A DNA stretch of 64,000 nt, taken from NCBI GenBank assembly GCA_938048455.1, contig CALIUY010000012.1, positions 154,538 to 218,537 of the forward strand. The letters run 5' to 3'. Origin of the DNA: an uncultured Desulfobacterales bacterium (GTDB taxonomy: Bacteria; Desulfobacterota; Desulfobacteria; Desulfobacterales; SpSt-501). Positions 1 through 64,000 of this stretch are shown here, piece by piece. The notes under the pieces are model-generated. The model was not told the DNA's origin. It did no database searches and saw nothing but the letters and a program-made list of their open reading frames with translations. A program made the position numbers and the translations under genes. Positions within the stretch are counted from its first letter, which is position 1. Each line of letters begins with the position of its first letter.

Positions 1-219
1 GGGGTTTCGACCCCCTGGGTCAAGGTGAACGTCATCGCCGAGCACGTCTTCTTCAACCACCAACGGCACGTGAACCGCGAGGTCGCCTGCGAGGAATGTC
101 ACGGCGAGGTGAAAGAGCTGCAGCGCCTGCCGCAGAAGCTCTGGAGGATGGGGGAATGCATCACCTGCCACCGGAATCGGAACGCCCAACTGGACTGCTG
201 GCTTTCCTGCCACAACTGA
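1..219 (+). CDS. Multihaem c-type cytochrome, C-terminal fragment (5' end lies outside the window)
   Basis: Frame 1 is open from base 1 to the stop at 217-219. It carries two CxxCH haem-binding motifs (CEECH, CITCH). Confidence 0.7.
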   Translation, partial: GVSTPWVKVNVIAEHVFFNHQRHVNREVACEECHGEVKELQRLPQKLWRMGECITCHRNRNAQLDCWLSCHN

Positions 220-253
220 GGGGCCTCCGATGGAGTCCTGAAAGGAACCGGAC

Positions 254-1633
254 GTGAGCGAAGCCGTAAGCGCCGTCGTGCACGCCGACCGCACGGCACG
301 GGCCTTCGCACTGACTTCGGCCCTGTGGTTCGCCCTGGCGACGAGCTTCGGCATGATCGCCGCGGGCTACCTGATCGCCCCCGACTTTTTGGCGAACGTC
401 GAGTACATTCATTTCGGCCGGGTGCGGCCGATGCATGTGAACGCCGTTCTTTTCGGGTTCGTCACCCCCGGTCTGCTCGCCGCCGCGTTCTACTATGTCC
501 CGCGGCTGCTCCGGGCCCCGCTGTTCAGCGAATCCCTCGGGGTTTTCTCGGCGCTGTTCTGGAACGTCTCGCTTGCCGCCGGGCTGGTCGGCGTTTCGCT
601 GGGCTACAGCCAGGGACGGGAGTACGCCGAGCTGCCCTGGGGAGCCGACCTGTTGATCATCGCCAGCTTCGGCTTGGTGATCGTGAACCTCTTGCTCACC
701 ATCCGGCGGCGAAACGAACCCATCCTTTACGTCTCGATCTGGTATGCAGCGGCGGCGGTCGTGCTCACCGCCTGCACCTACGCCCTCGGCAACGTCGTCT
801 GGAAGCCGGACACCGGTGCGCTCAAGGGCATCCCCGATGCAATCCTGCTCTGGTTTTACGGTCACAACGTCTTCGGACTGCTTCTTTCGCCGCTCGCCTT
901 GGGGGTCGCCTACTACGTTCTGCCGATCGCGACGCGGAGTCCTCTTTACAGCCACACGCTCTCGCTTCTCGGTTTCTGGTCGCTCATCGTCGTCTATACC
1001 CACATCGGCACCCACCACCTGCTCCAGACGCCCGTTCCCACCTGGCTGAAGACCATCTCCATCGTGGACAGCGTCGCCATGGTGATTCCGGTCATGGTCT
1101 TCCTGATCAACATCTGGTACACCGTGAAGGGCAAGCTGGGGGAGATCCATGCGGACATCGGCGCCAAGTTCGTCTTCACCGGGACGATCTACTACTTCTT
1201 CGTGAATCTTCAGGGTTCCATGATGGCCTTGCCCGATGTCCAGCGCATCACCCATTACAACAACTGGGTGGTCGGCCACGCGCACATCGGCGTGTTGGGT
1301 TTCGCGGGCGTGACCGCCCTCGGGGGTCTCTACTTCATCCTGCCGCGCATCACGGGCCGCCCCCTGTTCAGCCGTTATCTCGCCGACCTCCAATACTGGC
1401 TCGTTCTGATCGGCATCACCGGCTTCGCCGTGGTGTTGACCGTCGTCGGCCTGATCCAGGGGCAGGCCTGGTACAACGGCGAAACCCTCTACCGCACGCT
1501 GCCCGAGATCCAGCCTTATTACGTCCTGCGTCTTTCGCTCGGCCTGCTGATCCTCGCCGGGGCCTGGGTGGGCCTCTACAACGTCGTGCGCTCGCTCTAC
1601 TTCCCCCCCCGTGGAGGCGTCCCATGCGCATGA
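254..1633 (+). CDS. ccoN: cbb3-type cytochrome c oxidase subunit I (CcoN)
   Basis: 459-aa polytopic membrane protein with a GTG start. It has haem-copper oxidase His motifs in the CcoN pattern (WFYGHNVFGL, THIGTHHLL, NWVVGHAHIGVLGF). It overlaps the next gene by 10 nt. Confidence 0.9.
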   Translation: MSEAVSAVVHADRTARAFALTSALWFALATSFGMIAAGYLIAPDFLANVEYIHFGRVRPMHVNAVLFGFVTPGLLAAAFYYVPRLLRAPLFSESLGVFSALFWNVSLAAGLVGVSLGYSQGREYAELPWGADLLIIASFGLVIVNLLLTIRRRNEPILYVSIWYAAAAVVLTACTYALGNVVWKPDTGALKGIPDAILLWFYGHNVFGLLLSPLALGVAYYVLPIATRSPLYSHTLSLLGFWSLIVVYTHIGTHHLLQTPVPTWLKTISIVDSVAMVIPVMVFLINIWYTVKGKLGEIHADIGAKFVFTGTIYYFFVNLQGSMMALPDVQRITHYNNWVVGHAHIGVLGFAGVTALGGLYFILPRITGRPLFSRYLADLQYWLVLIGITGFAVVLTVVGLIQGQAWYNGETLYRTLPEIQPYYVLRLSLGLLILAGAWVGLYNVVRSLYFPPRGGVPCA

Positions 1634-2556
1634 CGCCCTCGGTCATTCTCGGCGGGGTGCTCGCGCTGCTGGCGGCGATCGTGGCTACCGTCGTCTATTT
1701 CCCCGCCGTGCAGCAGGACGGAAGCCCTTCGGAGATTTACCGCGAGCGCACGGCCGAGGAAGAGGCGGGCCGCCGCATCTATCTCCAGAACGGCTGCGTA
1801 TACTGCCACAGCCAAGCGATCCGAGCCTTCGACTGGGACATGGGCTCCGAGCGCATCGCCCAGGCGGGCGACTACATCGCCGACGAGCCCATCCAGCTCG
1901 GCTCGCAGCGCACCGGGCCGGATCTCTCCCAGGCGGGCGGAGAGCATCCCGACGACTGGCACATCGCCCACTTCGTCAATCCCCGCTACACCCGACCCAG
2001 TTCGATCATGCCGCCCTTCGCCTGGCTGGGGCCGGAGAGGATCCGGTTGCTTACACGCTACGTGCAGAGCCTCGGCCTGCGGCAGGCCGACCGGCGCATG
2101 GAACGTCAAAACTTCTGGAAGGCCGAATCCGTCCGCGCTTACGAGGCCGGAGTCGAAGCGAACGTGCGCTGGCTTGCGGAACAGGTGCCCCGGGGCTGGC
2201 GCGAGATCCCCAACCCCTATCCCACCTCGGCGGCGAGCCTGCAGCGCGGACAGCGGATCTATCAATATTTTTGCATCGGCTGCCACGGCCCGATCGGCGA
2301 CGGGATGGGCCCGGCGCAACCCTGGATCTACCCTCCGCCCCTCAACTTCACCGTGCTCAAGGGCAGGGAGATCTCGGGCGGCATTCTCTACTACCAGATC
2401 ATGAACGGGATCACGGGCACGGCCATGCCCTATTTCAAACGCGACCTCGAATCCCAGAAGATCTGGGAAGTGGGCGATTACGTGGCGCGGTATTTCATCA
2501 ACCAGAGCGATGCGAACGAAGAACCCCGGGGCATCGACGCTTCCTGGGAACCCTGA
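1624..2556 (+). CDS. ccoO: cbb3 oxidase subunit II (CcoO) fused to a second monohaem cytochrome c domain (CcoO/CcoP-like fusion)
   Basis: ATG at 1624 in the frame of ORF 325..2556. N-terminal TM helix followed by NGCVYCHSQAIR (FixO-type haem site). The C-terminal half has a second CIGCHG site and GTAMPYF (Met ligand region). Confidence 0.85.
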   Translation: MRMTPSVILGGVLALLAAIVATVVYFPAVQQDGSPSEIYRERTAEEEAGRRIYLQNGCVYCHSQAIRAFDWDMGSERIAQAGDYIADEPIQLGSQRTGPDLSQAGGEHPDDWHIAHFVNPRYTRPSSIMPPFAWLGPERIRLLTRYVQSLGLRQADRRMERQNFWKAESVRAYEAGVEANVRWLAEQVPRGWREIPNPYPTSAASLQRGQRIYQYFCIGCHGPIGDGMGPAQPWIYPPPLNFTVLKGREISGGILYYQIMNGITGTAMPYFKRDLESQKIWEVGDYVARYFINQSDANEEPRGIDASWEP

Positions 2557-2588
2557 GCGCGCCGCGGCGCGCGGAGGAACGGCGCAAG

Positions 2589-2855
2589 ATGGTGTTCGCC
2601 TATTTTGTGGCTTACATGGCGATCGGGTTCACGGTCGCGCTGGGGGTGTTCGCCTGGGCGCTTCGGGGCGGTCAGTTCCAGGACCAGCAGCGGGCGCGTT
2701 ATCTTCCTCTGGAGCCGGGGATCCCTCCCGCCCCGCCGCGGCGCTTGACCCGGCGGGCGCGGATCGAGACCGGCGTGCTCTTCGCGCTGGCCTGCGCCGG
2801 GCTCGTCTGCAGCGGCGTGCTCGTTTTCTTTTCGCTCGCCCCCGGAGGCCGTTGA
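2589..2855 (+). CDS. ccoS: CcoS/FixS-like cbb3 oxidase maturation protein with an extra C-terminal TM segment
   Basis: ATG at 2589. N-terminal TM helix followed by WALRGGQFQDQ, resembling the CcoS 'SGQFDD' signature. Sits between ccoO and ccoI. Confidence 0.65.
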   Translation: MVFAYFVAYMAIGFTVALGVFAWALRGGQFQDQQRARYLPLEPGIPPAPPRRLTRRARIETGVLFALACAGLVCSGVLVFFSLAPGGR

Positions 2856-2858
2856 ACC

Positions 2859-3134
2859 ATGCGGATCTTCGATGTCCTCAACCTGCAGCATTTCGTTCTC
2901 TACCTCTTTCCGGCGCTTGCCTTCGTTTTGCTCTTCGCCCTCGCGCTCGGCTTCCACCACCTGGATCGACCGGGGGCGGAAGAGCGGCGGGAGCGGATCA
3001 TCGAGCGCTATCCCGGCGGCATCGAGGGCCGAAACGCCCCGTTTCCCTTCGTCTTGGTGCTGATCGTGGCGGGCACCGTACTTTGGTGTCTGCTCTACAT
3101 CGTCGGCATCGGCGTCGCTAAGGTGCGGATATGA
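2859..3134 (+). CDS. Small two-TM membrane protein, uncharacterised (in the cbb3 operon)
   Basis: ATG at 2859 with GGAGG 11 nt upstream. Two hydrophobic helices. Its stop overlaps the next start (ATGA at 3131-3134). Confidence 0.6.
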   Translation: MRIFDVLNLQHFVLYLFPALAFVLLFALALGFHHLDRPGAEERRERIIERYPGGIEGRNAPFPFVLVLIVAGTVLWCLLYIVGIGVAKVRI

Positions 3135-3403
3135 ATGAGGTCCGCGAAGAACACGGCTCCCCCGCGCGCAGCGTCGGCATCGTGGCCGCGCTGGTCGCGC
3201 TCGTCTTCTTCCAGGGGTGGCTCGCCTGGTTTTGGATCGGGGATCTCGGTCCACCCGACTGGGACTACCGGCCGGTCCCCGATGTCCCCGGCGAGTCCGC
3301 CTACGCCATGTACCCGCCGCTGCCCTATCCCCAGCATGTCCGCGGCCTGCAAAACGAGGAAGCCTATGCGCAGGGGATCTTGAAAGCCCCGGAGGAGCGG
3401 TGA
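3131..3403 (+). CDS. Small single-TM membrane protein, uncharacterised (in the cbb3 operon)
   Basis: ATG at 3131, one TM helix (VGIVAALVALVFFQGWLAWFWIG), Pro/Tyr-rich tail. Its stop overlaps the GTG start of the next gene (3400-3403). Confidence 0.55.
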   Translation: MNEVREEHGSPARSVGIVAALVALVFFQGWLAWFWIGDLGPPDWDYRPVPDVPGESAYAMYPPLPYPQHVRGLQNEEAYAQGILKAPEER

Positions 3404-3918
3404 AGAAATTCGGATCGGCCCTGGCCCTGGTCTTCGTCGTCGTACTGGGGGCCTATCAGGCCCTGATCTTCTACGACAACAATTTCCGCTACGGCCGCAT
3501 GCGCGAGACCCCGGCCATCAAGCCCCACGAGGAGCCCCTTCTGCCGATGGAGGCGGGGGTCGTGCCGCTAGCGGGCGGGGACGGATTGCTGCGGCTGACG
3601 CCTGTCGAGGAGCTCTCCCCCCCGTTTGCGCTTGACGATCCCGCCCGCCGTGAGCGCGGGCGGGCCGTCTATTTCACCTTTTGTGCCCAGTGCCACGGAC
3701 CGCACTACGACGGGCAGGGCACGGTGGGGCAGAGTTTTGCGCCGCTTCCGACCGATTTGCGCTCGGCGGTCGTCCAGGGAAAGCCCGCGGCAGAGCTGTT
3801 CCGCACCGTGAGTTACGGAATTCCCGGAGGACGCCAGCCGGCGCTCGACACCACGATTCCGATCGCCGACCGCTGGAGCGTCGTCGCGTTTATCGGCTCT
3901 TTGGGGCCGCGGCCCTAA
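3400..3918 (+). CDS. Membrane-anchored monohaem cytochrome c
   Basis: GTG at 3400 in the frame of ORF 3217..3918. N-terminal TM anchor and a single CAQCHG haem motif. Confidence 0.75.
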   Translation: MKKFGSALALVFVVVLGAYQALIFYDNNFRYGRMRETPAIKPHEEPLLPMEAGVVPLAGGDGLLRLTPVEELSPPFALDDPARRERGRAVYFTFCAQCHGPHYDGQGTVGQSFAPLPTDLRSAVVQGKPAAELFRTVSYGIPGGRQPALDTTIPIADRWSVVAFIGSLGPRP

Positions 3919-3943
3919 TCCAAACCTTACACGGCGATCTCCC

Positions 3944-6457
3944 ATGCCCAGAGCGCGGCTCGAACCCCTTCCCCGAAAGCTCACGCTCCGTTCCTGCGAC
4001 CTCTGCGGTCTGCCGGTCCGCGCCGAGGGCTTCGAGTTCGCCTCCGCCGGCCGGAGCTTTTCTTTCTGCTGCCGCGGCTGCCGCCAGGTCTTCCGCATTC
4101 TCCTTCAGGCCGCCGGCTCCCCGGATCCGGAGGCCTTCCGCAAAAGCGAGCTTTTCCGCCGCTGCCGGGAAAGCGGCATCCTGCCCTCCTCGCCGGAGCC
4201 AGCGCCGGCGGAGGCCGAACCCTTGCCGCCGACCGATGCCGGGGATTCGCCGTCCTCCGGCCTGACGCTCACGCTCGCCGTGGAGCGCATGGTGTGTCCG
4301 GCCTGCGCCTGGCTGATCGAAACCGTGCTCGCCCGCCTGCCCGGAGTTCTTTCGGCTTCCTGCGCTTTCGCCACCGACCGCTTGAAGGTGATCTACGATC
4401 CGACGAGACTCTCTCCGCGACGGATCGGCGAACTGCTGGCTTCCTACGGTTACCCCGTGCGGCCGGCCGCCGAGGAGCGACCCGCCTCGCGGACGCAGCC
4501 GGAATGGCTGCGCTTCGGGGTTGCGGCCTTTCTCGCCATGAACGTGATGATGCTCTCGGCCGCCCTTTATTTCGGCTTTTTTACCGCGCTTCCGGCCGAT
4601 TCGGTGGCGAGCCTCTCCTGGCCCATGGCCGTCATGGCGACGGTGGTGCTCGCCTGGGGCGGCAGGGACATTTTCCGGCGGGCGCTGCAGGGAGCCCGAC
4701 GCGGGCTCCCCGGCATGGATTGCCTGATCGCCGTCGGGGCGCTCAGCGCTTTCGGCTACAGCCTGGTCGAATTCGCTGCGGGGGGAATCCACCTCTATTT
4801 CGACACGGCCTGCATGCTGGTGACGCTTGCGCTGCTCGGGCGTCTGCTCGAGCGGCAGGCGCGGGATCGGGTTCTCGAAGAGATGGAGTCCTTTCTCCAT
4901 TTATCCCCCTCCAAGGTCCAGATCGTTCACGAACGATTTCCCGAAGGGCGCTATGTGTCCGCCGAAAGGCTCGCCCCGGGCGATCTGTTCCGCGTCGAGG
5001 AGGGGGAGGTGATCGCCGCCGACGGGACCGTCGTGGGCGGCGCGGGGCTGGTGGACGAGGCGATGATCACCGGGGAGCCCGGACGCCAGGCGCGCAAACC
5101 CGGCGACCCCGTGCGCAGCGGAAGCCGGCTGCACTCCGGGACGCTCACGGTGCTGGCGGAACACGTGGGGGAGGAGAGCCTGCTCGGGCGGATGATCGCC
5201 GTCGTGCAGGAGTCGCTGGCGGGCAAGACGGATCTCGAGGGCGCCGCCGACCGCATCCTGCCCTGGTTTGTGCCCGGGGTGCTGCTGCTGGCGGCCGGGA
5301 CCGCCGGCTGGGGGCTCTTTTCCGGTCAGGCGGCGGCGCAGGCACTGATGCGCGCGATCACCGTTTGCGTGATCGCCTGCCCGTGCGCTCTGGGCATCGC
5401 CGTCCCGCTGGCGCGGGCCGCGGCGATCGCCCTCGCCGTCCGCAAGGGGTTTCTCGTCCGCCGCGCGCAGGCCTTCGGAAACGCCGGCCGCATCCACACG
5501 GTGGTCTTCGACAAGACCGGCACCCTCACGGAGGGGGCCTGGAAGCTCCTCGAAATCATCCCCCTGGGCGGCCTGCCTGCCGACACGGCCCTGGCTCTCG
5601 CCGCCGGTCTCGAACAGCGCGGCGATCATCCCGTGGCGCTCGAGCTCCGGCGCGAAGCCCAGGACCGGCGTCTGCGCCCCGAGCGCGTCGCCGTCGTGCA
5701 GGCCGAGGAAAACGGGATCTCCGGCTTGTGGCGGGGCGGCGAGGTGAAGATCGGCTCGGCGGAGTTCCTGGCCGAGGAGATCTCCGCGATCCGACCGGGG
5801 ATCGAAGGCCGGGGCGGCTCCGCGGAAGGTCGCTCGCTGGTCTACCTGAGCGCAGGGGGACGGCCGGCGGCCCTCTTCGTCTTCGGCGACGAGCTGCGGC
5901 CGGGGGCCGCGGAGGCGGTCGCCGCGCTGCGACGGCGGGGGCTGGCGGTCGCCCTGGTCTCCGGGGATGGGGAGACGACGACGGCCGCCGTGGCGCGCCG
6001 GGTCGGAATCCCGGAGGCCCGCGGCGGGCTGCTTCCCGCGGACAAGGAGCGCTTCGTCGCCGATCTGCGCCGCCGCGGCCAGAGGGTTGCCGTGGTGGGG
6101 GACGGCGTGAACGACGCCCCGGCGCTTGCGCGCGCGGATCTCGCCCTGGCGCTCTTCGGCGGCGGGCCGCTCGGCCGGGAGGTGGCCGACGTGACCCTCA
6201 TGCAGCCCGATCCGCGCGGGGTTCCGGCTTTTCTCGATTTCGCCCGCAGCGTCGAGCGGACGATCCGCCGCAACCTGCTCTTGACCCTCGGCTACAACAC
6301 CGTCGGGATCCCGCTGGCGATGAGCGGTCTGCTCTCCCCCCTGGTCGCCGCCGGCGCGATGCTGTTGAGCAGTCTGAGCGTGATCGGCAGCACCTGGCTC
6401 TTCGTGCGCTCCGCTTCCCGCCCCGCTCCCGCCGGCGCCCTTCAATCCCCGAGGTAG
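3944..6457 (+). CDS. ccoI: Copper-translocating P1B-type ATPase (CcoI/FixI-type)
   Basis: 837 aa. N-terminal Cys-rich segment plus an HMA-like CPAC. Motifs TGEP, CPC (VIACPCALG), DKTGTLT and GDGVNDAPAL. Located in the cbb3 cluster. Confidence 0.9.
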   Translation: MPRARLEPLPRKLTLRSCDLCGLPVRAEGFEFASAGRSFSFCCRGCRQVFRILLQAAGSPDPEAFRKSELFRRCRESGILPSSPEPAPAEAEPLPPTDAGDSPSSGLTLTLAVERMVCPACAWLIETVLARLPGVLSASCAFATDRLKVIYDPTRLSPRRIGELLASYGYPVRPAAEERPASRTQPEWLRFGVAAFLAMNVMMLSAALYFGFFTALPADSVASLSWPMAVMATVVLAWGGRDIFRRALQGARRGLPGMDCLIAVGALSAFGYSLVEFAAGGIHLYFDTACMLVTLALLGRLLERQARDRVLEEMESFLHLSPSKVQIVHERFPEGRYVSAERLAPGDLFRVEEGEVIAADGTVVGGAGLVDEAMITGEPGRQARKPGDPVRSGSRLHSGTLTVLAEHVGEESLLGRMIAVVQESLAGKTDLEGAADRILPWFVPGVLLLAAGTAGWGLFSGQAAAQALMRAITVCVIACPCALGIAVPLARAAAIALAVRKGFLVRRAQAFGNAGRIHTVVFDKTGTLTEGAWKLLEIIPLGGLPADTALALAAGLEQRGDHPVALELRREAQDRRLRPERVAVVQAEENGISGLWRGGEVKIGSAEFLAEEISAIRPGIEGRGGSAEGRSLVYLSAGGRPAALFVFGDELRPGAAEAVAALRRRGLAVALVSGDGETTTAAVARRVGIPEARGGLLPADKERFVADLRRRGQRVAVVGDGVNDAPALARADLALALFGGGPLGREVADVTLMQPDPRGVPAFLDFARSVERTIRRNLLLTLGYNTVGIPLAMSGLLSPLVAAGAMLLSSLSVIGSTWLFVRSASRPAPAGALQSPR

Positions 6458-7281
6458 GTCCGGAACCAGGAGAGGCAGCGCGCCCAGGCGTCCCGGGCTT
6501 CGTTTTCGCGGTAGCTCGGGCGGTAGTCCGCATGGAAGGCATGGGGGGCGTGCTCGTAGATCACGAATTCGGCCGTTCTCCCGGCGGCCTTCAAAGCGGC
6601 CTCGAGTTTGCGGACGTCGTCGAGGGGGATGCCGAGATCGGCGCCGCCGTAGAGGCCGAGGAGCGGGGCGCGGATCGCCCCCGCCACCTCGAGCGGTCCC
6701 TGGGAGCGGACCCCCGGCGTGAGGGGCGGCCGGATCTGGCCGTACCAGACGACCGCGGCGCGCACCGCGGGGCTGCGCGCGGCGAAGAGCAGTGTGTAGA
6801 GCCCGCCGCGGCAGAAGCCGGTCACCCCGATGCGGTCGCTGCGGGCCTCGTGCCGAGCCTTCACCCAGGCGACGAGGGCCTCGAGATCGCCCATGACCTG
6901 CTCGTCGGGGACGGCGTTCACGATCGAAAGCAGCCGGTTGCGGTCCTCGATCGTGAGCACCCCGCCCGTGCGCGCATAAGGCTCGAAGGTGAGGGCGAAA
7001 TATCCTCGGCGGGCGAAACGGCGCACCACATCCTGGATGTACTCGTGCATGCCCCAGATTTCGGGGATGACGAGGATCCCCGGGAAGGGTCCGCCGGCCT
7101 GTGGACACGCGGCGTAAAGCGGAACCGGAAAGTCCCCGGAAGATGCGGTTTCCCGAAGCTCCCGCAGGCCGTCGGTGGGGGTGCGCAGGATCTCGCCTTC
7201 GACCGCCTGCGCGGCGCGCGCCAAACCGGTCAGGGACGCGCCCGCGGCCGCCATCTGAGACAAAAACTGGCGGCGCGACAT
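6442..7281 (-). CDS. Dienelactone hydrolase family protein with a twin-arginine signal
   Basis: Start chosen at MSRRQFLSQMAAAGASL (Tat motif SRRQFL). Cys nucleophile motif VTGFCRGG. The ORF track extends to 7551, but that upstream part is Arg-rich and unlikely to be coding. Confidence 0.8.
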   Translation of the reverse strand: MSRRQFLSQMAAAGASLTGLARAAQAVEGEILRTPTDGLRELRETASSGDFPVPLYAACPQAGGPFPGILVIPEIWGMHEYIQDVVRRFARRGYFALTFEPYARTGGVLTIEDRNRLLSIVNAVPDEQVMGDLEALVAWVKARHEARSDRIGVTGFCRGGLYTLLFAARSPAVRAAVVWYGQIRPPLTPGVRSQGPLEVAGAIRAPLLGLYGGADLGIPLDDVRKLEAALKAAGRTAEFVIYEHAPHAFHADYRPSYRENEARDAWARCLSWFRTYLGD

Positions 7282-7434
7282 GCCCGCATAGGCGTTGGCG
7301 ATCCAATCCTTTTCGTATTCCACGGGATCCCTCCAAGGGTTGCGCTGAACGGTTCGGGGCTTCTCGCGCCATAGCGCGGATCGGAGTCCCTCGCAACGGG
7401 CAATCCGCCCCATGAGCGTGCGCCGCCTTCGGGT

Positions 7435-7463
7435 TTGCAAGTTTCTACCCCTTGTCCTATTGT
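7435..7463 (+). promoter_or_regulatory. Candidate sigma70-type promoter upstream of ftsH
   Basis: TTGCAA, 17-nt spacer, TATTGT; about 75 nt upstream of the ftsH ATG. Confidence 0.4.
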
Positions 7464-7539
7464 TCCGGCTGCGATCATCCCCACATACCCCGCGACCGCC
7501 CCGACCGGCGGCGGGATCCGGCATCGGAGGAACGGGAGG

Positions 7540-9414
7540 ATGGAAAAGCATCAGAAATTTTCCATGTGGTATGTGCTGCTCGGGATCTGGGTGGTGCTGA
7601 TCATCCAGAACGCGCTTTTTTCGGTCCTCTCGGTCAAGACCATCCCCTACAGCGAATTTCTCAAGGCCCTGGACGAGGGCCGGGTGAGCGAGGTCGCCGT
7701 CAGCGCGAACATCATCCAGGGACGGCTGCGGGACGGCCGCTCGGGTGTCGGGGCGGGGGAGCTCTTCCGTACCGTGCGCGTCGACCCCGACATCGCGCAG
7801 ATGCTCGCCGGGCGCGAGGTCGTCTTCAAAGGCGAGGTCGAGTCCACTTTCCTGCGCGACCTCATGTCGTGGGTGATCCCGATCTTTCTCTTCGTCGGCG
7901 TGTGGTATTTTCTCATCAAGCGCATGCAGGGGCAGCAGCCGGGCTTCATGTCCCTCGGCAAGAACAAGGCCAAGATCTACATGGAAAACGAGGTCGGAGT
8001 GCGCTTCGAGGACGTCGCCGGCGTGGACGAGGCGAAGCAGGAGCTGCAGGAGGTGGTCGAGTTCCTCAAAGAGCCGCAGCGCTACACCCGGGTCGGGGGG
8101 AAGATGCCGCGGGGGGTCCTCCTCGTCGGTCCGCCCGGTACGGGCAAGACGATGCTCGCCAAGGCGGTCGCGGGCGAAAGCGGGGTGCCCTTCTTCAGCA
8201 TGAGCGGCTCGGAGTTCGTGGAGATGTTCGTCGGGCTCGGGGCCGCGCGGGTGCGGGACCTCTTCACCCAGGCCAAAGCCAAGGCCCCTTGCATCATCTT
8301 TATCGACGAGCTCGATGCGCTCGGCAAGGCCCGCGGCTTCGGCACTTTAGGCGGTCACGACGAACGCGAGCAGACGCTCAATCAGCTTCTCGTCGAAATG
8401 GACGGTTTCGACCCGCAGGTGGGGGTCATCCTGCTCGCCGCCACCAACCGTCCCGAGATTCTCGATCCGGCGCTTTTGCGTCCCGGCCGCTTCGACCGTC
8501 AGGTGCTCGTCGATCGCCCCGACCGCAAGGGCCGCGAGGCCATCCTCAGGGTTCATCTGAAGAAAATCCGCTACGACGAGACGGTGGACATCGAAACCCT
8601 CGCCAACATGACCCCCGGGATGGTGGGGGCCGATCTCGCCAACATCGTCAACGAGGCGGCGCTGCTCGCCGTGCGCCGCGGCAAGGAGGCGGCGGGCATG
8701 GCCGAGTTCCAGGAGGCCGTCGAGCGCGTGATCGCGGGCTTGGAAAAGAAAAACCGCGTGATCAACCCGCGCGAGAAGCGCATCGTCGCCTACCACGAGC
8801 TCGGCCATGCGATCGTGGCCATGAGCCTCCCCGGCACCGATCCCGTGCAGAAGATCACGGTCATCCCGCGGGGCATCGCCGCGCTGGGGTACACCATGCA
8901 GGTTCCGACCGAGGACCGTTTCCTGATGAGCAAGAGCGAGCTCGAAAACAAGATCGCCACCCTGCTCGGCGGCCGCGCGGCCGAGGAGCTGGTGATCGGC
9001 GACATCTCCACCGGGGCGCACAACGATCTTTCGCGGGCGACCGACATCGCCCGCAGCATGGTCAAGGAATACGGCATGGGCTCGATCGGGCAGGTCTATT
9101 ACGCCTCCCAGCGCCGCGCCCAGTTCCTCAATGCGATCCCCGAGCCCCGCGGCGAGTACAGCGAGGCGACCGCCGAGCAGATCGACCGCGAGGTGAACGA
9201 GATCATCGGCCGCCAGTACGAGCGCGCCCTCGAGATCCTGCGGCGCAAGCGGCCTATCCTGGAGCGTTCGGTGGATCTCCTGCTCGAAAAGGAAACGATC
9301 GCCGGCGAGGAGCTGAAGGCCCTTCTGGAAGAGGTCGGCGGCGGATCGGGACCGCCGGAGGCCCCGGACGCAGACGCGCAGACCGCCCCGGCCCCGGCGC
9401 AGAGGCCGGCGTAG
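7540..9414 (+). CDS. ftsH: ATP-dependent zinc metalloprotease FtsH
   Basis: ATG at 7540 preceded by GGAGGA. N-terminal TM helices, Walker A GPPGTGKT, and the HELGHA zinc site. Confidence 0.95.
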
Positions 9415-9419
9415 GCGCC

Positions 9420-10226
9420 ATGCGGTCCTTTCCCCGGTGGTGGCGGGCGGAGCGGCGACGGTCGGCGCTGGAAGAGCCTCCCGGCGGCGGGGGCGAAGCC
9501 TACTTCGGCTTCGAGGCCGTCGCCGTCGAGGAGAAGACCGCGCGCATGATCCGGCATTTCGAGGCCGTCGCCCCCGTCTACGACCGAATGAACACCCTGT
9601 TGAGCTTCGGCATCCACCATGCCTGGAAACGACAGGCCGTGCGGCTGCTCGGATTGCGGCCCGGGATGCGGGTGCTCGATGTCTGCGGCGGTACAGGCGA
9701 TCTTTCGCTTTTGGCCGCACGCCGTGTGGGCCCGCGGGGTCGGGTGGTTCTCTACGATCTCAACCGCCGCATGATCTTGGCGGGCCTGCCTAAGCTGAAG
9801 CGCAGGGCGGAGGGTGCGTTCGTCCGGCCCGTGCAGGGAAACGCCGAGGAGATCGCCTGCCGCGACGGCGCCGTCGACGCCGCGATGGTCGGTTTCGGCA
9901 TCCGCAACGTGACCCGCATGCGGCGCGCCTTCGCCGAGATCCACCGCGTGCTCCGGCCGGGCGGTCGGCTGCTCTGCCTGGAATTTTCGCGCCCGACCTC
10001 GGCCGGGTTCCGCCTGCTCTACGATTTCTACTCCTTTCGCATCATGCCCGTGCTCGGCGAGTGGATCGCCGGGAACCGCCGGGCCTATACCCACCTGCCG
10101 GAATCGATCCGTACCTTTCCTCTTCCCGAGGAGCTGGCTGACCTGCTCCGGGCGGTCGGCTTCTGCGAGGTCCGCTGGCGAGCGTTCACCAACGGGATCG
10201 CCGTCGCGCACCTGGCCTGCAAATGA
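9420..10226 (+). CDS. ubiE: Demethylmenaquinone/ubiquinone C-methyltransferase (UbiE/MenG)
   Basis: ATG at 9420 in the frame of ORF 7452..10226. UbiE-like N-terminus (FGFEAV..EK...VAPVYDRMN, HHAWKR) and SAM motif LDVCGGTGD. Confidence 0.85.
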   Translation: MRSFPRWWRAERRRSALEEPPGGGGEAYFGFEAVAVEEKTARMIRHFEAVAPVYDRMNTLLSFGIHHAWKRQAVRLLGLRPGMRVLDVCGGTGDLSLLAARRVGPRGRVVLYDLNRRMILAGLPKLKRRAEGAFVRPVQGNAEEIACRDGAVDAAMVGFGIRNVTRMRRAFAEIHRVLRPGGRLLCLEFSRPTSAGFRLLYDFYSFRIMPVLGEWIAGNRRAYTHLPESIRTFPLPEELADLLRAVGFCEVRWRAFTNGIAVAHLACK

Positions 10227-10250
10227 GAGCGGAGGGCTTGCGGAGGGACC

Positions 10251-10940
10251 GTGAGGCTGAATCCCCTCGAGCGGTTCTTCGTCCTGAGCCCCTTTCGCCG
10301 GGCGATGCAGGCGGCCGTGCTGAGCTGGATGCGTCGCGTGGCCCCGGGATCTGCGGGCGGGCGGATGCTCGAGATCGGCTGCGGCGGCGGAGCCGGCGGC
10401 CGCGGCATCCTCCGGCGGTTTGCGCCGCGAAAGCTCGTTCTGAGCGATCTGGACCCGCGGATGGTTCGGTCTGCCGCGCGGGCGCTCGCCGCGGAGACTG
10501 CGGCGGTGCGGGTTTGCGCGGCCGATGCCGCGCGGCTTCCCTTTCGGGCGGAAGTCTTCGACGCCGTGGTCGGCTGCGGGGTGTTGCATCACATCCCCGA
10601 CTGGCGTGCGGCGCTTGCCGAGATCGCCCGGGTGCTGCGCCCGGGAGGGTTCTACCTGCTCGAGGAGTACTATCCGCGCCTTTACGCCAACGCGCTCGCC
10701 CGCCGGCTCGTCGTCCATCCGCCCCACGACCGCTTCCAAGGTTCCGATCTGCGGCAAGCCCTTCAGGGGGCGGGGCTGGTCTGCGAAAGGCGGATCGAGT
10801 TCTTCGGCTGCGGGGTGCTCGCGCTCTATCGTCGCCGGTTGCCGACCGATCAGTCTTTTTCCACCGGAAAGGTCATCGCCGCGCCGTTCCAGCCGATCAC
10901 GGTGACGAGCACGGCAAGCGAGAGGACGAGCAGGATGTAA
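10251..10940 (+). CDS. Class I SAM-dependent methyltransferase
   Basis: GTG start. Motif I MLEIGCGGG, then a Methyltransf_11-like core (VGCGVLHHIPD, LRPGG). The last ~30 codons overlap the convergent gene 10850..11566. Confidence 0.7.
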   Translation: MRLNPLERFFVLSPFRRAMQAAVLSWMRRVAPGSAGGRMLEIGCGGGAGGRGILRRFAPRKLVLSDLDPRMVRSAARALAAETAAVRVCAADAARLPFRAEVFDAVVGCGVLHHIPDWRAALAEIARVLRPGGFYLLEEYYPRLYANALARRLVVHPPHDRFQGSDLRQALQGAGLVCERRIEFFGCGVLALYRRRLPTDQSFSTGKVIAAPFQPITVTSTASERTSRM

Positions 10941-11566
10941 GCCAGGCCGAGTCCGCTCAGGGAATCGAGGATGCCCGGAACTCTCCAGCGCCAGACGAAA
11001 AGCACCACCGAAATCGCCCAGAGGAGGATCGTGAGCGGGATCTTGATGCGGACCGGGCGCAGCGGGCGGGCGAGGTAGTTCAACCACCAGGTGTAGAAAC
11101 CGGTGGCGATGCCCAGAGCGTTGAAGAACACCCCGGCCCCGAGGCAGTGAAACGCGGTCGTCTCGAAGGATTTCTCGTCCGTCAGAAGGTAGAGCAGGCT
11201 GAAGGCGGTCGCGGAGAACATGAAGACGATCGGGAAATGCACCGTCATGGGATGCGGGTGGCGACGCAGGAAAGGGAAGGTCTTGAGCAGAGCGGCGAGC
11301 GGGGCGGGCAGGCGTTCCTCGAGCGGGTCCGCCGCTTTTGCAAGCACGCCGACCTGCGGAAAACGCACCAGGGTCTCCGGGCCGTGGGGAGCGCCCCCGA
11401 TCTCCGTGCTGAGATCGGCGCCGGCCCGGTGCCGTTTCATGTGCAGACCGTTTTTCCAGAGGCGGCTTTCCGTAACGTCGTAGACCTTGCCTTCGTGGGC
11501 GACATAGACCGGTTTGCCGGCCTCGCCGTTGAACGCGGAAAGCTCTTCGGGCGTGAAAATTTTCAT
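10850..11566 (-). CDS. Cytochrome b5-like haem/steroid-binding domain fused to a DUF2231-type membrane domain
   Basis: The N-terminus FTPEELSAFNGEAGKPVYVAHEGKVYDVT matches the b5/PGRMC-type fold. It is followed by 4-5 TM helices. Confidence 0.7.
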   Translation of the reverse strand: MKIFTPEELSAFNGEAGKPVYVAHEGKVYDVTESRLWKNGLHMKRHRAGADLSTEIGGAPHGPETLVRFPQVGVLAKAADPLEERLPAPLAALLKTFPFLRRHPHPMTVHFPIVFMFSATAFSLLYLLTDEKSFETTAFHCLGAGVFFNALGIATGFYTWWLNYLARPLRPVRIKIPLTILLWAISVVLFVWRWRVPGILDSLSGLGLAYILLVLSLAVLVTVIGWNGAAMTFPVEKD

Positions 11567-11603
11567 GAGCGCTCTGTTCTCCGTTCGCGGGGGTCTTTCG
11601 GGG

Positions 11604-12563
11604 TTAGGGGATCCAGCGGTTCCACAGAATCGCCGCGGCCACCAAAGACAGCTGGAGCGGGGGATAGAGGCTTGCGCGGTTAAAAAGGGCCAGCGCCGTC
11701 CCGCGGTCCGGGCGGCGCTTCAGGCGCCCGGCGGGACGCCACCAGAGGTAGCACGAGCCGGCAAACGAAAGCAAGGCGAACCCCACCGGAAAAGGACGGC
11801 GGCCGAGCAAGAAAGCGGCTGCGGTCAAGACGGCCGCCGCGGCGAGGAGAAGGCGGGCGAGCCGAGCCGCCCCGCGGGCGCCGAGGGCGACCGGCAGGGT
11901 GCGCGCGCCCAGCCGCCGGTCCTCCTCCAGGTCGGCGATGTCGTTGGGGATGTTCTGGCCGCCGATCTCCCAGGCGAACACCGCCGCAAACAGGACGAGG
12001 AGAAAGACCTCCGAGGGCGCGGGATCCACGGCGAACACGGCGGCGACGGCCCCCGTGGTCTTGACCGCCCCGCTGACGAGCGCACGCAGGGGGGTCACCC
12101 GGAACAGCCGGCAATAGAGCGCCTCGAAAAGACAGCCGCCGAGGAAGATCGCCACACAAACCGGGTTGAGGAGGAAAGCCCCCCCGAGGGCGACGAGCGA
12201 CCAGAAAACGGTCCAGGCGACGCCCTGAGCCCAAGAGAGAAGGCCCTGGGCCAACGGATGGCGGACGATGCGTCCGTCGAGGTCGGCCTCGTCCCGAGCG
12301 AACCCTCCGGCATGCTTCATTTTTTCGCGGTCGAGGCGGAAGTCGACCAAGTCGTTCAGCGCGTAGACGGCCGTATATCCGGCGAAGGTGGTGACGAGCC
12401 CGATCGCGGCCACCGCCGCCGGAGGCGTTTCTCCCAGCCAAAGGAGTGCCGCAAACGGCGGCGTGCACATGTCGAGCAGGCCATGAGGGGTGCGCGACAG
12501 GGCCCAGAAGAGGTTCAGGCGGGATCGGCCGCGAAAAGCGGCCTGCGGGGAGGAAGGGTCCAT
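11604..12563 (-). CDS. UbiA-family aromatic prenyltransferase
   Basis: Start chosen at MDPSSPQ (12563). Asp-rich motif YALNDLVDFRLD and a second motif DIADLEEDRRLG. About 8 TM helices. Confidence 0.8.
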   Translation of the reverse strand: MDPSSPQAAFRGRSRLNLFWALSRTPHGLLDMCTPPFAALLWLGETPPAAVAAIGLVTTFAGYTAVYALNDLVDFRLDREKMKHAGGFARDEADLDGRIVRHPLAQGLLSWAQGVAWTVFWSLVALGGAFLLNPVCVAIFLGGCLFEALYCRLFRVTPLRALVSGAVKTTGAVAAVFAVDPAPSEVFLLVLFAAVFAWEIGGQNIPNDIADLEEDRRLGARTLPVALGARGAARLARLLLAAAAVLTAAAFLLGRRPFPVGFALLSFAGSCYLWWRPAGRLKRRPDRGTALALFNRASLYPPLQLSLVAAAILWNRWIP

Positions 12564-12677
12564 GGGGGGTATCGCGGGCCTGGAGGCTCGAAGCCGAGGT
12601 CCGAATGCGGCCCGGTCTATCACGGCCCGGCCGCGGGCGTCAACCCACGGCCGGCCTGAGGGAAAGGGAGGTTCGTC

Positions 12678-13361
12678 GTGCGGATCGATCTTGCCGCGGT
12701 GTTCCTTCTGGGGCTTCTGGCGACGCCGCATTGCCTGGGGATGTGCGGACCGCTGGTGATCGCGTTTCCGGCAGCGAGCGGGCGCCTGCTCGCCCACTTC
12801 GCCTACCACGCGGGACGCGTCCTCTGTTACATGACGGTCGGCGGAGCGCTCGGCGGAATCGGCGAGCTTTTCACCACCGGCGGGATCGATCCTCAGAGCG
12901 CCGTCTTTCGCGGAACCTCAGGGATCCTTTCCGCCGCGGCCGCCGCAGCGCTTTTTCTTTTGGGGTTGAACCGACTGGGGTGGATTCGGGAGCCGCGCTT
13001 TCTGACCGACGGGTTCTTGGTCCGGCTGTCCGGGATCGGCCGCCGGCTCAAGGAAACTCCCACCGCCGGAGGCTCGCTCATTGCCTTTTTTCTTCTCGGT
13101 GCCCTCTTCGGGCTCCTGCCTTGCGGCATGTCCTGGGCGGTCTTCGCCCTGGCACTGGGAACGGCCGATTTTTCCACCGGCCTGGCGGCGGCGTTCTGGT
13201 TCGGCTTGAGTACGGTCCCCGGCCTTCTTCTCCTGGGCACCGTCGCGTCGGCCTTTTTCCTGCGCTTTCGCCGGGCTTGCGAAACCGTGGCCGGCCTGCT
13301 CATGGTCTGGATGGGCTGCCGGATGACCTATCGCGCGATCCAGGCCGCGCTATCCCTGTGA
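12678..13361 (+). CDS. DsbD_2 / TauE-SafE-like membrane protein (HCxxMCGP motif)
   Basis: GTG start with GGGAG upstream. PHCLGMCGP motif in the first TM helix and about 6 TM helices. This family is commonly found with ccoS/ccoI. Confidence 0.7.
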   Translation: MRIDLAAVFLLGLLATPHCLGMCGPLVIAFPAASGRLLAHFAYHAGRVLCYMTVGGALGGIGELFTTGGIDPQSAVFRGTSGILSAAAAAALFLLGLNRLGWIREPRFLTDGFLVRLSGIGRRLKETPTAGGSLIAFFLLGALFGLLPCGMSWAVFALALGTADFSTGLAAAFWFGLSTVPGLLLLGTVASAFFLRFRRACETVAGLLMVWMGCRMTYRAIQAALSL

Positions 13362-13370
13362 GCCGCCGCG

Positions 13371-13580
13371 CTACCGTTTCCGGCGGCACTCGGTGTCCCA
13401 CTCCGGGCAGGCTTCCGCGGCCGGAGCGGAAAACCGGGCTAGGCACTCGCCGCATTCGAGATCGAAATTGGGCACATGGCCGTAGCGTTTCTCGAGCTCT
13501 TCGGCGGTCAGCACCGTCGCTGCGGTGCAGCCGCATTGCGGACAGGCGGTCTTGACCGTGTAACGCTTCTTGCGACTCAT
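13371..13580 (-). CDS. Small zinc-ribbon protein (CxxC...CxxC), uncharacterised
   Basis: 69 aa with CPQCGC and CGEC pairs. Its ATG overlaps the fumarase-like stop by 4 nt (13577-13580). Confidence 0.55.
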   Translation of the reverse strand: MSRKKRYTVKTACPQCGCTAATVLTAEELEKRYGHVPNFDLECGECLARFSAPAAEACPEWDTECRRKR

Positions 13581-15067
13581 GGGGGACCTCCCGGGGATGG
13601 TTCGGCTTGGGGAAGGAGGCGCTCGATCTCTTCCTCCGAAAGAAGGCGCTCCGCTCGCAGCACCTCGCGCACCGTGCGTCCCGTTTCCCAGGCCGTTCGG
13701 GCCACGGCCGCCGCGCGGTCGTAGCCCAGCCGCGGCACGAGGAACGTGGCCAGAGCGAGGCTGCGCTCGATCATCCGCGCGCAGGTTTCGCGGTCGGCTT
13801 CGATGCCCTCGACGCAGCGCTCGGCGAAGACGCCGGCGGCATCCGCGAGCAGCCCGATCGCGAGCAGAAGATTCCAGGCGAGCACCGGCATCATCGTGTT
13901 CAGCTCGAAGTTCCCGCCGCGCCCGGCCCAGGCGATCGCGGCATCGCAGCCGATGACCTGGGCGGCGACCTGGAGCACGGCCTCGGGGACGACGGGGTTC
14001 ACCTTGCCCGGCATGATCGAGGAGCCGGGCTGAAGGGCGGGAAGGCGGATTTCCCCCAGCCCGCCGCGCGGGCCCGAGGCCAGCCAGCGCACATCGTCGG
14101 CGATCTTGGAGAGACTCAAGGCGATCGTCCGCAGGACGCCGCCGGCCTCGACCGCGGCGTCGCGCGCGGCCTGGGCTTCAAAGGGGTTCGTCGCCCGCCG
14201 GAAAGGAATTCCGGTCTCGCGGGCGATGCGCTCGATCACCGCCGCGGCGAAAGCGGGGTGGGCGTTCACCCCGGTGCCGACGGCCGTCCCCCCGAGAGCG
14301 AGTTCGGACAAACGCGGTTCCAGGGACTTCAGCCGCTCGCGGCCGAGCTCGATCTGACGCGTGTAACCGGAGAACTCCTGCCCGAGGGTCATCGGCACGG
14401 CGTCCTGCAGGTGCGTGCGGCCGATCTTGCGCACGGAGGCGAAGGCGGCGCTCTTGCGGGCGAGGGCTTGCTCGAGCTTTTCGAGCGCGGGATCCAGACG
14501 GCCGCGGATCGCCTCCAGGGCGGCGATGTGGATCGCCGAGGGGATGACGTCGTTGCTCGACTGGCCGAGGTTCACGTGGTCGTTCGGGTGGACGGGGTGT
14601 TTCCCGCCGCGGCGGCCGGTCAGGATCTCGTTGGCCCGTGCGGCGATCACCTCGTTGGCGTTCATGTTGGTGGAGGTGCCCGAGCCGGTCTGAAAGACCC
14701 CCACCACGAATTGATCGTCGAAGCGCCCCGCGAGCACCTCGCCGGCGGCCTGAGCGATCGCCCGGGCGGCCTCGGGAGCGAGCAGCCCGAGATCCCCGTT
14801 CACCTCCGCCGCCGCGCGCTTGATGCGGGCGATCGCGCGCACGAGCGGGATCGGCACGGCAAGCTCCCCGATCGGGAGGTTCCGAACCGCGCGGGCGGTC
14901 TGGGCCCCCCAGTAGGCTTGCGCCGGGACCCGGACCGCGCCGAGGCTGTCGCGTTCCTCGCGCTCCGCGCCGGGGGCCGCAGTCAGGCTTCCTTCATCCG
15001 CTCGATGTTCGCCCGCAGCTGGGCGATCTCGATCCCCAGGCTCACGCACTGGCGGCCCATCAGGCAT
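13577..15067 (-). CDS. fumC: Class II fumarate hydratase / aspartase-family lyase (fumarase-like)
   Basis: Motifs GSSIMPGKVNP, GSGTSTNMNANEV and HPNDHVNLGQSSND (the SSND form is fumarase-like). The start is uncertain: ATG 15067 or GTG 15049. Similarity to the canonical N-terminus begins near ERDSLGAVRVP. Confidence 0.8.
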   Translation of the reverse strand: MPDGPPVREPGDRDRPAAGEHRADEGSLTAAPGAEREERDSLGAVRVPAQAYWGAQTARAVRNLPIGELAVPIPLVRAIARIKRAAAEVNGDLGLLAPEAARAIAQAAGEVLAGRFDDQFVVGVFQTGSGTSTNMNANEVIAARANEILTGRRGGKHPVHPNDHVNLGQSSNDVIPSAIHIAALEAIRGRLDPALEKLEQALARKSAAFASVRKIGRTHLQDAVPMTLGQEFSGYTRQIELGRERLKSLEPRLSELALGGTAVGTGVNAHPAFAAAVIERIARETGIPFRRATNPFEAQAARDAAVEAGGVLRTIALSLSKIADDVRWLASGPRGGLGEIRLPALQPGSSIMPGKVNPVVPEAVLQVAAQVIGCDAAIAWAGRGGNFELNTMMPVLAWNLLLAIGLLADAAGVFAERCVEGIEADRETCARMIERSLALATFLVPRLGYDRAAAVARTAWETGRTVREVLRAERLLSEEEIERLLPQAEPSPGGPP

Positions 15068-15240
15068 TGTTCGGCGTCCTTTTCTTCGAGGTAGGTCTTC
15101 AGCCGGTAGCTGCCGCGGCTCAGATGCACGACCCAGGACTTCTGCGCCTCGTCCCATTGCGCATCGACGTCGAGGCCGCAGGCGCCCACGTCGGGGTAGA
15201 GGGTGCGGATCTTCTCGCACAGTTCACGCTTGTCGATCAT
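14983..15240 (-). CDS. Hypothetical 85-aa protein with four Cys
   Basis: ATG at 15240. G/C-rich third codon positions like neighbouring genes and a balanced amino-acid composition (unlike the Arg-rich shadow ORFs). Lies between the RND pump and the fumarase-like gene. Confidence 0.5.
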   Translation of the reverse strand: MIDKRELCEKIRTLYPDVGACGLDVDAQWDEAQKSWVVHLSRGSYRLKTYLEEKDAEQCLMGRQCVSLGIEIAQLRANIERMKEA

Positions 15241-15326
15241 GGCCGGGCCTTTCGTTGGCGAATTGGGATGAACGCAACATAATCCCGCCCGGCGCAAAAG
15301 CAATCGCGGGGGGGAAGGAGGCGTGT

Positions 15327-18300
15327 TCAGCTTCGCGGGGCCGGTTTCTCCCGCAAGGCGCCGAGCAGGAGCGCGGGGATGACGAAGATCGTGAAAACGG
15401 TGGAAACCGCAAGTCCTCCCAGGACGACGCTTCCCAGCCCGCGGTAAAACTCCGAGCCCGGACCGGGGATGAGCACGAGCGGGATCATGGCGAAGAGGCT
15501 GGTGAGCGCCGACATGAAGATCGGCCGCAGCCGCGTGCGCGTGGACTCGAGGACGGCTTGCCGCGGGTCCATCCCGTAGAGGCGGAGGTTGTTCAGGGAC
15601 TGGTGGACGATCAGGATGGCGTTGTTGACGACCACGCCGATCAGGATGATGAAGCCCAGCATGGTGAGAATGTCGAGCGGCTGGGGGGCGACGAAGCGGT
15701 TGACGAGGGCGAGGCCGAAAAGCCCCCCGAACGTGGCGAGCGGCACGGTGAAAAGCACGATCAGGGGATAGAGGAAATGCTCGAAGAGGGCGGCCATGAG
15801 GAGGTAGCAAATTACGGCCGCGAGAAGAAAATCCCACTGCAGCGCTCGGCGGGCTTGGGTCAGCTTGTCGGCCGTGCCGCTCTGCTCGACCTCGACGCCG
15901 GCGAGCGCGCCGTTCGCCTTGAGCTCGGGGACGATGCGGGTGGCGATCGTTTCCATGGCCGCCTCAAGGGGAACGGCGGCGGGCGGGGTCACCTGCAGGG
16001 TGATCGTCCGCTGCCGTTCCCGATGTCGGATCTGGGTGACGCCCGTCGTGCGTTCCAGGGCGGCGAGCGAAGAAAGCGGGACCACGCGGCCGCCGGGGAC
16101 GGCGACGAGCGCCTCGTAGAGGGCCTCGGGGGTGGCGATATCGACGGCGGAGGCCTTGAGCACGAGATCGATCTTCTTTTGCCCCTCCTGCTTGAAGTCG
16201 CCGATGTCGCGGCCGTCCATGAGGACATCGACGAGCAAGCCGAAGTCGCGTGCGGTCATGCCCACCGCCCGCAGGCGGTCGCGGTCGGGGAGAAGGCGGA
16301 TTTCGGGGAAAAGCAGTTCCAGGGAAGGCACCGGCCGGATCTGCGAGCCGGGAATCGTCTGCTGGATCGCGGCGAACAGGCGCCCCGCGGCGGCGATCGA
16401 GCGCTCGAGATCCTCGCCGATCACGTCGACATCGATCGTGCGGCCGCGGCCGAGGCTGGTTTGGAAAACCCCGGCCTGCAGGCTCACCCCCAGCATGCCG
16501 GGGATGGAGGCGATGGTCCGGCGGAAGAGGGGAATCAGCTCCGCGGCGCGCTGCTCGTGCAGGCTGATCGCTCCGAAGAGCATGATCTGCTCGGAGCCCA
16601 CGTAGAACATGTTGCGGATGCCGGGCAGTCCTTGATGATCCCGGCCGATGTGGTCGCGGACGGAGGCGAAGATCTGCTCCCCGATCCCCTTGCGCTCGGC
16701 GAAGGAGAGGCCGGGGGGCGGGACGAGGAGGTTCAAAACGAGGTTGCGGTTGCCCTGCGGCAGATATTCCATCTTGGGGAAAAGAAGCACGGCGCCGACG
16801 AGCGCGAGCGCCGTGAAGCCCGTGACCGTCACCGCCCGCGAAAGCCAAGAGCGCGTGGCGAGGCGGATCAAGGCGAACAGCCCGGCCGAGCACCAGGCTC
16901 CGGCCCGGCCCACGGCCCGGGCGGTCGCCCGGAGCGCGGCCTCGTCACGGATCAGGCGGTAGAGCAGCCGCGAGAGCATGGGGATCACGAGGACCGACAC
17001 CAACAGGCTGAGTGAAATGGCGCAGGTGATCGCAATCGCGATGTCGCGGAAGAGCTGACCCGCCTCCTCCTCCAGGAAGACGACGGGGAGAAAAACGGCC
17101 AGCGTCGTCAACGTCGAGGCGAGCAGCGCCCCCCACACCTCGCGCACGCCGTCGTAGGACGCCTGAAAGGGGGATTTGCCCATCTTGCGGTGGCGGTCGA
17201 TGTTCTCCAGAGCGACGATCGCGTTGTCGACGAGCATCCCGGCGGCGAAGGCGATCCCGGCGAGGCTGACCGCGTTCAGGGACCGGCCGAAGAGGTTCAT
17301 GAACAGGAAGGTCCCGACGATGCTGATCGGGATGGCGATGGCGACGACCAGCGTCGAGGCGAGGCTGCGCAGGAAGACGAACAGCACGACCACGGCGAGC
17401 GCCGAGCCGAGAAGGATGTTCTGGCTCACCAAGGCGATCGCGCCGCGGATGTAGGGGCGCTGATCGTAGACCCAGTGCAGACGGACGCCTTCGGGGAGAA
17501 GCTTCTCTTCGTTCAGCTTCCGCACCACTTCTTCGAGCCGGTCGGTCAGCTCGAGGACGTTCGCTTCGGGTTCGGGCTTGACCCCCACGGCGATGCTCTC
17601 GGTGCCCAGATGCAGGGTCGCCGCCGTAGGGGTTTCGTAGCCGATCCGCACGCGGGCGACCTCGGAGAGCTTCACGCGCTGGCTGCCGTCGGAGACGAGC
17701 ACCAGTTCCTCCAGGTCCTCCAGACGCTGGAATTCGGCGACCGAGCGGATGCGGTAATCGCGGCGCCCCACCCCCAGGGTGCCCGCGGCGACATTGGTGT
17801 TCTCGGCGCGCAAAAGCTCGATCAACCCCGGGAGGGTCAGCCGGTGGGCGGCCAGGCGGTGCGGGTCGACCTCGACCTGGAGTTCCTTTTCGGTTCCCCC
17901 GCCCACGAAGAGATCGGCGACACCGGGAACCCGCTCGAGATGCTGGCGGATGTGGTTTTCGAAGAACGTGCGGTAGGTGTAGACCGAGGCGGGGTTTCCG
18001 GGCTCGGTCTTGAGGACCATCCAGACGATGGGCGAGGTGGCCGACCCGGTGGCGGTGATCACGGGCTTTTCGACCGTCTCGGGGTAGGAGCGCACTTCGT
18101 TCAACTTGTTCGAGACGCGCAGCAGCGCGTCGTTGACGTTGGTGCCGATCGCGAATTTAAGCGTGACCGTGCCCTGCGCGTTCGAGGAGGTGCTCTCCAT
18201 CTCGATCAGCCCGGGGATGCCCTTGAGCACCTTTTCCTGCTCCTCGATGATGTCGCGCTCGACCTCGTAGGGGGTCGCCCCGGGCCAGAGGGTCGTGACC

Positions 18301-18437
18301 GTGATCTCGGGCTCGATCACCGTGGGGCTGAGCTGGTAGGGCATGCGGAGCAGCCCGATCGTGCCGAAGAGGACGACGAGGATGATGCCGACGAAGACGC
18401 TGACCCGTTTTTCGATGCTGGCGCGCAGGAGATCCAT
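15327..18437 (-). CDS. RND efflux transporter permease (AcrB/HAE family)
   Basis: 1036 aa with 12-TM topology and two large periplasmic loops. Typical N-terminus: SIEKRVSVFVGIILVVLFG...LPGATPYEVE. Confidence 0.9.
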   Translation of the reverse strand: MDLLRASIEKRVSVFVGIILVVLFGTIGLLRMPYQLSPTVIEPEITVTTLWPGATPYEVERDIIEEQEKVLKGIPGLIEMESTSSNAQGTVTLKFAIGTNVNDALLRVSNKLNEVRSYPETVEKPVITATGSATSPIVWMVLKTEPGNPASVYTYRTFFENHIRQHLERVPGVADLFVGGGTEKELQVEVDPHRLAAHRLTLPGLIELLRAENTNVAAGTLGVGRRDYRIRSVAEFQRLEDLEELVLVSDGSQRVKLSEVARVRIGYETPTAATLHLGTESIAVGVKPEPEANVLELTDRLEEVVRKLNEEKLLPEGVRLHWVYDQRPYIRGAIALVSQNILLGSALAVVVLFVFLRSLASTLVVAIAIPISIVGTFLFMNLFGRSLNAVSLAGIAFAAGMLVDNAIVALENIDRHRKMGKSPFQASYDGVREVWGALLASTLTTLAVFLPVVFLEEEAGQLFRDIAIAITCAISLSLLVSVLVIPMLSRLLYRLIRDEAALRATARAVGRAGAWCSAGLFALIRLATRSWLSRAVTVTGFTALALVGAVLLFPKMEYLPQGNRNLVLNLLVPPPGLSFAERKGIGEQIFASVRDHIGRDHQGLPGIRNMFYVGSEQIMLFGAISLHEQRAAELIPLFRRTIASIPGMLGVSLQAGVFQTSLGRGRTIDVDVIGEDLERSIAAAGRLFAAIQQTIPGSQIRPVPSLELLFPEIRLLPDRDRLRAVGMTARDFGLLVDVLMDGRDIGDFKQEGQKKIDLVLKASAVDIATPEALYEALVAVPGGRVVPLSSLAALERTTGVTQIRHRERQRTITLQVTPPAAVPLEAAMETIATRIVPELKANGALAGVEVEQSGTADKLTQARRALQWDFLLAAVICYLLMAALFEHFLYPLIVLFTVPLATFGGLFGLALVNRFVAPQPLDILTMLGFIILIGVVVNNAILIVHQSLNNLRLYGMDPRQAVLESTRTRLRPIFMSALTSLFAMIPLVLIPGPGSEFYRGLGSVVLGGLAVSTVFTIFVIPALLLGALREKPAPRS

Positions 18438-18470
18438 GAGTCCGTTGGCGGGCGCTCCCGATCGCGGGGG

Positions 18471-19568
18471 TCAGGAGCCCGGGTTGACAGGCTGGCCGTC
18501 CCGCAGGCGCTCGTTGCCCTTGACGACGACCGGCAGGCCGGGGACGAGGCCCGGTCCGGTGACCGCCGCTTTGTCCTCGAGGTAGGCCGTGACCGTGACC
18601 GGAACGGCGCGCGAGCGGCCGGCGTCCACCACGAAGAGGATCGTCCGCCCGCCGGCCGTGAGGAGCGCATCGCGCGGCACCAGCAGCGCCTCCTCCTGCG
18701 GGCGGTCGGCCGGCAGCCGCACCGTGGCCGACAGCCCTTCGATGAAGCCGCGGCGGTTTCCGACCCGGACCTTGACCGGCACGGTGCGCGTGGAGATGTC
18801 GGCGCGGGGGACGACGGCGTGTACCCGGCCTTCGAGCTCTTCTTCCCCGATGCGTACGCGCACCGCCGCCTCCGGCTTCACCCGAGGGAGCAGCCGTTCG
18901 GGGAGGTCGACGCGGATGTCGATCCAGGCGTCGCGGCCGATTTCGACCACGGTCTTCCCCACGTCCACCCACTCGCCGCGTTCGACCCCCCGGCGGATCA
19001 CGACCCCGTCGAAAGGAGCGCGGATGCGCGTTTTGTGGATTTCGAGTTCCAGACGCTCCTGCTCGGCGGCGAGCGCCTCGGCGCGACGCTCGAGGGCGAG
19101 CACGCGGAAGCGGTTCTCGTCGTAGCTCTGCTCGGCGATCGAGCCCTTTTCGAAGAGCCGGCTTCGCCGCGTGTATTCGATCCGCGCGATATCGAGCTCG
19201 GCCAAAACCTGCGCGCGTGAGGCGCGCGCTGTGGCAAGCCGCTTCTGCAGCAGATCGGTGCCGAGTTCCACGATCACCTGCCCCGCCCGGACGCGTTCGC
19301 CCTCCTCCACGGCGACACGCTCGACCAGGCCGGCCACCTCGGTCGCCGTGCGCGAGACCTCGCTGAAGAAAACCGTGCCGATGAATTCGGCTTCGGGGAC
19401 GACCCGGCCGCTCGTGATCGCCGCGGTGACGACCAGCGGCGGAGGGGCGTTCGGGGGGCCTTGTGCCAAAGCCGGGAGCGCCGCTTGCTCCGGCGGCAGC
19501 ACGAGGAGGGCGAGGAGAAGAAGACCGTAGCCCCGGGCGGAACGCACGCTGGGCTCTCGAAGGGTCAT
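18471..19568 (-). CDS. RND efflux periplasmic adaptor (membrane fusion protein)
   Basis: Start chosen at MTLREPSV (19568) with a signal-like segment. Coiled-coil hairpin and beta-barrel segments (IRAPFDGVV). Immediately upstream of the RND pump. Confidence 0.85.
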   Translation of the reverse strand: MTLREPSVRSARGYGLLLLALLVLPPEQAALPALAQGPPNAPPPLVVTAAITSGRVVPEAEFIGTVFFSEVSRTATEVAGLVERVAVEEGERVRAGQVIVELGTDLLQKRLATARASRAQVLAELDIARIEYTRRSRLFEKGSIAEQSYDENRFRVLALERRAEALAAEQERLELEIHKTRIRAPFDGVVIRRGVERGEWVDVGKTVVEIGRDAWIDIRVDLPERLLPRVKPEAAVRVRIGEEELEGRVHAVVPRADISTRTVPVKVRVGNRRGFIEGLSATVRLPADRPQEEALLVPRDALLTAGGRTILFVVDAGRSRAVPVTVTAYLEDKAAVTGPGLVPGLPVVVKGNERLRDGQPVNPGS

Positions 19569-19695
19569 CGGGAATCTCGAATTTCGGTATGGACCGCGGA
19601 ACGGCGCCGCCGGCCCCCGGGGACCGCGCGCTTTCCATCGGTCGAATCTTGTAATGCATCCGCCTGCGGAAAGCAATCCGAAGGGGTCCGCGGCG

Positions 19696-19724
19696 TTGAC
19701 ATTTCTGCCTCCTCCCGGTAGCTT
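19696..19724 (+). promoter_or_regulatory. Candidate sigma70-type promoter for the TAXI-TRAP operon
   Basis: TTGACA, 17-nt spacer, TAGCTT. It would give a leader of about 105 nt containing two GC hairpins (19752-19767, 19770-19792). Confidence 0.35.
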
Positions 19725-19836
19725 GAGGAGCGTTTTCGACGATCGCCCCTCCCTCCCGGAGGGGAGGATCCGCCGTCTCTTTCCGACGGCGGCCTCTTCC
19801 GGTCCCGAACCCCGTTCAACCCAAAGGAGGAGAAGC

Positions 19837-20808
19837 ATGAAAAGGAGCAAGTGGCTCGTCGTCGTCCTGTCGGCCGCTCTGCTGGCCCTCGGCGGCCAGG
19901 GGGTGGATCTCGCGCATGCCGCCAAGAAGTTCGTCTCCATCGCCTCCGGCTGGGTGGTGGGCGTCTACTACCCGCTGGCGGGGGCCATTTCCAACATCGC
20001 TCACAAGAATCTGCCCGACATCAAGATCACCGTCGAGTCCTCCGGCGCTTCGGTGGCGAACGCCAAGCTGATCGCCTCCGGCGACGCCGACATGGCCATC
20101 CTGCAGAACGACATCGCCTATTACGCCCTGCAGGGGGTGAAGCCCATGTTCGACAAGCCGGTCACGAACATCCGCGGCATCACCGCCCTTTACCAGGAGC
20201 ACTGCCAGATTCAGGCGCGGAAAGACGCCAAGATCGCCTCCGTAGCCGACCTCAAGGGCAAGCGCGTTTGCGTGGGACCCCTCGGCTCGGGCACCGAGCA
20301 GAACGCGATGCAGATCCTCGAAGCCTACGGCATGAAGTTCGAGGACTTCGCCAAGGTGGAGCGGCTGACGGCGACCGAGTCGGCCGATTACCTGAAGGAC
20401 GGACGCATCGACGCCGCCTTCTATTCCGTGGGCGTGGGGGCTGCGGGGCTGGTGGACACGGCGATGACCGTCGATTGCGTGATCGTGCCGATCGACGGCG
20501 CCCCGCGCGAGGCGCTGATCAAGAAATACCCCTTCTTCACCCCGGCCGTCGTTCCCCGGGGGGCTTACAAAGGCGTCGAGCAGGACATCCCCACGGTCGC
20601 GGTGATGGCGATCCTCACGGCGCGCGCGGAGATGGATGCGGACACGGCCTACCGCATCACGAAAGTCATCTTCGACAATTTGAAAGACATCGAGCGGGCG
20701 CATGCCAAGGGACGGGAGCTGACGCTTGCGACCGCGCTCACCGGCATGTCCATCCCGCTTCATCCCGGAGCGGAAAAATTCTTCAAAGAGCAAGGGTTGC
20801 TGAAATAG
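19837..20808 (+). CDS. TRAP transporter solute-binding protein, TAXI family
   Basis: ATG at 19837 preceded by AAGGAGGAG. Signal peptide and a TAXI-like core (GVYYPLAGAISNI, ESSGASVANAKL, AILQND). Confidence 0.85.
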   Translation: MKRSKWLVVVLSAALLALGGQGVDLAHAAKKFVSIASGWVVGVYYPLAGAISNIAHKNLPDIKITVESSGASVANAKLIASGDADMAILQNDIAYYALQGVKPMFDKPVTNIRGITALYQEHCQIQARKDAKIASVADLKGKRVCVGPLGSGTEQNAMQILEAYGMKFEDFAKVERLTATESADYLKDGRIDAAFYSVGVGAAGLVDTAMTVDCVIVPIDGAPREALIKKYPFFTPAVVPRGAYKGVEQDIPTVAVMAILTARAEMDADTAYRITKVIFDNLKDIERAHAKGRELTLATALTGMSIPLHPGAEKFFKEQGLLK

Positions 20809-20945
20809 CGGCTGCTCTTGGAGGTCCCTTCCCGCCGGCGGGAAACCGGCGGGAAGGGTCGCGCCGCGACGGAGCGGTTTTCGCATCGGTCGGCCTGGTT
20901 GTCGCTGCGGCCGCGGCGGGGGCTTTTCTGTTTTTCCCCAGACCG

Positions 20946-21392
20946 GTGCTCGAGGTCCGCGGGGTGCGCACCGAGCGGGTCGCCCTCCGTGCCCCCGTCG
21001 CGGCGGGCGATGAATTCCGCCTGCGCTACATCCATTCCGTGGAGCGGATGCCGGTCGAGGCCGTTTTCCACGTCGAGGCCGGCGGGGAACTCCGCCTGGT
21101 CGCGACGCGCTTTTCCTCCCACGGGCCGGGGCTGCCCGCCACCGGGCTCACCCGGGAGGGGGAAGAAGGAACGTTCGTGTCCGCCGCCGCCGCTCGGATG
21201 GAAGCGTTGCGCTTTTATGTCTCCCCGGTCAACGAAGCCGAGCTTTCGATCGGGGGCGAAAGCTTCGCCCTCCCCCTTCTCCTGCCCGAAGGGGAAATCG
21301 CCGAGATCGCCGTCCGCCGCCGGGCTCGGCTCCCGCTCTGGCGGGAGGGACTCCCGGAGGGTACGGCGGCGGCCGAACCCGCAACCCGCTGA
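20946..21392 (+). CDS. DUF1850-like protein (TAXI-TRAP accessory); true start unresolved
   Basis: FRLRYIHSVERMPVEAVF matches the DUF1850 core. The first canonical in-frame start is GTG 20946, but the expected N-terminal TM helix (VFASVGLVVAAAAAGAFLFF) lies upstream at about 20877-20940, where there is no ATG, GTG or TTG. Confidence 0.6.
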   Translation: MLEVRGVRTERVALRAPVAAGDEFRLRYIHSVERMPVEAVFHVEAGGELRLVATRFSSHGPGLPATGLTREGEEGTFVSAAAARMEALRFYVSPVNEAELSIGGESFALPLLLPEGEIAEIAVRRRARLPLWREGLPEGTAAAEPATR

Positions 21393-21407
21393 AGACGGAC
21401 ACGGCTC

Positions 21408-23447
21408 ATGGAACCCTTGATGGCGCGCGATGAGACGCTGGCGAGAAAAGCCGCGGAGATCGTCGAAACCCAGGAGTACGGGGGGCGCCGGCTGACCGGC
21501 TGGGCCCGTCGCCTCGCCTTCGGGATCGCCCTCGGCTTTTCCGGTTTCCAGCTCTACACCGCCTTTTTCGGCGTGCTCACCTCGACCTTGCAGCGCTCGA
21601 TCCATCTCACCTTCGCCATTGCCCTCTGTTTTCTCTTTTATCCCTTTTCACGACGGGCGGCGCGCAAGGGGATTTCGCCCCTGGATCTGCTGCTCGCCTT
21701 GGTCGCGGCCGGGGCGGTCGCCTATGTGAGTCTGTTTTACGAGGAACTGGTGCGCCGCATCGGAGATCCCACCTCGCTCGACCTCGTCATGGGGGTTCTC
21801 GCGATCGGGCTCGTGCTCGAGGCCTCGCGCCGCGCCGTGGGATGGCCGCTCGTCGTCATCACGGGCTTCTTCGTCCTCTACGGGCTGTTCGGGCCTTACT
21901 TCCCCGGCATTTTCGCCCACCGCGGCTACTCCTTCCGCCGCATCGTGGATCACCTCTATCTTACAAGCGAGGGCATTTTCGGGATCCCGCTTTGGGTCTC
22001 CTCGACCTTCGTCTTCGCCTTCGTCCTTTTCGGAGCGATCTTCGAGCGCTCGGGGGCGGGCGAGTACCTCATGCGGCTGGCCATGTCGCTCGTCGGCCAC
22101 ACGCGCGGCGGCCCGGCCAAGGTCTCGGTTGTGGCGAGCGCCTTCATGGGCACGATCTCCGGCTCGGGGGTCGCCAACACCGCGACCATCGGCACGCTCA
22201 CCATCCCGCTCATGAAGAAGGTGGGCTTCAAGCCCGAGATCGCCGGCGGGATCGACACCGCGGCCGGGGGCAACGGCCAGATCATGCCTCCGGTCATGGG
22301 GGCGGCGGCTTTCGTCATGGCCGAGTTTCTGGGGATCCCCTACCTCGAGGTCTGCATCGCGGCCGCGCTGCCGGCGGTGATCGACCAGCTCGCGCTGCTG
22401 GGGGCCGTACACCTTCTGGCGACGAAGTACGGTTTCCGCGGGGTCCCCCGGGAGATGCTGCCGCGCTTCGTTCCCACGCTTCTCTCGGGGCTGCACTACC
22501 TCGTTCCGATCGGGGTGCTCCTCTACGCCCTGATCGTCGCCCGCCTGACGCCGCTCACCGCGGCGGCGATGACCATCGGCTGCGCGGTGACGATCTTCTT
22601 GGCGCGAGCGCTCCTGATCTCGGCCGGCCTTTTGCCCGCGGAAGCCGCGACGGAAAAGCCGGTTGCGCGCGCGCCTTCCTGGAAGCCTTTTCGCGAAGCC
22701 CTCCTGCGGATGATCGACGCGCTCTACAACGCGGCGCGCTCCATGGCGGCGATCGGGGTCACTTGCGCCTGCGCCGGCATGGTCGTAGGCATGGTCAGCC
22801 TGACCGGCGCCGGGCTCAACATGACGAACATCCTGGTCGAGCTTTCCTTCGGCAACGTCTACCTCGCCATGGGGCTGACGATGATCGCCTGCCTGATCCT
22901 CGGCATGGGGGTCCCCACGACCCCCAACTACGTCATCATGGCGACGATCATGGCGCCCGCCCTGATCGCGATGAAACCGGACACCCCGCTCATCGCCGCC
23001 CACCTCTTCGTCTTCTACTTCGGGATTCTGGCCGACGGGACTCCGCCCGTGTGTCTGGCGGCCTACGCCGCGGCGGGCATCGCCGGGGCGGACCCCTTCA
23101 AGACCGGGGTCGAGGCCTTCAAGCTCGACATGCGGACCTTCCTTCTGCCCTACATGTTCATCACCGCGCCGCAGATGCTGCTGATCGGCCTCGCCCCCGG
23201 GCTCGCCGGTGTGCTCGAGGCCTGCTGGATCTTCATCACCTCCTCGATCGGGATGTATGCGCTCGCCGCCGGGATGCAGGGGTTCCTCGTGGACGACGAC
23301 ACCTGGATCGAGCGGATCCTCTTGCTCGCCGTGGCCCTCTGCCTCGTCAAGCCCGGCTTCTACACCGATCTGGCGGGGCTGGCCGGCTTCGCCGGCGTCT
23401 ATTTCCTGCAGAAGCGGCGGGTGGCGGCGCGGCGCGCGCCGGGCTGA
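21408..23447 (+). CDS. TRAP transporter fused permease (TAXI-associated 4TM/12TM fusion)
   Basis: 679-aa polytopic membrane protein that follows the TAXI binding protein and the DUF1850 gene. Confidence 0.85.
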   Translation: MEPLMARDETLARKAAEIVETQEYGGRRLTGWARRLAFGIALGFSGFQLYTAFFGVLTSTLQRSIHLTFAIALCFLFYPFSRRAARKGISPLDLLLALVAAGAVAYVSLFYEELVRRIGDPTSLDLVMGVLAIGLVLEASRRAVGWPLVVITGFFVLYGLFGPYFPGIFAHRGYSFRRIVDHLYLTSEGIFGIPLWVSSTFVFAFVLFGAIFERSGAGEYLMRLAMSLVGHTRGGPAKVSVVASAFMGTISGSGVANTATIGTLTIPLMKKVGFKPEIAGGIDTAAGGNGQIMPPVMGAAAFVMAEFLGIPYLEVCIAAALPAVIDQLALLGAVHLLATKYGFRGVPREMLPRFVPTLLSGLHYLVPIGVLLYALIVARLTPLTAAAMTIGCAVTIFLARALLISAGLLPAEAATEKPVARAPSWKPFREALLRMIDALYNAARSMAAIGVTCACAGMVVGMVSLTGAGLNMTNILVELSFGNVYLAMGLTMIACLILGMGVPTTPNYVIMATIMAPALIAMKPDTPLIAAHLFVFYFGILADGTPPVCLAAYAAAGIAGADPFKTGVEAFKLDMRTFLLPYMFITAPQMLLIGLAPGLAGVLEACWIFITSSIGMYALAAGMQGFLVDDDTWIERILLLAVALCLVKPGFYTDLAGLAGFAGVYFLQKRRVAARRAPG

Positions 23448-23538
23448 AAGCGAGGCGGCCGGCCGTTTCGTCTCTCGCCCCAGCGGCATCCGCGGGCTGG
23501 GCGGCCGCTTTCGGAGCGGAGAGCGTTCGTCGTGTCGT

Positions 23539-24912
23539 TCAGAGCGGCTCGAAGCGGGCCGTGAAGTGTCGCAGCAGGGGGGGCGCAGAGAGGATGCGCA
23601 ACCCGCGCAGCTCCCGGCGGCGGTCGAAGACCGCGGCGATCGTCTCGATCACGTAATCCATGTGGCTTTGCGTGTAGACGCGCCGCGGCACGGCCAGGCG
23701 CACCTGCTCGAGGGGCGCGGGGCGGAAGGCGAGCGTTTCGGGATCGGTTTTCCCGAACATGACCGAGCCGATCTCGCAGGAGCGGATGCCGCCCTCGAGG
23801 TAGAGGGCACAGGCGAGCGCTTGCCCCGGAAACTCCTGCGGCGGGATGTGGGGGAGAAAGGCCGCCGCGTCGAGGTAGACGGCATGGCCGCCCGCCGGCT
23901 TGTAGACGGGGATGCCCAAGGCGTCCAGCTTTTCGACCACGTAGGCGATCGAGCGGATACGGTAACGCAGGTAGTCCTCCTCGAGCACCTCTTCCAAGCC
24001 CTGGGCGAAGGCCTCCAGGTCGCGGCCGGCGAGCCCGCCGTAGGTCGGAAAGCCCTCGGTGACGATCAGAATGTTCCGCGCCTGCTGGGCGAGTTGCCCG
24101 TCGTTCAGGGCGAGAAACCCGCCGATGTTGACCAAGCCGTCTTTTTTGCCGCTCATCGTACAGCCGTCGGCGAGCGCGAACATCTCACGGGCGATCTCGC
24201 GCGGGGATCTCGCGCGGCAGCCGGGCTCGCGCGTCTTGATGAACCAGGCGTTTTCGGCGAAGCGGCAGGCGTCGAGAAAAAAGGGAATCCCGTAGGAGCG
24301 GCAGAGCTCGGAGACCCGGCGGATGCAGCCGAGCGCCACGGGCTGGCCGGCGCAGGCGTTGTTGGTCACGGTCATGAGGACCAGAGGAACGCGCTCCCGG
24401 CCCTGCTGCTTGAGCAGCCGCTCGAGGGCGGCGAGGTTCATGTTTCCCTTGAAGTCCCGCACCAGCGCCGGGGCGAGCCCCTCCTCCGTCGGCAGATCCA
24501 CGGCCTCCGCCCCGCTCACCTCGATATTCGCCCGCGTCGTGTCGAAGTGGCTGTTGTTGGGGATGATCTTCCCCGGCCCGCCGAGGATTGAAAAGAGGAT
24601 GCGTTCGGCCGCGCGGCCCTGGTGGGTGGGGATCACGTGCCGGTAGCCGGTCAGCTCCCGCACCGTCTTCTCGAAACGGTAGAAGCTCCGCGCCCCGGCG
24701 TAGGCCTCGTCTCCGTCGAGCATCCCGGCCCACTGCCGCGAGCTCATGGCCGAGGTGCCTGAGTCGGTCAAGAGATCGATCAGGACCTCCTCGGCGGGCA
24801 CGCAGAAGAGGTTCCAGCCGGCCCGCGCCAGGACCTCCTCGCGCCGGGGGCGGGTCGTGAACTGCAGAGGCTCGACGGTTTTGATCTTGAAGGGCTCGAT
24901 GACGGTCTTCAT
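23539..24912 (-). CDS. Beta-eliminating lyase (tryptophanase / tyrosine phenol-lyase family)
   Basis: 457 aa with GGAGG before the ATG. N-terminus EPFKIKTVEP and PLP-lysine region SGKKDGLVNIGGFLALND. Confidence 0.85.
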   Translation of the reverse strand: MKTVIEPFKIKTVEPLQFTTRPRREEVLARAGWNLFCVPAEEVLIDLLTDSGTSAMSSRQWAGMLDGDEAYAGARSFYRFEKTVRELTGYRHVIPTHQGRAAERILFSILGGPGKIIPNNSHFDTTRANIEVSGAEAVDLPTEEGLAPALVRDFKGNMNLAALERLLKQQGRERVPLVLMTVTNNACAGQPVALGCIRRVSELCRSYGIPFFLDACRFAENAWFIKTREPGCRARSPREIAREMFALADGCTMSGKKDGLVNIGGFLALNDGQLAQQARNILIVTEGFPTYGGLAGRDLEAFAQGLEEVLEEDYLRYRIRSIAYVVEKLDALGIPVYKPAGGHAVYLDAAAFLPHIPPQEFPGQALACALYLEGGIRSCEIGSVMFGKTDPETLAFRPAPLEQVRLAVPRRVYTQSHMDYVIETIAAVFDRRRELRGLRILSAPPLLRHFTARFEPL

Positions 24913-25105
24913 GGGCCTCCATGCGGAGCGAAGGGGACGGAGGATCCCCTACCATCAGCGCCTCCGGCGAGTCAATCGCGGGGGAAGAGGCAAGGCCCCC
25001 GCCGGTTGACTCGGGCCTCTTTGTGTGAAAAGGAAAGCAAGATTTCGCAATCCGCGCGTCGCCCCGCCGCGGGGCGGTACGTCGGTTCGACCAGGAGGGC
25101 TTGCC

Positions 25106-25546
25106 ATGGCCGGAATCAACAAGGTGATCCTCGTCGGGCGCCTCGGAAACGACCCCGAAGTCCGCTACACCCCGAACGGATCGGCGGTCGTACGCTTCAG
25201 TGTGGCCACCTCCGAGGAATGGCGGGACAAGAACACCGGAGAAAAAAAGGAACGCACCGAGTGGCACCGGGTCGTCGCCTGGGACAAGCTGGGCGAGCGA
25301 TGCGCCGAGTACCTCGCCAAAGGGCGCCAGGTTTACGTGGAGGGCCGGTTGCAGACCCGCTCCTACGAGGACAAGGAGGGCGTCAAGCGCTACAGCACCG
25401 AGATCGTGGCCAATGATGTGCAGTTCCTGGGCGGCCGGGAAGGCCAGCCCGGAAAGGCGGACGCCGCCGCCGTCCCCGCCTCCCGGGGAGCCGCCGGAGC
25501 GGTGCACGAGCCGCCTTCCCCGACCGACGACGACATCCCCTTCTGA
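25106..25546 (+). CDS. ssb: Single-stranded DNA-binding protein
   Basis: ATG at 25106 after AGGAGGG. OB-fold N-terminus [18 protein letters not shown] and an acidic tail ending DDDIPF. Confidence 0.95.
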
Positions 25547-25584
25547 ACTCCTGCCGCCGCCAAGGCCCCCCAGGGTCAAGGGAG

Positions 25585-25613
25585 GCCGGGCCGCGGGAGA
25601 GCCGCGGCCCGGC
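25585..25613 (+). terminator. Perfect 12-bp GC hairpin downstream of ssb (terminator-like)
   Basis: GCCGGGCCGCGG, loop GAGAG, CCGCGGCCCGGC. No clean U-tract follows. A second 8-bp hairpin lies about 20 nt downstream. Confidence 0.45.
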
Positions 25614-25746
25614 GGGGGCTGTTCCTTCCGGTTCGGTTCTCCGAACCGCGTGCCGTCGTTGGCATGACGCCACTTTTCTGATACCCTGATTCCACCATCG
25701 CTGGGATAGACGATCCGCCGGGACCGCAACCGGTTGAGGGGCGTAG

Positions 25747-27678
<1,932 letters not shown>

Positions 27679-27699
27679 GATTCACGGAGAAGGGGTACG

Positions 27700-30003
27700 A
27701 TGGCTCGATCGCAACCCGCCGCCCGTCCGGGCGTCGAGCGCCTGCCGCTCGTCGAGTTCGTGCGGCCGGCCTATCTGAACTACGCGATGTACGTGGTCAT
27801 GGACCGGGCGCTGCCCTTCCTGGGCGACGGCCTGAAACCCGTGCAGCGGCGCATCGTGTACGCCATGAGCGAGCTCGGCCTGCGCGCGGCGGCGAAGCCC
27901 AAAAAATCCGCCCGTACCGTGGGGGATGTGCTCGGCAAGTATCACCCCCACGGCGACAGCGCCTGCTACGAGGCGATGGTGCTGCTCGCCCAGCCCTTCA
28001 CCACGCGCTATCCCCTGATCGAGGGGCAGGGCAACTGGGGCTCGGTCGACAACCCCAAAGATTTCGCCGCCATGCGCTACACCGAGGCGCGGCTCTCGGC
28101 TTACGCCGATGTGCTTTTGCGCGAGCTCGAGATGGGCACGACGAGCTGGGTTCCCAACTTCGACGGCACCCTGCGCGAGCCGGCGACCCTCCCGGCGCGG
28201 CTGCCCAACGTGCTTTTAAACGGCGCCACCGGCATCGCCGTCGGCATGACGACCGACATTCCGCCCCACAACCTGCGAGAGGTGGTCGAGGCCTGCATTC
28301 ACCTGCTCGACCACCCGGGGGCCGGAGCCGAGGAGCTTTGCCGCTTCATCCACGGCCCCGACTTTCCGACCGGCGCCGAGCTCATCACCCCCCGGCACGA
28401 GCTGCTCGAGGCCTACCGCAGCGGCCAGGGGACGATCCGGCTGCGGGCGACCTACGAGTTCGAGAACGGCGACATCGTCGTGACCGCGCTTCCCTACCAG
28501 GTCTCGACCGGACGGGTGATCGAGCAGATCGCCGCCCAGATGACGGCCAAGAAGCTCCCCCTGGTGGCCGACGTGCGCGACGAGTCCGATCACGAGGAAC
28601 CCGTGCGCCTGCGGATCGTGCCGCGCTCGAGCCGTGTCGACCGCGAGGCGCTGATGGGGCATCTGCTCGCCACGACCGACCTCGAGAAGAGCTTCCGGCT
28701 GAACTTCACGGTGATCGGCCTGAACCGCCGTCCCCAGACGCTCGGGCTGCCCGAGCTCCTGAGGCAATGGCTTGCCTTCCGGAAAGCAACCGTCGTCCGC
28801 CGGCTGCAGCACCGCCGCGAGCGGATCGCCGAGCGCCTCCATCTCCTCGAAGGGCTCCTGGTCGTCTTCGCGCACCTCGACGAGGTGATCCGCATCATCC
28901 GCAAGAGCGACGAGCCGCGCTCCGAGCTCATGCGGCGCTTCGGCCTGAGCGAGGCGCAGGCGGAGGCGATTCTCCAGATCCGGCTGCGCCAGCTCGCCCG
29001 CCTCGAGGAGCTGCGCCTGAAGAACGAGAAGGCCGAGCTCGAGGCCGAAGCGCGCGCGATCGCGGCCACCCTTTCCTCGGAGCGGCGGTTGAAGTCCCTC
29101 CTGCAGCGGGAGCTGCGCGAGGATGCGGCCGCCCACGGAGATTCCCGCCGGACACGGATCGTCGAGCGCCCGGAGGCGCAGGCGCTGCGCGAGCAGGATC
29201 TCACCCCCGCCGAGCCGGTGACCGTCGTGCTTTCGGCGAACGGCTGGGTCCGGGCGGCGAAGGGGCACGAACTCGACCCCGCCGGCCTGGCCTTCAAGCC
29301 GGGCGACCGTTTTCTCGGCGCAGCCCGCGGCCGCTCGAACCAACCGGTTCTTTTTCTGGATTCCTCCGGCCGCACTTACAGCCTGGAGGCCCACCGCCTG
29401 CCCTCGGCCCGCGGCTTCGGCGAGCCGCTGGCGGCACGCTTTCCGCTTCCCGCGGGCGCGCGCTTCGTCTCGGTGGCGATCGCGGGGGAGGAGACGCGCC
29501 TCGTGCTGGCGAGCGACTTCGGCTACGGCTTCGTCGCCGCCTTTTCCGAACTGCTCGCCCGGAACCAGAAGGGACGGGCGGTCCTGAAACTCCCGGCGGG
29601 AGCCAGCGCTCTGCCGGCGGCGGTTCTCGAGGACCCCGAGGAGGGGCTGCTCGCCGCGGTGACCGATGCGGGTCTGATGCTCATCGTGGCCGCGCGCGAG
29701 CTTCCCGTGCTCGCCCGGGGCAAGGGGAACAAGATCCTCCACATTCCGCGCGCCCGGCTCACCTCCGGCGAGGAGCGGCTGGCGCACCTCGTCGCTTTCC
29801 GACCCGGCGAGGCGCTACGGCTCCATGCCGGCAAGCGCTCCCTGCGCCTCGGCCCGGAGGCGCTTGAAGCCTACCGCGGGGAACGCGGCCGGCGGGGGCG
29901 CATGCTGCCGCGCGGATTCCGCCGGGTGGAGAGGATCGAGCGCGAAGCCGTTCCCGCCCGGCAGGATCGTCCGCCGCAACAGGGACACTTCGCGGAGTTC
30001 TGA
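27700..30003 (+). CDS. parC: DNA topoisomerase IV subunit A
   Basis: 767 aa. [30 protein letters not shown]...[17 protein letters not shown] is nearly identical to the ParC signature region. Confidence 0.9.
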
Positions 30004-30009
30004 GCCCTC

Positions 30010-30957
30010 TCAGATCGGGCCCGCCTCTTCGAGAAGCCGCAGCAGGCGGATCAGCCGGCGGTCGCGGGCGCGGAAAACCTCCTCGGGGGATCGTCCGCCG
30101 TAGTCGTAGAAGCCGGCCCCCGTTTTCACCCCCAACCTCCCCTGGGCCACCCGCGTATCGACCGCGGCCGCGCGCTCGATCGGCGCGGGGGGCACGTAGC
30201 GGCGGTTTTTCAGGATCGCCTGCTGGAGGTCGAGCCCGGCGAAATCGAGCCGCTGGATGACCCCGAGAAACGGCGTGCGCAGGGCGAAGCTCTGCTTCAC
30301 CGCCTCGTCGAGTTCCTCCGCCGTGGCGTAGCCGTTTTCGAGCAAAAAGAGCGCCTCCTGGGTCAGGGCGGCCTGCAGACGGTTGGCGAGAAATCCCGGC
30401 AGGAACCGGCGCAGGACGAGCGGTTTCTTGCCCAGGGCGGCAAGCAGATCGCGGACGGCGGCGATCGTCTCCGCGGCGGTCTGCGGGCCGCCCACGACTT
30501 CGACCAAGGGGATGAGGTGCGGCGGGGCAAACCAATGGGTGATGAGGACTTTCGCGGGCCGGCCGGTTTCGACGAAGGAAAAGAGGTCGAGGTGCGAGGT
30601 GTTGCTGGCGAGGATCGCGTGCGGCGGGGCGAGCCGGTCGAGGTCGGCGAAAAGGCGGCGCTTCGCCTCGACCTGCTCGACCACGGCCTCGAGAATGAAA
30701 TCGGCCTCGGCGCAGGCCTCTTCGAGCCGCGTCGTCGTGTGGATGCGGGAAAGGACGGCGGGGATCTCCTCCGGGGAGGCCATCCCCTCGGCGGCGAGGG
30801 TTTCGAGGGCGGCGGCGATGCGGCGTTTGGCCGTCTCGAGAACCGCCTCGTCGAGGTCGACCAGCCGGGTCGGCAGACCGTTGCGGGCGAAGACGAGGGC
30901 CAACCCATGGCCCATGGTGCCGGCGCCGATCACGGCCGTGCGGTGGATCGTATTCAT
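30010..30957 (-). CDS. 3-hydroxyacyl-CoA (3-hydroxybutyryl-CoA) dehydrogenase
   Basis: 315 aa. Rossmann motif VIGAGTMGHGLA, plus the 3HCDH N- and C-domain pattern. Confidence 0.85.
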   Translation of the reverse strand: MNTIHRTAVIGAGTMGHGLALVFARNGLPTRLVDLDEAVLETAKRRIAAALETLAAEGMASPEEIPAVLSRIHTTTRLEEACAEADFILEAVVEQVEAKRRLFADLDRLAPPHAILASNTSHLDLFSFVETGRPAKVLITHWFAPPHLIPLVEVVGGPQTAAETIAAVRDLLAALGKKPLVLRRFLPGFLANRLQAALTQEALFLLENGYATAEELDEAVKQSFALRTPFLGVIQRLDFAGLDLQQAILKNRRYVPPAPIERAAAVDTRVAQGRLGVKTGAGFYDYGGRSPEEVFRARDRRLIRLLRLLEEAGPI

Positions 30958-30977
30958 GGCGCTCTCTCCTCAAACCG

Positions 30978-31012
30978 AAGGGGCGGCCGGGATGTGGCCC
31001 GACCGCCCCTTC
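30978..31012 (-). terminator. GC-rich hairpin between tatA and the dehydrogenase gene
   Basis: GAAGGGGCGG...CCGCCCCTTC, a 10-bp outer stem with inner pairing. On the minus strand it is followed by GGTTTG. Confidence 0.4.
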
Positions 31013-31056
31013 GACACGGAACCCCGACTGCGGGCCGAAAACGCCCGGTTGGTGCC

Positions 31057-31245
31057 TCAGGATTTCTTGGATTCGTCGATCTTCTCCGGGGCTTTCTTTT
31101 CCTTCCCGTCCTCTTCGGCGGCACCCTTGAAATTGCGGATCGCCTTGCCGATCCCGGAGCCGATCTCGGGGAGTTTTCCGGCGCCGAAGATGATCAGGAT
31201 GATCACCAGGATGATGATCAACTCGGGCATGCCGATTCCGAACAT
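31057..31245 (-). CDS. tatA: Twin-arginine translocase subunit TatA/E
   Basis: 62 aa, beginning [27 protein letters not shown], followed by an amphipathic, charged tail. GGAGG lies upstream. Confidence 0.9.
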
Positions 31246-31253
31246 GGGGCCTC

Positions 31254-31655
31254 CTAAACCTCCGGTCCGGGCGGCTCGAACTCCCGCAGGAGCCGGACGA
31301 ATTCCCGGGATTTGAGATAACGGTCGAGACTGCCCTGGTAGTCGATCCACTTGCGCCAGGTGTCGAGCCAGGCCTCGTTGTGCCAGTAGCAGTCCGGGTC
31401 GCCGCGCCCCTGAAGCCGCTCGAGGTAGTCGGTGTACTCCTCTTCGCAGGCCTCGCAGAAGCGGTAGGGCAGCCGGCGGCCAAGCGATGCACCCGCCCGC
31501 GGCTCGACCTGCGCGCCGCATTTCTCGCACTTGTGCGCGCAGCCCGTGCACTGCATGGCCCGCCGCACCGCAAGGGCCTTCTGCCGCCGCTGGAGGCCCG
31601 CTTTCTTTTCGCGGCTGGACTCGAGCTTGTCGTCGAGGGAGATGATGTCGGCCAT
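31254..31655 (-). CDS. Cys-rich hypothetical protein (putative zinc-binding)
   Basis: 133 aa starting MADIISL. Motifs [12 protein letters not shown] and FCEACEEEY. Ends 8 nt before tatA. Confidence 0.55.
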
Positions 31656-31774
31656 CGCTGATCCTCGGTTCCGGCCGCCTCCCGATCCGATGGACGACCG
31701 CCCATCTTCCTTACCACCCCCCCGAAACCCTGTCAATTCGCGGGCAAGGCCGCTTTCCGGCGCGCCGCGCGCGT

Positions 31775-31803
31775 TTGACAGCGCTCGGGGAATCCCCTAT
31801 AGG
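31775..31803 (+). promoter_or_regulatory. Candidate sigma70 promoter for the MetE-like/MoxR/VWA operon
   Basis: TTGACA, 17-nt spacer, TATAGG; about 70 nt upstream of the ATG at 31873. Confidence 0.55.
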
Positions 31804-31872
31804 ACCCCCGAGGCGCGGGGCCGCCCGAGAGGAGTCCGTCCCGCGCCGCATCCTCTTCCGGCGCAGGCGGAC

Positions 31873-32967
31873 ATGGAGTCTCCCCGCTTCGAAGGCCAGG
31901 CGCTTCCCTGCCAGATCGGCAGTCTGCCCCTCAGCGATTACCGCGAGGCGGCCGAGTGGGTGGAGCGCTTCACCCCCGAGATCCCCCTCTGGGTGCAGCT
32001 GCCGCAGCTTCCCGGCGAGATGATCACCCGGCAGTTCGCGGCCGGTCTGCCGGGGTTGCGCGAGGCGGAGGGCCGGGTCTTCGTCGACACCGAGGGGGAA
32101 GACTTTCCCGGCGAGCTCGAGTCCTTCTACGCCGAGGTGCTGGAAATCGAGGAGGGCCTCCGGGATCTCGAGACCTCGCGCTTCGCCTTGCGGCCGGAGG
32201 CGGCGGGGGGCTTTTTCGAGCTTGAACGGCGCGCTTCCTCCTGGAAGACCCCCCCTTGGGCCGTGAAGGGGCAGATCATCGGCCCGGTCAGCTTCGGCAT
32301 GAGCTTCACCGACGGAGGCGGCCGCCCGATTTTTTACGAGCCCTCCCTGCGCGAGGCCCTGCTGCAACTGCTCGCGCTTCGGGCGCGCTGGCAGGTGCGA
32401 AGGCTCTCCGCCATCGCCCCCCGGGTGCTTCTCTTTTTCGACGACCCGGCGATCACGGCCTTCGGCTCTTCCCAGCACATCGGGCTTGCCCGCGAGGACA
32501 TCGTCCAGGGGCTCGCCGCCGTGATCGAAGCCGTGCATCGGGAAGGGGCGCTTGCCGGCGTGCACATCTGCGCCAATGCCGACTGGACGCTCGTTTTCGA
32601 CTCCGAGGCCGATATCGTCAGTTTCGATGCCTCCTGCTTTTTCGACCGTTTTGTGATCTACGCCGACCCCATCCGCCGCTTCCTCGCCCGGGGGGGCGTG
32701 ATCGCCTGGGGCATCGTGCCGACCCTCCACCCCGAGGATCTCGCGCGCGCGACGCTCGACGGCCTGGAGGCGCGCTTCCGGAATCAGGCCGGCCGGGTCT
32801 GCGCCCTGGGCGTTTCCGCCCCGCAGCTCCTCGCCCAGTCGCTCATCACCCCCGCCTGCGGCTTGGGGACGCTGCCCCGCGAGCTTGCCTGGAAAGGGCT
32901 TGAGCTCACGCGCGGCCTCTCCGAGCGCATCCGTGCGGGGATATCGATTCGCGAGGTGGCCACATGA
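31873..32967 (+). CDS. MetE/UROD-fold protein (cobalamin-independent methionine synthase-like), function unknown
   Basis: ATG at 31873. 364 aa. GVHICANADW and ITPACGLG resemble the His-x-Cys...Cys zinc ligands of MetE-C/UROD-fold methyltransferases. Confidence 0.55.
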   Translation: MESPRFEGQALPCQIGSLPLSDYREAAEWVERFTPEIPLWVQLPQLPGEMITRQFAAGLPGLREAEGRVFVDTEGEDFPGELESFYAEVLEIEEGLRDLETSRFALRPEAAGGFFELERRASSWKTPPWAVKGQIIGPVSFGMSFTDGGGRPIFYEPSLREALLQLLALRARWQVRRLSAIAPRVLLFFDDPAITAFGSSQHIGLAREDIVQGLAAVIEAVHREGALAGVHICANADWTLVFDSEADIVSFDASCFFDRFVIYADPIRRFLARGGVIAWGIVPTLHPEDLARATLDGLEARFRNQAGRVCALGVSAPQLLAQSLITPACGLGTLPRELAWKGLELTRGLSERIRAGISIREVAT

Positions 32968-33809
32968 ACGAGGCCGGAAATCGATTCCGGGGGGCGTCGC
33001 GCTATGTGATCGACGAGGAATTGGCGCGCATCGTAAACGTTTCGATCGCCCTCGAGATGCCGCTGTTGCTGAAAGGCGAGCCGGGGACGGGCAAGACCAT
33101 GCTCGCCCACGCGATCGCCGAGGCCCTCGAGATGCCCCTCATCGTCCTCAACGTGAAGTCGAGCATGAAGCTGGTGGACGCCCTCTACCAGTACGACACC
33201 CTGACCCGGCTGAACGACAGCCGCTTCGGAGATTCGCGGCGGGACGTGAGCCGCATCGAGGATTATATCCGCATGGGCAAGATCGGCCAGGCCTTCACCG
33301 CCGATCGACGCACCGTGTTGTTGATCGACGAGATCGACAAGGCCGACACCGACTTCCAGGACGACATGCTCGACGTCCTCGACCAGATGTCTTTCGACAT
33401 CATCGAAATCGACAAGACGATCCGCGCGCACCACCGGCCGGTGATCCTGATCACGAGCAACGCGAAAAAGGACCTCTCGGATCCCTTCCTCGGCCGCTGC
33501 AACTTCCACCACATCGCTTTTCCCGACCCCGAGATGATGCGGCGCATCGTCGCCGTGCACTTCCCGGATCTCGACCGCCGGCTTCTCGAGCAGGCGGTCG
33601 CGGCGTTCTACCGCCTGCGCCGCATCGAGGGCGTCGAAAAGCGGCCCGCGACCCGCGAGCTGTTGAACTGGATCCGCGCGCTGCAGGCGGATCCCGACTT
33701 CCGGCCGCGGGATCTCGAACGCGGCGAGCCGCCCTACCTGGGGGTGCTCTTCAAAAAAAGCCAGGATTTCCTGCGCGCGCGCGAGGCGACCGCTAGCAGG
33801 CGCTCCTGA
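32964..33809 (+). CDS. MoxR-like AAA+ ATPase
   Basis: Walker A GEPGTGKT and Walker B VLLIDEIDKA. 281 aa. ATGA overlap with the upstream gene. Confidence 0.85.
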   Translation: MNEAGNRFRGASRYVIDEELARIVNVSIALEMPLLLKGEPGTGKTMLAHAIAEALEMPLIVLNVKSSMKLVDALYQYDTLTRLNDSRFGDSRRDVSRIEDYIRMGKIGQAFTADRRTVLLIDEIDKADTDFQDDMLDVLDQMSFDIIEIDKTIRAHHRPVILITSNAKKDLSDPFLGRCNFHHIAFPDPEMMRRIVAVHFPDLDRRLLEQAVAAFYRLRRIEGVEKRPATRELLNWIRALQADPDFRPRDLERGEPPYLGVLFKKSQDFLRAREATASRRS

Positions 33810-33850
33810 GGGGACGAGGCGGACGCCACGCCGTTGCGGGAGGCCGGGGG

Positions 33851-35041
33851 GTGTTCATCTCCTTCTTTTACCGGTTGCGGGAGGCGGGGATCCCCGTCAG
33901 CCCGACCGCTTTTCTAACGCTCCACCGAGCGCTCGCGGCGGGGCTGGTCTCCTCGCTCGAGGATTTTTACGGCGCAGCGCGGAGCATCCTCGTGAAGAGC
34001 GAGCGCTGGTTTGACCGCTTCGATCAGGTCTTCGCCCGCAGCTTCCACGGAGCCGAGCTCCCCGAGCCGCGCGGTCCGGAGATCGATGCGCTCGCGCGCG
34101 CGCTCCTCGAATCGTGGCTGCAGGACCCCGGGGAGCTCGCCCGCGCGCTCGGGCTCGAGCCCGAAAGCCTGACGGGTCTTTCGCCGGATGCGCTCCTCGA
34201 GCTCTTTCGGCGGCGCCTGCGGGAGCAAACCGAAACCCACCACGGCGGCAGCCGCTGGATCGGAACGCGGGGGACCTCCCCCTTCGGTCACGCGGGCGTG
34301 CATCCCGGCGGGATGCGGGTCGGCGGCGTCTCCCGCAACCGCTCCGCCGTGCGCGTCGCCCTCGAGCGGCGCTACCGGGACTATTCCCAGGAGGGGCCGC
34401 TCACCCAGGCGCTTGTCGGCGAGGCGCTCAAGCGGTTGCGGCACCTCGTCCCCGCCGGGCCCCGCGACCGGGTGGACGTCGCGGCGACGATCCGGCGCAC
34501 GGTGCGCAACGCCGGCGAGATCGAAATCGTCTTCGCACGTGCGCTTCGCGATCGGCTGCAGGTGATTCTCGCGATCGACAACGGCGGCTGGTCCATGGAC
34601 CCCTACATCCCCGTCGTCCAGACGCTGTTCGATTACGCCCGCTCCCAGTTCAAGGATCTCAAGACCTACTTCTTCCACAACACGATCTATGCGACCCTTT
34701 GGGAGGACCCGGCGCGGTGGCGCAAGCCGCAGCCGATTGCGGACTTCGCCCGCCTCGACCCGGCGACTCGTCTGATCGTCGTGGGCGATGCGAGCATGGC
34801 GCCCTGGGAGCTCTATGCGACCGACGGGGCGATCGCGCTCGAGGAGCGCAGCGGCCAGCCTTCGATTGCTTGCTTGGAGTTCCTGGCCGAGACCTTCCGG
34901 CACCGCGCTTGGCTGAACCCGCGGCCGGCGGAGCGCTGGGCCGAGACGCGCACGATCGGGGCGATCCGCGGCTTCTTTCCCATGTTCGAGCTCACCCTGG
35001 ACGGCCTGGAGCAGGCGGTCGCGCATCTGTTGACCCCATGA
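33851..35041 (+). CDS. VWA domain protein, CoxE-like (partner of the MoxR ATPase)
   Basis: GTG start. 396 aa. The N-terminus FFYRLREAGIPVS is typical of CoxE-like/COG3825 proteins. The VWA core has an atypical MIDAS-like segment, AIDNGGWSM. Confidence 0.7.
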   Translation: MFISFFYRLREAGIPVSPTAFLTLHRALAAGLVSSLEDFYGAARSILVKSERWFDRFDQVFARSFHGAELPEPRGPEIDALARALLESWLQDPGELARALGLEPESLTGLSPDALLELFRRRLREQTETHHGGSRWIGTRGTSPFGHAGVHPGGMRVGGVSRNRSAVRVALERRYRDYSQEGPLTQALVGEALKRLRHLVPAGPRDRVDVAATIRRTVRNAGEIEIVFARALRDRLQVILAIDNGGWSMDPYIPVVQTLFDYARSQFKDLKTYFFHNTIYATLWEDPARWRKPQPIADFARLDPATRLIVVGDASMAPWELYATDGAIALEERSGQPSIACLEFLAETFRHRAWLNPRPAERWAETRTIGAIRGFFPMFELTLDGLEQAVAHLLTP

Positions 35042-35280
35042 GGCGGGCCGACCTCCGGGACCCCGAAGCGCCCCCGGGGCGGAAAGCGTTCATGGGCGCC
35101 GGCGAGCCCAAGAGCGGTGATGACCCTGGGAAGTCCCACCGGGCGGGGGAAACCATTTCCCGCGCAGTCAGCCGGGCGAAAAAGCCGTGAACCGGAGGAC
35201 CTCCAGGGGAGGGGGGTTCTGGAAGCCGCTTTTGAGGCGGGAAGTGCTGCGATGCGTGGAGAGCCCCGATGCCGCGCGGC

Positions 35281-35691
35281 TCAGGGAAAGGGCGCCTCCG
35301 GATCGACCGGACGGCAGGTGCCGGTTTCCGCCGCGGCGTGGACCTCGACGGGGAAGATGCCGGCCGAGACGTGGGCGAAGCGCCCGGCCGTCTTGTCGAC
35401 CACGAAGGTGTCGACGCTGCCGCTCACCGCGGCGACGAGCTGCAGCACGAGGATCTCCTCGGAATCGAAGATGCGGCTCAGCGCGGCGCGGATGTGGTTT
35501 TCGAAAACCGCCTTCGGGGCGGGCGAATCGAGACCGGCGAGGAGTATGCGCTTTCCGGCGTTCCCGGGGAGGCTCGAGCGCTCCACCGTGCACAGAAGCG
35601 CCTCCCCCACGCGGAAGGGTTCGCCTGCGGCCGCGGCGGAAGCCAGGGCCGGAAGAAGCAGGAGCGCCACGCGGGCGATGATCCGATTCAT
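35281..35691 (-). CDS. Small secreted hypothetical protein
   Basis: 136 aa with a signal peptide (MNRIIARVALLLLPALASAAAAG). Its start overlaps the stop of the upstream gene by 4 nt. Confidence 0.6.
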   Translation of the reverse strand: MNRIIARVALLLLPALASAAAAGEPFRVGEALLCTVERSSLPGNAGKRILLAGLDSPAPKAVFENHIRAALSRIFDSEEILVLQLVAAVSGSVDTFVVDKTAGRFAHVSAGIFPVEVHAAAETGTCRPVDPEAPFP

Positions 35692-37163
35692 TCGCTGCGG
35701 AACTTCGCCGTGTAGCTGAGCTTGACCTCTTTTCCCGGCGGCACGGAAAGGCGGAATTCGGCCTCACCGGCGGTCAACTTCCGGTGCGGGTGCGAGGCGG
35801 AAACGATCATCCAGTCGCCGGGGATCGACTCGATGACGCGCAGCGAAGTCTCTTCCCGGCGCTCGTTTCGCAAGAGCAGTTCCCAGGCGGTCTCGAAGGT
35901 GTCCGCGGCAAGCTTTTTCCATAGAATTTGACGCCGTTCGGCGATGAGGTCGAAGGCGCGTCCGGTCGTCAACCGCACGCTTTCACCCGGGGAGGCCGCT
36001 TTCAGACGGTCTTCTCCCGCGAACTGGAGCGCCCCCTGAGCGTCCGAACGGTAGACACGCACGATGCCGTACGGCAGCGGAATCCCCAGGCGGTTCTCCT
36101 TGCGGTTTTCAATCTCGAGCACGACGTAGGCGTTCTCGCGGGAAACCCCTTCCTGGCGGCGGTCGGAGCGATGGCGCCCAGGGGACACGAGCAGGAACTC
36201 CCGTTTGACGGCGAGACCCTCGGCGCCGAGAAAACGCAGCTGGGTCATCCGGCCCTGGCGGATCGTGGTCGGACGCTCCGGCCGAAACAGGTGTACTTCG
36301 CCGAATTCCTCCCGCGGCGCTTCCTCCATGGGGCGGTACGCCCGGATATGTTCTTCCGGGGAGTCGAAGCGCTTTTTCTTCCAGCGGAATCCCGTCTGCG
36401 GCAGCATGGGCACATCGCCGGCGACGAGGGTCACGACCGCCGCAGGGTAGGAAACCCCGCTTTCGTTTTCGATCGTCGCCCATCCCGTGAGCTCCGCGCG
36501 GTCTTCGCGCTCGGAAAGGACGAGCACGTAGTCCGCCTGCCAGCTCAGGCCGTGGACGAGGTAGGCCGCCTCGATCCGTTGCGGCCGGGAAGCGGCGTTT
36601 TCCACGATGAAGGCGAGCGCCGGGCGGCTGACCAGGCCCTCGGGGACTTTGGGGAAAATGATGCGGCCGGGGTGGTTGTAGGTGACCTCGTTGTCGATCA
36701 AAAAGACCGCTCCGCCCTCGATCGAGAGCAGCGTCGCCGGGATCTCATCCTGGCGCTCGCTGAAAGGGTTTTCGAAGAAAAGCTTGACCGTTTTGCCGAC
36801 ATGGCGCTCGAGCAGGCGCTGGGGGCTGATCAGGTCGGCTTCGTGGCGCTGCTCGAGGATCCGCAGCGGGGTCTCGCCCACGGCGTGCAGGCGGACGCTC
36901 TCCGGGAGGATTGTCGCGGGAATCTCCAGGAACTGGAACTCGACCGTGCCGAGGGGCAGGCTGACGCGGCGTTGGTCGCGCACGAGGCTGAAGTCGCCTT
37001 GATAGAGGGTGAGAAACAACGCCGCACGCTCCTCGACGCCGACGGCGATCGGTCGGGCGTCGTCTTTTTTCTCCTTGGGCGCGGCGAGCGAGGGCGGCAC
37101 CGCTCTCGGGCCGAGAAAGAGGAGGGCGAGGGCGGCCAGGCAAAGCAAAATCCGTGCGATCAT
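35688..37163 (-). CDS. DUF4139-like secreted protein
   Basis: Start chosen at MIARILLCLAALALLF (37163), which has a signal peptide. 491 aa, beta-rich composition. This is only the C-terminal part of the 1713-aa ORF in the track. Confidence 0.65.
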   Translation of the reverse strand: MIARILLCLAALALLFLGPRAVPPSLAAPKEKKDDARPIAVGVEERAALFLTLYQGDFSLVRDQRRVSLPLGTVEFQFLEIPATILPESVRLHAVGETPLRILEQRHEADLISPQRLLERHVGKTVKLFFENPFSERQDEIPATLLSIEGGAVFLIDNEVTYNHPGRIIFPKVPEGLVSRPALAFIVENAASRPQRIEAAYLVHGLSWQADYVLVLSEREDRAELTGWATIENESGVSYPAAVVTLVAGDVPMLPQTGFRWKKKRFDSPEEHIRAYRPMEEAPREEFGEVHLFRPERPTTIRQGRMTQLRFLGAEGLAVKREFLLVSPGRHRSDRRQEGVSRENAYVVLEIENRKENRLGIPLPYGIVRVYRSDAQGALQFAGEDRLKAASPGESVRLTTGRAFDLIAERRQILWKKLAADTFETAWELLLRNERREETSLRVIESIPGDWMIVSASHPHRKLTAGEAEFRLSVPPGKEVKLSYTAKFRSE

Positions 37164-37228
37164 CGGGGTCGGCTCCGCCGGGGGGAAAATCGGGGACTTC
37201 GGGTTTGGGTTCCCGGTCGGGATCGAAT

Positions 37229-38032
37229 TTAGCCGAAAGGCTCCGGATCGGCAAGGCCGTCGATCCCGAAGAGGCGGCAGGCGTTTTCCGTCACCCGACG
37301 GGCCAGTTCCCCGGGATCCTCGTCTCGGGCGGCGGCAAGCCGCAAAAGCACCCCTGCGACCCGCGCCGGTTCGTTTCGCGGCTGCCCTTTCCGCTCGGGG
37401 TCGGGGGTGAGCCAGGGGGCGTCGGTTTCGACGAGCAACCTGTCCGGCGGAATCCGCCGCACAAGCTCCCGCAAGGCGGCCCCACGCCCGGGAAAGGTGA
37501 TCCTCCCCGTGATGCCGATCAGAAAACCGAGTTCCAGATAGCCCTCGAGCTCGTCGGCCGTTCCGCTGAAGCAGTGCACGACCGCGCCCGCGGGCGGGGG
37601 GGCGGCGCGCACGATGGAGAGGAATCGGCCCCGGCTGGCGCGTTCGTGGAAGATGACCGGCAGGCCGCCCTCCGCGGCCGCGGCGAGCTGGCGTTCGAGC
37701 CATTTCTCCTGGAGGTCCTGCGGCGAGTGCAGGTAGTGGAAGTCGAGGCCGATTTCGCCCCAGGCGCGCACCCGGGGGTGAAGGGCGAGGTCTTGGAGCT
37801 CCTTCAGGGCCGCCTCCGAGGCGAGCCGCGCGTCGTGGGGGTGAATCCCCACGGCGGCGAAGACCCCCGGTTCGGCCGCGGCGATCGCCGCCGCGCGGCG
37901 CGAGGATTCCACGTCCGTGCCGACGGTCATCATGCCTCGCACGCCGGCCGCCCGGGCGCGGGCGATCACCGCCCCGCGGTCGGCGTCGAAGGCCGCATCC
38001 TCCAGATGGCAGTGACTGTCGAAGAGCGGCAT
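37229..38032 (-). CDS. tatD: TatD-family metal-dependent hydrolase
   Basis: Motifs PLFDSHCHL, GEIGLDFHY, HCFSG and ETDAPWL. The start is ambiguous: ATG 38032, or ATG 38062 / TTG 38065 upstream. Confidence 0.85.
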   Translation of the reverse strand: MPLFDSHCHLEDAAFDADRGAVIARARAAGVRGMMTVGTDVESSRRAAAIAAAEPGVFAAVGIHPHDARLASEAALKELQDLALHPRVRAWGEIGLDFHYLHSPQDLQEKWLERQLAAAAEGGLPVIFHERASRGRFLSIVRAAPPPAGAVVHCFSGTADELEGYLELGFLIGITGRITFPGRGAALRELVRRIPPDRLLVETDAPWLTPDPERKGQPRNEPARVAGVLLRLAAARDEDPGELARRVTENACRLFGIDGLADPEPFG

Positions 38033-38144
38033 GGGGGCCGGAGAAGGGTTGATTTGTTGCATCAATTTTGAAATTATGACCTCTTGCTTTGTTTGTCAGC
38101 GGTCTTCTTGCGGCCCCACCACTTTCCCGCCAGGGAGGAGGATC

Positions 38145-38990
38145 ATGTTCAAGATCGTCAAGCGCGAAGAGATGTCCCAGGGAACCGTGATTCTCAACGA
38201 AATCGAGGCTCCGCTCATCGCCCGCAAGGCCAAACCCGGCCAGTTCGTCATCCTCAAGGCCAACGAGACCGGGGAACGGATCCCGCTCACGATGGCCTAT
38301 ACGGATCCCGAGCGCGGCGTAATCGCGGTCATCTACCAGGTCGTGGGCAAGTCGACCGCGCTCTTCAAGACCCTCCAGGTGGGCGACGGCTACCAGGACG
38401 TCATCGGCCCCCTCGGCAAGCCGACCCACATCGAGAAGCTCGGCCGGGTGGTCTGCGTGGGGGGAGGCACGGGGGTCGCCGTGCTGCACCCGATCACCCG
38501 CGCGATGAAGGAGGCCGGAAACCACGTGATCGCAATCATCGGCGCGCGCACCCGGGACCTGCTCATTCTCGAGGACTTCATGCGGCGCGCTTCCCATGAG
38601 CTCCACGTCTGCACCGACGACGGCTCCTACGGCCGCAAGGGGTTCGTGACGCACGCCCTCAAAGACGTTCTCGACCGCGAAACGATCAATCAGGTCGTCG
38701 CCATCGGTCCGGTGCCGATGATGAAGTTCGTCTCCCAGCTGACCCGGCAGTACGGCGTGCCCACCCTCGTCAGCCTGAACCCCATCATGGTCGACGGCAC
38801 GGGGATGTGCGGCGGCTGCCGCGTCACGGTGGGCGGCGAGACGCGCTTCGCCTGCGTCGACGGGCCCGAGTTCGACGGCCACCAGGTCGATTTCGACGAA
38901 CTGATGCTGCGGCTGCAGGCTTACTGCGAGGAGGAAAAGGCCTGCTTTCAGGAATTCTGCATGATGGAAGAGTCCTGGCACCGCAAGTGA
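38145..38990 (+). CDS. nfnA: NfnA/SudB-like FAD/NAD(P)-binding oxidoreductase subunit with a C-terminal [2Fe-2S]
   Basis: ATG at 38145 after GGGAGGAGG. PyrK-like fold with Cys cluster MCGGCRV...FACVDGPEF. Confidence 0.8.
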   Translation: MFKIVKREEMSQGTVILNEIEAPLIARKAKPGQFVILKANETGERIPLTMAYTDPERGVIAVIYQVVGKSTALFKTLQVGDGYQDVIGPLGKPTHIEKLGRVVCVGGGTGVAVLHPITRAMKEAGNHVIAIIGARTRDLLILEDFMRRASHELHVCTDDGSYGRKGFVTHALKDVLDRETINQVVAIGPVPMMKFVSQLTRQYGVPTLVSLNPIMVDGTGMCGGCRVTVGGETRFACVDGPEFDGHQVDFDELMLRLQAYCEEEKACFQEFCMMEESWHRK

Positions 38991-39035
38991 ACCGTTCCCG
39001 GGTGCGCAACCGGAAATCCGTGGGGAGGAGATCGC

Positions 39036-40457
39036 ATGGCTGAAGAGGCGACGGTCAAGGAGAAGAAAACCAAGAAGGGCCGGGTCCCCATGCCCGAGCA
39101 GGATCCGAAGGAGCGGGCGCGCAACTTTCTCGAGGTTCCCCTGGGGTACAGCCCCGAGATGGCGCGGGAAGAGGCCTCGCGCTGCCTGCAATGCAAAAAC
39201 CCGGGCTGCGTCGAGGGCTGCCCGGTGGGGATCGACATCCCCGGCTTCATTCGTCTGATTGCCTCCGGGGAATTCACGGCGTCGATCCGTCACGTTTGGA
39301 AACAGAACAGCCTGCCCGCGGTCTGCGGCCGGGTCTGCCCGCAGGAGATCCAATGCGAGGGGAAATGCGTGCTGGCGAAGAAAGGCGAGCCGGTCGCGAT
39401 CGGAAACCTCGAACGCTTCGTCGCCGACTGGGAGCGGGCGCACGGATCGGGGGCGCTTCCCCCGAAGGCTTCGCCCACGGGCAAACGGGTGGCCGTGGTG
39501 GGCTCGGGGCCGGCCGGGCTCACCGTCGCCGGCGACCTCATCCAGAAGGGGCACGAGGTCACGATCTTCGAGGCTTTCCACAAGCCGGGCGGGGTGCTGC
39601 TCTACGGCATCCCCGAGTTCCGCCTGCCCAAGGAGATCGTCGCCCAGGAGGTGAACTTCCTCGAGCGGCTCGGGGTGAGGGTGCAGTGCAACGTGGTCGT
39701 CGGCCGCACGGTCTCGCTCGATGAGCTCTTCGCCGAAGGCTATCAGGCCGTCTTCCTCGGGCTCGGAGCGGGTCTGCCCAAGTTCATGAACATCCCGGGC
39801 GAAAACCTGGTCGGCATCCTTTCGGCGAACGAATACCTGACGCGGGCCAACCTGATGAAGGCCTATCTTTTTCCCCAGGTCGACACCCCGATCCCGCGCG
39901 GCAAGGACGTCGTCGTGCTGGGCGGCGGCAACGTGGCCATGGACGCCGCGCGCACCGCTTTGCGCCTCGGTGCCGACCGCGTGCGGCTCGTCTACCGGCG
40001 CTCGCGCGAGGAGATGCCCGCCCGGGCCGCCGAAGCGCACCACGCGGAAGAGGAGGGAATCGAGTTTTTCCTCCTCACCAATCCCGTGCGCTACCTCGGA
40101 AACGAAAAAGGCCGTCTCGTCGGCATGGAGTGCATCCGCATGGAATTGGGCGAACCCGACGCCTCGGGGCGCCGGCGGCCGATCCCGGTGAAGGGCTCCG
40201 AGTTCACGCTCGAATGCGACCTCTGTATCGTGGCCGTGGGGACGGGCGCAAACCCGTTGCTTACGAGCTCGACCCCGGATCTCAAGGTCAACAAATGGGG
40301 CTACATCGAGGCCGACCCCTGTACCGGAAAGACCTTGAAAAAGGGGGTCTGGGCGGGCGGCGACATCGTGACCGGGGCGGCGACGGTGATTCTCGCCATG
40401 GGAGCGGGCCGGCTCGCCGCCAATTCCATCCACGATTACCTGATGCGCGGCTGGTGA
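39036..40457 (+). CDS. nfnB: NfnB / glutamate synthase small-subunit-like NADPH oxidoreductase
   Basis: CLQCKNPGCVEGCP Fe-S motif, and dinucleotide motifs VVGSGPAGL and VLGGGNVAMD. 473 aa. Confidence 0.85.
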   Translation: MAEEATVKEKKTKKGRVPMPEQDPKERARNFLEVPLGYSPEMAREEASRCLQCKNPGCVEGCPVGIDIPGFIRLIASGEFTASIRHVWKQNSLPAVCGRVCPQEIQCEGKCVLAKKGEPVAIGNLERFVADWERAHGSGALPPKASPTGKRVAVVGSGPAGLTVAGDLIQKGHEVTIFEAFHKPGGVLLYGIPEFRLPKEIVAQEVNFLERLGVRVQCNVVVGRTVSLDELFAEGYQAVFLGLGAGLPKFMNIPGENLVGILSANEYLTRANLMKAYLFPQVDTPIPRGKDVVVLGGGNVAMDAARTALRLGADRVRLVYRRSREEMPARAAEAHHAEEEGIEFFLLTNPVRYLGNEKGRLVGMECIRMELGEPDASGRRRPIPVKGSEFTLECDLCIVAVGTGANPLLTSSTPDLKVNKWGYIEADPCTGKTLKKGVWAGGDIVTGAATVILAMGAGRLAANSIHDYLMRGW

Positions 40458-40497
40458 GCATGCGGGCGGCCGGGCGCGGTTTCCGCCGCCCGGCCGC

Positions 40498-41040
40498 CTA
40501 CCCGAAGCGAGCGTGCCAGGCGAGAAAACGCGCGACCGACTCCTCCCCGAAGCGCCGCAACCCGGCGAGCACTTCCTCCAGGGATTTCTCGGCCGGCCGT
40601 TTCTCCCCCGTTTTGGAGTAGAACTTGTCCGCCCAGCAGAGGATTTCCTCTTCGAGCGACACCGGCAACATGTCGCGCTCCGGGAGCGGAAGCCCCCGCC
40701 GCCGGATCTCTTCCGCGGTGATTCCCGCCCCGACGTGACGCTCGCAGGCGAGCGCATGCCGCGGCAGACCCTCGCGCTCGAGGATCCCGCGGCCGAGCAC
40801 CCCGTGGCAGATGTAGGGCGCCTCCCCATGGCAGCCGATGCCCGGGCTGTCGGTGAGAACGACCCCGATGTCGTGCAGGAGGGCGGCCTCCTCGAGGAAG
40901 GCGCGGTCGGGGGTCAGGGCGCGGAGCTTTTCGGCCGCGGCGAGCGCCCGGGCGGCCACCTGTTCGCCGTGCCGCAGCACGATCCGGAGAGCGGGCGATC
41001 CCGGAGGGAAGGTGCGGGCGAGAATCGTGCGCGGGTTCAT
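40498..41040 (-). CDS. HD-domain phosphohydrolase
   Basis: Start at MNPRTIL (41040). LLHDIGVV (HD motif). 180 aa. Confidence 0.75.
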   Translation of the reverse strand: MNPRTILARTFPPGSPALRIVLRHGEQVAARALAAAEKLRALTPDRAFLEEAALLHDIGVVLTDSPGIGCHGEAPYICHGVLGRGILEREGLPRHALACERHVGAGITAEEIRRRGLPLPERDMLPVSLEEEILCWADKFYSKTGEKRPAEKSLEEVLAGLRRFGEESVARFLAWHARFG

Positions 41041-41051
41041 CGCCGGGCGGG

Positions 41052-42168
41052 TCAGGCCGCTTTCGAGGCTCGGGTCCCGCGCGCGAGGAGAACCCCCTCG
41101 ATGAAGGGGTCGATCCCCCCGTCGAGGACCTCGTTCACGTTGCCGATTTCGAGCCCGATGCGGTGGTCCTTCACCATCTGGTAGGGCTGCAGGATGTAGG
41201 AGCGGATCTGGTTGCCCCAGGCGATCTCCTCCTTGCTCTCGTGGATCTCGCGCAGTTTTTCCTCCTGTTTTTGCTTCTCCAGCTGGTAGAGCCGCGCGCG
41301 CAGCACCTTCATCGCCAGGTCCCGATTGCGGTGCTGGGACTTCTCCTGCTGGCACTGGACCACGATCCCCGTCGGCAGGTGCGTGATGCGCACGGCGCTG
41401 CTCGTCTTGTTCACGTGCTGCCCGCCGGCGCCGCTGGCGCGGAAGACGTCGATGCGCAGGTCCTTCTCGTCGATGTCGAGGACGATCTCGTTTTCGAGCT
41501 CGGGGTAGACGAAGACCGAGGCAAAGGAGGTGTGCCGCTTTCCGCTCGCGTTGAAGGGCGAGATGCGCACCAGGCGGTGAACCCCGACTTCGGTCTTGAG
41601 GTAGCCGTAGGCGTTTTCTCCGGCGGCGGTGAACGTGGCGCTCTTGATTCCCGCCTCTTCTCCCGGCTGCAGGTCGATCAGCTCGAGGCGGTAGCCTTTG
41701 CGCTCGACCCAGCGGGTGTACATGCGCAAGAGCATCTCGGCCCAGTCTTGGGCTTCGGTTCCGCCGGCCCCGGCGTTGATGGAGACGATCGCGTTTTTGG
41801 CGTCGTCCTCGCCGTCGAGCATCAGCTCCAGGGAGAAGCGTTCGATCCGGCGCGCAAGGGCGTTCGCTTGGACGTGAAGGTCGGCGAGGGTGGCCTCGTC
41901 TTCCTCCGCAGCGGCGAGATCGTAGAGCTCCTCGGCGTCGCGCAGCTCGGAGTCGAGCCGCCGGAAGCGCTCGAGACGCTGGTGGAGGGCCGTGCGTTCC
42001 TTGAGCACGCTCCGGGCCTCCTCGGGCCGGTTCCAGAAGCCTTCCCGGGAGAGCTCGGTTTCGATTTCCTGCAACCGCCTTTCGATGCCGGCGGGGTCAA
42101 AGACAACCTCGGATCTTTTCGAGTCGGGACCTGGCCTCGCGCAGGGCCTGCTTGACTTCGTAGCTCAT
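41052..42168 (-). CDS. prfB: Peptide chain release factor 2 (requires a programmed +1 frameshift)
   Basis: Frame 0 reads MSYEVKQALREARSRLEKIRGCL, then TGA. Frame +1 continues DPAGIERRLQEIE... into ORF 41052..42074, which carries the SPF and GGQ motifs. Confidence 0.95.
42096..42102 (-). promoter_or_regulatory. prfB: prfB +1 ribosomal frameshift site, CTT TGA C
   Basis: The minus strand reads CGA GGT TGT CTT TGA C. This is the canonical slippery Leu codon plus in-frame UGA plus C, with an SD-like GAGG a few nt upstream. Confidence 0.9.
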
Positions 42169-42222
42169 GGGTCGGGTTCTCCTTTCCGGCGGTTTAGTAC
42201 GCGCCAAACGTCTTTCGCCCCT

Positions 42223-43836
42223 CTATATCACGGATCCGGCCGGCGGGGGCAGTCCTTTTTTGCGCTCCCGCCGCCTGCGCCGCAGACCGAGAAGCGAAAG
42301 CACGAGCGAGATCCCCAGCGCCGCTGCCGGCGCCAGGTCGCCCGCGGCGGCGTAAACCGTCTTTTCGGTGAGCAAGGGAAGCTCGCGCACGGCGACGGCC
42401 TCGACCTCGAGCGGGGTTGCCTCCTGCACGCGGCCCACCGGGTCGATGAAGGCGCTGATCCCGGTGTTGGCGGCACGGGCGAGCGCCCGGCGGGTCTCGA
42501 CCGCCCGAAGCACGGCGAGGGCGAAATGCTGGTAGGGCCCGGCGCTTTTGCCGTACCAGGCGTCGTTGGTGATCGTGATCAGCAGCTCGGCGCCGTTTTT
42601 GACGAGTGCCCGCGAAAGGGCGGGGAAGATGATCTCGTAGCAGATCTGGATGCCGAGCGTGCATCCCGCCATGGCGAGGGTGCGGCCCTCGGGCCCGGGC
42701 GTGAAATCGCCCACGTGCTCGACCATTTTCCCCAGAAACGGCAAGTACTCCTTGAAGGGCACATACTCGCCGTAGGGGACGAGGTGAGCCTTGTCGTAGC
42801 GGCCCAGCACCCGCGCCTCCGCCGGGGAGAGGAGAAAAGCGCTGTTGAAGTAATCGGCGGTTCCGCCGGCACGGAGCTCGTAGGCGGGGGCGCCGATGAG
42901 AAAGTGGGCGCGCGAGTCGGCGATGCCCTCGAGCAGCCGGCGTGTCGGAGGGATTTCGGCTAAAAAATAGAAGGGCGCCGCCGATTCGGGCCAGACGATG
43001 AGCTCGGAGGACCGCTGCTCCGCGACCCGGGAAAGGCGGACATAGGTGTCGATCGTGGCGGCCTGGAAGGCCGGATCCCATTTCAGGGACTGGGCGATGT
43101 TGCCCTGCAGGACGGCGACCCGCAGGCGGGGGGCCTCGGCCGTGCGGCGGTCGATTTCCGCGATGCGCAAAAGCCCGTAGCCCCAGACCGAAACGGCAAG
43201 GCCGGCGGCGGCCAGGGCGCAGGCGACCGCCGCCGGGCGGGAAACCCGGGACCCCTGCCAACGGCGCCCCGCGGCGGAGAGCAGCAACAAAAAGACCGCG
43301 GCGTTGGCCGCCGCGAGCACGGCGGTGATGCCGTAGGGCCCGGCGAGATCGGCGATCTGAATGAAGGGCAGCCAGCCGATCGGGGCGGTGCCGAGAAGAG
43401 CCCAGGGAAATCCGGTGAAAAGAAACGAGCGCAGGTATTCGAAACCCGCCCAGAACAGCGGCAGCGCCCAAAGCAGATGCACCGGCCGTCGCACGGCGAC
43501 GGCAAGGCCGGCCGCCACCGGGGCGACGAAGAGCAGGCTCAGCACGGCGGCGAAAAGAAAGAGGATTCCGACTGCAAGCGGCGGGGCGAGCCCTCCGTAG
43601 CGGACCATGGTGGGGATAAGCCAATAGAGGAGCGAGACGAAGTGGGCGATCCCGAAGACCATCGCCCGGCGGAAAGCCTCGCCGGGTCCCGCCTCCCGGA
43701 TCGCCCAGAGCAGCGGCACCAGGGCGATCGCCGACGCTGCGGCAAGCCCGATTTTCGGAAAGGCGGCCGTGAGCAACACACCGCCGCCGGCCGCAAGAAG
43801 GCCCTTGCGGATTTCGTCGTGAAGAGGCGGGGCCAT
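42223..43836 (-). CDS. lnt: Apolipoprotein N-acyltransferase
   Basis: Start chosen at MAPPLHDE (43836). N-terminal multi-TM region and a C-terminal CN-hydrolase domain with ICYEIIFP. Confidence 0.85.
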   Translation of the reverse strand: MAPPLHDEIRKGLLAAGGGVLLTAAFPKIGLAAASAIALVPLLWAIREAGPGEAFRRAMVFGIAHFVSLLYWLIPTMVRYGGLAPPLAVGILFLFAAVLSLLFVAPVAAGLAVAVRRPVHLLWALPLFWAGFEYLRSFLFTGFPWALLGTAPIGWLPFIQIADLAGPYGITAVLAAANAAVFLLLLSAAGRRWQGSRVSRPAAVACALAAAGLAVSVWGYGLLRIAEIDRRTAEAPRLRVAVLQGNIAQSLKWDPAFQAATIDTYVRLSRVAEQRSSELIVWPESAAPFYFLAEIPPTRRLLEGIADSRAHFLIGAPAYELRAGGTADYFNSAFLLSPAEARVLGRYDKAHLVPYGEYVPFKEYLPFLGKMVEHVGDFTPGPEGRTLAMAGCTLGIQICYEIIFPALSRALVKNGAELLITITNDAWYGKSAGPYQHFALAVLRAVETRRALARAANTGISAFIDPVGRVQEATPLEVEAVAVRELPLLTEKTVYAAAGDLAPAAALGISLVLSLLGLRRRRRERKKGLPPPAGSVI

Positions 43837-44058
43837 CGAACTCCGGAGCGCAGGAGGATTTCGCGGCTTGCGGGGAGCCTTTCGCCCGCGGCCGCGCATT
43901 CTCACGGAAAAGCATCGATCCGTCAACCCGGCGTTTCAAAGATCCGGCTTGACACCCGGCGGGCTGCGGCGCTATCGCAGAGGCCCAAGACCCCGGGCCC
44001 CGGGATCTGCCTGCGGTCCGGGGGAGCCGCGGAACCAGGTAAGCCGGAGAATCCCCTC

Positions 44059-44442
44059 ATGCCCACCCCCATTCGAATCGAGATCGAGACCCTCGTTTTG
44101 CGCGGCGAGTTCAACGACACGGCCGCCGGCCGGGCGCTGGCCGCCGGGCTGCCCCTCGAATGCGATTGGTCGCGCTGGGGCGAGGAATACTACGGCACGA
44201 CCCGCCCGCGCTTCGGAGCCTACCCCGGAGAGACGGTCGAGGTGCTGGAAATCGGCGATCTCGCCTACCACGGGCCGAGCGGATGGTTCTGCCTGTTCTT
44301 CGGGCCGACTCCGGCCAGTCGGGGCTCCGAGCCTCGGGCGGCCGCGCCGGTGTTGAAAGTCGGCCGCGTCCAGGGCGATTTCGAGGCCCTCCGGGCGCTG
44401 GGCGCGCAGGTGAAGGCCTGGGTGCGGCCGGATGGCCCGTAA
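44059..44442 (+). CDS. Cyclophilin-like fold protein (small, uncharacterised)
   Basis: 127 aa. The pattern [29 protein letters not shown]...WGEEYY is typical of the TM1367/cyclophilin-like family. Confidence 0.6.
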   Translation: MPTPIRIEIETLVLRGEFNDTAAGRALAAGLPLECDWSRWGEEYYGTTRPRFGAYPGETVEVLEIGDLAYHGPSGWFCLFFGPTPASRGSEPRAAAPVLKVGRVQGDFEALRALGAQVKAWVRPDGP

Positions 44443-44551
44443 ACCGAAGCGCTCGCGACGGCGTCTAAAGGGTTTGAACGGGGTCTGCGGAAGATCGTCG
44501 AGACGCCGGGGAAAGCGCTGTTGCCGAACGGAGGCCCTCAGAGGCGGGGAT

Positions 44552-44580
44552 TTGTCAAATGCGGGTCCTTCGTTTAGGAT
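44552..44580 (+). promoter_or_regulatory. Candidate sigma70-like promoter immediately upstream of the ECF sigma gene
   Basis: TTGTCA, 17-nt spacer, TAGGAT. The -10 element ends 9 nt before the GTG at 44590. An ECF-style TGAAC-N16-CGTC lies at 44475-44499. Confidence 0.35.
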
Positions 44581-44589
44581 CGATCTCTT

Positions 44590-45330
44590 GTGAGCGCGCC
44601 CGACCCCAAGGCCCGGCTTTCCGGAGTGAACCCCGGCTCCGGCGGCGCGGCACACCCTTCCGCGACGGCGCCGAGGGAGCGGTCTTCCGCCGCGGTCGCC
44701 CCGGCGGAGACGGATGCCCTCCTGGTCGACCGCGCCCGCCGGGGTGACCCAGGCGCAGCCGAGCAGCTGATCCGGCGGTACCAAAACCGGGTGCATCGGA
44801 TCGTCTTTCCGCTCTGCGGATTCGATGCCGAAGAGGCCCGGGATGTCGTCCAGGATGTCTTCCTGCAGGTATTCCGGAGTCTGCCGGCGTTCGAGGGGCG
44901 CTCGCGGTTTTCCACCTGGCTCTATCGCATCGCCGTGAACGCCGCTCACGACGCCCGCAGGCGCAGACGGCGCTGGCGCGACTTCTTCTTCCGCGGACGG
45001 CGCGGCGGGGAAAAGGACGATGCGGATGAGCTCGAGGACCCGATGGCGGCGGCGATGGCTCCTCCGGAGGAAACCGACCCCGTCTTCCGCATCGCGGCGG
45101 GCGAGCTGGAGCGCGAGGTGCGGCGCGCCGTGGGGCGGCTCTCCCGGCATCAACGGACGGTCTTCACCCTGAAGGTATTCCAGGAGATGAGCCTTTCCGA
45201 AATCGCGGAGCTGACCGGGATGGCCGAGGGCACCGTCAAATCGCACCTGTTCCGGGCGACGCGCAGTCTGCGCAAGCAACTCGGAACGCTCCTGGATCGG
45301 CAGGTCCCCGGGGGGGGAGGTTCTTCATGA
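44590..45330 (+). CDS. ECF-type RNA polymerase sigma factor
   Basis: Region 2 (DVVQDVFLQVFRSL, FSTWLYRIAVNAAHD) and region 4 (SLSEIAELTGMAEGTVKSHLFRA). It has a long Ala/Pro-rich N-terminal extension, and the GTG start is uncertain. Confidence 0.85.
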   Translation: MSAPDPKARLSGVNPGSGGAAHPSATAPRERSSAAVAPAETDALLVDRARRGDPGAAEQLIRRYQNRVHRIVFPLCGFDAEEARDVVQDVFLQVFRSLPAFEGRSRFSTWLYRIAVNAAHDARRRRRRWRDFFFRGRRGGEKDDADELEDPMAAAMAPPEETDPVFRIAAGELEREVRRAVGRLSRHQRTVFTLKVFQEMSLSEIAELTGMAEGTVKSHLFRATRSLRKQLGTLLDRQVPGGGGSS

Positions 45331-45908
45331 AGGAGCCGCTCTGTCTGCAACTCGAGCAGGACCTGCTGCTGCAGGTCACGGGGGAGCCGCCCGGCGATTC
45401 CGCCCGGCGCCGGCTTGTGGAAGCCCACCTGCGGCAGTGCGCGCTCTGCCGTGCGGAGCAAGAACGGCTGATCCGGCTTTTCGCCGCCGGGCGGCGCGCG
45501 GCAGACTCCCCGGAGCTCTCGCCGGCCCAGGTCGACCGGCTCTGCGCCGCGGTCCGAAGCGCTCTGGAGAAGCCACCGTCTCGGGGCTGGAGGGCATGGT
45601 TCGGCGGAGGGTTTCCGCGACCGCTTCCGGCCCTTGCCGCCGCTCTCGTGCTTGTGGTCGCCGTGGGGGGAGGCGTTCGATTTTTCCTGGAGCGGCCGGA
45701 GGCGCCCGGCGAGGCGGAAAGGGTATCCGAGTGGAGCCCCCACGATATCGAGGTGATCCGCCATTTCGAGCTTCTGCGGGAGCTGGAGACGATCGAAAAG
45801 ATCGTTCACGTGGTCGATCTCTTTGACGCCCCATCGGGCAACCCCGAGGGGCCGGAAGAGGAAAGGCAAAAGGGAGGGGATGAGGCGCGCAGCGAAAAAA
45901 CGGCCTGA
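45327..45908 (+). CDS. Anti-sigma factor (zf-HC2 type, single TM)
   Basis: ATGA overlap with the sigma gene. HLRQCALC motif and a central TM helix (LPALAAALVLVVAVGG). Confidence 0.75.
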   Translation: MKEPLCLQLEQDLLLQVTGEPPGDSARRRLVEAHLRQCALCRAEQERLIRLFAAGRRAADSPELSPAQVDRLCAAVRSALEKPPSRGWRAWFGGGFPRPLPALAAALVLVVAVGGGVRFFLERPEAPGEAERVSEWSPHDIEVIRHFELLRELETIEKIVHVVDLFDAPSGNPEGPEEERQKGGDEARSEKTA

Positions 45909-46368
45909 GGCCGTCCATCCGGGCGTGCGGGCGGCATGGAGTCTTCTCGTGGCCGCGTGCTTCATTTTCCGGGCGGGGACGGCCGTTTCCGCCGCGAATT
46001 CTTTTTCCCATGTCCCGGCTCCCTCCCCCCCGGCGGCCGCCGCCCCCGAAGGCGGCGCATGGCTCTCACAGCGCGACGGTCCTTCCCGTTCGTTTCTCGA
46101 TCAGTTTCCTCCCGAGGAGCGGCCGCGCATGGAAGAGCGCTATCGCCAATTCCAGCAGCTTCCGCCCGACCAGCGCGAGCAGCTCCGGCGGCGTTACGAG
46201 GAATGGAACCGCATGTCACCGGGCGAGCGCGATCGCTACGAGCAGCGCTACCGCCAGTGGCAGCAGATGCCGCCCGAGGAACGGCGGCGCATGGAAGACC
46301 AGCTGCAACGCTGGGACCGACTCTCGCCCCACGAGCGCGATTCGATCCGCAGGCGCTTCCGGGACTGA
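45880..46368 (+). CDS. DUF3106-like periplasmic repeat protein
   Basis: ATG at 45880 after GGGAGGGG. Signal peptide. About four repeats of the R..Y..W..(M/L)(S/P)P.ER pattern. Confidence 0.7.
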   Translation: MRRAAKKRPEAVHPGVRAAWSLLVAACFIFRAGTAVSAANSFSHVPAPSPPAAAAPEGGAWLSQRDGPSRSFLDQFPPEERPRMEERYRQFQQLPPDQREQLRRRYEEWNRMSPGERDRYEQRYRQWQQMPPEERRRMEDQLQRWDRLSPHERDSIRRRFRD

Positions 46369-46617
46369 CTGCCGCATCGAGTCTTTCCCCGCCCTTTTGC
46401 GTTTCCCATTTTTCTAGCAAGCAATTTCCGGCTTCTTCCCGGGACATTTCTCCTGTTGCCCGGCGTTGAGAACCTTCGCCGATGCGGAATCGCGATGGCC
46501 CCTCCGGCGGTCCGGGTTTCCCCGTCGAGAAAATCCACACCCCTTAATTTTCTGAATGCCCGCTCTGCCAGAATAGATTCCCTTTTCGGACCACCATATC
46601 TGGTGTTGCAATTCTGC

Positions 46618-46645
46618 TTGACACGGACAACCGCTCGGTTATAAA
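46618..46645 (+). promoter_or_regulatory. Near-consensus sigma70 promoter upstream of the ATP-grasp gene
   Basis: TTGACA, 16-nt spacer, TATAAA. It lies inside a 360-bp non-coding stretch that is A/T-richer than its surroundings. Confidence 0.6.
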
Positions 46646-46728
46646 CGGGGATAACCATAGAGGGTGACATAAAAAACGGCGTTCCCGGACCGCAAGATCC
46701 AAAACCGGAAATGGGGAGAAATTCGTAG

Positions 46729-47766
46729 GTGAACGTTAACTTCGTTGGAAAACACCTGCGGATTTTTTTGCTCTTCGATCTCGATTCCGCATGGACCGCG
46801 GCGGAGCGGGCCGAGGTCTTCGAGGCCCAGGATCGGCTCACCTCGCGGCTGGCGGAAGAGGGTTATCGGATCGAGCCCTTTGCGGTGGAGGACCGCCGTT
46901 TCGCCTCGCGCCTCGGGGAGATCGACCCGGGGCGCGCGCTTTTTTTTAACTGGTGCGAAGGCATCCCGGGAATCCGGCACAGCGAATGGATCGTCGTCCG
47001 CGCCCTTGAGGAGCGCGGGCTGGTCTTCACCGGGTCGGGATCCCAAACGCTCGCGCTGAGCTACCAAAAGCACCGCGTCAAAAGCTTGCTTGCCGCGCAA
47101 GGCCTTCCCACCCCGCCGTGGCGGATCTTCGACCGGCCGCCTGCCCCGGGCGAGTGGGAGCGCTTTCCGGCCATCGTCAAGCCCGCCGTCGGCCACTGCA
47201 GCGACTGGGTGACCTCGGAGTCGGTGGTGATGGATGCCGGCGAGCTGCGCGAGCGGGTCGAAACCCTGCTCGCCTGCTCCGGCATCCCCGCGCTGGTCGA
47301 GGAATTCATCGACGGCCGCGAATTTCACGTCTCGCTCTGGGGCAACGGCACGATCCGCATGCTGCCGCCGGCGGAGATGGACTTTTCGTGCTTGAACGAC
47401 GTCCGCGAGCGGCTCTGCACCTACGACGCCAAGTTCACTCCCGGCTCCATCCCCTACGAGAAGATCCGCACGCTGCTTCCCGCTCCCCTGGAGGATGCCG
47501 AGCGCGCCGCTCTCGAGCGCACCTGTCGCCTGGCCTACCGCGCGGTGGGCTGCCGGGACTACGGACGGCTCGACGTGCGGCTGCGGGACGGCGTTTTTTA
47601 CGTCCTCGACGTGAATCCCAACCCCGACATCAGCGAGGATGCCAGCATGGCGAGCGCGGCCGAGGTCGAAGGGTTCTCCCACGCCGCGATGGCCGAGACC
47701 CTCATCCGGCTCGCCTGCCTGCGGCACCCAGCGCAGGCAGCCCCCGCCGCGGTCACGGCGCACTGA
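46729..47766 (+). CDS. ATP-grasp enzyme of the D-alanine--D-alanine ligase family
   Basis: GTG start with GGGGAG upstream. 345 aa. ATP-grasp pattern (PAIVKPA, LVEEFIDGREF, YVLDVNPNP). Confidence 0.75.
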   Translation: MNVNFVGKHLRIFLLFDLDSAWTAAERAEVFEAQDRLTSRLAEEGYRIEPFAVEDRRFASRLGEIDPGRALFFNWCEGIPGIRHSEWIVVRALEERGLVFTGSGSQTLALSYQKHRVKSLLAAQGLPTPPWRIFDRPPAPGEWERFPAIVKPAVGHCSDWVTSESVVMDAGELRERVETLLACSGIPALVEEFIDGREFHVSLWGNGTIRMLPPAEMDFSCLNDVRERLCTYDAKFTPGSIPYEKIRTLLPAPLEDAERAALERTCRLAYRAVGCRDYGRLDVRLRDGVFYVLDVNPNPDISEDASMASAAEVEGFSHAAMAETLIRLACLRHPAQAAPAAVTAH

Positions 47767-47786
47767 ATCCCCTCTGCGGCGGCGTC

Positions 47787-48764
47787 CTACCAGACTGGCA
47801 GATCAAACTTCGGCCGCCGCCGAGAGTCGAACAGACCCCAGTGGGGGCCGACCCCGCCCCGTTCCCTCTCCTTCCAGGGCTCGTCGAACATTTCAAACAG
47901 CAGCACCCCCAAACCGCGCTCTCGGGCGTAGCGGGACAGGTCGTGGACGAAGCGCCGTTGCGCCGCAACCCCGGGTCGCGCCGGACCGTGCGGGGTCCCG
48001 GCGCTCGGCCAGCCGGTCTCGCCGATGAAAAGCGGCTTTCCCAGCCCGCGGAAGCCTTCCTCCAGGCGCCGGATCGAGGCTTCCAGGTTTTCGTACACGG
48101 CGCGTTCGACGGCGACGGGGGCGAAAAAGGGATGCACGTTGACGAGCAGGAAATCCACATGCGGCGCAACCTGCCTCGCCTCCGCCCTTGCCGCGTCGAC
48201 GGCGGCGGTCATCGACAGCGCGACCGTCACCGGAAGCTCCCTTCCCGCCTGCCTAAGCTGCCGGCGCAGGGCGGCGGCGCCGGCGACCCACTCCTCGGCG
48301 CGCACCGGCTCGGGGCAGGCCTCCGGCTCCCCGGGGAGGCACTCGTTTCCGATCACGAGCGCGGCGATGTTGGCGCAGGATCGCGCCAGGGCCACGGCGG
48401 AGGCGAGCTGGGCCCGCGTGCGGGGCGAAAACGGGATCCCCCCTCCGCCTGCACCGCAGGTGTGGACCCCGAGCAGAAAACGGAGCTCCGGCGCATGCCG
48501 CTCGGCAAGCGGCGCGATGCGGGAGAGCACGCCCTCCAGCCCGTAGGTGCGCACCCGGCGGAAGCCCGCCTGCACGATCGTGCGCAGGTCCTCGACGATC
48601 TCGGCATCCGTCGGCTCTTCGGGGCCGCCGGGGTAGAGCCCCGGACGGTGGAACGGACCGTAATTGACGCCGACAAAAGAGCCGTCGGGAAAAGCCGCCG
48701 TCGGCGTCCCGAGCAGAACGAGGAGCAGCGCCCACCGCCTGAAGCTGATCGCGCGGGCTTCCAT
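47787..48764 (-). CDS. Glycoside hydrolase family 17 (beta-1,3-glucanase-like), secreted
   Basis: Signal peptide. GVNYGP, VIGNE and GETGWPS catalytic-region motifs typical of GH17. Confidence 0.8.
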   Translation of the reverse strand: MEARAISFRRWALLLVLLGTPTAAFPDGSFVGVNYGPFHRPGLYPGGPEEPTDAEIVEDLRTIVQAGFRRVRTYGLEGVLSRIAPLAERHAPELRFLLGVHTCGAGGGGIPFSPRTRAQLASAVALARSCANIAALVIGNECLPGEPEACPEPVRAEEWVAGAAALRRQLRQAGRELPVTVALSMTAAVDAARAEARQVAPHVDFLLVNVHPFFAPVAVERAVYENLEASIRRLEEGFRGLGKPLFIGETGWPSAGTPHGPARPGVAAQRRFVHDLSRYARERGLGVLLFEMFDEPWKERERGGVGPHWGLFDSRRRPKFDLPVW

Positions 48765-48768
48765 GGAG

Positions 48769-49254
48769 TCAGCGGGCGCGGCTCCAGCGGATGCGGTGGC
48801 CGGGGCGGATCCCGTAGCGCTCGGCGAAGCCGGCGCGGGCCTCGACCACGTAGCGTGCCGGACCGGCCGAAGGGTAGAGCCGCTCGGAGAAAGGGACGGT
48901 GTGGGCGGCGATGTTCAGGATTCTCTTTTCTTCGTCCACGAAGAAGATGTCGAGCGGGGTGGGGGTATCGCGCATCCAGAAGGCGAGGGGACGGGCGCGG
49001 TCGAAGAGAAAGAGCATCCCGTAGAGATGATCGGAGAGCAGCCGACCCATCAGGCCGCGGGCGTGCTCCTCGGGCTTGCGGGCCGTTTCCACGATCAGCC
49101 GGGCGAGAACGCGTTCGTCGCCGTCGAGAAACTCGACCACGGCGTCCGCGCGGACAGGAGGGGTGCCCGTCGCCGGGGCCGCCCAGAGCACGGCAGCCGC
49201 GAACACCCCGTAACGCAGAAGCCGCCTCGAGTTGCGGTTTACTTGCGCGCGCAT
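48769..49254 (-). CDS. DUF192 domain protein
   Basis: 161 aa with a signal-like N-terminus. GLMGR...GMLFLF...FWMRDTPTPLDIFF matches the DUF192 pattern. Confidence 0.7.
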   Translation of the reverse strand: MRAQVNRNSRRLLRYGVFAAAVLWAAPATGTPPVRADAVVEFLDGDERVLARLIVETARKPEEHARGLMGRLLSDHLYGMLFLFDRARPLAFWMRDTPTPLDIFFVDEEKRILNIAAHTVPFSERLYPSAGPARYVVEARAGFAERYGIRPGHRIRWSRAR

Positions 49255-49308
49255 GGTTTCTTGTATCGCGGGACGGACGAAGACTCAACCCCGCCTCGGC
49301 GCTCGGCA

Positions 49309-49337
49309 TTGACAGGGCGGCTAGTCTCGGCTAGAGG
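49309..49337 (+). promoter_or_regulatory. Candidate promoter upstream of the beta-CASP gene
   Basis: TTGACA, 17-nt spacer, TAGAGG (weak -10 element). Confidence 0.3.
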
Positions 49338-49403
49338 TTTGCAGCCGCCATCCTCGCCCGCTTCGCCCGCGGACGGGATGTCGAGCCCGAAAGGTTCCCC
49401 TGC

Positions 49404-50978
49404 ATGGTCGTCACGTTCTACGGTGCGGTCCGCGAGGTGACGGGGTCGATGCACCTCGTCACGGCCGGAGGGCAGCGCATCCTTCTCGACTGCGGGCTCT
49501 TCCAGGGAAGGCGCCGCGAGGCGGCCGAGAAAAACCGCGTGTTGCCTTTCGACCCCGCCCTCATCGGCGCGGTCGTTCTCTCCCACGCCCATGCCGACCA
49601 CTCGGGCAGGCTTCCGCTGCTCATGCGCGGCGGCTACGCCGGACCGGTCTTTTGCACCCCCCCGACGAAGTCCGCCTGCGACTACCTTCTTCCCGACGCG
49701 GCGAGCATCCAGCAGTCCGACGCCGATTACCTGAACTACAAGACCCTGCGCGCGGCCTTGCTGCATGCCGGCCGGCACGTCCCCGGCGGCCTGCCTCCCC
49801 CGGAGGCGGCGGCCGTGAAGCGGATGCTCAAACGCAACGGCCACGAGCTGGATGTCGAGCGCATCCGAGCGCTGTTGGCCGAACTGCGGCTCGAGGCCGT
49901 CGAGCCGCTGTTCACACTCGCCGATGCCGAAAACGCCCTTGCCGCCTTCGCCCCGCATCCGTACCGCGAACCCTTCGCCGTCGGCGGCGGGGTCCGCTGC
50001 ACGTTCTTTGAGGCGGGTCACATCCTCGGCTCGGCGATCGCCGTGATCTCCGCGCGGGAAAACGGAGCCCTCCGGCGGATCGGCTTCACGGGCGATCTCG
50101 GTCGCTTCGGAAAGCCGGTCTATAACGATCCCGAGCTCGTCTTCCCCGAAGAAGAGCGCGATCTCGATCTTTTGATCCTCGAGAGCACCTACGGCGACCG
50201 TCTCCACGAGTCGGTCCCCGACCTGAAGGGCCGCCTCGCCCAAGTCGCCGCCGAGACCTTCGCCCGCGGCGGGACGCTCTTGATCCCGGCCTTTGCCTTC
50301 GGCCGCACCCAGGTGTTGCTCTACGTCTTGCACGAGCTCTTCGAGGAGGGGCGCCTTCCGCGCGTTCCGGTTTACGTGGACAGCCCGCTCGCGGTCCGCC
50401 TCACGCGGGTCTTCGGGGCCCACCTGGAAGCCTGCGACGCGGAGGCGCGCAACGATTTCATCGCCCGGGGCAAAAACCCCTTCCGCTTCGAGTCGCTGCG
50501 GCTGGTGGAGTCGGTCGCCGAATCGATGGCCCTCAACCGCGAGGACCGTCCCCAGATCGTGATCGCCGCCTCGGGCATGTGCGAGGCGGGCCGGATCCTG
50601 CATCATCTGCGCTTCAAGATCCACGACCCGAAACACACGATCCTGATCGTGGGCTTCATGGCCAAAAACACGCTCGGACGACGCATCGAGGAGCGGGGAC
50701 GGGAATACGAGCGGGCCGGGCGTCGCGGGCCCGAGCCGGTGGTGCGCTTTCTCAACAAGGACTATCCCCTGCGCGCGCGGGTGGTGAAGCTCGACGGGTT
50801 CAGCGGACACGCCGACCGCGAGGAGATCCGCCGTTTTCTGCGGGAGGCGAACCTGCGCATCCGGCGGATCGCCCTCGTGCACGGGGAGGAGGAGCAGACG
50901 CTGGCGCTCGAGCGGACGCTCCGGGCGGACGGATACGCGGTCGCGGTTCCGCGGCAGGGGGAGACCCTGAAGGTCTGA
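49404..50978 (+). CDS. MBL-fold beta-CASP ribonuclease-like hydrolase
   Basis: HAHADHSG (HxHxDH). 524 aa with beta-CASP and RMMBL-like C-terminal motifs (GFSGHAD). Confidence 0.85.
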   Translation: MVVTFYGAVREVTGSMHLVTAGGQRILLDCGLFQGRRREAAEKNRVLPFDPALIGAVVLSHAHADHSGRLPLLMRGGYAGPVFCTPPTKSACDYLLPDAASIQQSDADYLNYKTLRAALLHAGRHVPGGLPPPEAAAVKRMLKRNGHELDVERIRALLAELRLEAVEPLFTLADAENALAAFAPHPYREPFAVGGGVRCTFFEAGHILGSAIAVISARENGALRRIGFTGDLGRFGKPVYNDPELVFPEEERDLDLLILESTYGDRLHESVPDLKGRLAQVAAETFARGGTLLIPAFAFGRTQVLLYVLHELFEEGRLPRVPVYVDSPLAVRLTRVFGAHLEACDAEARNDFIARGKNPFRFESLRLVESVAESMALNREDRPQIVIAASGMCEAGRILHHLRFKIHDPKHTILIVGFMAKNTLGRRIEERGREYERAGRRGPEPVVRFLNKDYPLRARVVKLDGFSGHADREEIRRFLREANLRIRRIALVHGEEEQTLALERTLRADGYAVAVPRQGETLKV

Positions 50979-51037
50979 AGGCATCGCGGCGGTTCCACAA
51001 CCATGGACCGGGCGCGGCAGGCGGTGCGCTTTTCCCC

Positions 51038-52336
51038 ATGGCGGACGGAAACCGGAGAATGACCCCCCGCGGAAAAACCGCTTTCGTCTCGCCCTCGGCC
51101 TGGACCATCCTGAGCCTGTGTTTTGCGGTTCTCTTCGTCAACTACGCCGTCCGCCTGGGATACGGCGTGATCCTGCCGGCGATGATCGAGGAGCTCGGCC
51201 TCGGCCGCACGGGGGCGGGGACGATCTACAACGCCTACCTCTTCGTCTACATCGGGGTGGCACCCCTCGCCGGCTGGTTCACCGACCGCCTCGGGGCGCG
51301 CCGGGTCATCGCCTGCGGTCTGCTCGTCCTCGGAACGGGCGTGCTCGGTCTCGGCCGGGCGGATTCGCTGGCGGCGGCGGCCGTTGCTTTCGGCCTGGCC
51401 GGCTTCGGTGCAGCGGGGTTGTGGGTCCCGGTCATCACCCTCGTCCAGCGCTGGTTCGCCCCCGCGCGCCGCGGGCTCGCCCTGGGGCTGCTCTCGACCG
51501 GTTACGGGCTGGGTTTTGCCGCCTCCGGGATCCTCTTTCCGCCGCTCATGGAGTCGACCTCCTGGCGGACGGCGTGGACCCTGCTGGGGGCTTCTGCTCT
51601 GGTCCTGGTGCTGCCGAACGGGCTTCTGCTGCGAAGCGATCCCGCGGCCTGCGGCCGCCGGCCCTGGGGAGAGGCCGCCGGGGCAAAGGGCGCTTCGCCG
51701 GCGCCGGCCGGAAAAAGCGTTCGCCTCGCGGACATCTTTCGCCTGCCGGTCTTCTGGCGGATCGGGGCCTCCTACGCCCTGCTTTCCTTCGGGCTCTACG
51801 GGCTGACGACCTTTCTCGTGGACTTCGCCGCCGGCCGGCCGGGAGTCTCCCTTGAGCGCGCGGGACTTTTGGCGACGGTTCACGGGCTGTTCCAGGTCGC
51901 CGGCGTGCTCAGCCTGCTTCCGGCATCGGACCGCTTCGGCCGCCGCAACACGATCCTCGCCTCCAACCTCGCGGTCGCGCTCGTGCTCGGACGGCTTGCC
52001 CTCGGCGCACCCGATTTCGCCGAGCTCTGCGCATTGACCGCCCTCTTCGCCGGCTGCTACGGCGCGACGTTTCCGATTTACGGCGCCTGTGCCGGCGACT
52101 ACTTCCCGCGGGAGGCGATGGGCACCGTGGCCGGCTTGTGGACGCCGTTCTACGGCTCCGGCGCCATTCTCACCCACTGGGTGACGGGGATGCTCCGCGA
52201 CGTGACGGGATCCTACGCGGTCGCCTTCGGCATCGGCGCGGCCTGCGCGGCCGGCGCCGCATGGCTGATGATGGGGGTGCCCCGACGGGGCGCGGCGTCC
52301 GTCTCTCCCGCACGGAAAGAAGGAGATCCGCCATGA
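51038..52336 (+). CDS. MFS transporter
   Basis: ATG at 51038 (alternative at 51059). 12 predicted TM helices. GWFTDRLGARR loop motif. Confidence 0.8.
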   Translation: MADGNRRMTPRGKTAFVSPSAWTILSLCFAVLFVNYAVRLGYGVILPAMIEELGLGRTGAGTIYNAYLFVYIGVAPLAGWFTDRLGARRVIACGLLVLGTGVLGLGRADSLAAAAVAFGLAGFGAAGLWVPVITLVQRWFAPARRGLALGLLSTGYGLGFAASGILFPPLMESTSWRTAWTLLGASALVLVLPNGLLLRSDPAACGRRPWGEAAGAKGASPAPAGKSVRLADIFRLPVFWRIGASYALLSFGLYGLTTFLVDFAAGRPGVSLERAGLLATVHGLFQVAGVLSLLPASDRFGRRNTILASNLAVALVLGRLALGAPDFAELCALTALFAGCYGATFPIYGACAGDYFPREAMGTVAGLWTPFYGSGAILTHWVTGMLRDVTGSYAVAFGIGAACAAGAAWLMMGVPRRGAASVSPARKEGDPP

Positions 52337-53409
52337 GCCGCATCCTCTGCCTGGACGTCGGTGCGGGGACCCTCGACATCCTCTTTGTCGATACCGCGCG
52401 CGAGCCGCCGCTCAAAGCCGTCGTCGCCTCCCCCGTGCGCACAATCGCCGAGCGGGCCGAGCGCCTGCCGGGGGATCTGTTGGTCACCGGCGGCGAGATG
52501 GGCGGCGGCCCGGTGACCGAGGTCCTGCGGCGGCGCGCCGCGATCCACCGCGTCTGGATCACGCGCGAGGCGACGGCCACCCTGCACCACGACCCGGAGG
52601 TCGTGGGCGGCTGGGGGCTCCAGGTGATCGACGCCGCGGAAGCGGAGGCGCTGCACCGCACGCCGTCGCTTTCCCACCTTGTGCTCGAGGACATCGAGGT
52701 CGAGCGGATCCGGGCGATCATCGAGGGATTCGGCGTTCCCTTCGTCTTCGATTTCGTGGCCCTCTGCCTGCAGGATCACGGTGTCCCCCCGGCGGGGGCC
52801 TCGCATCTCGACTTCCGCCACCGCCTCTACCGCGAGCCCCTCGAGTCGGGGCGACCCCTTTCCGAACTTCTCTGGCGGGCCGAGGAAGTCCCCGCGGCCC
52901 TGAACCGCCTGCGAAGCGCCGTGACAAGCGCCCGCCGCATCCCCGCCGCCGCGGTGTACGCCATGGACAGCGGACTTGCCGCCGTGGCGGGCGCCGCGCT
53001 CGATCCCCGCGCGCCCGGAGACCGGCCCTTTCTGGTGCTCGATATCGCCACCTCCCATACCGTCTGCGCGGCCTTGGACAGGGGGGAGCTCTGCGCTCTC
53101 GTGGAGATCCACACGCGGGATCTCACCCCGCAACGGCTTGAGGAACTCATCCGGAGCACGGCGGCCGGCGAGATCGATCATGGTCGTGTGGTCGCCCGGG
53201 GGGGTCACGGGGCGTATTTCCGGCGTGCCGCGGGCGAAGAGGCGCTCGGCTGCATCCTGGCGACCGGACCGAAACGGAAGCTTGCCGCCGGGATCCGCCC
53301 GCCGGTGCTCTGGGGGGCTCCGTTCGGCGACAACCTCATGACCGGTTGTGCGGGGTTGATCGACTGCCTTTGCCGACGGGAGGGACTCGAGCGGATCCAG
53401 GTTCTCTGA
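52333..53409 (+). CDS. ASKHA-fold (actin/sugar-kinase-like) protein, DUF1786-like
   Basis: ATGA overlap with the MFS gene. The N-terminal phosphate-1-like motif ILCLDVGAGTLDIL and a later LVLDIATSHT suggest an actin-like ATPase fold. Confidence 0.55.
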   Translation: MSRILCLDVGAGTLDILFVDTAREPPLKAVVASPVRTIAERAERLPGDLLVTGGEMGGGPVTEVLRRRAAIHRVWITREATATLHHDPEVVGGWGLQVIDAAEAEALHRTPSLSHLVLEDIEVERIRAIIEGFGVPFVFDFVALCLQDHGVPPAGASHLDFRHRLYREPLESGRPLSELLWRAEEVPAALNRLRSAVTSARRIPAAAVYAMDSGLAAVAGAALDPRAPGDRPFLVLDIATSHTVCAALDRGELCALVEIHTRDLTPQRLEELIRSTAAGEIDHGRVVARGGHGAYFRRAAGEEALGCILATGPKRKLAAGIRPPVLWGAPFGDNLMTGCAGLIDCLCRREGLERIQVL

Positions 53410-53467
53410 GGGCGCGGCGGGGCCGCACGCCGAGGCGGGAGATCCAAGAAAGAGAAAGGGGCAGGCC

Positions 53468-53962
53468 ATGGGCGTTTCTCTTCGGCAGGCCGCCGTACGC
53501 GGCTTCAAGGTCGGAGACCGGTTCCGGATCCACCGTGCCTTTTCCGAGGAGGAGACCCGGGCCTTCGGGGATCTCACGCGCGACTACAACCCCGTCCATT
53601 ACGATTCCCGCTGGAGCGAGGCCAAGGGCTTTCGCGGCCGGATCTGCCACGGGCTGCTCGCCGGTTCCATGATCTGCGAATTCGGCGGGCAGGTAGGATG
53701 GCTGGCGAGCGGCATGAGCTTCCGTTTCCTCAAGCCGGTCCATTTTGGGGAAAGGCTCTGCTGCACCATCACGATCACGCGCTTGGAGGAGGACGGACGC
53801 GCCGAGGCCGAGGCGGAGTGGACCAACCCGGCGGGGGAACGGGTGCTCACCGCCCAGCTGAGGGGGCGGCTTCCCTGCGGGCCGGAACGGGAGCTCCTCG
53901 CCCGGATGATCGACGCGGGGGACCTCGCCCATCCCCTGCGCGGCCGGGAATCGGGGGCGTAA
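53468..53962 (+). CDS. MaoC-like (R)-specific enoyl-CoA hydratase / hot-dog fold
   Basis: 164 aa. Hydratase motif LTRDYNPVHYD...ICHGLL. Confidence 0.8.
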   Translation: MGVSLRQAAVRGFKVGDRFRIHRAFSEEETRAFGDLTRDYNPVHYDSRWSEAKGFRGRICHGLLAGSMICEFGGQVGWLASGMSFRFLKPVHFGERLCCTITITRLEEDGRAEAEAEWTNPAGERVLTAQLRGRLPCGPERELLARMIDAGDLAHPLRGRESGA

Positions 53963-53974
53963 AGGGAAATCGCC

Positions 53975-54364
53975 TCAGCGCAGCACGGCGCGGATCACGC
54001 CGTCGCGGAACAGGATCCGGCTTGTACGCGGCGGCCCCGCGGGGCTCTTCTTCCGGGTGACGAGGACGGACTCCCAGACGGCCTCCCCTTTTCCGAGACC
54101 CTGTTCGGGGAAATCCTGCTCGAGAGTCCGCAGCTGCGGTGCGGCAAGCGAGAGGATCTCCACGTTTTCGGGATCGGCCTCGTGCACCCGGAGCCAGCTG
54201 AGAATGCGGGATTCGTAGTCCGCCGGAAAGGGCCCCGCGGTCTCCTCACCCCCGGCTGCCGGGGCTCCCGGCGAGGAAGGCGGCGGCGGAGGCGTCGTGC
54301 AGCCGATCCAGAGCAGAGCGGCCGCGAGCACGGTCCGGAAGTTGGCCCATCGTGTCCACTTCAT
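53975..54364 (-). CDS. Lipoprotein, uncharacterised
   Basis: Signal peptide with lipobox LLWIGC, followed by a Pro-rich linker. 129 aa. Confidence 0.6.
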   Translation of the reverse strand: MKWTRWANFRTVLAAALLWIGCTTPPPPPSSPGAPAAGGEETAGPFPADYESRILSWLRVHEADPENVEILSLAAPQLRTLEQDFPEQGLGKGEAVWESVLVTRKKSPAGPPRTSRILFRDGVIRAVLR

Positions 54365-55385
54365 GTGCGGCTCCCTTCGCCCGCCGCGTCGATGAAGGCG
54401 GGCCGGTTTCGGGCTGCCCCGTCAGGGCTTCCTCCTTGCGGGATTGGAAATCGATCACGAAGGCCTCGTCCAGGCGCTCGGCATCCTGGAGAAAGCCCGC
54501 AAAGCCCGCCTGGAGCAGGGTCCGGCAGCTCTGTGCGTATTCCGCGGGGTCAAGGCGGCCGGCGAGCTCCGGATACTCCCCCGCGCGGTAGAGGGGACGG
54601 TACTGGGCCATCCAGCTCACGGTGAGATCCTCGGGGTCGAAGACGTCCGCGAGAAAGGAGAGCACCTGATCGCTCGCCGCCCGGTTCCCGGGGAGCACGA
54701 GGTGGCGGAGGATCAGGCCGCGGCGGGCGATTCCTTCCCCGTCCAGCCGCAAGGGGCCGACCTGTCGGAACATCCGACGCACGGCCGCGCGGTTGACGGC
54801 GACGTAATCGAGCGCCCGCGAGTAGCGCGCGGCCGGCCGGTCGTCGCCGTATTTCATGTCCGGCAGCCACACGTCCACGATTCCTTCGAGGAGATCGACG
54901 ACCTCTTCGCGTTCGTAGCCCCCGCAGTTGTAGACGAGGGGAAGGCGCAGGCCCTGCCGGGCCGCGCGGTGCAGGGCGGGGAGGATCCAGGGCAGAAAAT
55001 GGGTCGCCGTCACCAGGTTGATGTTGTGGCAGCCCCGCTGCTGGAGCGCCAGCAGCTTATGGGCGAACTCCTCCGTGCCGTAGGGCCGTCCCTCCCCTTT
55101 GTGGGAGAGCTGCCAGTTCTGACAGAAGGCGCATTTCAGCGTGCAGTAGGTGAAGAAGACCGTCCCCGAGCCGCGTGTCCCGGAAATCGGAGGCTCCTCG
55201 CCGTGGTGGGGGAAGAGGCTGGAAATCACCAGTTCCCCCGGTGCGCCGCAGAACCCCCGCTCCCCCGCCAGGCGGTCGACGCCGCAGCGGCGCGGGCAGA
55301 GCGCACAGCGCCGGGCGAGCCGCTCGAAGGCGGCGGTGCGCTCCCTCCATTCGTCGTCGCTCAAGTACGTGTAGGAAGCCTGCAT
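54246..55385 (-). CDS. Radical SAM protein, PflX-like (pyruvate formate-lyase-activase homologue family)
   Basis: Start at MQASYTYL (55385). CTLKCAFCQNW (CxxxCxxC). The N-terminal CALCPRRCGVDR is typical of COG1313. The last ~40 codons overlap the lipoprotein gene. Confidence 0.8.
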   Translation of the reverse strand: MQASYTYLSDDEWRERTAAFERLARRCALCPRRCGVDRLAGERGFCGAPGELVISSLFPHHGEEPPISGTRGSGTVFFTYCTLKCAFCQNWQLSHKGEGRPYGTEEFAHKLLALQQRGCHNINLVTATHFLPWILPALHRAARQGLRLPLVYNCGGYEREEVVDLLEGIVDVWLPDMKYGDDRPAARYSRALDYVAVNRAAVRRMFRQVGPLRLDGEGIARRGLILRHLVLPGNRAASDQVLSFLADVFDPEDLTVSWMAQYRPLYRAGEYPELAGRLDPAEYAQSCRTLLQAGFAGFLQDAERLDEAFVIDFQSRKEEALTGQPETGPPSSTRRAKGAAHEVDTMGQLPDRARGRSALDRLHDASAAAFLAGSPGSRG

Positions 55386-55461
55386 CTCCGGATTTCCGTG
55401 CGCCGCGATTCGCCTTTCCCGGGGGCCCGCCGCGCGCTCCCGCTCCGAAGGCGCCTTCGCC

Positions 55462-56079
55462 TCAGGATCTCCAGGAGGCCAGCGCCGCGGCTTCCCCGGC
55501 GTCGGCGCGGGCTTCGATCCGCGCGGCGGCCGCAAGCAGCTCGTTGCGCAACGTGTCCTCCTCGAGGGCCCGGGCGTTGATGCGTACGTTTCCGGCCGCG
55601 GCCCGCGCGGCCGCGCGCGCGGCGAGCACGCCGGCGGCGCCGTCGGAGGCCGCGTTCGGGTTGCCGCGGGCGATCACCGCCCCTCCGAGCTCGAGGAGCT
55701 CGAGCGCCGCCTGCGCCACGCCCAGGGGCACTTCGGCCGCATGGCGGGTCGCCTGCTGGATCGCGCGCGCCCGGGACGCGCGCTCTTCGGGGGTGCCTTT
55801 CGGCAGACGGAGGGCGGCGAGCACCCCGCGGTAGGAGTCGGCATCGCGCTCGATGGCTTCGGCGAGCCGGCCGCGCAGCCGGGCGGCCGTCTCCGCGATC
55901 GCCGCCATCTCGGTCCGCACGGCCTCGAAGCCCTTGCGGTCGAGGGTGAGACGCGCGGTCATCTCGATCAACGCGGCCGCGAGCGCCCCGCAAAGCGCGG
56001 CCGCGCTGCCGCCTCCCGGAACGGGTTCGGCGCTGGCGGTCCGTTCGAGATACTTCAGGATCGATTGCTCGGCGAGCAT
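55462..56079 (-). CDS. Formiminotetrahydrofolate cyclodeaminase (FtcD C-domain-like)
   Basis: 205 aa. PVPGGGSAAALCGALAAAL is the cyclodeaminase/cyclohydrolase family signature. GGGAGGA lies upstream. Overlaps the end of hutI by 25 nt. Confidence 0.8.
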   Translation of the reverse strand: MLAEQSILKYLERTASAEPVPGGGSAAALCGALAAALIEMTARLTLDRKGFEAVRTEMAAIAETAARLRGRLAEAIERDADSYRGVLAALRLPKGTPEERASRARAIQQATRHAAEVPLGVAQAALELLELGGAVIARGNPNAASDGAAGVLAARAAARAAAGNVRINARALEEDTLRNELLAAAARIEARADAGEAAALASWRS

Positions 56080-57398
56080 GCGGTTCCTCCCGGATTTCGT
56101 TTGTCGAAGACGATCCTGCCCCGCTTGACGACCCGTTCCACGAGGTTGACGCCGAGGCGGTAAGGAAGGTGGCGGTGGGACGGGGCATCCAGGACGACCA
56201 GATCGCCCTGCTTTCCGACCTCGAGGCTGCCGATGGAGGAGGCAAGCCCTAAGGCGGCCGCGGCGTTGATCGTGAGCGCGGTCACGATCTCCCCGGCCGT
56301 GAGCCCCAGCGCGACCGCCCCTAACGCGGCGAGCAGCGGGATCGACTCGGAACAGCAGCTTCCGGGGTTGAAGTCGGTCGCCAGGGCGACGGCCCCGCCC
56401 GCCTCAAGAATGGCCCGCGCCGGGGCGTAAGGCTCGCGCAGGCTGAAGGCGGTCATCGGCAAAAGGACCGCGACCACGCCCGCCCGCGCAAGGGCCGCGA
56501 CCCCCGCGGGGGAGACGTGCAGCAGGTGGTCGGCCGAGACGGCCCCGAGTTCGGCGGCGAGCTCGGCCCCGCCGAGCGCGCTCATCTCGTCGGCGTGGAT
56601 CTTCATCCCCAGCCCGAGATCGGCCGCCGCCTGCAGGATCCTGCGGGCCTCTTGAGGGGAGAAGACGCCGGTTTCGCAAAAGACGTCGCAGAAGCGGGCG
56701 AGCCGGCGGGAGGCCACCTCGGGGAGCACCTCGGCGATCAGGAAGTCGATATAGGCGGAAGGCCGGCCGCGGTATTCCTCGGGAACGGCGTGAGCGCCCA
56801 AGAACGTCGCGACCACGTCCACCGGGTGGCGGCGGTCGAGTTCGCGGGCGACCTCGAGCTGCCGAATCTCGGTTTCGCGGTCCAGACCGTAGCCGCTCTT
56901 CGCCTCGACGGTCGTCACCCCGTGGGCGAGCATGGCGTCGAGACGCGCGAGCCCGAGCCGCACGAGCTCCTCGCGCGAGGCGCGCCGGGTGGCGCGCACC
57001 GTGCTGAGGATCCCCCCGCCCCGGCTCAGGATCTCCAGGTAGCCTTCGCCGGCCAGCCGCCGGGAAAATTCATCGACGCGGTCGCCGGCGAAGACGAGGT
57101 GGGTGTGCGCGTCGATGAAGCCGGGCAGAACGCATCGTCCCGCGGCATCGAGACGGGAAAAGCGATCTACCGCTGTTCCGCGGGCGGCGAGCTCGGCTTG
57201 CACCCGCTCGGCGGGTCCGAGGTGGGTGATGCGTCCGTCCTCGATGACAAGCAGGGCGCCGGAGAGGACGCCGGGGTCGGCCATCGCCGCGCCGCCGCGT
57301 GCGGCGCGGCCCGCGGCGCAGGTGACGATCTCGGCGGCGTTCTCGACGATCAGGTTTCCGTCCCTGGATCGGTTTCCGCCTGGGGTCGATCCGCTCAT
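56055..57398 (-). CDS. hutI: Imidazolonepropionase
   Basis: 447 aa amidohydrolase. PGFIDAHTHLVFAG, with downstream HADE and ATDFNPGS motifs. Confidence 0.9.
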   Translation of the reverse strand: MSGSTPGGNRSRDGNLIVENAAEIVTCAAGRAARGGAAMADPGVLSGALLVIEDGRITHLGPAERVQAELAARGTAVDRFSRLDAAGRCVLPGFIDAHTHLVFAGDRVDEFSRRLAGEGYLEILSRGGGILSTVRATRRASREELVRLGLARLDAMLAHGVTTVEAKSGYGLDRETEIRQLEVARELDRRHPVDVVATFLGAHAVPEEYRGRPSAYIDFLIAEVLPEVASRRLARFCDVFCETGVFSPQEARRILQAAADLGLGMKIHADEMSALGGAELAAELGAVSADHLLHVSPAGVAALARAGVVAVLLPMTAFSLREPYAPARAILEAGGAVALATDFNPGSCCSESIPLLAALGAVALGLTAGEIVTALTINAAAALGLASSIGSLEVGKQGDLVVLDAPSHRHLPYRLGVNLVERVVKRGRIVFDKRNPGGTACSPSNRS

Positions 57399-58300
57399 TC
57401 GTAGATCCGGCTTTCGAGGACCTGCTCCGAGCGGAAGCCTTCAAGCCGCAGGTAGTAAGCCGCGGCATCGACGAGGGCCGCCAGTGGAACGAGCCCCACG
57501 ATTTCGCTTCCCACGACGGGGACCCCCCAGCGTTCGGCCTCGATGCGCACGAGCTCGAAGGCGCGGTAGAGAGCGGTCCGCGTGTAATCGGTCAGATTCA
57601 TCGACACCTGAACGATGCCGCGGTCGCGCAGCGCCACTCCGATCGCCTTGCAGAAGCGCAGGCCGCCGCCGATGTGGCGCACGCGCCGGGCGATCTCTTC
57701 GGCCACTTCGAGGCGGTCGCAGCCCAGGTTCACGTTGAAGGCGATGAGCGGCATGCGCGCCCCGACCACGATCGCTCCGGCCGTGGGGTGGGCCGCGGCG
57801 GGTCCGAAATCGGGCTGCCATTCCGGAAGGCGGAGCTTTTCGGCCAGCCCTTCGAATTGTCCCTTGCGGATGTCGGCGAGATTGCGGCGGTGCGCGGCCG
57901 TCGCCGATTCCTCGTAGAGAAAGATCGGCAGCCGGAAGCGGCGGGCCGCCTCCTCGGCCACCTGCCGGGAGACGGCGACGGCCTCGGCCATCGAGAGTCC
58001 TTTCACGGGGATGAAGGGCACGACGTCCACGGCGCCGAGGCGCGGATGCTGGCCGCGGTGACGGCGCAGGTCGATCGCGGCGATCGCCGCCTCCATGGCT
58101 TCGAGCACGGCGGCGGCGAGCGCCTCGGGCTCCCCCACGACCGTGACCACCGAGCGGTTGTGGTTTTCATCGCTCTGGCAGTCAAGGAGCTTGACGCCGG
58201 GCCGGTTGCGGAAAGGGGCCGTGAGGCGATCGATCACGTTTGCGTTGCGGCCCTCGCTGAAATTGGGGACGCATTCGAGAATCCGGCTCCATCCGCTCAT
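57395..58300 (-). CDS. Glutamate formimidoyltransferase (FtcD N-domain-like)
   Basis: Start at MSGWSRILECVPNFSEGR (58300) after GAAGGAG. The ECVPNFSEGR signature is present. Its stop overlaps the hutI start (ATGA). Confidence 0.85.
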   Translation of the reverse strand: MSGWSRILECVPNFSEGRNANVIDRLTAPFRNRPGVKLLDCQSDENHNRSVVTVVGEPEALAAAVLEAMEAAIAAIDLRRHRGQHPRLGAVDVVPFIPVKGLSMAEAVAVSRQVAEEAARRFRLPIFLYEESATAAHRRNLADIRKGQFEGLAEKLRLPEWQPDFGPAAAHPTAGAIVVGARMPLIAFNVNLGCDRLEVAEEIARRVRHIGGGLRFCKAIGVALRDRGIVQVSMNLTDYTRTALYRAFELVRIEAERWGVPVVGSEIVGLVPLAALVDAAAYYLRLEGFRSEQVLESRIYE

Positions 58301-58410
58301 GGTCGAAACTCCTTCACCGCGGAGACCCCCTTGGGGCAGACTTGAAAGTTCATCCCTTCGACCTCGGTTGCCCCTGCGGCCAGGCACCGGAGGGAAAGAC
58401 GGGATTTTCG

Positions 58411-58439
58411 AAAGTACCGGGCGGCGGCCGTTTTTTCAA
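58411..58439 (-). promoter_or_regulatory. Candidate promoter for the formimidoyltransferase-hutI-cyclodeaminase operon
   Basis: The minus strand reads TTGAAA, 17-nt spacer, TACTTT. It lies downstream of the terminator of the micro-gene. Confidence 0.3.
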
Positions 58440-58459
58440 GATCGGGCCCAGGGGGAGGG

Positions 58460-58500
58460 CGAAAAAGACCCGGCCGCGGCGGGAGGCGGGCCGGGTCTTT
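58460..58500 (-). terminator. Rho-independent terminator after the KKTTA micro-gene
   Basis: On the minus strand: AAGACCCGGCC, 13-nt loop, GGCCGGGTCTT, followed by a T-run (TTTTTCG). The stem is 11 bp and perfect. Confidence 0.7.
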
Positions 58501-58519
58501 CGGAAAAACCCGTGGGGGA

Positions 58520-58648
58520 TTATTTCTTTTTGGCGGTGGTCTTTTTGGCGGTGGTTTTCTTGGCCGTCGTCTTCTTGGCCGCGGGTTTTTTGGCGGTGGT
58601 CTTTTTGGCGGTGGTTTTCTTGGCCGTCGTCTTCTTGGCAGTCGGCAT
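58520..58648 (-). CDS. 42-aa lysine-rich repeat protein (histone H1-like / Hc-like tail repeats)
   Basis: Sequence MPTAKKTTAKKTTAKKTTAKKPAAKKTTAKKTTAKKTTAKKK. ATG at 58648 preceded by AGGAGGAAAGAC. It has its own promoter and terminator. Confidence 0.65.
   Translation of the reverse strand: MPTAKKTTAKKTTAKKTTAKKPAAKKTTAKKTTAKKTTAKKK
58523..58645. repeat. Tandem 15-bp (5-codon) repeat; two perfect 53-nt copies at 60-bp spacing
   Basis: 58527-58579 is identical to 58587-58639. The underlying period is 15 nt and encodes (T/A)AKK(T/P) units. Confidence 0.9.
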
Positions 58649-58725
58649 GTCTTTCCTCCTTTTGGCGTTTGAATTCGGCGGTGCCGAATAACGCAGCATC
58701 CCGCCCAAAAATTGTATTCATTCCG

Positions 58726-58754
58726 ATTTTAACCCACAAGATATAGAGTTGCAA
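58726..58754 (-). promoter_or_regulatory. Candidate sigma70 promoter for the KKTTA micro-gene
   Basis: The minus strand reads TTGCAA, 17-nt spacer, TAAAAT, in the most A/T-rich patch of the window. Confidence 0.55.
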
Positions 58755-58804
58755 CTTTTTTTGTGAGCAGCCTGGAAACAGTGTCCGCCCGCGGCCGGGT
58801 ACGC

Positions 58805-58834
58805 TTTACAAACCCGCAGCGACCGTCCTAAGAT
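58805..58834 (+). promoter_or_regulatory. Candidate promoter for hutH
   Basis: TTTACA, 18-nt spacer, TAAGAT, with AAGGAGG at 58854-58860 ahead of the ATG at 58873. Confidence 0.4.
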
Positions 58835-58872
58835 CGACCCGCATGAGCGCCACAAGGAGGCAGGGATTGTCC

Positions 58873-60402
58873 ATGGGTGAGCTGATCGTCGGCGAAGCGC
58901 CGCTTTCGATCGAGGATCTGGTGACGCTTGCGCGGCGGAAGCCGCGTCTTGGCCTTTCCCCCGCGGCCGCGGAAAAGATCCGCGCCAGCCGCGCTTTGCT
59001 CGAGGGCTGGATCCGGGAAGGGCGGAAGATTTACGGGATGACGACCGGTTTCGGCGCGTTGAGCGATGTCGCCATTTCGACCGCGGACGCCGAACGGCTG
59101 CAGGAGAACATCCTCATGAGCCATGCCGCGGGCGTGGGCTCGCCCCTCGACGAGGAAACCGTTCGGGCCGTGATCGGCCTGCGCGTGCGCGAGTTCGCCC
59201 TCGGGCACGCGGGGCTGCGCCTCGAGACCGTCGAGCGGCTGGTCGAGCTTTTCAACCGCGGCATCGTCCCGGTCGTTCCCGAGAAAGGATCCGTCGGGGC
59301 AAGCGGCGATCTGGCGCCGCTCGCCCATCTGGGGCTCGTGCTGATCGGCCGCGGCGAGGCCTGGGTCGAGGGACGCCGCCTCGGCGGCCATGAGGCGCTC
59401 GCCGCCTGCGGCCTCGAGCCGCTGCGGCTCGGGGCGGGCGAGGGGCTTGCCCTGGTGAACGGAACCGCGGTCATGACGGCGATCGGTGCGCTTGCCGTGC
59501 ACGACGCCAGCCGGCTCGCGCGGCTGATCGATCTTGCCGCCGCGATGAGCCTCGAGGTGCTCATGGGCAGCCGCATGGAATTCAACCCGCGCATCCATGC
59601 CCTGCGGCCTCACCCCGGGCAGGTCGCCTCCGCCGCGAACCTCGAGCGCATCACCCGCGGCAGCGAAATCATCTCCTCCCACCGCGACTGCTCGCGCATC
59701 CAGGACGCTTACACTTTGCGCTGCTCGCCGCAGGTCCACGGGGCGAGCCGCGATGCGATCGCCCACGCCCGGCGCGTGCTGGAGATCGAAATGAACGCGG
59801 CCACGGGCAACCCGCTTTTCTTCGGCGACACTTCCGAGTTTCTGCTCGGGGGCAATTTTCACGGGCAGCCGATCGCGCTGGCGCTCGATTTTCTGGGGAT
59901 CGCCGCCGCCGAGCTCGCCGACGTCTCCGAGCGGCGCATCGAGCGGCTCGTCAACCCGCAGCTGAGCGGGCTGCCCGCCTTCCTCGTGCGCGACGGCGGG
60001 CTCAATTCCGGCTTCATGATCGCTCAGTACACCGCCGCCGCCCTGGTCTCCGAAAACAAGGTTCTCGCTCACCCGGCGAGCGTCGATTCGATTCCCACCT
60101 CGGCGAACAAAGAAGACCACGTGTCCATGGGCACGATCGCCGCGCGCCAGTGCCGGCAGATCGTCGATCACGCCGAGCACGTGGTGGCGATCGAGTTGCT
60201 TTGTGCGGCCCAGGCGCTCGATCTCTTCACCAACCTGAAGGCCGGGGAGGGCACCCGTGCCGCCTACCGCGTGATCCGCGAGGCGGTCCCGCCGCTTGAG
60301 CGGGACCGGGTGCTCGCCGACGACATCGCCGCCGTCCTGCGGCTGATGCGCAGCGGCGCCATCTTGCAGGCCGTCGAAGAAGCGATCGGGCCGCTCGTCT
60401 GA
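58873..60402 (+). CDS. hutH: Histidine ammonia-lyase
   Basis: GASGDLAPLAH (MIO-forming Ala-Ser-Gly). The start at 58873 is preferred because of the AGGAGG upstream. The ORF track starts at 58843. Confidence 0.9.
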   Translation: MGELIVGEAPLSIEDLVTLARRKPRLGLSPAAAEKIRASRALLEGWIREGRKIYGMTTGFGALSDVAISTADAERLQENILMSHAAGVGSPLDEETVRAVIGLRVREFALGHAGLRLETVERLVELFNRGIVPVVPEKGSVGASGDLAPLAHLGLVLIGRGEAWVEGRRLGGHEALAACGLEPLRLGAGEGLALVNGTAVMTAIGALAVHDASRLARLIDLAAAMSLEVLMGSRMEFNPRIHALRPHPGQVASAANLERITRGSEIISSHRDCSRIQDAYTLRCSPQVHGASRDAIAHARRVLEIEMNAATGNPLFFGDTSEFLLGGNFHGQPIALALDFLGIAAAELADVSERRIERLVNPQLSGLPAFLVRDGGLNSGFMIAQYTAAALVSENKVLAHPASVDSIPTSANKEDHVSMGTIAARQCRQIVDHAEHVVAIELLCAAQALDLFTNLKAGEGTRAAYRVIREAVPPLERDRVLADDIAAVLRLMRSGAILQAVEEAIGPLV

Positions 60403-60452
60403 AACGGACCGATCGGCGTCGCCGCGGGCGGGGGCTGGGGGGTTCCCGACCG

Positions 60453-60481
60453 TTGACAGCCCGGGGGGCATTCCCTATAGT
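60453..60481 (+). promoter_or_regulatory. Near-consensus sigma70 promoter upstream of the SHMT-family gene
   Basis: TTGACA, 17-nt spacer, TATAGT, giving a GC-rich leader of about 100 nt. Confidence 0.6.
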
Positions 60482-60587
60482 CGCATCCCCGCCGCCCGGC
60501 GCCGCCGCCGTGCCGGATTCCCCCGCCGGTCGCGAAATTCCCCGACGCCTGCGGGCCGAGCGGACTTCCCCGGAAACGAAAGCACCC

Positions 60588-61880
60588 ATGTACGCCAAGA
60601 AAATCGCCGTCGTCGAAGAGTGGGTCCGCCGCCAGGAGCTCTGGCGCGGACAGTGCCTCAACCTGATCGCCAGCGAAAACGTCTTGAGCCGCCGCGCCCG
60701 CGCCGTCGGCGCCTCGGATTTCGCCCACCGCTACGCGGAGGGCCATCCCGGCGAGCGCTACTACCGCGGCACCGGCTACATCGACGAGATCGAAACCCAG
60801 CTCGAGGCGCACCTGAAGATCCTTTTCGGCTGCACCCACTGCGAAGTGCGGCCGGTGAGCGGGACGAACGCCAACGAGGCCGTCTTCAGCCGCTTCGTCG
60901 CTCCCGGCGACGTCGTGCTGGTGAACTCGACCCCCGGCGGCGGCCACATCAGCCACCACCGCCTCGGCTCCCTCGGCAAGTTCACCCGCAACATCGTCGA
61001 TTTCCCCCTCACCCCCGACGGCTACCACATCGACATCGAGCGCACCGCGTTTCTGATCGAGTCGGTCCGGCCGAAGCTCATCGTCCTCGGCAAAAGCCTC
61101 TTTCTTTTCCCCGAGCCGGTCGCCGAGCTGGCCGAGATCTGCCGCCGCACGCGCACGCGCATCGTCTACGATGCGGCCCACGTGCTCGGTCTGATCGCCG
61201 GCAAACGCTTCCAGAACCCGCTCGCCGAAGGCGCCTGGGTCGTGACCGCAAGCACGCACAAGACCTACTTCGGCAGCCAGCGCGGGGTCATCCTGAGCAA
61301 CATGGAAGAAGAGGAGTGGCGCCAGATCGACCGCGGGGCTTTTCCCGGCTCCTCGAGCAACCACCACCTGGACACGCTCGCCCAACTCGCCGTCAGCACC
61401 TACGAGATGATGGATTTCGCCGAAGCCTACGCCGACCAGACGATCCGCAACGCGCGTTCGCTCGCCGCGGCCCTCGACCGGCTGGGCTTCGATGTCCAGG
61501 GCCGCGAATTCGGTTATACCGAAAGCCACCAGGTCGCGGTCAACGTGAAGGCCTTCGGCGGCGGGGAAACCGTCTCGCGCCGCCTCGAGGCGAACGACAT
61601 CATTCTCAACATGAACATGCTGCCTCACGAACCGCTGCGGAACCACGACCGCCCCGAGGGCATCCGCCTGGGCGTCCAGGAGATGACGCGCTTCGGGATG
61701 CGCGAGCCGGAAATGGAGGAAATCGCCCGTCTGATCCACGCCTGCGTCGTCGGGCGCCGGGACGTGAAGGAAGAGGTGAACCGTTTCCGCTCCCGCTTCA
61801 CCGCGGTCGGCTTCAGCTATGACGAGCTGGAGGAATGCCCGGCTTCGGCCGAGGCCCGCCGCCCGGCGGTCCGGGGGTAG
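60588..61880 (+). CDS. glyA: Serine hydroxymethyltransferase family protein (divergent, archaeal-like type)
   Basis: ATG at 60588. LIASENVLS, HRYAEGHPGERYY and the PLP-lysine motif ASTHKTYFG. Confidence 0.8.
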   Translation: MYAKKIAVVEEWVRRQELWRGQCLNLIASENVLSRRARAVGASDFAHRYAEGHPGERYYRGTGYIDEIETQLEAHLKILFGCTHCEVRPVSGTNANEAVFSRFVAPGDVVLVNSTPGGGHISHHRLGSLGKFTRNIVDFPLTPDGYHIDIERTAFLIESVRPKLIVLGKSLFLFPEPVAELAEICRRTRTRIVYDAAHVLGLIAGKRFQNPLAEGAWVVTASTHKTYFGSQRGVILSNMEEEEWRQIDRGAFPGSSSNHHLDTLAQLAVSTYEMMDFAEAYADQTIRNARSLAAALDRLGFDVQGREFGYTESHQVAVNVKAFGGGETVSRRLEANDIILNMNMLPHEPLRNHDRPEGIRLGVQEMTRFGMREPEMEEIARLIHACVVGRRDVKEEVNRFRSRFTAVGFSYDELEECPASAEARRPAVRG

Positions 61881-61922
61881 CCGGCTGCGGGGCCGCAGGA
61901 TGTTTCCCCCAGGATCCCGCGG

Positions 61923-62810
61923 GTGAATCGCACGTCGCTCTCCGCCGACTTCCTGCTTCTGCTCACCGCCGCCCTCTGGGGCTTCGGCTTCGTCGCGCAG
62001 CGGCTGGGCATGGACCACGTGGGTCCCTTCACTTACAACGGCTTCCGCTTCGGCCTGGGGACCCTGACCCTGCTTCCCCTGCTGCTTCGCGCGCGGGGAA
62101 AGGTTCCCCCGCCCGCCCTCCGGCTCGCACCGGGCAGACGGCTCTGCGGAGTGCTCGCCCTGGGGGCGGTGCTCTTCGGTGCCGCCTCGCTCCAGCAGGT
62201 CGCGCTGCTTTCGACGACGGCGGGAAAGGCGGGATTCATCACCGGACTCTATGTGGTCATCGTTCCCTGGCTCGGTCTTCTCTGGCGGCAGCCCCTGCTT
62301 CCTGCGACCGCGCTGGGCGCGCTTCTCGCCGCCGCCGGCCTCTATCTGCTGTCGGTGACCGCCTCCTTCAGCCTCGAACCCGGGGACGGGTTGCTGCTTC
62401 TGAGCGCGTTTTTCTGGAGCGCCCAGGTGCTGCTGGTCGCCTGGCTCGCCCCGCGTTCGCGGCCGGTGGAGCTCGCCGGCGCGCAGTTTTCCATTTGCGC
62501 GATCCTTTCGCTCGCCGTGGCCGCAGCCTGCGAGACGGTCACCCCGGCAGCGCTTCTTGCCGCCGCGGGCCCGATCCTTTACGGCGGCATTTTCTCCGTG
62601 GGCGTGGCCTTCACGCTTCAGGTCGTGGCGCAGCAGCGCGCGCACCCGGCCCATGCCTCGATCCTGATGAGTCTCGAGGCCCTCTTCGCCGCCCTGGGAG
62701 GCTATCTGCTGCTCGAAGAGCGGCTCACCCCTCGGGCGCTCGTCGGCTGCGGGTTGATGCTCGCCGGCATGATCCTTTCGCAACGGGGCGGGCGCCGCGA
62801 AAGGCCGTGA
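61923..62810 (+). CDS. DMT-superfamily (EamA-like) transporter
   Basis: GTG start. 295 aa with 10 predicted TM helices in two EamA-like halves. Confidence 0.8.
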   Translation: MNRTSLSADFLLLLTAALWGFGFVAQRLGMDHVGPFTYNGFRFGLGTLTLLPLLLRARGKVPPPALRLAPGRRLCGVLALGAVLFGAASLQQVALLSTTAGKAGFITGLYVVIVPWLGLLWRQPLLPATALGALLAAAGLYLLSVTASFSLEPGDGLLLLSAFFWSAQVLLVAWLAPRSRPVELAGAQFSICAILSLAVAAACETVTPAALLAAAGPILYGGIFSVGVAFTLQVVAQQRAHPAHASILMSLEALFAALGGYLLLEERLTPRALVGCGLMLAGMILSQRGGRRERP

Positions 62811-63550
62811 GCGTGAACGGAAACACCGACCCGCGGGAGATCGCCCGCTTCGCCGCCCGGGCCGATTCGTGGTGGGACCCCGCCGGGCCCTTTCGTGCGC
62901 TCCATGCGATCAACGAACTGCGTCTCGCGTTTATCGCCGCGCGCACCCCGCTGGCCGGCCGCACGGTGCTCGATGTCGGCTGCGGCGGAGGGATCCTCGC
63001 CGAGGCTCTCGCCCGCCGGGGGGCCCGGGTCACCGGCATCGACGCTTCCCCCGAGGCGGTCGCGGCCGCCCGCCGGCATGCGGCGGTCTCGGCTTTGGCG
63101 ATCGACTACCGGGTGGGGACCGCCGAGGCCTTCGCCGCGGAATCGGGGCGGAGCTTCGATGCCGTCACCTGCATGGAGCTTCTCGAGCACGTACCGCGGC
63201 CGGCCGAGGTCGTGCAAGCCTGCGGCGCCCTCGTCCGTCCCGGCGGCGACGTCTTTTTCGCGACCCTGAACCGCCATCCGCAGGCCTTTGTCTTCGCCAT
63301 CCTCGGGGCCGAATGGCTGCTCGGCCTGGTCGCCCGGGGGACGCACCGCTACAGAAAATTCGTCCGCCCCGCGGAGCTGGGCACTTTCTGCCGCCGCGCG
63401 GGACTTCAGCCCGCCGACTTCTGCGGCCTGCACTACCATCCCTTCACGCGGCGTTTCCGCTCGGGGGGACACACGCGGGTGAACTACATGCTCCACGCCC
63501 GCCGTCCCGCCGCGCCGAAGTCGGCCGCGGAGGAGGGGAGGAACCGATGA
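62807..63550 (+). CDS. ubiG: Ubiquinone biosynthesis O-methyltransferase UbiG
   Basis: GTG at 62807 overlaps the upstream stop. FAARADSWWDPAGPFRALHAINELR (UbiG N-terminal pattern) and LDVGCGGGIL. Confidence 0.85.
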   Translation: MSVNGNTDPREIARFAARADSWWDPAGPFRALHAINELRLAFIAARTPLAGRTVLDVGCGGGILAEALARRGARVTGIDASPEAVAAARRHAAVSALAIDYRVGTAEAFAAESGRSFDAVTCMELLEHVPRPAEVVQACGALVRPGGDVFFATLNRHPQAFVFAILGAEWLLGLVARGTHRYRKFVRPAELGTFCRRAGLQPADFCGLHYHPFTRRFRSGGHTRVNYMLHARRPAAPKSAAEEGRNR

Positions 63551-64000
63551 GCCAGGTTTGGTTTCGGAAAGCCTTCGTCCTGCTGCTTCTCGTTTCGCTC
63601 TCCGGCCTGTTGCTGGCGATGTTGCGGCCCTTTCTTCTGGGGATCGCGCTCTCCGCCCTGTTCGCCGCGCTCACGAAACCGCTTCACCGCCGCCTGACGC
63701 GGCGTTTCGGCGGCAGACCGCGGCTTGCGGCGCTCGTCGCGTTGCTGCTGGTGCTCCTGCTGGGGATCGTGCCGCTGGCTCTCCTGGTGGGGGCCGTGAC
63801 CGCCGAGGCGATCAAGATCAGCCAGGCCGTCAAGCCCTGGATCCAGCGGCAGCTTTCCTCGCCAGCCGAGTTCGGCGAGACCCTCAAGCGGCTTCCCCTC
63901 GTGGAGCCCCTGACGCCCTACCGCGAGACGATCCTGTTGCGGGCGGGAGAGCTCGTCGGGCGGCTGAGCGGCTTTCTGATCGAAAGCCTCTCTTCGGTCA
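63547..64000 (+). CDS. AI-2E (PerM/YhhT) family transporter, 5' part (runs off the window)
   Basis: ATG at 63547 overlaps the ubiG stop (ATGA). The frame is open to the window end. It translates to MSQVWFRKAFVLLLLVSLSGLLLAMLRPFLLGIALSALFAALTKPLHRRL..., with TM helices typical of the family. Confidence 0.65.
   Translation, partial: MSQVWFRKAFVLLLLVSLSGLLLAMLRPFLLGIALSALFAALTKPLHRRLTRRFGGRPRLAALVALLLVLLLGIVPLALLVGAVTAEAIKISQAVKPWIQRQLSSPAEFGETLKRLPLVEPLTPYRETILLRAGELVGRLSGFLIESLSSV

Follow-up and report, generated by a model that had tools for sequence, protein, structure and literature searches.

A candidate MesB-type methionine synthase gene beside a MoxR-VWA gene pair in a Desulfobacterales genome

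The three-gene locus and its signals

The window analyzed here, a 64,000-nucleotide stretch of a contig from an uncultured Desulfobacterales bacterium, carries three same-strand genes preceded by a promoter-like site and by two divergent genes. The features are as follows.

31057-31245, minus strand: TatA gene (context), divergent, with a Pfam TatA match
31254-31655, minus strand: gene for a Cys-rich protein of 133 aa with no assigned function (context), divergent
31775-31803, plus strand: promoter-like site, TTGACA at 31775-31780, a 17-nt spacer and TATAGG at 31798-31803
31873-32967, plus strand: gene 1, candidate MesB-type (core-MetE) methionine synthase, 364 aa
32964-33809, plus strand: gene 2, MoxR-class AAA+ ATPase, 281 aa
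33851-35041, plus strand: gene 3, VWA-domain partner protein, 396 aa, GTG start

That genes 1 to 3 share a strand and that the first two overlap by ATGA had been proposed in an earlier sequence-only reading, and both points are confirmed by the open reading frames, by the sequence itself and by an independent gene caller, which reproduced the coordinates of all three genes on the source contig. The overlap (32964-32967) joins the stop of gene 1 to the start of gene 2, an arrangement that suggests translational coupling of mesB with the ATPase gene, and genes 1 to 3 probably form one transcription unit in this organism. The TatA and 133-aa genes belong to the same conserved neighborhood; the 133-aa protein has neither a Pfam nor an NCBIfam match.

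The promoter proposed in the same reading, TTGACA-N17-TATAGG, is present about 70 nt upstream of the gene 1 ATG and matches 10 of 12 consensus positions. A consensus scanner reported 0 promoter sites in this region because the -10 hexamer does not have the conserved final T. A similar site, TTGACA-N17-TATA(G/C)(G/C), recurs upstream of the gene 1 orthologue in three closer relatives (loci L089, L091 and L005), and it is therefore plausible that the site is real and acts as the promoter of gene 1. Upstream of gene 1, the search for a SAM or B12 riboswitch found none, its sole match being a chance-level, Pxr-like one.

Three other candidate features were set aside. A terminator-like match at 33846-33863 overlaps the VWA start codon, and a 50-aa open reading frame at 35038-35190 is taken as spurious, overlapping the VWA stop and showing no conservation. 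A longer open reading frame for gene 1 (31531-32967) was discarded in favor of the ATG at 31873 because every homologue aligns from the latter position.

Gene 1 and the core methionine synthases

Single-sequence and profile searches with gene 1 returned nothing from Pfam, NCBIfam, PADLOC or the PDB, and the protein was placed solely through its predicted structure. The AF2 model (pLDDT 88, pTM 0.90) has MetE catalytic domains as its top Foldseek matches in the PDB (E = 5e-8), followed by UROD and then by the Methanosarcina mazei methyltransferase 4ay7. The model thus confirms, at the level of predicted structure, the MetE C-terminal/UROD fold that had been suggested from the letters, here as a single MetE-like barrel. 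The protein has no folate-binding N-terminal domain and, at 364 aa, falls within the core-synthase limit of about 390 aa.

The predicted active site points in the same direction. Seven residues (S17, E49, D190, H231, C233, D252 and C329) are invariant among 75 gene 1 orthologues, bearing out the earlier identification of a His-x-Cys...Cys zinc site (H231-x-C233, C329). The predicted zinc ligands are H231, C233, D252 and C329, and the predicted homocysteine site comprises S17 in the IGS motif, E49, and D190 in the D(D/E)P motif; their equivalence to published residues is one of motif and spacing, not of structural superposition. In E. coli MetE, the zinc is held by H641, C643, E665 (Asp in MesB) and C726, and homocysteine by S433 and D599, with E484 variable in MesB. 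In Dehalococcoides mccartyi MesB, the ligands stand at 214/216/235/311, with Asp replacing the Glu of MetE, and the homocysteine positions are 15 and 177. The steps between ligands in gene 1 (H-x-C-x18-D-x76-C; +2, +19, +77) differ by one residue from those of the D. mccartyi enzyme (+2, +19, +76).

Gene 1 had been called uncharacterized on first reading, a description that gives way here, as the protein fits the MesB/core-MetE enzymes, which are folate-independent methionine synthases (PMC7857596, PMC7005905). Like the D. mccartyi representatives CbdbA481 and DET0516 (Deobald 2020, Price 2021), it is a single domain in the range of about 340-365 aa with the MetE catalytic fold, with His, Cys, Asp and Cys as zinc ligands at nearly the same spacing and with Ser and Asp homocysteine residues in IGS and DEP motifs. 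Like the other MesB-like proteins examined, it falls below the Pfam PF01717 threshold. Its host order is one in which MesB is, by published counts, almost the sole methionine synthase: MesB is found in 24 of 25 Desulfobacterales proteomes, MetE in 1 and MetH in 2.

Differences from the described enzymes are also apparent. The criterion of Price et al. for MesB is a phmmer score of at least 130 bits against the D. mccartyi protein; with NCBI-named "methionine synthase" proteins as a proxy, gene 1 scored 192-236 bits, at only about 36-39% identity to the nearest of these (from Chloroflexota, Armatimonadota and one unclassified bacterium), and it is likened to the D. mccartyi enzyme itself by published residues. 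About 8 inserted residues near position 100 set it apart as well. Gene 1 is not beside metK/ahcY or acsCD, and no acs/cdh genes (for AcsC/AcsD, the Wood-Ljungdahl corrinoid iron-sulfur protein that a MesB host is expected to encode) were found among the window proteins scanned.

On balance, the product of gene 1 is most likely a core methionine synthase of the MesB type, judging from its residues and predicted fold; in line with this, relatives have genes for RACo and a pterin-binding methyltransferase nearby, or the SAM synthetase gene immediately downstream. In such an enzyme, the zinc held by His231, Cys233, Asp252 and Cys329 would activate the thiol of homocysteine, which would then be methylated with a methyl-corrinoid protein as the donor. 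As matters stand, the gene 1 family in Desulfobacterales can be re-annotated as MesB-type methionine synthase; its present labels are "hypothetical protein" at NCBI and cobalamin-independent methionine synthase II at JGI. Some genomes carry two to three MesB paralogues, the functions of which possibly differ. Cluster P0209, whose relatives are unnamed metagenome proteins, fits the D. mccartyi MesB residue numbering.

The ATPase and its VWA partner

Gene 2 is, by its sequence, a MoxR-class AAA+ ATPase. It matches the Pfam families AAA (PF00004, 54.6 bits) and AAA_5 (PF07728, 47.3 bits against a 22-bit cut-off), and both Walker A (G38-T45, GEPGTGKT) and Walker B (V118-E123, VLLIDE) are intact. 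Its top PDB sequence matches are midasin AAA modules. Conservation is high, at 75-85% identity across Desulfobacterota; among the relatives, gene 2 averages about 80% identity against about 48% for gene 1. Orthologues in Acinetobacter, Ralstonia, Aeromonas and Azospirillum are still 46-50% identical.

From N to C terminus, gene 3 has a helical domain, a Gly-rich stretch that is invariant (about residues 130-158), and a VWA-like domain. Its match to Pfam VWA_CoxE (PF05762) scores 26.2 bits against a gathering cut-off of 26.4 bits and covers residues 190-276 (profile positions 11-97 of 222); on these Pfam scores, the MoxR assignment made from the sequence holds and the VWA assignment probably does. 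No PDB sequence match was found for gene 3, and its single-sequence AF2 model was too poor (pLDDT 51) and was left unused. Acinetobacter, Aeromonas, Ralstonia and Paracoccus have full-length orthologues that are 34-39% identical to it.

The unusual MIDAS noticed at the outset is real. Residues 241-250 read AIDNGGWSMD, giving D243-N-G-G-W-S248 ... D313, which deviates from the canonical DxSxS ... T ... D (PMC9976466). The proteobacterial orthologues read D-x-G-G-S, and in the alignment the first MIDAS Ser is replaced by Gly throughout while D313 is kept.

Several described systems offer comparisons. NorQ/NorD, CbbQ/CbbO and CoxD/CoxE, which are MoxR/VWA systems that mature a neighboring enzyme, are organized like the pair: a small ATPase of the MoxR class, its Walker motifs intact, directly precedes a protein built of an N-terminal domain and a VWA-like domain at the C terminus. 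If the pair works as NorQ/NorD does, the VWA protein would be held by the ATPase ring and would bind, through its VWA domain, a target protein for ATP-dependent remodeling. The pair nonetheless differs from NorQ, CbbQ, RavA and their partners, with no sequence-level match to these among solved structures, and its MIDAS reads DxGG(W)S...D where NorQ/NorD have DxSxS-T-D.

MadB/MadC (NF047784/NF047783) is another likely relative. MadB_ATPase is the best-scoring curated model and the nearest in NCBIfam for the ATPase, at 112.7 bits for gene 2 and 113-125 bits for proteobacterial orthologues, and the VWA proteins match MadC weakly; on these scores, MadB/MadC is a homologous two-protein module. The scores are far below the equivalog cut-offs of 475 bits for MadB and 600 bits for MadC, and MadC is about 100 residues longer than gene 3. 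A literature search on the role of the Mad system found nothing relevant.

PA2707 is possibly an orthologue of gene 2, given a similar neighbor pattern: gene 2 orthologues likewise have variable neighbors. PA2707 represents an orphan proteobacterial MoxR subfamily with no ascribed function, one of seven in the Snider and Houry classification, and is kept in Gammaproteobacteria beside variable genes such as cysK.

Gene neighborhoods and candidate targets of the pair

Within Desulfobacterota, every informative locus (57/57) has the VWA gene immediately after the ATPase gene, a strict co-inheritance like that of NorQ/NorD. The three genes also occur together at locus L012, from a MAG of Desulfosudis oleivorans. 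The pair follows mesB in 37 of 69 genome loci, and from the ATPase side, mesB is by far the commonest gene directly upstream (40 of 56 loci), giving an adjacency range of 54-71%. The gaps between mesB and the ATPase gene are mostly short (13-369 bp) with both genes on the same strand, and adjacency has outlasted the divergence of MesB to only 45-50% identity between genomes, as would be expected for an operon. Of the 37 client-anchored loci whose flanks are complete, 27 have TatA, 20 MoxR, and 19 each the 133-aa and VWA genes; mesB is thus linked to MoxR no more strongly than to the divergent TatA gene. On the MesB tree, linked and unlinked states fall into a few blocks, with identical active sites in both. 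Where mesB is absent, the genes upstream of the pair vary, and in some of these loci the pair still adjoins the 133-aa gene.

Beyond this phylum, the neighbors are unrelated ones. Acinetobacter, Aeromonas and Ralstonia encode both proteins as full-length orthologues, while the VWA protein also occurs in Paracoccus and the ATPase in Azospirillum. In Acinetobacter baumannii, the two orthologues stand together, with the VWA gene again directly after the ATPase gene, and adjoin trpB; the Azospirillum ATPase orthologue follows a cupin gene a few genes downstream of tatABC; and the Paracoccus VWA orthologue sits amid unrelated genes. A tblastn search with gene 1 (E <= 1e-3) gave no match in the chromosome-sized records of A. 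baumannii and Aeromonas caviae that carry the pair. Conversely, four MesB relatives were sampled from outside Desulfobacterales (Chloroflexota, Bacillota and other lineages), and none has a MoxR-VWA pair beside it.

These patterns bear directly on the suggestion, made from the sequence, that the MoxR/VWA proteins serve gene 1, a suggestion that was to fall if gene 1 proved unlinked to them in other genomes. The outcome is divided: the overlap and the 40/56 adjacency speak for the suggestion, while the three-gene order is found in only 37/69 Desulfobacterota loci and 0/4 elsewhere, the pair occurs in Proteobacteria with no detectable gene 1 homologue in their records, and linkage to TatA is equal or higher. 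Chaperone genes dedicated to a client should travel with it across lineages and be absent where it is absent; the counts just given and the A. baumannii and Aeromonas caviae records depart from both expectations. The candidate client, unlike those of NorQ/NorD, stands apart from the pair in some cases and is missing in others. The target of the pair is probably not specifically MesB, given that bacteria with no MesB-like protein in their records also conserve the pair.

It is thus reasonably probable that the locus has two functionally separable parts, a MesB-type synthase and a self-contained MoxR-VWA module, whose adjacency has been inherited. The pair appears as a widespread, self-contained module that stands beside mesB only in one bacterial order, and an inherited Desulfobacterales neighborhood (SSB / TatA-133aa / mesB / MoxR / VWA) fits the adjacency better than a dedicated chaperone-client system does. 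On present evidence, the pair can be flagged as an orphan ATPase-VWA module that is very conserved and has a variant MIDAS.

A dedicated partnership between MesB and the pair is possible but weakly supported, and it seems unlikely that the pair is a lineage-specific maturation or repair factor for MesB in Desulfobacterales. Such a factor could have arisen by recruitment of an orphan MoxR-VWA module, possibly of the PA2707 subfamily, to MesB. In this reading, MesB, alone or in complex with its corrinoid protein, would be the docking site of the VWA protein, and the ATPase would open the barrel, so that the zinc site is loaded or restored, a stalled partner is released, or the complex with the corrinoid donor is resolved. 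The ATGA overlap, the short same-strand gaps and the adjacency counts from both sides agree with this, as does the insertion of metals into neighboring enzymes by NorQD-like MoxR/VWA systems (PMC9976466); the overlap here and the 40/56 count make a link confined to this lineage possible. Set against it are full-length pairs in bacteria with no detectable MesB homologue in their records, and the roughly half of Desulfobacterota loci, along with relatives in other lineages, that have identical active-site residues and no pair. Linkage to the pair is also no stronger than to an unrelated TatA gene, the pair stays beside the 133-aa gene in some loci that have no mesB, the first MIDAS serine is missing, and the D. 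mccartyi enzyme was obtained active from E. coli (PMC7005905). A literature search found no paper linking MoxR to methionine synthase, so the link would be new. If true, it would give this MoxR subfamily, which is conserved from sulfate reducers to Acinetobacter, its first client, and core methionine synthases their first accessory factor; Wood-Ljungdahl anaerobes would then need an ATP-driven helper for their minimal methionine synthase.

Another reading, to which we give little credence, makes the pair a general housekeeping remodeler of some other conserved target, for example a Tat-pathway substrate or component, with TatA instead of mesB as the meaningful link. TatA is present in 27/37 client-anchored loci, the Azospirillum ATPase lies near tatABC, and the ATPase conservation of about 80% suggests a conserved target; in addition, mycobacterial MoxR1 is reported to aid Tat export of RipA (PMC4810496). 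Against this reading, TatA here is divergent with two genes between it and the pair, and the pair has no TatA nearby in the loci of Acinetobacter or Paracoccus. Mycobacterial MoxR1 belongs to a different MoxR subfamily, which also counts against it.

That the pair belongs to an anti-phage or conflict system like the MoxR-VWA ones described for multicellular prokaryotes is scarcely credible and was rejected on the PADLOC result (generic AAA matches only, no specific family): a weak match between the VWA region and the SAV_2336 N-terminal domain model (28 bits, where the cut-off is 200) and cyanobacterial and actinobacterial plasmid homologues (34-43% identity) are outweighed by the absence of a third effector or sensor gene, by neighbors that are stable housekeeping genes, and by a very high conservation unlike that of defense genes.

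Gene order and the putative promoter

In the window, a mesB-like gene is followed on the same strand by genes for a MoxR-class AAA+ ATPase and a VWA protein (genes 1-3, the trio), with two minus-strand genes on the other side of a promoter-like site:

31057-31245, minus strand: TatA gene
31254-31655, minus strand: gene for a 133-aa protein with three CxxC pairs, 5' of TatA and divergent from the mesB-like gene
31775-31803, plus strand: promoter-like site, TTGACA (31775-31780), 17-nt spacer, TATAGG (31798-31803), about 70 nt 5' of the gene 1 ATG
31873-32967, plus strand: gene 1, mesB-like, 364 aa
32964-33809, plus strand: gene 2, MoxR-class ATPase, 281 aa
33851-35041, plus strand: gene 3, VWA protein, 396 aa, GTG start

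The three calls were reproduced by an independent gene caller on the 465-kb source contig, and the reading frames, their strand, the overlap of genes 1 and 2 and the upstream hexamers are all as the sequence-only reading had described them. The gene 1 stop overlaps the gene 2 start as ATGA (32964-32967), and GGGAGG lies 8 nt 5' of the gene 3 start; in this organism the first two genes are probably translationally coupled and the trio probably co-transcribed. The unit ends at gene 3, because the next downstream gene is on the opposite strand. A 50-aa frame called on the source contig (35038-35190, plus strand) starts with an ATG that shares an ATGA with the gene 3 stop; it is missing from even the nearest relatives and is unlikely to be a real gene.

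TTGACA-N17-TATAGG is a plausible promoter. A consensus scanner reports no site, because the conserved T at the end of the -10 hexamer is missing; TTGACA-N17-TATA(G/C)(G/C) also precedes the gene 1 orthologue in three closer relatives. An Rfam search of the gene 1 upstream region found no family, SAM and B12 riboswitches included. A Pxr sRNA match in the 5' region of the mesB-like gene (31767-31857, plus strand; 28 bits against a gathering score of 80, E = 0.006 in a 500-base search) is most likely due to chance.

A probable MesB-type protein beside a MoxR-VWA pair

The gene 1 protein has no match in Pfam, NCBIfam or PADLOC, and no meaningful match among PDB sequences, even by profile. The MetE/UROD fold proposed for it earlier is borne out by a confident AlphaFold model (20 homologues as input; pLDDT 88, pTM 0.90). 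In the PDB, the catalytic halves of MetE match this model best (E = 5e-8), with uroporphyrinogen decarboxylases and a Methanosarcina mazei methyltransferase (4ay7) next. The description of the protein as uncharacterised does not stand: its family matches the "core" methionine synthases described by Price et al. (PMC7857596) and Deobald et al. (PMC7005905), short folate-independent enzymes whose reference is MesB of Dehalococcoides mccartyi. That enzyme binds zinc through H214, C216, D235 and C311, with Asp in place of the MetE Glu, and homocysteine through residues 15, 69 and 177 (PMC7857596, PMC7005905). Gene 1 has H231, C233, D252 and C329 at the zinc site, a spacing of +2, +19 and +77 against +2, +19 and +76 in D. 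mccartyi; these four, together with S17 (IGS motif), E49 and D190 (D(D/E)P motif), are invariant (7/7) across 75 orthologues.

The family is large: there are over 1300 close homologues, and clustering at 50% gives 1688 representatives. JGI names the homologues "methionine synthase II (cobalamin-independent)". Proteins that NCBI names methionine synthase (Chloroflexota, Armatimonadota, unclassified bacterial) match gene 1 at 192-236 bits and 36-39% identity, scores against other bearers of the name, whereas the published MesB criterion is set against the D. mccartyi enzyme itself (130 bits or more). In one such relative, a RACo-type corrinoid activator and a pterin-binding methyltransferase are encoded nearby; the gene of another lies directly 5' of a SAM synthetase gene. 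In a published survey of 25 Desulfobacterales proteomes, MesB was present in 24, MetE in 1 and MetH in 2; MesB paralogues of possibly different function are also on record. Gene 1 is most likely this organism's MesB-type methionine synthase, and a new member of the MesB/core-MetE family.

Gene 2 matches Pfam AAA (54.6 bits) and AAA_5 (47.3 bits), and both its Walker A (GEPGTGKT) and its Walker B (VLLIDE) motif are intact; among solved structures, midasin AAA modules come closest in sequence, rather than NorQ, CbbQ or RavA. Gene 3 falls 0.2 bits below the VWA_CoxE cut-off (26.2 bits, residues 190-276) and found no relative among PDB sequences. The closest curated models are MadB for gene 2 (NCBIfam NF047784, "MadB family AAA-type ATPase"; 112.7 bits against a 475-bit cut-off) and MadC for gene 3 (NF047783, "MadC family VWA domain-containing protein"; faint, far under its cut-off). 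Proteobacterial orthologues of the pair score in the same pattern; being closest yet far under cut-off, Mad is a sister module, a family other than that of genes 2 and 3.

The unusual MIDAS pointed out from the sequence proves to be a family trait of the gene 3 orthologues. Against the canonical DxSxS-T-D (PMC9976466), gene 3 reads D243-N-G-G-W-S248, with D313 kept, and the corresponding stretch is D-x-G-G-S in the Acinetobacter and Paracoccus orthologues; the first canonical Ser is therefore Gly throughout the family, and the Trp is an insertion particular to Desulfobacterota. Genes 2 and 3 belong to a MoxR-VWA subfamily that is uncharacterised and may correspond to PA2707 in the classification of Snider and Houry. 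Gene 3 also has an invariant Gly-rich stretch at residues ~130-158, H-x-GG-x4-GT-x-G-x-SP-x-G-x2-G-x2-P-x3-R-x-G, which separates its helical N-terminal domain from the VWA region; this stretch is found from Desulfobacterota through Acinetobacter and Paracoccus and could engage the ATPase ring.

Linkage within and beyond Desulfobacterota

Linkage of gene 1 to MoxR/VWA genes in other genomes was counted from both sides. With the ATPase as anchor (80 metagenome loci), the VWA gene follows directly in 57/57 and gene 1 lies directly upstream in 40/56 (71%); the upstream genes of the other 16, judged from their sequences, are SSB and the 133-aa gene, rdgB/rph-like, mutL-like or lipoprotein-like. 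Anchored on gene 1 (80 genome loci, all Desulfobacterota MAGs), the ATPase gene lies 3' in only 37 of the 69 informative loci, and both pair genes in 28/54. Cultured carriers include Desulfosudis oleivorans (locus L012, with the trio), Desulfonema limicola and a Desulfatibacillum species. Where the pair is missing, the commonest next gene is convergent and class A penicillin-binding protein-like (15 loci); otherwise the genes are assorted. Identity across loci is 75-85% for the ATPase, 60-72% for the VWA protein and only 45-65% for gene 1.

The neighbourhood has a conserved order in Desulfobacterales (SSB / TatA-133aa / mesB / MoxR / VWA / … TatD). In the 37 gene 1 loci with at least 4.5 kb on either side, TatA is kept in 27, the divergent 133-aa gene in 19, the ATPase gene in 20 and the VWA gene in 19; gene 1 is thus linked to the ATPase no more strongly than to genes without an evident functional tie. 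Linked and unlinked states form few blocks when MesB sequences are clustered, which points to a small number of rearrangements and not to many separate ones, and the MesB catalytic residues are identical in both. The 133-aa protein has no Pfam or NCBIfam match; its gene still adjoins the pair in some loci that are missing mesB (L121, L130, L146).

Outside Desulfobacterales each partner occurs without the other. Four MesB relatives (Chloroflexota, Bacillota and Thermodesulfobacteriota MAGs and one of unknown affiliation) have no MoxR or VWA neighbour. Proteobacteria have full-length orthologues of the module (ATPase 46-50% identity; VWA protein 34-39% over 98-99% of its length): both genes in Acinetobacter baumannii, Aeromonas caviae and Ralstonia, the VWA protein in Paracoccus and the ATPase in Azospirillum. 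Their annotated neighbours are unrelated: trpB (Acinetobacter), a cupin gene (Azospirillum), gshB and an M48 peptidase gene (Paracoccus). A tblastn search with gene 1 of a collection including chromosome-sized A. baumannii and Aeromonas records with the pair gave one match only, a distant paralogue on a Desulfosarcina ovata plasmid (NZ_AP021877.1, 5983-7011; 27% identity, annotated hypothetical). It clusters with genes for a ZIP metal transporter, DUF1858, an FprA flavoprotein and the hydroxylamine reductase Hcp, in what looks like a nitrosative-stress island.

What the juxtaposition may mean

The simplest reading is a mesB-type gene standing immediately 5' of a MoxR-VWA module that is autonomous and strongly conserved, the two lying in a neighbourhood inherited in Desulfobacterales. 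By analogy with NorQ/NorD, a VWA protein held by the ATPase ring would dock on the target to be remodelled. The earlier proposal of a chaperone pair dedicated to gene 1 is partly supported: the fold, the overlap and the adjacency in most ATPase loci stand, but each partner is common alone and the linkage does not exceed that to TatA. Recruitment of the module to MesB in this lineage only, for which the ATGA overlap, the same-strand order and the adjacency from the MoxR side speak, is improbable. MesB is unlikely as a general target of the module, both because each partner is common without the other and because the D. mccartyi enzyme was obtained in active form from E. coli (PMC7005905). Tat-related and defence roles of the pair rank low.

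The MesB/core-MetE family is already known. A literature search found no paper tying MoxR to methionine synthase, and the word "ATPase" is absent from the text of Price et al. (PMC7857596); a MesB-type gene beside a MoxR-VWA pair is therefore undescribed, and the case that the juxtaposition is functional is weak.

In A. baumannii (L087, 3873-7169) the orthologous pair lies directly 5' of trpB, and, according to one paper, the MoxR gene PA2707 has cysK close by in Pseudomonas, Azotobacter and Hahella. With PA2707 as a possible orthologue, trpB, cysK and mesB make three amino-acid biosynthesis neighbours, which may be coincidence. In this 68% G+C genome, placed in Desulfobacterales by its relatives, the window also holds plus-strand genes for a haem-copper oxidase subunit I (254-1633) and a copper-type P-type ATPase (3944-6457), both unconnected with the trio.
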